DNA of 27,353 nucleotides from Thermoproteota archaeon (lineage in GTDB: Archaea > Korarchaeota > Korarchaeia > Korarchaeales > Korarchaeaceae): positions 1-27,353 of the forward strand of contig JAVCBY010000052.1 of assembly GCA_037917625.1 (NCBI GenBank), written 5' to 3'. A model generated the notes under the pieces. That model ran no database searches, was not told where the DNA came from, and worked only from the letters and a program-made list of their open reading frames with translations. Positions 1 to 27,353 of this stretch are shown piece by piece (within the stretch, counting starts at the first letter, position 1; each line of letters starts with the position of its first letter). A program made the position numbers and the translations under genes.

Positions 1-725
1 TGAAAGGGGAAAGGAGGGGCCTGAGCCAGGATGAGTGGATCGATGTGATAGATGCGCTCGAGAGGACCGTGAGGAGATACGAGCTAGTCAATAAGGTAAT
101 CTCCCTAGGCTACAGTTCGAGGATGAGAAAGGTCTTAGCTGATATGGCTTTCTTGGAGGATGGGATGGTCATATTAGATGCTGGATGCGGCCCGGGACTC
201 ATGTCAGAGCTGCTGCTCTCCAAGCTCAATAAAGCTAAGCTATATTGTCTCGATCCGATCCCCTCTATGCTTAAAGCAGCTTTCGATAGGCTCAAGCTCA
301 TGAAGGGGGAATTCTCCCTCAACTTCATCCAAGGGGTCTTCGAGCAGATACCTTTGAGGAGCGAATCAATAGATTTAGTGGTCGCTTCATACTCACTGAG
401 GGATTCAATGGATTTCTATGGAGCGTTGGAGGAGTTCAGGAGGGTCCTCAAACCTGGGGGTCAGCTTTTAGTTCTGGACGTCACTAGACCGGATAATAGG
501 ATAATCTCAAAGTTGGGAGGCCTCTATCTCAAGCATATAGCTCCCATAATCTCCATACCGGTATATGGAGGACTCAGGACCCCTTGGAAGGAGCTATACC
601 CGACTTATGAGAGGATGATGACATCCTCAGAGTTCGTTAAGGAAATTGGGGAATACTTCGATGTTCTAAATGTTAAGAGGGGACTCTTCGGGATTTTCAC
701 TGCATTGAAGGCTATAAGGACTTAG
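1..725 (+). CDS. Class I SAM-dependent methyltransferase, UbiE/MenG-like (5' end at or beyond the window edge)
   Basis: Motif I ILDAGCGPG, plus IPLRSESIDLV and EFRRVLKPGG. The frame stays open upstream of the GTG at 45 to the window start (xTG AAA GGG GAA...), so the start codon is probably cut by the edge. Confidence 0.85.
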   Translation, partial: KGERRGLSQDEWIDVIDALERTVRRYELVNKVISLGYSSRMRKVLADMAFLEDGMVILDAGCGPGLMSELLLSKLNKAKLYCLDPIPSMLKAAFDRLKLMKGEFSLNFIQGVFEQIPLRSESIDLVVASYSLRDSMDFYGALEEFRRVLKPGGQLLVLDVTRPDNRIISKLGGLYLKHIAPIISIPVYGGLRTPWKELYPTYERMMTSSEFVKEIGEYFDVLNVKRGLFGIFTALKAIRT

Positions 726-1041
726 GTCTCAGTATTATGTCGATTATCCTGATAGCTCCATCCCCTACTCTAGACCTGAATTCGTTCAGGGAGTGCCTGC
801 CCTTCTCAGTTAGCCCATAGACCCTCCTCTCCTCCTCTATATAGGAGCTGAGCAATCCTCTCCTCTCCATCTCATTCAATATCGAGTAGAAAGTGCTTAT
901 CTTGGGTTTATGACCTGTTATCCTCTCCACCAACTTCAATATCTGGTAGCCGTGCATCCTTGAGTGCTCAAGCAATGCTAATATCAGGAGCCTATAACTG
1001 CCCCTCAGGAAAGCAGTTACCGGTTCCTCACTGACCTTCAT
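712..1041 (-). CDS. PadR-family transcriptional regulator
   Basis: LLILALL..MHGYQI...TFYSILNEMERRGLL...RRVYGLTEKG winged-helix pattern. ATG at 1041 is preceded by GGGGA and is preferred over 1107. Confidence 0.88.
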   Translation of the reverse strand: MKVSEEPVTAFLRGSYRLLILALLEHSRMHGYQILKLVERITGHKPKISTFYSILNEMERRGLLSSYIEEERRVYGLTEKGRHSLNEFRSRVGDGAIRIIDIILRPKSL

Positions 1042-1333
1042 CGTATCCCCATGCGATCTACTGCAGTAATTAATAAACTCTTTGAGCATCCGGATCGGAG
1101 TATACATTAAAATATTTTGATGTTAAATTGCGCGTGGGGTTATTGCCCTCCAAAAATTTCATAATTTGTAGTAGGGATACAACGGACTAAATCTTAAATA
1201 TTTGAAGGATTGATCAGATTTAAGGATGTTTCGATAATGAATGAAGTATTTAGAGGTAAAGCTATAGCTTATAGAGTTCTCACCCGATGGGGAGTCGTGA
1301 GCTGGGCGTTAAGCATTAGCGGTGGGCGAGCTC

Positions 1334-2794
1334 TTAGAGGGGCTCATCCCTCAGCTCGTGCGAGAGGTACAAAGATGCCCCATATATAGCTACTAAATAC
1401 AGTGAGGAAAGCCAGAGGGCAAAGGTAGGTAGGAATTGAGATATTACCACTAATGGGAGGGAGAGTATAGTCTGTATCATCATGATGATAGTTATAATCC
1501 ACCTCTTGAAGGTCTCAACGCTCCAATTAGCTGGTTCCTTGGGGAGCATCTTAGCGTAAATCAAGCAATTGAGGTAACCGGAGCCAGTTAAAGCTATTAA
1601 GTAGATCGGGATGAATGCCCAGATCCCCCCTAAGTAAATGAAGCTGATTGAGATTAAGATGAATGGGATGGAATTGAATGTGAGGAGTGAGAGAGTTTTC
1701 ATCGAAGCTACCTCCCTCCTGCTCATTGGAAGCGTGTAGAGGGCTCTCGCTCCAGTTGAGTCGAGTAAGTAGAATGAATAAGCTGAGTATACAGCTTGGA
1801 GCGTACCTAATGAGATCGAGAGGACTATAGTGGTTATTATATCGAGCTTAATCCATTCGATCATTGAGCCAATTAGGAATAATGGGAGGGCTATTGAGTA
1901 TACTATGAGTGGAGCTAGCATCCTCGGGTTCCTCAGTGCTATCTTCAGGTCCTTCATCAAGATGCTCTCAACACCAAAACTCAACTTCCAACTTGAGCTC
2001 ACTGAAGTCGCTTCCCCTGGGGAGATAGCAGCTCGCCAGAACCTAGAGGTCCCATAAACTAGGAGCGTTAGCGATAATGCGAAAGTAAGAGCTGATGATA
2101 CCAAAGAGTGGAGGCTCCAATCTAAGAAGCTCAATGGAGGCACTAACCTCAACGTACTCGGATAAGGTTCCGAGAAATTGGAGAAGGTGCCCATGATCAC
2201 GTTAATAAATAAGCCGAATCCTATCAGGATAGTCCAGAGGAGTGTCGAGATAGTCCTCCTAAATAAGCTCCTCTGATACTTCCCCCCTATGGACCCTACT
2301 AAGTAACCTAAGGCTAGGGAGAGGATCATCCCAGTTATAGAGGCTGCGAAGTAACCAGCGAGGATAGAGGGATCCGAGAGGATCATTGAGGATATTAAGC
2401 CAGCTGGTATCATAGCGAAGGGAAGCGCTAGACCTCCCCAGTATATTCCGAGGAGCGAGAGGGCCTTCCTGAGCTCATTCTCCTCAATGGGTAAGTGTTG
2501 GATGGGTTCGAGTAGCTTATCGGAAACTATGGTTTGGAGGCTCAAGGCCATGGAGAGAGTTCCCACCATTATCTCAATCATGAAGAGGGGTATAGCAACT
2601 ATTACTGCTGCTTCCCTTCCCTCGAGGGAAGCTAGACCTGCTAGCCCGGAAATGAATGAAAGGATTAATATTACGAGGATATTGTACCTTAGAATGCCCC
2701 CCGCTGTCATAATAGTCAAATTGCTCCTTCCCATTTCCCTCTGAGCTCTGTAACTCGCTTCCTTTGCGATGGCCTCAGCTATTATCTTCCACAT
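1334..2794 (-). CDS. ABC-2-type exporter permease
   Basis: About 12-14 hydrophobic segments, KDLKIALRNP and LYTLPMSRREV motifs, and it lies directly downstream of an ABC ATPase. Confidence 0.8.
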   Translation of the reverse strand: MWKIIAEAIAKEASYRAQREMGRSNLTIMTAGGILRYNILVILILSFISGLAGLASLEGREAAVIVAIPLFMIEIMVGTLSMALSLQTIVSDKLLEPIQHLPIEENELRKALSLLGIYWGGLALPFAMIPAGLISSMILSDPSILAGYFAASITGMILSLALGYLVGSIGGKYQRSLFRRTISTLLWTILIGFGLFINVIMGTFSNFSEPYPSTLRLVPPLSFLDWSLHSLVSSALTFALSLTLLVYGTSRFWRAAISPGEATSVSSSWKLSFGVESILMKDLKIALRNPRMLAPLIVYSIALPLFLIGSMIEWIKLDIITTIVLSISLGTLQAVYSAYSFYLLDSTGARALYTLPMSRREVASMKTLSLLTFNSIPFILISISFIYLGGIWAFIPIYLIALTGSGYLNCLIYAKMLPKEPANWSVETFKRWIITIIMMIQTILSLPLVVISQFLPTFALWLSSLYLVAIYGASLYLSHELRDEPL

Positions 2795-2798
2795 TTTA

Positions 2799-3539
2799 TC
2801 ACCTTAAGACCTTTAAGAGCTCCTGAAGTTCTGAAGATAATCCAGTGACCTCCATGAAGTAGCTCTCTAAGTCCTTCTTCCCCTTGAGCTCAGAGGTGGG
2901 GCCCCTAGCTACTACCTCCCCGTAATGTAGTATCGTGATATCATCTGCTATAGCCTCAGCTAGCTCTAATACATGCGTGGAGAACACTATTATCCCTTCC
3001 TCAGCTTTCCTCCTCAATATCTCCTTCAGGACCCTCGCTACCTCAGGATCTAAGCCGGAGAAGGGCTCATCTAATATGAGGACTTTAGGTTCCTTCATGA
3101 GGGCGCTGATCAGCATGACCTTCCTCTTGTTCCCGAGGCTCAGCTCCCCTCCTAGCTTCCCCATGTGCTCCTCCATCTTGAAGGCCCTTATGAGGTTATC
3201 TAACCTCTCTTTCAATAACTCTTTATCCACCCTATGGATGCTACCGACGAAGCTGAACCATTCAGATGGAGTCAAGCTCTCGTAAATGAGCACTTCCTCC
3301 GGGACGTAGCCTATCAGCCTCCTAGCCCCTATGGGGTCCCTCACTGGATCTATACCATAAACATTGACACTTCCTGAATCTGGTTTGACGAGGCCCAAAG
3401 CTATTTTCATCAAAGTAGACTTCCCAGAACCATTCGGTCCTAAGAGAGCATGTATCTTCCCCGGTTGGAATTCCAAGGTGACGCCCTTGAGAGCTATCAC
3501 TTCGCCATATCTCTTAGTGACATCTTTGTAACTCAGCAT
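2799..3539 (-). CDS. ABC transporter ATP-binding protein (exporter type)
   Basis: Walker A GPNGSGKST, signature LSLGNKRK, Walker B LILDEP and H-loop STH. Confidence 0.95.
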   Translation of the reverse strand: MLSYKDVTKRYGEVIALKGVTLEFQPGKIHALLGPNGSGKSTLMKIALGLVKPDSGSVNVYGIDPVRDPIGARRLIGYVPEEVLIYESLTPSEWFSFVGSIHRVDKELLKERLDNLIRAFKMEEHMGKLGGELSLGNKRKVMLISALMKEPKVLILDEPFSGLDPEVARVLKEILRRKAEEGIIVFSTHVLELAEAIADDITILHYGEVVARGPTSELKGKKDLESYFMEVTGLSSELQELLKVLR

Positions 3540-3568
3540 AGGTCCTTCGGGCCCTCATACTTAAAAAA

Positions 3569-4258
3569 TTACTCGATTGAGACGCTCACCCTCGGTAATA
3601 TCTCCCTCTCTATGAAATTTATGGCTTCCTCTGGGCTCAACTTAGAGAAGAATGTCACCACGCAGTTCCTAGTCAATCCCACGATTAAACCATCCTCCGG
3701 CTCGAAGACGACGTACCATACCCTGCCTAGCTTCAGATATTCTTGATATAAGCTAGTGCTAGCTAACTCTTCACCGTACAGGGATAGCTTCCTCACGTTA
3801 GGGATCCTCACATCCCCGAAGAAGATTACCTTAACAGCGCCCATCCTCCCCTCATATAACTTCCTGAATTCCTCCGATGGGATCCAGGCCTCCTGAATGA
3901 ATCCCTTCTCATCAGATATTGCTGAGGATAACTGGTTAGCTATCCTATTGGCTCTATCTTTCCTCGCCACTACTATGAGGTAAGTAGCTCTATCGCCCCT
4001 TACGAAGATGAAGCGGGTCCTGAGGGTAAAGGGAGCTCTCAATACCTCATCCTTATACTTCAAAGATATTAGGAAGTTCTCCTCGAAGGTCCCTATGAGC
4101 TTCCCATCCTCCAGATATGTATCGAGGATGATTGAGCCAACTTCAATCTCTCTACCGGCTAAATTCTCCCTCTTAAGCTTTGAGAATCCCCTTATCCTCT
4201 TAGCTACATCCTCGGGAGTTAGCGGGGGTAATATGAATACTTTAGCTGCTTGAACCAT
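3569..4258 (-). CDS. Hypothetical soluble protein (probably a conserved archaeal family)
   Basis: 229-aa ORF with host-like codon use, co-oriented with the ABC pair. No function recognised. Confidence 0.7.
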   Translation of the reverse strand: MVQAAKVFILPPLTPEDVAKRIRGFSKLKRENLAGREIEVGSIILDTYLEDGKLIGTFEENFLISLKYKDEVLRAPFTLRTRFIFVRGDRATYLIVVARKDRANRIANQLSSAISDEKGFIQEAWIPSEEFRKLYEGRMGAVKVIFFGDVRIPNVRKLSLYGEELASTSLYQEYLKLGRVWYVVFEPEDGLIVGLTRNCVVTFFSKLSPEEAINFIEREILPRVSVSIE

Positions 4259-4488
4259 CGGATCATCTAGGGGGGAAAGGATATAGAGTTTTCCATCAGC
4301 TAATGCTTAATACTCTGGAAATGTTAAGGAAGAGCTCATCTCATGCCACTTACTCAATGTAGTTATCATATAATGGATTGAAGAGACTAAAATTTCAGTA
4401 TGAAGCCTTAAGAGGTATTAACTCATGAACGTGAGAGGCCCCTCAGCGATGAAAACGCTTAAAAATTAATCTATAGAATGGGGGGCCC

Positions 4489-4728
4489 ATGTACGGAGTG
4501 ATAATCTTAATACTGATAATAGCCCTCTTGCTCATACTGATCGGATTCATACTACTCTCCCTCAGTGAAGTCGGGGGGAGAGAGGTGAGGGGAGGGGGCG
4601 TCTTGATAATAGGGCCCCTACCCATAATCTTCGGGACGGATCAGAGGGTGGCAAAGGGCCTCATAATATTAGCTCTGATCTTAACGATAGTCACGTTCGC
4701 GATATTCATGATGGGGTGGCTGAGATGA
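4489..4728 (+). CDS. DUF131/TIGR00304-like small membrane protein
   Basis: Motif GGGVLIIGPLPIIFGTD between hydrophobic helices. Confidence 0.85.
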   Translation: MYGVIILILIIALLLILIGFILLSLSEVGGREVRGGGVLIIGPLPIIFGTDQRVAKGLIILALILTIVTFAIFMMGWLR

Positions 4729-4985
4729 GGATAGGGCATCTACTCATACTCTCCGGCTTCCTCCTGGCCTTTATAGCTATGCTCCTCATCCCAATCCTAG
4801 CGATACTATCCGGGAATGCATCATTGAGTTTCGGCGGTTGCATAGTGATACTCTTCTTCCCCATATGCTTCGGGGTTGGGGATAAACCTCTTCTCCTAAT
4901 CTTAGTTTCTATGCTACTCGCGATAGTACTGATGATCTTGAGCTACTTCCTCCTCAAGCTCCCTAAACGCGGAGCTGTCGAGTGA
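4725..4985 (+). CDS. Second DUF131-like small membrane protein
   Basis: Motif FGGCIVILFFPICFG. ATGA overlap with the upstream stop puts the start at 4725. Confidence 0.75.
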   Translation: MRIGHLLILSGFLLAFIAMLLIPILAILSGNASLSFGGCIVILFFPICFGVGDKPLLLILVSMLLAIVLMILSYFLLKLPKRGAVE

Positions 4986-5085
4986 CCGAAAATTTTTTAT
5001 GGGAGTACTGAGGCTGAGGTGAGGGTCGGTCATCTTTGCGGAGAGGTTCTTCCTGATCTTCGGATATGCCCCCGATCCCGATCTC

Positions 5086-5352
5086 TTGAATGAGTTAGTC
5101 CGCAGTGGTTCAGGTGAGCCCAAGGTCAGGGCGGCTCTCCACATACAGAACTGCAGTGGGGAGGAGAGACTCAAGCTATTAGGGTTCGATAGGGATGAAG
5201 ATCTCACGGAATTCCTCGAGAATTTAGAGAAGCACGTACATTTGAAGGCATTCTTAGAGATAGGAGGGCCCGAAGATATGCCCTTCTACGTCACCTGGAG
5301 GCTCAGTAGGTACGGGGGCTCAGCTAGATATGACCCATCCCTTGATCGATAA
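5086..5352 (+). CDS. Hypothetical protein, start uncertain
   Basis: The frame is open and protein-like back to 5023. It is followed by a T-run at about 5353-5358. Confidence 0.5.
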   Translation: MNELVRSGSGEPKVRAALHIQNCSGEERLKLLGFDRDEDLTEFLENLEKHVHLKAFLEIGGPEDMPFYVTWRLSRYGGSARYDPSLDR

Positions 5353-5381
5353 TTTTTTATCGCGCTTGAATTTCCGAAAAT

Positions 5382-5735
5382 TCAGTCTCCTCCGGGAGCT
5401 GGTGTAGGGGCGATCGGAGATCTGCATATGACTGCCCTCTCCTCCCTCCCTGAGACCACTCTGTAGACACCCTCTCTACCGACTTTGCATATCTTATCGG
5501 AGCCCTTCGGGATCTCATCGAAGCTACAGATCAAAGTGCCATTGACATCTAAGACAGATACATTCCTTAAATCCTCATTCGCCCTTATTATCACTGTATT
5601 GAAATCGCAGTAAGCCCAGAATTTCTCATAGGGTCCGAGAGGCCTAGTTAAGTATGCGTGGAGCACTATAGAAGCCAATATGAGAGCCGAGATGCCGAGG
5701 AGGAAGACCCCGAGCTTGAGGAAGTCCATGATCAT
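5382..5735 (-). CDS. Small membrane-anchored or exported protein
   Basis: N-terminal hydrophobic helix followed by a beta-rich domain with four Cys. Confidence 0.7.
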   Translation of the reverse strand: MIMDFLKLGVFLLGISALILASIVLHAYLTRPLGPYEKFWAYCDFNTVIIRANEDLRNVSVLDVNGTLICSFDEIPKGSDKICKVGREGVYRVVSGREERAVICRSPIAPTPAPGGD

Positions 5736-5815
5736 CTCAACGCGAAACTGAGCTAACTTAAAAGCTTAACTTACCCATCGGAGGGGATTTAAATTGCATG
5801 AGATCGAGATTCATT

Positions 5816-6283
5816 ATGTTCAGCAAGATCCTCGTCCCTATAGATGGTTCCGAGAACTCCTATAGGGCTCTCGAAGTGGCTATTGATATAGCTAAGAGAT
5901 ACGGGAGCAAATTGACCCTGCTTTACGTCTCCTCCATCAGTCTAATGCCTGTAATATCTCCTGAGACTCCCTTCATCCCTTACTCTCCCATAATAAATCC
6001 ATCTGACTTCCTGAGGATAGTGAATGCTGAGAAGGAAGCTGCAGAGGATATATTGAGTAAGTGCGCGGACTCAGCTTCTAAGGAAGGAGTTGAAGTGGAG
6101 AGAGTCATTAGAGAGGGGCACGCTGTTCATGAGATAGTGGAATTAGCTAAGGAGGGGAATTTCGATTTGATAGTTATGGGAGCTAGGGGGATGAGCAAGA
6201 TAAGGGAGCTCCTGCTCGGTAGCGTCAGCGAGGGCGTCATCAGGAACGCCCCATGTCACGTCCTCATAGTCAAAGTCACTTGA
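5816..6283 (+). CDS. uspA: Universal stress protein
   Basis: MFSKILVPIDGSE and DLIVMGARG...LLGSVSEGVIRNAPCHVLIVK. Start placed at the family-typical MFSK. Confidence 0.95.
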   Translation: MFSKILVPIDGSENSYRALEVAIDIAKRYGSKLTLLYVSSISLMPVISPETPFIPYSPIINPSDFLRIVNAEKEAAEDILSKCADSASKEGVEVERVIREGHAVHEIVELAKEGNFDLIVMGARGMSKIRELLLGSVSEGVIRNAPCHVLIVKVT

Positions 6284-7646
6284 TGCTATTCATCAGGAAG
6301 GTTACGTAAGAAGCAGCTATACCTATGGACATGAGGATGAGGAAGGGCTCAACTACCGTCGAGAGCCAGATGTTAGAGTAGGGATTCGGGGAATAGGAGC
6401 TGGGGGGATTAGCGAGCATATAAAGGTTTGTAGCGGCAGTAGCCCCTAGCATCCCTATCAAGGAGAGCCAACCTGATGCTGAGGCCCACTTAGAGCGTAC
6501 ATCAGCTAAGTATATCAGGAGGAGCATCACACCCCAGAGGGCAAGTATTATATGCCAATGACCTATATTGTAAGAGAGCTCCGCCCAATCCCAAAGCTCG
6601 CTTCTGAACTCTGGATTGAAGAATAGAGGCTTCCTTAAGCTCATCGCAACTATCGCGCCGGGCAGGGCTATGAAGACCCACGTCCAGATATTGCCCAATC
6701 TGAGCCCCCAGAGGAGAAGGCCCTTTGGCTCTTTGAAGCTCTCCTTAAATTTGTAACCGCTCATTGAGAATGAGAGGATGAGAGTTGAAGCTATCAAGAT
6801 GAGAGCAGCAGGAGTTATTATGAGGTGAGCTATCTTCCCGAAGGGCCAAACTGAATAAGATGCTATAGCCATTACAAGCTCCCCGAAGATCACTAGGAGT
6901 ATCGATACCTTCGCCAATCTCCTATCCGGGATCCCTATCTTATATACACCTAGCAGGAACGTTATAGTGGTCGCTAAGGCTACCATCACATGAAGGTGAC
7001 CTGTCATAGCTCTCCAAATCTCATTACCCTCAGCTAGATCCGGGTTGAACCTAGCTAATATCTTAGCCCTCTCGAAGCCCTCAGCCACCTCCTCGCTAAT
7101 ATAACTGCTCCCCACGTAAGCCCCTATCGCTCCTCCACCTAGGAGGAGTGCCAAGGCGACTATTAAAGCTAAATCCAACGTTTTAGATGGCTTAAACCTT
7201 AAGAGAGTCAATAGACCTGAGGAGAAGAGTATAGAGAGGCCCGATATGAAGAGACCATGCCAGAAGAATGTCCTACTCACATATGAATAAATTAGGGCCC
7301 CTATTATCGTGAAGAGGGCCCCTATGAGAGCTATGTTAAGGATATCTAAGCCTATCAAATCCCTCCTCATCGAGCTGAACGCTGCTAGCATCCCGTAGAG
7401 GAGGACAGCGAATAAAGAATGATAATAATGAGCCACCCTTGCTAAGAAGAATTTGGCCCCCTCTTCATCCTCGCTTATTATTTCAGCTGCCCCGACTTCT
7501 GGATTATATCTAGCTCCTGGGAGCTCCGTCGGTAGGCCTATAGAGGCCCTCAGCTCCCTGAAGGGAGGGGATAGTAGGACCCCCCAGCCGACTAAGAGCA
7601 GAGTTAATGTGAAAGCGAGGATCATATGGGCCCTTATCGGTTCCAA
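6276..7646 (-). CDS. 12-TM His-rich membrane protein with three 4-TM repeats (heme-copper oxidase subunit I homologue-like)
   Basis: Twelve hydrophobic segments. H73xxH76, H217xH219 and H363xH365 lie in helices 2, 6 and 10, and H130/H274 in helices 4 and 8. Loop motif RYNPE/RFNPD/FFNPE repeats. The ORF is solid; the fold call is inference. Confidence 0.65.
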   Translation of the reverse strand: MEPIRAHMILAFTLTLLLVGWGVLLSPPFRELRASIGLPTELPGARYNPEVGAAEIISEDEEGAKFFLARVAHYYHSLFAVLLYGMLAAFSSMRRDLIGLDILNIALIGALFTIIGALIYSYVSRTFFWHGLFISGLSILFSSGLLTLLRFKPSKTLDLALIVALALLLGGGAIGAYVGSSYISEEVAEGFERAKILARFNPDLAEGNEIWRAMTGHLHVMVALATTITFLLGVYKIGIPDRRLAKVSILLVIFGELVMAIASYSVWPFGKIAHLIITPAALILIASTLILSFSMSGYKFKESFKEPKGLLLWGLRLGNIWTWVFIALPGAIVAMSLRKPLFFNPEFRSELWDWAELSYNIGHWHIILALWGVMLLLIYLADVRSKWASASGWLSLIGMLGATAATNLYMLANPPSSYSPNPYSNIWLSTVVEPFLILMSIGIAASYVTFLMNSIK

Positions 7647-7647
7647 A

Positions 7648-8244
7648 TTAATCCCTCCATGAGTATATGCCTGCAGCCATGAGGAATGCTGAGAGGAATA
7701 GTAACGGGTGCAATAAGAATATAACAGTCTCTATAGGGAGCAGAGGTCTCTGAGCTAATAGAGTCGCGAGCGCTAGGCCCCCTATCGATATAAGTAAGCC
7801 GCCCAACCCTATTAAGCTAGCGGTCGGAGGGGCTCTCCTCCTAGCGACCATTAAGAATGGTAGGAAGATTATTATCAGGCCGGAAACGGAGTGCAGAATT
7901 ACTTCAGCTCCTGTGAATATTAACTTATGTGAGAACTGGCCTATCACCATGAAGAATAGCATCAGCGTCATGAAGATCACATACTTCCTCCAATGGTCTT
8001 TTCCAAGGACTCCAGCTGCCATGGAAGCTGGATAGAGGGCTCCAACATATGGGGTTATCGGGAGGGAGAGAGCATCTAGTTTTAAGAGAGCTAAGGCAAC
8101 CGCTATTATGGTGAATGAGAGAGCAGCTATAGACCACATTGCATATGAAACCTCCTTACTCCTCAAATATCTGTACAAGGAAATTGAGAGCAACAATAGG
8201 GAAGAAAGGAGCGTTAAGAGTTCCTCTCCTGGGAACACAGGCAT
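7648..8244 (-). CDS. About 7-TM membrane protein of unknown function
   Basis: Very hydrophobic, with intramembrane His in ILHSVSG and LLHP. ATG at 8244 follows GGGGG. It stops 1 nt before the start of the 12-TM gene. Confidence 0.75.
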   Translation of the reverse strand: MPVFPGEELLTLLSSLLLLSISLYRYLRSKEVSYAMWSIAALSFTIIAVALALLKLDALSLPITPYVGALYPASMAAGVLGKDHWRKYVIFMTLMLFFMVIGQFSHKLIFTGAEVILHSVSGLIIIFLPFLMVARRRAPPTASLIGLGGLLISIGGLALATLLAQRPLLPIETVIFLLHPLLFLSAFLMAAGIYSWRD

Positions 8245-8282
8245 CCCCCGAATTTTTAGGGGGATGGGAAAGATAATTAAGT

Positions 8283-8298
8283 ACCCTAACATGTTAGG
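8283..8298. promoter_or_regulatory. Palindromic operator candidate in the divergent promoter
   Basis: Perfect 14-bp palindrome CCTAACATGTTAGG at 8285-8298, next to the TATA-like element at 8274-8281. Confidence 0.55.
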
Positions 8299-8301
8299 TA
8301 T

Positions 8302-8868
8302 GTGAGAGACGGAGAACCCCTCGGGATGATATTCAGAGTCAAAAATGAGAAATGTAGAGTCTCAGAATTACTTAAAGAGAATGAAATAACGGAATTCAAG
8401 ATAATAGGGATCAGACCGTATGGAGATAAGATGATACATGCTGTTGAGATCCGGAGTGAGATGGGTAAGGTCAGGGTGTTCGAATCGGAGGGGTGTGAGT
8501 TATGCAAGCTCCTCTCATCTATTAGAGCCTTCCTGATCTCAGCTAATATGAGGAATGATTATATGAGGTGCGAGGTCATCTTACCGGATAGACAGGCCCT
8601 CAGGAAGCTCTCATCAGCTTTAAAGGCATATAAAGGGTTCAAAATAATCTCGATAGTTAAGAGAACTCCAATGCTCACGGAGAGGCAGGAAGAGGTCCTT
8701 CTAACTGCTATGAGGATGGGATACTTCGACTTCCCCAGGAGGATAAGGACTAGAGAGCTAGCTGGGATGTTGGGGATGAGTCAAGCTAGTCTCACGGAGA
8801 TCCTCAGGAAGGCGATAAGAAAGCTGATAATAGAGTACTACAGGGACCTCCTCATGGAGGGGAAATAA
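8302..8868 (+). CDS. HTH_10 (bacterio-opsin activator type) transcriptional regulator
   Basis: C-terminal LTERQEEVLLTAMRMGYFDFPRRIRTRELAGMLGMSQASLTEILRKAIRKL, plus an N-terminal CxxC (CELC). Start is 8302 (GTG) or 8326 (ATG). Confidence 0.9.
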   Translation: MRDGEPLGMIFRVKNEKCRVSELLKENEITEFKIIGIRPYGDKMIHAVEIRSEMGKVRVFESEGCELCKLLSSIRAFLISANMRNDYMRCEVILPDRQALRKLSSALKAYKGFKIISIVKRTPMLTERQEEVLLTAMRMGYFDFPRRIRTRELAGMLGMSQASLTEILRKAIRKLIIEYYRDLLMEGK

Positions 8869-8908
8869 CGTTTTATTATTCCATTGATCCACCCCTAGGC
8901 TGATATAC

Positions 8909-9952
8909 TTGAAGTTCGCCTTCCTCTGCAAGGAGAGGAGGAGCTCCAATGGTATTAGGATAGCTGTTGTAGGGGCTGGAGCGACTGGGCTCTCAGCAAC
9001 TGGTTACTTAGTTTGCAGGGGTTATGAAGTAGATGTATACGATAAGCTCCCCCTACCGGGAGGCCTAATGACTTTCGCCATACCTAAGCACAGGATCCCC
9101 TTAGAGGAAGTGATGGAAGGAGTTGAGGATCTCGAGAGGAACTTCGGGGTCGAATTCAACCTCTCAGTTAAAGTGAGTTGTGGCGATGGTACTGATGAGT
9201 GCGATGATTTCGTGAAGAGGAGGATAGATCTTCAGGAGCTATCTGAGGATTACAAAGCTTTACTGATAGCTACAGGGACTTGGAAGTCTAAGAACTTAGG
9301 TTTAGATGGGGAGGATGCTAAGAACGTTTACACAGCTATAGATTACCTCATGAAGCTTCACCTCCGCATCCTCGGGCTGGGAGGGGAGGAGATGATTTTG
9401 GGGAGGGTCTTGGTGATCGGAGGAGGGCTCAGCGCTATAGATGCTGCTGATGAGAGCATCAATTATGGGGCTAATGAGGTCTTCTTAGTCTACAGGAGGA
9501 CTAGGAAGGAAGCTCCAGCAGGGGAGTGGGAGATGAGGAGAGTGGAGGAGAGAGGAGTTAAGATAGTGGAGCTAGCCTCTCCTAAGAGGTTTATCGTTGA
9601 GAATGGACTCGTTAGAGCTGTTGAGTTCCAGAAGATGAGGCTAGCTGAACTCGATGAGACAGGGAGGCCGAGACCAATCCCTATAGAGGGTAGCGAATTT
9701 CTCTTAGAGGTTGATACCGTAGTGAAAGCTATAGGGGAGGTACCGACGCCCCCTATATACAGTGGGTGCGAGCTATCGAATTTCTTGAACTACGGGCTGA
9801 GAGTAGATCAGGACTTCAAGTTGGGCGGCAATATATTCGCAGCAGGCGATGTAGTGACCGGACCATCGAAGATAGGTAGAGCAGTGAAGCAGGGACTTCA
9901 AGCAGCTAGTAAGATAGATGAGCTCATATCTAAGGGGAAGATCGGGAGGTGA
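8909..9952 (+). CDS. FAD/NAD(P)H oxidoreductase, GltD/SudA-like, lacking the N-terminal Fe-S domain
   Basis: VVGAGATG (FAD), LLIATGTW, VIGGGLSAIDAA...YRRT (NADPH-type) and IFAAGDVVTGP. Confidence 0.88.
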   Translation: MKFAFLCKERRSSNGIRIAVVGAGATGLSATGYLVCRGYEVDVYDKLPLPGGLMTFAIPKHRIPLEEVMEGVEDLERNFGVEFNLSVKVSCGDGTDECDDFVKRRIDLQELSEDYKALLIATGTWKSKNLGLDGEDAKNVYTAIDYLMKLHLRILGLGGEEMILGRVLVIGGGLSAIDAADESINYGANEVFLVYRRTRKEAPAGEWEMRRVEERGVKIVELASPKRFIVENGLVRAVEFQKMRLAELDETGRPRPIPIEGSEFLLEVDTVVKAIGEVPTPPIYSGCELSNFLNYGLRVDQDFKLGGNIFAAGDVVTGPSKIGRAVKQGLQAASKIDELISKGKIGR

Positions 9953-9956
9953 TCCT

Positions 9957-10427
9957 ATGAAAGCTGAGGAGATATGTGATCTCCTCGGGATAGAAGCTGA
10001 GAAGTGCGATCTTGGGAGGTTATTCAAAGTAGTTGATTACACTAGGTGCATAGATTGTGAGACATGCTTAGTCGTGTGCGAGTTCACTCACGCTGGTAAG
10101 TCCTATGTCAAGCTTCTGAAAACGAAATTGGGGGTGGAAAAACCTTTCTCTTGCTTCCACTGTGAGAACGCTCCTTGCGTTAAAGTATGCAAGAGGGATG
10201 CGATAATAAGGAAGGAGGATGGTGGCCTTTATATAATCCCATCGAAATGCAATAAATGTCTGGATTGCGTCGATGCTTGCCCATTCAAAGTTATAAGGAT
10301 TAGAGGACCTGGAGGCGCTCCTGGGAAGTGCGATCTGTGTGAGCAATTGAGATCTGAGGGATTGGAGCCTGCATGCATAGCTATGTGCCCAAGCGGAGTC
10401 ATAATGTTGAATCCTGTCCGGAGATAA
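9957..10427 (+). CDS. 4x[4Fe-4S] electron-transfer protein (DmsB/CooF/HycB type)
   Basis: CIDCETCLVVC, CFHCENAPCVKVC, CNKCLDCVDAC and KCDLC...PACIAMC. GGAGGTGA precedes the ATG at 9957. Confidence 0.92.
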   Translation: MKAEEICDLLGIEAEKCDLGRLFKVVDYTRCIDCETCLVVCEFTHAGKSYVKLLKTKLGVEKPFSCFHCENAPCVKVCKRDAIIRKEDGGLYIIPSKCNKCLDCVDACPFKVIRIRGPGGAPGKCDLCEQLRSEGLEPACIAMCPSGVIMLNPVRR

Positions 10428-10442
10428 AAATAAGAGGAAGGG

Positions 10443-12338
10443 TCATTCATAGAGTAAGTTCTCCTTTTCCAGCATCTCAGCTACCCAATCGAGTCCCAGC
10501 TCCTTCAGTTTAGCTTTAGTGGGCCTCCCCTTCACCCATCCCCTCTCAGCGTAGTACTCCGATAGCATCTCATTCAGCCTCACTACATGCCCCTGAGAGG
10601 GTCCCTCTGGCATCGGTTCCTCAAGCAATCTCTTAGGAAGCGTATCGTACTCCTCCCCGTCCCCAATTGAGAGAGCGTTGAAAGCTCTCTCAGCGTTATA
10701 TATCCTCTCCCCTATCCTCTCGAACTCATCCACGCTAACATCCCATCCAGTGACTGCGGAGAGTTGAGAAGCGAGGATATCATTGCCATAAGCGAACGTC
10801 ACGAACTTGCAGACTATCAAGCTGTCTATAGTAGCGAATGAGTCCTGGAACTTCTTGACCCACTTGCCCTTTCCAGCGGTCGAGAACCTATCCAATAGCT
10901 CAGGTGTCCCCAAGATCTCAGCAGATATCAAGTATGCCCTCAAGTGGCATCCTCCTCTGTTAGAGGTTGCGTAAGCTAAACCATGACCCTGCACTCCTCT
11001 AGGGTCATATGCAGGCAGCTCCTGCCCCCTAACTACCATAGCTAGCTCAGGAGCTCCGTATTTCTGAGCCAGCCTTAGGGCACCCTCAGCGAGATCATCC
11101 CCTATCCCCGATCTGTAAGCTGTACGCCAAGTGAGCTCTACTAAAGCCTCACCGTTGCCCCAAGAGGCTTTGAGTCCCCTAAGCTTCTCCTGAGGCACCT
11201 TCCCTTTCTCCACTAGTTCCATCAGCGCGCCTATAGTACTGCCCATAGATATAGTATCCAAGCCCAACTCATTGCACAAGTAATTCGCCTTGGAGACGGC
11301 TGCGAGATCATCAGTCCCCGTCTGAGCTCCTAAAGCCCAAACAGTCTCGTACTCAGGCCCTCCTCCCTCTCCCGTGAAGGGAGGCTTCTCTATCCTCGTA
11401 TACCTAGCGCAACTTATCGGGCATCCCCAACAAGTCTCCTCCTCCTGCTTCTTCCAATCCATTATCTCCTCAGCTATCCTCTCCCCGCTTATCCTCTCAG
11501 CTGTCTGGAATACGCCAGTCTGGAAGTTCCTGGTGGGAAAGATCCCATGCTGATTTATTACATTAACTAGAACAGCTGTCCCATACTTCGGAAGTGCTTG
11601 AGCTGTCACAGGAGCTTTCTTTATTATATCAATTGATTTCTCCGATACCTCCTCAAATACATCCTCCTTAGCGACGCTAGGTGTCATATGGCCTCTAACA
11701 GCTATTGCCTTGAGCTTCTTAGATCCCCAGACAGCTCCATGTCCCCCTCTACCCGCTGCTCTAGATTTATCGTTTATGAGAGAAGCTATCCTAGAGAGGT
11801 TCTCACCAGCTGGCCCTATAGTGAGGACCTTTATCTCCTTAGCTTCCTCAACCCCTATCTCAGGAGCTAGTTCCTCCTTTATCGCATCAGTCGTGGCGTG
11901 AGTGTCCTTGCCCCATAAGTGCCTCGCATCCCTAAGCTCAGCTTCCCCATCGTGAACCCACAGGTAGACTGGCTTCTCTGAAGCTCCCTCTATTATAATA
12001 GCATCGAATCCAGCGAACTTGAGCTCAGGGCCGAACTTCCCACCGCTCTGGGCATCATGAATCGTGTTAGTGAGTGGAGCCTTAGTTACGGAGCACCACC
12101 TACCTGATGATGGGACCCCATTGATGCCTGTGAGGGGTCCAGTGGCTACTATAGCTTTGTTCGATGGGCTCAGCGGATCTACCTTGGGATCAACTTCCTT
12201 GAGCATGTAGTAAACTCCTAAGCCCCTACCTCCCAACCAAGCCCTCAATATGTCATCAGGTGGCAGCGGCTCCTTAGTCACCTTACCCTCCGTCAGGTTC
12301 AACCTCAATACACTACCGATATAGCCGCCAGGGGCCAT
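10443..12338 (-). CDS. aor: Tungsten-containing aldehyde:ferredoxin oxidoreductase
   Basis: LGGRGLG, AAGRGGHGAVWGSKKLKAIA, Fe-S motif CWGCPISC, GPEYET, NELGLDTIS, YDPRG and SNRGGCH. Confidence 0.95.
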   Translation of the reverse strand: MAPGGYIGSVLRLNLTEGKVTKEPLPPDDILRAWLGGRGLGVYYMLKEVDPKVDPLSPSNKAIVATGPLTGINGVPSSGRWCSVTKAPLTNTIHDAQSGGKFGPELKFAGFDAIIIEGASEKPVYLWVHDGEAELRDARHLWGKDTHATTDAIKEELAPEIGVEEAKEIKVLTIGPAGENLSRIASLINDKSRAAGRGGHGAVWGSKKLKAIAVRGHMTPSVAKEDVFEEVSEKSIDIIKKAPVTAQALPKYGTAVLVNVINQHGIFPTRNFQTGVFQTAERISGERIAEEIMDWKKQEEETCWGCPISCARYTRIEKPPFTGEGGGPEYETVWALGAQTGTDDLAAVSKANYLCNELGLDTISMGSTIGALMELVEKGKVPQEKLRGLKASWGNGEALVELTWRTAYRSGIGDDLAEGALRLAQKYGAPELAMVVRGQELPAYDPRGVQGHGLAYATSNRGGCHLRAYLISAEILGTPELLDRFSTAGKGKWVKKFQDSFATIDSLIVCKFVTFAYGNDILASQLSAVTGWDVSVDEFERIGERIYNAERAFNALSIGDGEEYDTLPKRLLEEPMPEGPSQGHVVRLNEMLSEYYAERGWVKGRPTKAKLKELGLDWVAEMLEKENLLYE

Positions 12339-12424
12339 GATCCCCCAAATTTTCAGGAGGTTTTACTAATAAGCTTTTTGGGTAAAACTTTTTATTCTGT
12401 TACTGTTAAAACTCGATAGGTGAT

Positions 12425-13531
12425 ATGTATTTGGGAGAGAAATTTAAATATGGGGATTGGGAATTATCTCTGAGTCCAGATTCCCATCCTCGGATCTTGA
12501 TGGTGGAAATATCAACAAATTGTAATTATAGCTGTGTACATTGCTTTAGAAATGCCGTTTCTGGTTTTAAAAAATGCGATATGAGTTACGGTACCTTCGA
12601 ACTCATCCTGAGGGGAGGGAAGGAAGCTGAAGTGAGCAAGTTAGTCCTCTCAGGTTGGGGTGAGCCCTCATCAAACTCAAGAATGATTGAGATGCTCAGA
12701 GCCGCTAAGGAGCTGGGATTCATAGTATCCTTGAATACGAACGGCTCCACTCTAGAGGATATAGCTGAGGAACTCGTTGAGTTAGGAGTAGATGAGGTCT
12801 TCGTTAGCATAGACGCTTACGATATCAAGCTTTATAGTGATATAAGGAAGCTGGGAGATCTTCCAAAAGTTATGAGCGGGCTGAAGAAGCTTCTAAAACT
12901 TAAAATAGAGAATGGGAGCGTTAAACCTCAGGTAAATGCGATATTCACTATCACTAAGCTCAATATAAGTGAGGTGAGCAGATCCGTTGAGTTAGCTGGG
13001 GCCTTGGGCATAAGCGAGATCAGGTTCAGCAACTACATACACTATCCAGGGGGAGCTGACCTCAGCTGCATGAATGATGAAGATTGCCTTGAGGAGCTCA
13101 AGAAGGAGCTAGATTTAGTCCCCTTGAAGATTCTTGAGTTTGGAGTGAAAGTGATGATGCCAAATTTATCCCCAAAAACTTATAGATCTTGTCCCTTCTT
13201 CTCTAACAGGGCCTTATTCATCAAGTGCGATGGCCTCGTATCTCCCTGCTTATATTACTCCAGGAACTGGAGGACTGAGGTCTTGGGAGTGGAGAGGAAG
13301 ATAAATGAAGTGATCCTCGGAGATATAAAACGAGAAAGCCTCATAGATATATGGAGGAGATCTTATAAAATGTTCTTCAGGCTCTACTTCTCTAGACTCC
13401 CCTCCTGTTTAGATTGCAACCTCGTGGATTATTGCTTGATCACTAGGAGCAACGAATCTGATTGCTGGGGGAATAAACCCTCATGTTCGCACTGCCCTTA
13501 CTTACACGGACTCTCATACTGTCCTCTCTGA
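12425..13531 (+). CDS. Tungsten-cofactor oxidoreductase radical SAM maturase (TIGR04317-like)
   Basis: CNYSCVHC, SGWGEP and a Cys-rich tail PSCLDC...DCWGNKPSCSHC. It is divergent from aor. Confidence 0.85.
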   Translation: MYLGEKFKYGDWELSLSPDSHPRILMVEISTNCNYSCVHCFRNAVSGFKKCDMSYGTFELILRGGKEAEVSKLVLSGWGEPSSNSRMIEMLRAAKELGFIVSLNTNGSTLEDIAEELVELGVDEVFVSIDAYDIKLYSDIRKLGDLPKVMSGLKKLLKLKIENGSVKPQVNAIFTITKLNISEVSRSVELAGALGISEIRFSNYIHYPGGADLSCMNDEDCLEELKKELDLVPLKILEFGVKVMMPNLSPKTYRSCPFFSNRALFIKCDGLVSPCLYYSRNWRTEVLGVERKINEVILGDIKRESLIDIWRRSYKMFFRLYFSRLPSCLDCNLVDYCLITRSNESDCWGNKPSCSHCPYLHGLSYCPL

Positions 13532-13583
13532 CTTAGCCCTCACGCTCCGAACGAATATAAGTGAGGTGAACCGATCCCACTAG

Positions 13584-13844
13584 ATGGTAGAGGTAAGGGT
13601 GTACGTGACGCTCAGGGAGAAGCTCGGGTGGAAGAGTAAAGTTATTAACCTAAGGAGAGAAAAAATGAAATTTTCAGAACTTCTAGATGAGCTGAAGGAT
13701 CTAAAGGGGGTGCTTGAAGACCTCGGATATGAGAATTTTATGATATTGCTCAACGGGAGGAACATAAGGCTCCTAGATTGGCTTGATACCGAGGTAGAGG
13801 AAGGGGATTCCATAGATATCTTCCCACCGGCTGGGGGAGGGTAG
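13584..13844 (+). CDS. moaD: MoaD/ThiS/SAMP ubiquitin-like sulfur carrier
   Basis: ILLNGRNI...EGDSIDIFPPAGGG with a C-terminal diglycine, in an AOR context. Confidence 0.88.
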   Translation: MVEVRVYVTLREKLGWKSKVINLRREKMKFSELLDELKDLKGVLEDLGYENFMILLNGRNIRLLDWLDTEVEEGDSIDIFPPAGGG

Positions 13845-14215
13845 GAGCTTCCAATTAATCTCTCTCATCAAAGTCAGGGTAGCATAAGTTCCTCATCGTG
13901 TATTAGGAGTCTCCTAAGCAGTATAAGGTGCTCCTCCACTCTCGTTATCGTTGATGGGATGGGCCTAACCCCTGGAGCTGCCTCAGTGAGCTAGAAATAG
14001 TGGAGAATAGCTTACCCTCAATAGTCTCTAGTAGCTATCTGGGAAAGGTTTATGGGCTTTTACCTCACTCATCAAACTCATTTCCTCGGAATTTAGGGAT
14101 TTTACGCTCCTCGACAGTCCTCAGGATATCAGCATCTGTTGTAAGGGGGAGCGCATCCCTAACTATGCACTGAACAGCAACTAAGGCATCGAAGTAATCT
14201 AATCCCCCTCCTCAT

Positions 14216-14262
14216 CTAGTCGCCTCGAGGAAACCCACTGGCTTTAGCCATGGGTAGTTGAC
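14216..14262 (+). mobile_element. 47-bp IS200/IS605-type remnant with a single hairpin
   Basis: Bulged 21-nt hairpin CCCA-C-TGGCT-TT-AGCCA-TGGG at 14234-14254, ending TAGTTGAC. Inserted 3' of TCAT with no target duplication. Confidence 0.8.
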
Positions 14263-14518
14263 AGAGCATGGTAGCTGTGAAGAAGTCCAGCGGTATCAGG
14301 ACCTCAATAGAATCCCTCGGAATTATCCGCTCCATGATGGACCATGTTCTCCTTCTCTCATCTGGGCTAAAGCCTCTGAATTTCATTAGGAGATCTAGCT
14401 CAATGAGAGCTGCTTGAGAGACCCTCCTCATGCTAAGATCGTTGATGATCTCCAGAGCTTCCTCATGTCTCGGATCATCTGGGTTGAGATAAGCGATTAA
14501 GTAAACTGTGTCAATTAT

Positions 14519-14755
14519 TAAAGTTTTCGCCAGAAAACCCACGCCATTCATGGGTGGGATGAATACGAAAATTTAAAAATTAGAGAGCTCAAGCAGTTTG
14601 GGATGTTCCCATGAACTCAATGATAATAGCCCATAGGGTAATGAGCTCTATGGGATGGGGGAGCTGTGACACCCCCGAACTCCCAGAGGTGGCTAGATGC
14701 ATAAAGCACTAGCCGAACGGGAGAAGCCCACACGCTTCAGCGGTGGGAGTGTCAC
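14519..14755 (+). mobile_element. 237-bp non-autonomous IS200/IS605-family element (MITE/PATE-like)
   Basis: Left hairpin at 14538-14558, right hairpin at 14727-14747, 3' end TCAC. Inserted 3' of TTAT with no duplication. Excision restores both the vapB stop and the vapC start. Confidence 0.9.
14566..14578 (+). promoter_or_regulatory. BRE/TATA-like promoter inside the element
   Basis: CGAAAA-TTTAAAA, about 25 nt upstream of a vestigial ATG TTC CCA TGA at 14603. Confidence 0.55.
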
Positions 14756-14775
14756 CTCCACTCTCCCTCACCATC
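14630..14775 (+). ncRNA. Putative TnpB omegaRNA (reRNA) scaffold plus flanking guide
   Basis: Four consecutive stem-loops, and loop GTGACAC (14666-14672) is complementary to the terminal GTGTCAC (14749-14755). The guide would start at 14756. Both RNA ends are estimated. Confidence 0.65.
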
Positions 14776-15005
14776 TTGAGCAACATGATTGATGCCTCAT
14801 GATCCTCCTCTCTCCAACCAGCGAATTTCCTCCTGAATATCTCAGCGATGCTATTAAGTTCTTTCTCCAAGGGGAAAGCTTCTAGATATCCTTTCTCTTT
14901 TATCCTGAGGACCAGCCGAGATCCCTTCTTCAGCCCGAGCTTCCTCCTCACATCGAGTGGCAGGAGAATTCTCCCACGATCATCTATCTTTACCACATAA
15001 CTCAT
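14709..15005 (-). CDS. vapB: AbrB/MazE/SpoVT-family antitoxin with an element-derived C-terminus
   Basis: VKIDDRGRILLPLDVRRKLGLKKGSRL. The native end is reconstructed as ESGDN*; it now reads ESGGDTPTAEACGLLPFG*. Confidence 0.9.
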   Translation of the reverse strand: MSYVVKIDDRGRILLPLDVRRKLGLKKGSRLVLRIKEKGYLEAFPLEKELNSIAEIFRRKFAGWREEDHEASIMLLKMVRESGGDTPTAEACGLLPFG

Positions 15006-15464
15006 TATCTCCCCTTTATTCTTGTGGGTACCAATAAAAATTTCCCATCGTAATGCATCTCCTCCTTCATAGAGGAATAGGGCCTCCTTAGTGCATCAGT
15101 CCAAAAGGCAGAGAGCTGAGGGATATTCCTCCACTCAACAGGATTCGATCCGAACTTAAGAGGAAAATCAGGACTTCAGGATTATTTAGCTAAATTGGAA
15201 GATCAGCTGGAAATGATAGATGAGGGCAGGAGTTAATGTAAGAGTGAAGGAAAAGTTGAGATTGAAATATGGAAGAAATACGTTCAACGCGAACATTTTA
15301 ATAGAATAGGAATTATGGTAGGCTGTTTTGGGCACTATTAGAGAGCTGCCGGTTCTGAGAGCTTCTTATCTCTTACAACCTCGGGCTCGGTGCCTCCCGA
15401 TCATGGAAACAAATGGAAGACACTCCGGAAAGATATGCTTCTATCTGTCAGCGAGCTCGGACCA

Positions 15465-16595
15465 CTAGGATAAACTCTTGATAGCTTCAGCTAAGCGATC
15501 AGAAGCCTCCTCAATATCTTCGTAATCGTTGTAGAGGTGGATGGAGAACCTGATAAACCCTCTCCTCACGCTAGCGATGAGCCTCCTCATCCCCTTCTCC
15601 ATTATCTTAAGGAGATCGTATGGCCTATTTGCTTCTATAGTCACTATAGGCCCCTTCTGCGGTGTCACGATCTTTATCCCCTCTATCTCCATGATCCTCT
15701 CCATGAATCTCTCGCTAACCTTCATATCGTGCTCATAAATGGAATCTATCCCTATCTCGAGCAAGTACTCGATAGACTTAGCTAAGCCCACTTTCGAATC
15801 GTAAGAGCTAGTGCCATACTCGAACTTCTTCGCTCCCCTAGCATACCTCACGCTGGAGGAGTCGAGAGACCACGTATCTTCAACGGATCGCCAGCCTACT
15901 ATACCTGGCTCAAGCTCGTCCGATAGCTCCTCCCTTATGTAAGCTGCAGCAGCTCCCATAGGGCCTAGGAGCCACTTATAGCCCCCGAAGACGTAAAAAT
16001 CAACATCTAGTGCCTTTACATCAATAGGAATGCAGCCAGCTGCTTGTATTCCATCAACGATGAGTAGGGAGCCTACTTCATGAGCCCTCTCAGCTATCTC
16101 CCTCAAATTTAACCTCTGGCCGGTTAAAAACTCTACATGACTCAAACAAACTGCTCTAACTCCATCAACTATCCTCTTCAAGAGCTCATCTTCATCCACT
16201 AGGAGCTCAGCTTTTAGGAGCTCTAAGCTCCAACCCTTCTCCTTCCCTACTCTTATCCATGGGTATATGAGGGATGGGAACTCTAAGCTCGTCGAGATTA
16301 TCTTTCCTCCCCCTCTCAAAGCCCAAGCTAGTGAATTTATGGCCTCAGTGACGCTACTGAATATAGCTACATCATCTTCATTGCACTTCATCAGCTTGGA
16401 GGAAGCTCTCCTGAGCTCCTCGAAAATACTCTCCTCCATATCCTCATCGAGATAAGCTGAACCCTCACTCATAACCCTCTCGGAGAAATCCCTAACGGCC
16501 TCTATCGTTCTCCTCGGGACCAAACCTATGCTGGCCGTGTTCAGATATATGTACCTCTCCAGGGACGGGAATTCCCGAAGTAGGTCCTTTCTCAA
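15465..16595 (-). CDS. Class V PLP-dependent aminotransferase/lyase family protein
   Basis: YLNTASIG, LEFPS, VDGIQAAG, GGYKWLLGP (PLP Lys) and IRFSIHLYN. No desulfurase Cys loop. Confidence 0.88.
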   Translation of the reverse strand: MRKDLLREFPSLERYIYLNTASIGLVPRRTIEAVRDFSERVMSEGSAYLDEDMEESIFEELRRASSKLMKCNEDDVAIFSSVTEAINSLAWALRGGGKIISTSLEFPSLIYPWIRVGKEKGWSLELLKAELLVDEDELLKRIVDGVRAVCLSHVEFLTGQRLNLREIAERAHEVGSLLIVDGIQAAGCIPIDVKALDVDFYVFGGYKWLLGPMGAAAAYIREELSDELEPGIVGWRSVEDTWSLDSSSVRYARGAKKFEYGTSSYDSKVGLAKSIEYLLEIGIDSIYEHDMKVSERFMERIMEIEGIKIVTPQKGPIVTIEANRPYDLLKIMEKGMRRLIASVRRGFIRFSIHLYNDYEDIEEASDRLAEAIKSLS

Positions 16596-16724
16596 GAGGA
16601 CCCCTCACGCATTAAGCTGGGAAAAATTTAATTATGCCGGACCGTCAGAACGGATTCATGAATGACCCAAAAATATATTGGGAGATGATAATTTACTGTT
16701 TTAGCTAAAATCCAAGTTATTAAA

Positions 16725-17318
16725 TTATTTTAGCACTAATTCGCCGATGAACCACTCATGCACTTTACTCGTCACTAGCTCGGGGTGGAACGTTAACGCT
16801 ACCATATTATCCTGAATAACAGCGGGATAGGTCCCATTGAGTTCAGAGAGAGCTTTTGCCTTACCCCAAATCCTGACTATAGCTGGGGCCCTTATGAAGA
16901 CGGCTCTCACTCTCCCTATCCCATCTAACTCGAGATCTATCTCGAAGGATTCCCTCTGTCTCCCATAGTAGTTCCTGATGACTGTAATATCCATCAATCC
17001 TAATACACCTTGGCCCGTCTCACCTACAACTCTATCCTTGACTTCCTTCGCCATGAATATAGCGCCAGCGCATGTCCCCATGGCGGGAAGGCCATTTAAG
17101 ATCTCATCCCTCAACGCTAGCATCAACTCGCCTTGGGATAGCTTCCATATGGTAGTAGATTCCCCTCCAGGTATCAAGATCCCCGAGAGGTCGTGGAGGT
17201 CACTAGGCCTCTTGACCCTCACGATATCTACTTCACAGCCCAAAGATCTTGAAGAATCCCTGATAGCCTGCTCATGCTCCTCAATATCACCCTGAAGGGC
17301 TAAAATCCCTACCTTCAT
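16725..17318 (-). CDS. pdxT: PLP synthase glutaminase subunit
   Basis: GILALQGDIEEH, PGGESTT, GTCAG, RNYYGRQRESF, FIRAP and FHPEL. Confidence 0.97.
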   Translation of the reverse strand: MKVGILALQGDIEEHEQAIRDSSRSLGCEVDIVRVKRPSDLHDLSGILIPGGESTTIWKLSQGELMLALRDEILNGLPAMGTCAGAIFMAKEVKDRVVGETGQGVLGLMDITVIRNYYGRQRESFEIDLELDGIGRVRAVFIRAPAIVRIWGKAKALSELNGTYPAVIQDNMVALTFHPELVTSKVHEWFIGELVLK

Positions 17319-18338
17319 TCAGACACCCCTCATCTGAAGTAGCTCCTCTGCCTTAAGCGAGCTTATCTCAATACCCAGCATCGAAGCTCTCTCGCTCACC
17401 ATCTTCTGTGCTTCAACTACAGTTTCGGGATCGTCCCAGTGCGAAGTGGCTAGGACGATAGCGAGGGCCCTCTGCTTAGGATCCTGGCTCTTGAAAATAC
17501 CGGAGCCCACGAAGACACCATCAGCACCTAGGTACATCATTAGAGCAGCGTCAGCTGGTGTAGCTATACCCCCAGCTGCGAAAGTTATCACGGGGAGCCT
17601 GCCCATTCTAGCAGTTAAGTTCACTAAGCCTTGAGCGACTTGACACTGCCTAGCGAAGTCCCTCAAGATCTCCTCCTCTCCATCTTTATGGGCCAAGTGA
17701 AGCGTTATTATCGCCCTAAGTAGCTGTTTGAAGTGTTTGACGGCCTCGGATACGTTTCCAGTTCCTGCCTCTCCCTTACTCCTTATCATAGATGCCCCCT
17801 CAGATATCCTCCTCAGAGCCTCACACAACTCCCTGCAACCGTTGACGAACGGCACCTTGAAGGCCCACTTATTTATATGATGAGCCTCATCAACAGGCGT
17901 GAGAACCTCGGATTCATCTATCAGGTCAACACCGATGGATTCGAGGAGAATAGCTTCGTAGAAGTGACCTATTCTCACTTTAGCGCTCACAGGTATCGTG
18001 ATGTGATTCATCACATCCTCTATTACCCTCAGATCCGCCATCCTAGCGACTCCACCGCTCTTCCTCACATCATATGGGAGTTTATCTAGCACCATAACAC
18101 CAACTGCACCAGAGTACTCAGCTATCTGAGCTTGCTCAACAGAAGTGACGTCCATTATGACGCCATTCCTTAACATCGCTGGGAAACCGACTTTAACCCT
18201 GATGGTGCCGATGCTAGCTTCTGGGAGACCTGTGGGCCAGGAAGTTATCGTCTTCAACTTATCTCTAAACTCCAATAAATCGTAGAGCATATCCCTGAGG
18301 GATTCCAACCCCTCGAGGCCTTGCGAGATCGATCGCAT
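17319..18338 (-). CDS. pdxS: PLP synthase lyase subunit
   Basis: [44 protein letters not shown] and FVGSGIFKS. Start placed at ATG 18338. Confidence 0.97.
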
Positions 18339-18410
18339 ATGAATTACTCCTGTAAAGAAATATCTCCTTTGTTGAACGTTTAACATAGCAGAGACTTGCT
18401 ATTAAGTGGC

Positions 18411-19541
18411 TTAGAAGCTGCTCCTCTGGATATTTATAGGTTCGTAGATGCAGCAAGGATCCTCATCCAATATATCGCCCTTCCTACTCAAAGCTCTAGC
18501 TCTGCTTCCCCCGCATATGAATCTGTATTCGCAGATACCGCATCTTCCTTTGAATTCAGCCCTTCTTATCTTCCTTAAGATCTCATTCTTCCTATAAATC
18601 TTCACTAGACTTTCCTCTCTGACATTCCCAAGCCTCAAGGGGGCGAACCCGCTCGGATACACCTCTCCGTTATGGGAGATGAATATGATGCCATTCCCAT
18701 CCCTAGTGAAGGAAGATCTCACGTTAGGGCTGCCGCTAGGGGGTCCCAAAAGGCTAATAAGCTGCTCAGTCAGGTCAGTATAAAGGGATCCGAGTCCATG
18801 TCTCTCAGGAGCTTTAGTACCCTCAAAGCTCTTTCCACGTATCTCGACCACCCTCCTGAAGAAAGGAGCCTCCACGGTCCTCACTTCCATCCCGTATCTC
18901 GAGACCTCTACTAGGAAGTGGGAGACATCCTCGCACTCCTGAGGGGTGAGCTCATTCAAATCAATACCTCTCCCTACCTTTATGAGGAAGAAGAGCTCCC
19001 ATACCTTTATTCCCATATCTATTAGGAGCTTCGCTAATTTAGGGAGCTCTGAGACGTTCTCCCTCGCTACTAGCGTGTTTACCTGAACCTTAAGGCCTCT
19101 CATAGAGAGCATCTTCAAGTAATCTATGGTCCTGGAGAAGTTTCCAGGATCCCCCCTTATCAAATCGTGCTTTTCCCCGATCCCATCGAGACTTATTGAG
19201 ACGGATCCTATCTCATCGATTAAATCGATCTTATCTGCTATGAGGTCCGTGACAGCTGGAGCTATGCCCATCCTGATCCCCTTCCGCTTCGCGTAGCTCA
19301 CTATCTCACTCAAGTCCCTCCTCATTAAGGGATCTCCCCCTGTCAATACGAGGATCGGTAGGGGATCTCCGAATCCCTCAATATCCTCTATGAGTTTCAG
19401 AGCATCCTCCTCTTTGAGTTCATCCTCCAGTGGCTCAGGTATTGCCTCAGCTCTGCAGTGCTTACACTTAAGCTTGCAAGCTTTCGTCAGCTCCCAGAAA
19501 ATTATGAGGGGCCTCTCATCGAAATTCAATTTATGAGACAT
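18411..19541 (-). CDS. Radical SAM/SPASM protein, NirJ/AhbD-related (TIGR04053-like)
   Basis: FDERPLIIFWELTKACKLKCKHCRAEA, TGGDPL, DGNGIIFISHNGEVYPSGF and CGICEYRFICGGSRARA...DPCC. ATG 19541 follows GGAGG. Confidence 0.85.
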   Translation of the reverse strand: MSHKLNFDERPLIIFWELTKACKLKCKHCRAEAIPEPLEDELKEEDALKLIEDIEGFGDPLPILVLTGGDPLMRRDLSEIVSYAKRKGIRMGIAPAVTDLIADKIDLIDEIGSVSISLDGIGEKHDLIRGDPGNFSRTIDYLKMLSMRGLKVQVNTLVARENVSELPKLAKLLIDMGIKVWELFFLIKVGRGIDLNELTPQECEDVSHFLVEVSRYGMEVRTVEAPFFRRVVEIRGKSFEGTKAPERHGLGSLYTDLTEQLISLLGPPSGSPNVRSSFTRDGNGIIFISHNGEVYPSGFAPLRLGNVREESLVKIYRKNEILRKIRRAEFKGRCGICEYRFICGGSRARALSRKGDILDEDPCCIYEPINIQRSSF

Positions 19542-20581
19542 GTCGGATCCTCCCCAAAGAGATCCCCTGAGTAAACGTATGCCTTCACTCTCGATCCGCC
19601 GCATATTTCCTTGAAGATGCAATCCCCACATCTCCCCTTCAAATTCCTCGCATCCCCTACTCTCCTGTAAATATCGCTTTCCAATGCCTCCTTGAGCTTC
19701 CTCGCATCCCCTATCCTGAGATCCCCTAAATAGGGGCTTAGGAGCACATCCCCAGCGGGTGAAATTGAGATGAGGCCGCGGCCCTCCCTCGCGATCCTCC
19801 TGTTAACTCTAATACCAGCTCTAATAGAGGAGTAAATAGCGGCCGATGGATGCAGCCCTATATCGATCTCGATCTCACCATACCTCTCCTCTATGATCAC
19901 CTCCTGCAGGAGGAAATCGAGAAGCTTCCTCCATTCCTCCTTACTGAGGATATCAGAGCTAGATTGAGCCCTCCCCTCGGGAAGGAGATCGCATATGTAG
20001 AGCGTGCCCACATCGTATCTAAAAGCTACATCTAGCAAGTGGTGAAGGTGCTTCAGGATGCTCCTGGAAGCCACGGTCTTTATAGTTAAGTTAGCACCCC
20101 TTAAATCCCTCAATGCATTAATAACGCTATTATAACTACCTTCAACTCCAGTTAATGCATCGTGAAACCCCTCGGGCCCGTAAAGCGGGAGGGCTATATT
20201 ATCGAGAGAGTCAGCGATGCTCTGGAGGGCTCCGCTTAAACTACCGTTCGTGCTCAAGATAACTCTGAAGTCCCTCGCCTTCAGCTCCCTTACCAACTGG
20301 GGAGTTTGGTCCTTCAGTAGGGGTTCCCCTCCGGAGATGAATATGAGGGGCTTCCCGAGTTCCTCTAGTTGATCTACAATCCTTAAAAATTCATTGAAGT
20401 CAGAGAGTTCCTTAGTAGGCCTCCATTCGGATTGATAGCAGTGAGTGCACCTCATATTGCAATTGTAAGTGACGTTCCAGATGACAACGCCTACTCCACT
20501 CTTGGAGTGAGCTCTATCCGCTACTTCCTCTCCTCTTGAGACGGAGCTGGAGCCTTTAATCATCGATCTCAAGTGAACCAT
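19526..20581 (-). CDS. Radical SAM/SPASM protein, NirJ/AhbC-related
   Basis: VVIWNVTYNCNMRCTHCY, SGGEPL, STNG and CGDCIFKEICGGSRVKAY...EDPTC. TAATG overlap with the upstream gene. Confidence 0.8.
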   Translation of the reverse strand: MVHLRSMIKGSSSVSRGEEVADRAHSKSGVGVVIWNVTYNCNMRCTHCYQSEWRPTKELSDFNEFLRIVDQLEELGKPLIFISGGEPLLKDQTPQLVRELKARDFRVILSTNGSLSGALQSIADSLDNIALPLYGPEGFHDALTGVEGSYNSVINALRDLRGANLTIKTVASRSILKHLHHLLDVAFRYDVGTLYICDLLPEGRAQSSSDILSKEEWRKLLDFLLQEVIIEERYGEIEIDIGLHPSAAIYSSIRAGIRVNRRIAREGRGLISISPAGDVLLSPYLGDLRIGDARKLKEALESDIYRRVGDARNLKGRCGDCIFKEICGGSRVKAYVYSGDLFGEDPTCLIN

Positions 20582-21123
20582 TATAACCACCTATGTGCTC
20601 TAAGCTTAGGCAGGAGATACTTTACGACGATATAGGAGGCAATTATGTTTGAGATAATACTCACTAAGAAAATTGTTGAGACTATGAAGCTCCCAAAGTC
20701 AACCAATTTCCTTAGGAAGAGGACTAGGAAGAGGTATTGGTAGATACCGGCCATGAAGCCCGATAGGACCATTGAGATTATCGAGATAGCTATGAGGGAT
20801 CTCCCGGGATTCTCGGAGCGGGCTCTCTCGTAAGCTCTCGTAGGTATGAATATTAGATCTAGGATCAATCCCCTGATAAAGAAAGTCCCTAGCATCAGGA
20901 GGAAGAGTTGAGATTGAAAGCTGTAAATGAGGCCAGCTATCGTCGATATCATAGTCGCGGAGAGGGGCCTCCCGATCACGAAAGCTCCAGTCAATAGGAA
21001 AATTGTGTAAAAAATTGCACCATATCCGGATGTATATTTTGTAAATAGTGATGATATAAACAACAAAACTGAAAACATTGATATCAAGCTGAAGTCGAGG
21101 CTCACGCTTCTCCTCACTGCCAT
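20581..21123 (-). CDS. Membrane protein resembling an ECF transporter substrate-specific (S) component
   Basis: 180 aa with about 6 TM and the pattern GRPLSATMISTIAGLI...GLILDLIF. The ECF assignment is inference. Confidence 0.55.
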   Translation of the reverse strand: MAVRRSVSLDFSLISMFSVLLFISSLFTKYTSGYGAIFYTIFLLTGAFVIGRPLSATMISTIAGLIYSFQSQLFLLMLGTFFIRGLILDLIFIPTRAYERARSENPGRSLIAISIISMVLSGFMAGIYQYLFLVLFLRKLVDFGSFIVSTIFLVSIISNIIASYIVVKYLLPKLRAHRWL

Positions 21124-21230
21124 GATCTCACTTACCGGATCGCTAAATAGTTAATATATAAAATTATGCTTTCGTCAACAAAGGGTGTCATAGCATTAAG
21201 TGTGCACCTCAACTCCCGAGCCTAGATCGA

Positions 21231-21692
21231 TCATATGGGGAACTCCCAATTCATATGGACTACTCCCGTGACTAACAGGGTCTCAGCAGCTGTAACGCCC
21301 CTCAGAGATCTCACAGTCTCATCTATCTTTGATACATGGCTCATGTCCCTCGCGTGGAATATCGCGACTATGTTGTATTTCCCAGTCAGTTTGAAGACGT
21401 GAGTCGCCTCAGGCATGCTCTTCAATCTGCTGAAGACATCTTCAAGCTCTTCCGGTGATACTTGAAATAAAATTATCATCGAAAATGGGAAGCCAATTTT
21501 TCTAGGGTCCATAAGCGTATAGAATCCGAGGATAACCCCTTTCTCGATTAACCTCCTCACTCTATATTTCACAGTGGCCTCGGGGATCCCGAGCCTCTTA
21601 GATATCTCTGAGTAAGGGATCCTAGAATCCTTTTGCATGAGCCTAAGTATCTTAATATCCAATTCATCGAGGTCCTTACTAAAGCGACCCAC
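21231..21692 (-). CDS. Lrp/AsnC-family regulator
   Basis: LDELDIKILRLMQKDSRIPYSEISKRLGIPEATVKYRVRRLIEKGVI and a C-terminal RAM domain with LTGKYN. Confidence 0.93.
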   Translation of the reverse strand: MGRFSKDLDELDIKILRLMQKDSRIPYSEISKRLGIPEATVKYRVRRLIEKGVILGFYTLMDPRKIGFPFSMIILFQVSPEELEDVFSRLKSMPEATHVFKLTGKYNIVAIFHARDMSHVSKIDETVRSLRGVTAAETLLVTGVVHMNWEFPI

Positions 21693-21742
21693 AAATTATT
21701 GACCTCAGATAAACTATAAATATGTTCTATCTCATGATGTGA

Positions 21743-21756
21743 AGGATAATTATCCT
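21743..21756. promoter_or_regulatory. Palindromic operator candidate upstream of lrp
   Basis: Perfect 14-bp palindrome AGGATAATTATCCT. Confidence 0.45.
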
Positions 21757-21789
21757 CCACACGATCAATACTGAAAATGCGTTCATAGT

Positions 21790-22710
21790 TCATCCAATCC
21801 TCTTATACCACTCTATCGTTCTCCTGAGCCCCTCCCTGATCCCCACTTCCGGGATCCATCCTATAGCTTCTCTAATAGTCTCTACGGATGCCCTGCTCCT
21901 CCTGACATCTCCCCTCTTAGGAGGCTCATACCTCACTTCAGCTCTCATGCCAAGTAGTTCAGATATCAAGGAGAGGAGCTCATTTATAGAGGTCTCAACA
22001 CCAGTTCCCACGTTGAAAGCTCCCTTAACATTTGAAAATAAGCTCTTAACATTAGCTTTAGCGACATCAGTTACGTAAACAAAGTCCCTAGTCTGATTGC
22101 CATCCCCGAATATCCTTACGGGCTCCCCCCTCAATAGAGATGTTATGAAGATGTGAACTACCCCACTGTAGGGACCGCTCCTCATTCTCGGCCCATAGAC
22201 GTTGAAGTACCTGAGCGCAACTACATCAATTCCATACTCCTCCATGTAGCTGATCGCGAGCCTCTCCCCCATGAGCTTAGATAACCCGTATAAGTTAGCT
22301 GGCTTGAGGGGGTGGGATTCATCTATCGGTAAGTAACTAGGTTCACCGTAGACAGCTACGCTGGATGCATAAACGAACCTCTTAACGTCGAGCTTCCTGG
22401 CTAACTCCAACATATTGAGAGTCCCGAGGAAGTTAGTCTCGAATGCGAGCTTAGGATTCATTCTAGCTTCATCTATGCTGACTATAGCGGCTAAATGTAT
22501 TATCCCTTCCACCTCCCCACCTATCCCCTCTGAAATTGCATTGAAGTCCCTTATATCTACCTTGAGAGTTCTCAACCTCTCATCGCTCCTCAAGTTCCCT
22601 GGAGAACCGCTGTAGAAGTTATCGATGACGCAAACGTTCATGCGTCGCTCTAGTAACTCATCCACAGTATGGCTCCCTATGAACCCAGCCCCTCCGCTAA
22701 CGATTATCAT
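21790..22710 (-). CDS. NAD-dependent NDP-sugar epimerase/dehydratase (GalE-like extended SDR)
   Basis: SGGAGFIGSH, HLAA, ASSVAVYG, YGLSK, LRYFNVYGP and GDGNQTRDFVYV. Confidence 0.93.
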   Translation of the reverse strand: MIIVSGGAGFIGSHTVDELLERRMNVCVIDNFYSGSPGNLRSDERLRTLKVDIRDFNAISEGIGGEVEGIIHLAAIVSIDEARMNPKLAFETNFLGTLNMLELARKLDVKRFVYASSVAVYGEPSYLPIDESHPLKPANLYGLSKLMGERLAISYMEEYGIDVVALRYFNVYGPRMRSGPYSGVVHIFITSLLRGEPVRIFGDGNQTRDFVYVTDVAKANVKSLFSNVKGAFNVGTGVETSINELLSLISELLGMRAEVRYEPPKRGDVRRSRASVETIREAIGWIPEVGIREGLRRTIEWYKRIG

Positions 22711-22771
22711 CTTCAGCCCGAGGGAGCGTGTTTATAAAAAGGCTCGCTGCAGCTCCCAGGATGGACTATCT

Positions 22772-22782
22772 AAAAAAAAAAA
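22772..22782 (-). terminator. Oligo-T terminator candidate for the hdr operon
   Basis: T11 on the minus strand, 13 nt after the cooT stop. Confidence 0.65.
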
Positions 22783-22795
22783 GAGGATCGGGGAC

Positions 22796-22984
22796 TCAGA
22801 TAACTACCTTCACTAAGTGCCTCACCATATCGATTCTAATCTCCTTCGCATCCTCTATCTCCTTCATTTCTCCCATCTCATTGTAAATTACCAGCTTCCC
22901 ATCCTTAATAGAGAGGGAGATGACGTCCTCCATCAATAACTTCTCGGAGGAACCCTCTATAATGTAAACCTCACTCTCACACAC
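22796..22984 (-). CDS. cooT: CooT-family nickel-binding protein
   Basis: 62 aa starting MCESEVY (Cys2), with LLMEDV, GEMKEI and IDMVRH. The GTG follows GGAGGTGA. Confidence 0.82.
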   Translation of the reverse strand: MCESEVYIIEGSSEKLLMEDVISLSIKDGKLVIYNEMGEMKEIEDAKEIRIDMVRHLVKVVI

Positions 22985-22988
22985 TATC

Positions 22989-23738
22989 TCACCTCCCGAA
23001 TCCTTTCCTAGGGGGATTGAATAATTCATCGAGCCCTAATTCATCCGGGGGCATCCCCATGGAGTAGGCCAGTATCTGAGTGAAGTGGAGGATCGGTAGT
23101 CCGGATGCGTAAAAGTCCAGCATGAAGTGGCAGAGGTTGCACATAGTAGCTATGACCTCGGCTCCGTTATCCTCAGCGGATCTCACCAAATCCCTCGCCA
23201 TCTTTATAGCTAGATCCGGCTCCCTGAGGGCTATTGGTCCACCGCAACACTTAGTTCTCATTGGGAAATCTACGGGCCGAGCTCCAGTGAGCGATAAAAT
23301 GTCCTCTAGCGCTCTGGGATCCTCGGGATCGTCTATAGCTAATCCCCTAGGTCTAAGAGCTTGACATCCGTAGTAAGCCGCGACCTTGAGATCGACTTTC
23401 CTCACTATTTTTCCAGCTATCTCCTCTAAACCAATTTCCCTGAACAGGAAATCGACTAAGTGGGTCGCAAAACCACCGCTCCTGTTTATCGTGTTGTAAC
23501 AACCGCTGCATCCAGTTATGACCCTCCCGCCGGCTTCCCTATTTATTATCTTAGCGAGCCCCCTGGTGAATTCCCAACTGTAGAGCTCACCCTCCAACGT
23601 ACCGCAGCACGGCAGATCATCGAGCAGCTTGAACTCCACCCCTAACCTCTCTATGACGAAGAGCGCCGTCTTTAAATACGCTCTCTCAGTGGTCTTAGCT
23701 GAGCACCCGGGATAGTAAGCCTCAACTCTTCCTCGCAA
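22989..23738 (-). CDS. hdrB: Heterodisulfide reductase subunit B-like
   Basis: Two CCG domains: YYPGC/CCG/CSGC and YYGC/CCGG/CNLC. Confidence 0.92.
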   Translation of the reverse strand: MRGRVEAYYPGCSAKTTERAYLKTALFVIERLGVEFKLLDDLPCCGTLEGELYSWEFTRGLAKIINREAGGRVITGCSGCYNTINRSGGFATHLVDFLFREIGLEEIAGKIVRKVDLKVAAYYGCQALRPRGLAIDDPEDPRALEDILSLTGARPVDFPMRTKCCGGPIALREPDLAIKMARDLVRSAEDNGAEVIATMCNLCHFMLDFYASGLPILHFTQILAYSMGMPPDELGLDELFNPPRKGFGR

Positions 23739-24207
23739 CCTCCCTCACCTCCTCCAAGAGCTCCCTCCTTACCCTCCCTCTCTCGAAGAGGATAGGGGCA
23801 GCTTTAAGGCCCTTCAGACCAGCGTATTTGGAGAGGGAGACTCCTAAGGCCCTAAGGGCGAGTGCAGCTGGATTCAGAAAGCCCTTGTCAGTTATCTCAT
23901 CTAAGAAAATCTTCTCAAATCTCCCAGGGCCGTACCTCTTCACAGCTATGTTTGACAATGCAGTAGCTATATCCGGGAAGCTCAAGCCCTGAGGACATCT
24001 GACGGAGCAGAGGAAACAGTGGAGGCAGAGCTCGTAAACCCTAGATTTGAGGACATCTTCCATCCCCAATTGAATGGAGTGTATCAGCTTAGCTGGGGAG
24101 AAGCCCTTGTATCCAGCCATCTGGCAGGATGATGAGCATTCCCCACATTGGAAGCATAACATGACGTCCTGCCCGGAGATCGCTTTTATATCGCTCCTGA
24201 GGCTCAT
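23722..24207 (-). CDS. hdrC: Heterodisulfide reductase subunit C-like
   Basis: CFQCGECSSSC and CLHCFLCSVRCPQG. Confidence 0.9.
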   Translation of the reverse strand: MSLRSDIKAISGQDVMLCFQCGECSSSCQMAGYKGFSPAKLIHSIQLGMEDVLKSRVYELCLHCFLCSVRCPQGLSFPDIATALSNIAVKRYGPGRFEKIFLDEITDKGFLNPAALALRALGVSLSKYAGLKGLKAAPILFERGRVRRELLEEVREVARKS

Positions 24208-25085
24208 GTCCTCACCCTACCGAAGGATATAGCTTTAGCGGATAGCACTTCCTTGCAACTCGGACATATTTTAGGAGAGTCAGCTTTCTTCAACTCCCCC
24301 TCTGTCGCGAAATAGTTTCCGCAGACTTCGCAAGCGACGAGAGGTATCTTAATCCCCTCACTCCAATTGGAGAGTAATTGAGACACTCTCAGACCTCCCA
24401 GCCTCAGGGAGGACTCGCCACTCTCCTCACATGCCTTGACACAATCCCCGCATGCTGTACACTTAGCAGCATTCACCAGAATCCTCCTGAACCCATCTGA
24501 ATTCATAATCCTGAGGGCCTCACGCTCACAAGCTTCGACGCAAGCGCCACAACCGATGCAACTCTCATCGTAAACTGGCGCCTTGAAGCCAGGTATCTCG
24601 GGAAGTGGGATATCCTTGAACTCTTTAGCTATAGCTTTGAGGGCCTCGACGAGGTTCTCCTTCTTCCCTAGCCTTATCCTACCGATCTCGCCCCTGCGGG
24701 GGAGAGGGCCGAGTCTCTTCACCCTCTCACTCATCTCCTCCGCAGCTTTCACGAACTTATGCGGTTCCGAGGATGCCATGAAGAACATCTCAACTCTCTC
24801 AGGTTCAACTCCAACGGCCTCGAGCAGCTGCTTCACGAAGGCCACTCTCCTCTCGGCTTTGAGGTTCCCATCAACGTAATGGCACTCCCCCTTCCTGCAG
24901 CCAGCCACGAAGGCAGCATCAGCCCCTCTAGCTAGAGCGTAGACGAGCCAGGATGGGTCGAAGGTGCCGGAGCAAGGTATCCTTATCACTAGCACGTTCG
25001 CTGGGTGCTTCCTATGGGTGCTACCAGCTAGATCAGCTGCAGCGTAAGCGCACTCATTGCAACAGAAACCGATCACGTAACTCAT
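24204..25085 (-). CDS. mvhD: MvhD/FlpD [2Fe-2S] domain fused to a 2x[4Fe-4S] plus CxxC..CxxC domain
   Basis: FCCNECAYAAADLAG, IPCSG and GCRKGECHYVDGN, then CIGCGACVEAC, CTACGDCVKAC, CEVC and CPSC. Confidence 0.88.
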   Translation of the reverse strand: MSYVIGFCCNECAYAAADLAGSTHRKHPANVLVIRIPCSGTFDPSWLVYALARGADAAFVAGCRKGECHYVDGNLKAERRVAFVKQLLEAVGVEPERVEMFFMASSEPHKFVKAAEEMSERVKRLGPLPRRGEIGRIRLGKKENLVEALKAIAKEFKDIPLPEIPGFKAPVYDESCIGCGACVEACEREALRIMNSDGFRRILVNAAKCTACGDCVKACEESGESSLRLGGLRVSQLLSNWSEGIKIPLVACEVCGNYFATEGELKKADSPKICPSCKEVLSAKAISFGRVRT

Positions 25086-27028
25086 GCGACCACCTCCAGT
25101 AAGCCGTCTATCTGATTGAGGATCTGACCGTGATCATAGAGCCTCCTCTCTATAGCTCCAGTTGGACAGGCCCCCTGACAAATGCCGCATCCCATGCAAG
25201 CGAGCGGGAGCACTCTGGCCTTCCCCTCCTCGAGCACTATAGCTGAGAAGGGGCACTCCTCAACGCACGCTCCACAACCCGTGCAGAGCTCTGGATTCAC
25301 TTTAGCCTTCTCCCCTGTCACCGGGACCTTCCCCGCCATCAAGATCCTAGCAGCTTCACTAGCTGCCGCTTTAGCCTGTGTTACAGAATCCGGGATGTCC
25401 TTAGGTCCTTGAGCAGTACCGCATATGAATATACCCGGTCTTGATGTCTGAACGGGCTTCAGTTTAGGATGTAATTCTTGCAGGAATCCGTAGAGATCCC
25501 TGGGTATGTTCAACACCTTCGAGATAGAGAGGGTCCCCTCGGAAGGGCTGAGGCCAGCCGCTAAGACCACCATATCGACCTCCAACCTCAATTTCTCACC
25601 CAGCATCTCATCATAGATCTCTGTGACGAGCTTATCTCCCTCTCTCCTAACCTCACCGGGCTTTCCCCTGATGAAGACGACTCCCTCCTCCCTCACTCTA
25701 GTGTACATCTCCTCGAAACCCTTCTTGGGGGTCCTCATATCTATATAGGCCACGTAGACCTTGGTCTCGGGGTACTCCATCCTGATTATCTCAGCTTGCT
25801 TCAGCGTGATCATGCAGCAGACGTTGGAGCAATAAGGATTGTTGTTTAAATCTCTGCTCCCAGCGCATTGCACGAAGAGGACGCTCTCAGGGATCTTGCC
25901 ATCAGATGGTCTCTTCAAATGGCCGGCAGTCGGGCCATTGACATTTATAAGGCTTTCGAAACCGAATTGAGTTATCACGTCAGGTATCTTCCCATAACCG
26001 TAGTTCTTGAGGTTGCTGGCATCGTACTCATTAGCGCCAGTCGCTACTACTATAGCCCCTACCCTGAGCTCGAACTCCCCATCTTCCTCGGTCAGATCCA
26101 CTGCTTTAGCTGGACAGACCTCCTCGCACTTCCTACAGCTCCCGTCCTCGAAGAAGAGGCAGTTCTCCCTATCTATGACGTAAGCTCTGGGGACGGACTG
26201 GGGGAAGGGTATGTAAGCAGCCTTCCTACTCCCCAGCTTAGCGTACCACTCATTCGGAACCTCCAAGGGGCAAGATTCTGCGCAAATACCACAAGCCACG
26301 CATTTATCTGGATCTACATACCTAGCTCTCTTCTTGATCCTTACCCTGAAGTCGCCGACGGACCCGCTGACTTCCGTGACCTCGCACATCGTGTGGATCG
26401 TTATGTTAGGGTGATGCTCGGCTTCCGCCATCATGGGGGTGAGTATGCATAGCGAACAGTCGCCCGTGGGGAAGACTCTATCCAATAGAGCCATCCACCC
26501 GCCTATAGTAGGTGACCTCTCGATCATATGCACTCTTATCCCTTTCTCAGCTAGATCGAGCGCTGCAGCTATTCCAGCTACGCCTCCACCTATCACTAGA
26601 GCCTCCCTGTTCACTCTGAACTCCTCAATCTCCACGGGCTCGGCCTCCAGGACCCTCTCTACAGCCGCCCAAGTGTAAGCTATAGCCTTCCTGGTAGCTT
26701 CCTCAGGATCTTCAGTCGACCAGGAGACTAGCTCCCTTATGTTAGCTTGCTCATAATACCCGAAGTTCAAGCCAGCTTCCTCTACCGCTCCCCTGAATAG
26801 GGGTTCATGGAGTTTGGGGCTGCAAGCGGCAACGACGACCCTATCGACCTTCCCAGCCCTTATATCCCTCTTTATCAATTCCTGGCCGAAGCTACTGCAC
26901 ATGAAGAAGTAATGCCTCGATACCGTGACCTGAGGATGCTTCTTCAACTCAGCAGCCACTCTCTGAACATCCACCTTCCCGGCTATATTCTTACCACAAT
27001 GGCAGACGTAAACCCCGACCTTAGGCAT
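25082..27028 (-). CDS. hdrA: Heterodisulfide reductase subunit A
   Basis: KVGVYVCHCGKNI, AACSP, VIGGGVAG, FPTGDCSLC, QCAGSRD, YCSNVCC, GPKDIPDSV and ferredoxin motifs. ATG 27028 follows GGTGA. Confidence 0.96.
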   Translation of the reverse strand: MPKVGVYVCHCGKNIAGKVDVQRVAAELKKHPQVTVSRHYFFMCSSFGQELIKRDIRAGKVDRVVVAACSPKLHEPLFRGAVEEAGLNFGYYEQANIRELVSWSTEDPEEATRKAIAYTWAAVERVLEAEPVEIEEFRVNREALVIGGGVAGIAAALDLAEKGIRVHMIERSPTIGGWMALLDRVFPTGDCSLCILTPMMAEAEHHPNITIHTMCEVTEVSGSVGDFRVRIKKRARYVDPDKCVACGICAESCPLEVPNEWYAKLGSRKAAYIPFPQSVPRAYVIDRENCLFFEDGSCRKCEEVCPAKAVDLTEEDGEFELRVGAIVVATGANEYDASNLKNYGYGKIPDVITQFGFESLINVNGPTAGHLKRPSDGKIPESVLFVQCAGSRDLNNNPYCSNVCCMITLKQAEIIRMEYPETKVYVAYIDMRTPKKGFEEMYTRVREEGVVFIRGKPGEVRREGDKLVTEIYDEMLGEKLRLEVDMVVLAAGLSPSEGTLSISKVLNIPRDLYGFLQELHPKLKPVQTSRPGIFICGTAQGPKDIPDSVTQAKAAASEAARILMAGKVPVTGEKAKVNPELCTGCGACVEECPFSAIVLEEGKARVLPLACMGCGICQGACPTGAIERRLYDHGQILNQIDGLLEVVA

Positions 27029-27033
27029 AGAGA

Positions 27034-27353
27034 TCACCCGAAAATCGTCTCGAAGGCTGATCTAAAAGCTTGGATAGCTGGAGAGGACTCATCCAATTCC
27101 CTCAGGCTCCTCCCCTCGATCTCAGCCCTGATCAAGGAATGATCGTATGGGATGAAGAAGTGCCTCGCATCCAGGGCTTCAGATATCCTCAACCTCTCGC
27201 TCTCATCACCGGAGAACTTATTGACTATGTAGGTCACTTCCCTTATCCCCAGCTCCCTCCCCATCTTGGCTGTCCTCTTATCTATCCCCAGGGCCTTCTG
27301 AGTGGGCTCAGTGACGCAGAGCATGTGATCGAACTTTTGAAGTATTTGGATTC
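27034..27353 (-). CDS. cooC: CooC/AcsF-like nickel-insertion ATPase, C-terminal part (truncated by the window edge)
   Basis: The frame is open to the window end. FDHMLCVTEPT...MGRELGIREVTYIVNK...IPYD matches the CooC/MinD-type C-terminus. Confidence 0.7.
   Translation of the reverse strand, partial: IQILQKFDHMLCVTEPTQKALGIDKRTAKMGRELGIREVTYIVNKFSGDESERLRISEALDARHFFIPYDHSLIRAEIEGRSLRELDESSPAIQAFRSAFETIFG

Follow-up and report, generated by a model that had tools for sequence, protein, structure and literature searches.

A protein-free insertion in a vapBC locus

The stretch of DNA analysed here (the window, 27,353 nt) is contig C27 of a MAG of 1.22 Mb in 116 contigs, estimated as 84% complete. 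In its middle part, a vapBC locus on the minus strand is interrupted by a 237-bp segment, which is a protein-free, non-autonomous mini-element of the IS200/IS605 family (PATE/MITE type). Table 1 gives the position of each feature at the locus.

Table 1. Features of the interrupted vapBC locus, with positions in the window
Feature	Position	Strand	Remarks
vapC (PIN) remnant	14065..14518	-	Separated from its start by the element, with a frameshift further along; PIN domain PF01850, 19.1 bits against a cut-off of 23.6
Separate 47-nt insertion in vapC	14216..14262	+	By eye resembles a lone right end: guide-like GAAA, hairpin, terminus
TTAT target / transposon-adjacent motif	14515..14518	+	In the flank, outside the element; the empty-site joint follows directly
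Mini-element, subfamily 1 copy	14519..14755	+	Nine genomic copies; exactly 237 bases skipped in X1 and X2 contigs
Putative left DNA guide tetranucleotide AAAA	14534..14537	+	Directly 5′ of the left hairpin foot; kept in 8/8 complete copies
Left-end subterminal hairpin, presumed TnpA site (top strand)	14538..14558	+	Present in the fold; kept in copies and full-length relatives
BRE-like purine-rich hexamer and TATA box (TTTAAAAA)	14566..14579	+	Native tnpB promoter of the parent; putative function
Conserved block ending in relic tnpB start codon	14600..14613	+	ATG at 14611-14613; matches the beginning of the 419-aa TnpB ORF of L021
33-aa relic ORF	14611..14712	+	tnpB start fused in frame to TnpB C-terminal residues
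Predicted ωRNA-scaffold / right-end module, 130 nt	14626..14755	+	Model R1, 156.5 bits; 81% identical to the full-length element of G030
Helix 1, 7 bp	14630..14654	+	94.9% of cells paired (35 sequences); 5/7 pairs changed on both sides
Helix 2, 4 bp (14658-14661 with 14673-14676)	14658..14676	+	96.2% of cells paired; one pair occurs as G-C, A-U and C-G
Pseudoknot, 5′ half	14666..14671	+	In the loop of helix 2
Helix 3, outer 5 bp and inner 6+3 bp	14680..14723	+	Covariation, 35 sequences
Putative right DNA guide tetranucleotide GAAG	14723..14726	+	Directly 5′ of the right hairpin foot; near-invariant in the family
Right-end hairpin, TTCA loop	14727..14747	+	Putative TnpA site (DNA) and helix 4 (RNA)
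Pseudoknot, 3′ half	14750..14755	+	Includes TCAC; directly before the guide
Terminal TCAC cleavage motif	14752..14755	+	From the sequence; ends 9/9 copies
Right flank, presumed 20-nt guide	14756..14775	+	Guide role by analogy with TnpB ωRNAs; contains the 3′ end of vapB (minus strand)
vapB (AbrB/MazE-type antitoxin)	14756..15005	-	ORF runs on to 14709; PF04014, 28.7 bits against a cut-off of 24.7

The element sits exactly where the vapB stop and the vapC start overlap. The vapB reading frame now continues 16 codons into it, while vapC has lost its own start, the only possible one left being an ATG inside the left end of the element. A vapC fragment survives as an ORF on the minus strand (14216-14551), and the C-terminal half continues in another frame. 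Since the gene is broken, its PIN domain scores below the Pfam cut-off; in related strains, represented by contigs from two metagenome runs (X1 and X2), vapC is intact. Two more lesions lie within the gene. The 47-nt insertion is unique in the genome and is absent from the X1 and X2 contigs (9-11 letters against 55-57), as is a 1-nt deletion beside it, and both shift the frame. With three lesions in vapC, the vapBC locus should be annotated as disrupted. The 47-nt insertion and the 1-nt deletion mean that excision of the mini-element alone would not restore vapC, and an earlier note on this DNA, which had the element's guide RNA opposing restoration of the locus, therefore overstated the case.

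Related strains carry the exact empty site

The ends of the element are defined by contigs from runs X1 and X2, two hot-spring metagenomes from two studies, which we aligned to the window. A 2101-nt contig from X1 (depth 11) and a 455-nt contig from X2 (depth 20.7) both join position 14518 directly to 14756. In each case 237 bases are skipped, with no letters shared across the joint and no target duplication. The two contigs, which come from closely related strains, differ from the window in the flanks by ∼1.4-2.4%, and no differing letter outside the element is recorded between 14463 and 14849. It follows from these joints that close relatives hold the empty site and that the element inserted 3′ of TTAT. 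Insertion without target duplication, 3′ of a tetranucleotide, is the signature of IS200/IS605 single-strand transposition. These data show that the insertion into the vapBC locus is recent and that filled and empty alleles coexist in nature. A search of 20 genomes of the same genus for the orthologous vapBC locus in its empty state yielded no more than AbrB-domain matches at the level of paralogues.

Read from the sequence, the termini of the element are not inverted copies of each other, and each end contains a subterminal imperfect hairpin. The distance from TTAT to the foot of the left hairpin is 19 nt, and the right cleavage site ends 8 nt beyond the foot of the right hairpin. The pairing pattern known from IS608 is kept by AAAA with TTAT; variation of the guides in the family is too small for guide-site covariation. 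GAAG was matched to the right guide of IS608. The longest plus-strand ORFs inside the element encode 33 and 31 aa. TTAT, AAAA, GAAG, TCAC and the right-end hairpin are all found in the sequence at the positions assigned to them by the earlier note, and its description of an IS605-type mini-element with no protein-length ORF agrees with both the ends set by the empty site and these ORF lengths.

In IS608 of Helicobacter pylori, the model element for the mechanism of this family, left cleavage occurs 19 nt 5′ of the hairpin, and the right site is 10 nt beyond the foot of its hairpin (He et al. 2011, PMC3201880). Measured against the passages of that paper that describe the ends, the mini-element is similar in its subterminal hairpins, in the position of a putative 4-nt guide 5′ of each foot, in the 19-nt left spacing, and in insertion without duplication. 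It differs in its motifs, with TTAT/AAAA and TCAC/GAAG in place of the TTAC/AAAG and TCAA described for IS608, and in its right spacing of 8 rather than 10 nt. Unlike IS608, it also has no tnpA, which was found neither in the element nor in the assembly.

Nine copies in two subfamilies

The MAG contains nine copies of the element, eight of them complete and falling into two subfamilies, and one (on contig C69) truncated at its 5′ end. Subfamily 1 has three members (C27, i.e. the window copy, C107 and C14) which are 88-100% alike. Subfamily 2 has five complete members (C29, C24, C35, C41 and C25), ∼73% alike to subfamily 1. TTAT stands directly before the conserved block in 6/8 complete copies, the other two having TTTATAT-type flanks, and it likewise directly precedes the full-length relatives described below. 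On the right side, similarity stops at TCAC in every one of the nine copies.

For four of the nine copies a contig end is at most ∼650 nt away, and the copies on C35 and C69 are part of an identical stretch that includes at least the first 20 nt of the flank. Apart from this duplicate, no second perfect 20-nt match in the genome was found for any of the nine flanks, and the window guide (14756-14775) occurs once. The truncated copy on C69 was considered as a candidate tnpB 3′ end and rejected: the ORF upstream of it is unlike TnpB, and homology to the minis begins downstream of the promoter.

The mini-element derives from a TnpB-encoding parent

A genome of the same family (G030) carries both ends of the element 1.3 kb apart on one contig (C135). 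They delimit a full-length element of 1329 bp with a 419-aa ORF between them. The encoded protein contains PF07282 (TnpB/Cas12f TNB domain) at 68.2 bits and matches solved structures of TnpB and Cas12f, with ISDra2 TnpB at E 1.4e-6. The window element aligns to this parent in two parts: the first ∼100 nt, comprising the left end, the promoter region and the start codon, are 80% identical, and the last ∼123-130 nt are 81% identical, while the middle of the parent is unaligned. About 1.1 kb of tnpB coding sequence has thus been lost, and the left end, the promoter, the start codon and the last 130 nt have been kept. The interior of the mini-element is homologous to TnpB residues ∼366-415. By sequence comparison, then, the element is shown to be an internal-deletion derivative of a TnpB-only (IS1341-type) insertion sequence of the IS200/IS605 family. 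The earlier note had made its proposal depend on homology between the interior and a tnpB 3′ end, and this homology is seen where the element aligns with the parent's final 130 nt. Its proposed check for tnpB or tnpA copies with the same ends elsewhere in the genome fared less evenly: the 84%-complete assembly of the host yielded none, and the full-length TnpB element is in G030.

Further full-length copies of the family were recovered (L039, L052, L040, L063, L065, L066 and L086). Exact-pattern scans of the collections genome_contigs and metagenome_contigs for the subfamily-1 right end and the subfamily-1 helix-3 sequence returned 0 matches, and hence no full-length parent with a subfamily-1 scaffold; records of the host genome itself are possibly outside these collections.

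Upstream of the relic start codon is an A/T-rich box (14572-14579) with a purine-rich hexamer in front of it. A TATA-like box occupies the same place in the minis and in 8 full-length elements, ∼22-27 nt upstream of the conserved pre-start block, a count that leaves out most of row L084 and all of row L086 of the alignment. From this conservation we infer that 14566-14579 works as a promoter, the retention of which had been proposed before and is borne out by the fixed distance in the full-length elements. Judging by TATA spacing and by what is generally known of archaeal promoters, transcription would presumably start near 14600. Because the window element aligns to its parent at the ends only, the 33-aa ORF is best seen as a relic. 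In subfamily 2 its place is taken by an ORF of 11 codons, as read from the alignment; since the 33-aa ORF is not conserved there as an ORF, we judge it to be non-coding.

The right-end module folds like a TnpB ωRNA

To describe the RNA module, we aligned the final 130 nt of the full-length element with those of eight copies from the host genome, took the four stems and the pseudoknot of the earlier note as the structure in which pairs were counted, and built a covariance model (R1) from which the pseudoknot was left out. R1 finds the module in 19/101 related genomes. Across 35 homologues, 90.5% of the cells are standard-paired, compared to 32-48% when the partners are slid by 1-3 columns, a count that favours the nested helices because the alignment was fitted to the same structure. 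Both sides have changed at 31/40 pairs, and 0/500 shuffles reach the observed values. In helix 3, the outer part is 96.5% paired with 5/5 pairs changed on both sides, and the inner part 86.2% paired with 8/9 pairs so changed. Helix 4 (14727-14747) is paired in 94.4% of cells, with changes on both sides at 6/8 pairs; the figures for helices 1 and 2 are listed in Table 1. Many of the compensatory changes may date from full-length ancestors.

Since it was outside the model, the pseudoknot provides a fairer test than the nested helices do. Of the seven pairs proposed, six occur in 26-33 of 32-34 sequences, and compensatory changes are seen at two of them (G-C, C-G and A-U at one; C-G, A-U and U-G at the other). 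The seventh pair (14672/14749) is formed in only 5/27 sequences and is better left out. The 7-nt loop-to-terminus complement suggested in the earlier note is accordingly reduced to six supported pairs. All four of the stems that it listed are confirmed and covary, the second one being 4 bp rather than 5 bp long, and the covariation check that it recommended supports a fold of the ωRNA type that includes a pseudoknot. For 14519-14775 on the plus strand, the predicted folding energy is -100.2 kcal/mol (z = -5.63), and 0/200 shuffled sequences are as stable. Searches against Rfam gave nothing at gathering score for the whole window and nothing relevant at E values up to 10 for 14100-15100. Collectively, these data show a predicted TnpB ωRNA-type scaffold in the 130-nt module, made up of four helices and a guide-adjacent pseudoknot.

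A known RNA for comparison is that of ISDra2. Its coding region spans the 3′ end of tnpB and the right end of the element, and its scaffold is 116-130 nt long with four stems and a pseudoknot, in which the pre-guide nucleotides pair with a 5′-proximal segment; the flank serves as the guide, and the TAM equals the target motif (Nakagawa 2023, PMC10097598). As far as this description goes, the mini-element has the same origin from a tnpB 3′ end and a right end, as well as four stems and a guide-adjacent pseudoknot. In contrast to the ISDra2 RNA, it shows no sequence similarity to it and no Rfam match, its motif is TTAT, and it has no protein in cis. Its pseudoknot partner is a hairpin loop ∼85-90 nt upstream. 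There are also parallels with the HgcC/sotRNA group of archaeal IS1341-associated RNAs, which in the relevant passages are structured RNAs from the tnpB 3′ end with a UUCA-loop hairpin, the UUCA tetraloop being noted in archaeal IS1341 RNAs (PMC4615843). Unlike these, the mini-element matches no Rfam model within the limits given above.

The module is more strongly conserved than the remainder of the element

We then compared the module with the remainder of the element among the copies. For subfamily 2, identity is 0.97-0.99 in the module versus 0.88-0.95 in the 5′ part, and for subfamily 1 the corresponding values are 0.91-0.98 and 0.83-0.88. The module is the better conserved part in 13/13 within-subfamily pairs. 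Among the minis, indels in the module amount to one base in a single copy (C24); most indels fall in the short linker that joins the start codon to helix 1. By eye, substitutions at paired positions within the subfamilies mostly keep the pairing, with two breaks in the copy on C14.

Minis of the same layout, a promoter plus the 130-nt module, but with other deletion junctions were identified by eye in other genomes (G030, G033, G041, G014 and G017) and in MAGs of Jordarchaeia, Bathyarchaeota and Nitrososphaeria. There are about seven junction types, in which the 3′ junction, again judged by eye, falls within a few bases of helix 1. One caveat here is that these loci were found with probes containing the module, and hence any statement that all minis keep the module is biased. 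G030 itself has a mini of ∼135 nt (L108) in which only the last ∼45 nt of the module are kept. This mini lacks helices 1-3, so the module is unnecessary for a mini to exist. A census of minis anchored on the left end, in five relatives, gave 5 matches, 4 of them partial, and was uninformative because the left end is too diverged; R1, run with filters off on four left-end loci, gave weak matches only.

The family is widespread. A 33-nt block is identical in 26 contigs, from MAGs labelled as Bathyarchaeota/Bathyarchaeia, Jordarchaeia, Thermoproteota, Methanomethylicaceae, Culexmicrobium, Methanodesulfokora and Nitrososphaeria-type archaea. Runs X1 and X2 contain many contigs with left-end and helix-1 blocks, which indicates that the element family is common in those communities. 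The summed word depth of these blocks is 374-476, compared to 11-21 in the flanks, a measure that is not to be equated with copy number.

TnpB and TnpA in the host and its relatives

In the assembly of the host, a search for TnpB gave two sub-threshold, zinc-ribbon-like matches to PF07282 and none to PF01385. A tblastn search of the same assembly with the family TnpB returned residues ∼350-416 only, and these matches are the minis themselves. Likewise, the assembly has no match to the Y1 transposase (TnpA, PF01797). With 84% completeness, 16% of the genome is missing and repeats assemble badly, so that neither the absence of TnpB nor that of TnpA is proven. As searches of the assembly detected neither protein, the guide cassettes in these nine copies may currently be unarmed.

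Among the 20 genomes of the same genus, the family TnpB is present once (G014), with 73-80% identity and broken by a stop. PF01797 was detected in 3/5 relatives tested, one of which belongs to the same genus. The only TnpA seen in the genus adjoins an unrelated TnpB of 443 aa, whose end fails to match R1.

Discussion

We consider the best explanation overall, with a probability of about 0.7, to be that the element is an internal-deletion mini with an ωRNA scaffold, on which TnpA and TnpB would act in trans. A Y1 TnpA supplied in trans would move the top strand of the element by single-strand peel-and-paste. Its own promoter would drive a plus-strand RNA of ∼175 nt, running from ∼14600 across the right end, and a TnpB of the family, if one is in the cell, would trim and load this RNA. 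The loaded TnpB would take 16-20 nt of the flank as its guide and cut empty sites consisting of TTAT plus the flank sequence. Such targets could be the joint left by excision from the donor or an empty allele that enters the cell, and recombination would then restore or spread the insert. In a cell without TnpB, the cassette would be unarmed. The underlying mechanism is established for the family (Meers 2023; reported also by Karvelis 2021 and Altae-Tran 2021), and it is by analogy that we infer transcription of the mini-element and use of its RNA by TnpB in trans. A target of the kind predicted in the earlier note exists: at the intact vapB-vapC junction of the related strains, TTAT is followed by an unchanged match to the 20-nt flank.

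It is also conceivable that the RNA has no role. The element would then be an inert hitch-hiker, a MITE mobilised by TnpA, in which the module was kept because the deletion happened to stop where it did and because the copies are young. The shorter mini in G030, which does without helices 1-3, fits this explanation, as does the resemblance of copies within a subfamily (88-98%), which leaves little time for decay. Also in its favour, neither TnpB nor TnpA was found in the 84%-complete assembly, and a full-length relative within the genus already carries a stop. Chance and youth do not as readily account for a module that is better kept in 13/13 within-subfamily pairs and is almost indel-free, or for substitutions at paired positions that, by eye and with two breaks in C14, mostly keep the pairing. 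The junctions of several other lineages, which by eye stop just before helix 1, point in the same direction, subject to the probe bias noted above. On balance, we regard an inert element as unlikely, while acknowledging it to be the most serious competitor of the mini with an ωRNA scaffold.

Less probable by far is a regulatory RNA that acts independently of TnpB, either antisense to the 3′ end of the vapB mRNA or as a decoy for TnpA, comparable to the sotRNA/PATE RNAs of haloarchaea. A PATE-derived RNA whose right-end hairpin has the same UUCA loop is expressed in Halobacterium salinarum and affects growth, according to the passages on it (PMC4615843). Moreover, a read-through transcript of the window copy would be antisense to the vapB 3′ end, a point made in the earlier note that holds by geometry. 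The other copies, however, are found at unrelated loci, and the genome contains no further perfect match to any of their flanks, so that a common target is lacking. A conserved guide-adjacent pseudoknot is the hallmark of TnpB/Cas12 guide RNAs, and regulating a locus in which vapC is already dead would be of little value. Finally, although copies near contig ends and the identical C35/C69 stretch with its flank might suggest an artefact of assembly or binning, this is refuted for the window copy as far as the contig data show, as that copy lies in the middle of a 27-kb contig, a contig from an independent run (record 8 of X2) has a mini of the same type, and the empty site lacks precisely the element that is present in the filled one.

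The idea of a PATE that bears an ωRNA has already been published, and the mini-element, with its deleted protein gene and predicted ωRNA scaffold, is a clean further example of this kind. Protein-free IS200/IS605 derivatives (PATEs) have been described in haloarchaea, where one is expressed (Gomes-Filho 2015, PMC4615843), and according to Meers et al. (PMC10055086) ωRNAs are often encoded by PATEs and would depend on a TnpB provided in trans. As in the PATEs of these accounts, loss of the protein gene has joined the left end to the right end, and TnpA in trans would be required for mobility. Set against the text passages that describe PATEs, the present family differs in belonging to thermophilic archaea of several phyla, in a BRE/TATA promoter that was taken over from the parent and now stands ∼25 nt in front of the scaffold, and in a host genome in which no tnpB was found (84%-complete assembly).

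A broader interpretation, which we put forward tentatively and with more doubt than confidence, is that such elements are guide-only hyperparasites. In hot-spring archaea belonging to several phyla, the TnpB family may have repeatedly shed its protein gene, down to ends, a promoter and a 130-nt ωRNA, with deletion junctions converging on the 5′ foot of helix 1. The resulting cassettes would be unarmed until a TnpB arrived by horizontal transfer, whereupon they would be armed against the empty alleles of co-occurring strains. If this is true, the cassettes may outnumber and outlive the nuclease, as gene-drive-like parasites of a parasite.

A compact covariance model is now available for this ωRNA family from thermophilic archaea, and the intact TnpBs that accompany it, 400-420 aa long, may be of interest to those who seek heat-stable compact nucleases. 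The vapBC locus itself shows, in one natural setting, all the sequence-level components of the TnpB homing model together: a filled donor in one strain, the exact empty site in related hot-spring strains, and a promoter-bearing guide cassette without a nuclease gene. It thereby makes testable whether minis that carry only an ωRNA can persist and spread via TnpB in trans.

Distribution of the family among archaea

The 33-nt helix-1 block is letter-identical, with two IUPAC positions allowed, in 26 contigs (loci L062-L087). The metagenome-assembled genomes (MAGs) that contain it are labelled Bathyarchaeota/Bathyarchaeia, Jordarchaeia, Thermoproteota, Methanomethylicaceae, Culexmicrobium, Methanodesulfokora, Thaumarchaeota/Nitrososphaeria and Terraquivivens. 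Twelve of the contigs, mostly carrying mini-elements, come from a single Jordarchaeia MAG. Identity of this block across the 26 contigs of these MAGs suggests that the family has spread widely by horizontal transfer among hot-environment archaea.

The 419-aa TnpB of L084 (NZ_RCOS01000173.1) is, as a protein, 100% identical to that encoded by the parent element on contig C135 of G030, a same-family genome; these two loci may represent the same genome or a very recent transfer. The complete element L089, which encodes the only Y1 transposase found in the genus sample, belongs to an IS605 lineage other than that of the mini-element, and R1, the covariance model of the ωRNA-scaffold/right-end module, did not match its right end.

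Features of the mini-elements and related loci
Feature	Location	Remark
Right-end hairpin, TTCA loop	window, 14727-14747	
47-nt insertion in vapC	window, 14216-14262	neighbouring 14200-14215 also noted; resembles a lone right end of the mini-element's IS family
Subfamily-2 copy	host contig C69:100-298 (L009)	left end and promoter missing
Copy matching that on C69	host contig C35:152-411 (L006)	
tnpA (183 aa, Y1) + tnpB (443 aa), complete element	L089 = G017:C2:46677-50033	same-genus genome
~135-nt mini, same family	L108 = G030:C62, about 86018-86160 in contig	

Copies and right ends in the host genome

An upstream ORF runs into the C69 copy. This copy and that on C35 share an identical stretch that begins at the conserved block preceding the start codon, includes the whole right end and extends into the right flank, where identity covers the 20-nt guide by flank comparison and about 38 nt by eye; beyond this, the two loci diverge. 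The shared stretch could have arisen by segmental duplication or by recombination of one copy with the other, or it could be a product of the assembly.

In RNA, the loop of the window element's right-end hairpin is a UUCA tetraloop, a motif that has been reported in the HgcC family, in a PATE RNA and in sotRNAs of archaeal IS1341 elements. Despite this shared motif, no Rfam model matches at the hairpin.

The insertion in vapC, which occurs once in the host genome, contains a guide-like GAAA tetranucleotide, a hairpin and a terminus that includes GTAG, and is preceded by TCAT. In these features it resembles an isolated right end from the mini-element's own IS family. Together with an adjoining 1-nt deletion it frameshifts vapC, and related strains in two metagenome runs (X1, X2) have neither change. 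The insertion may have originated by aberrant one-ended transposition or by deletion.

A mini without the RNA module

In L108 the left end and promoter are retained, but the right end is reduced to its last ~45 nt and helices 1-3 are absent. It is a natural ωRNA-less counterpart, and a useful control for asking whether the RNA module helps minis persist.
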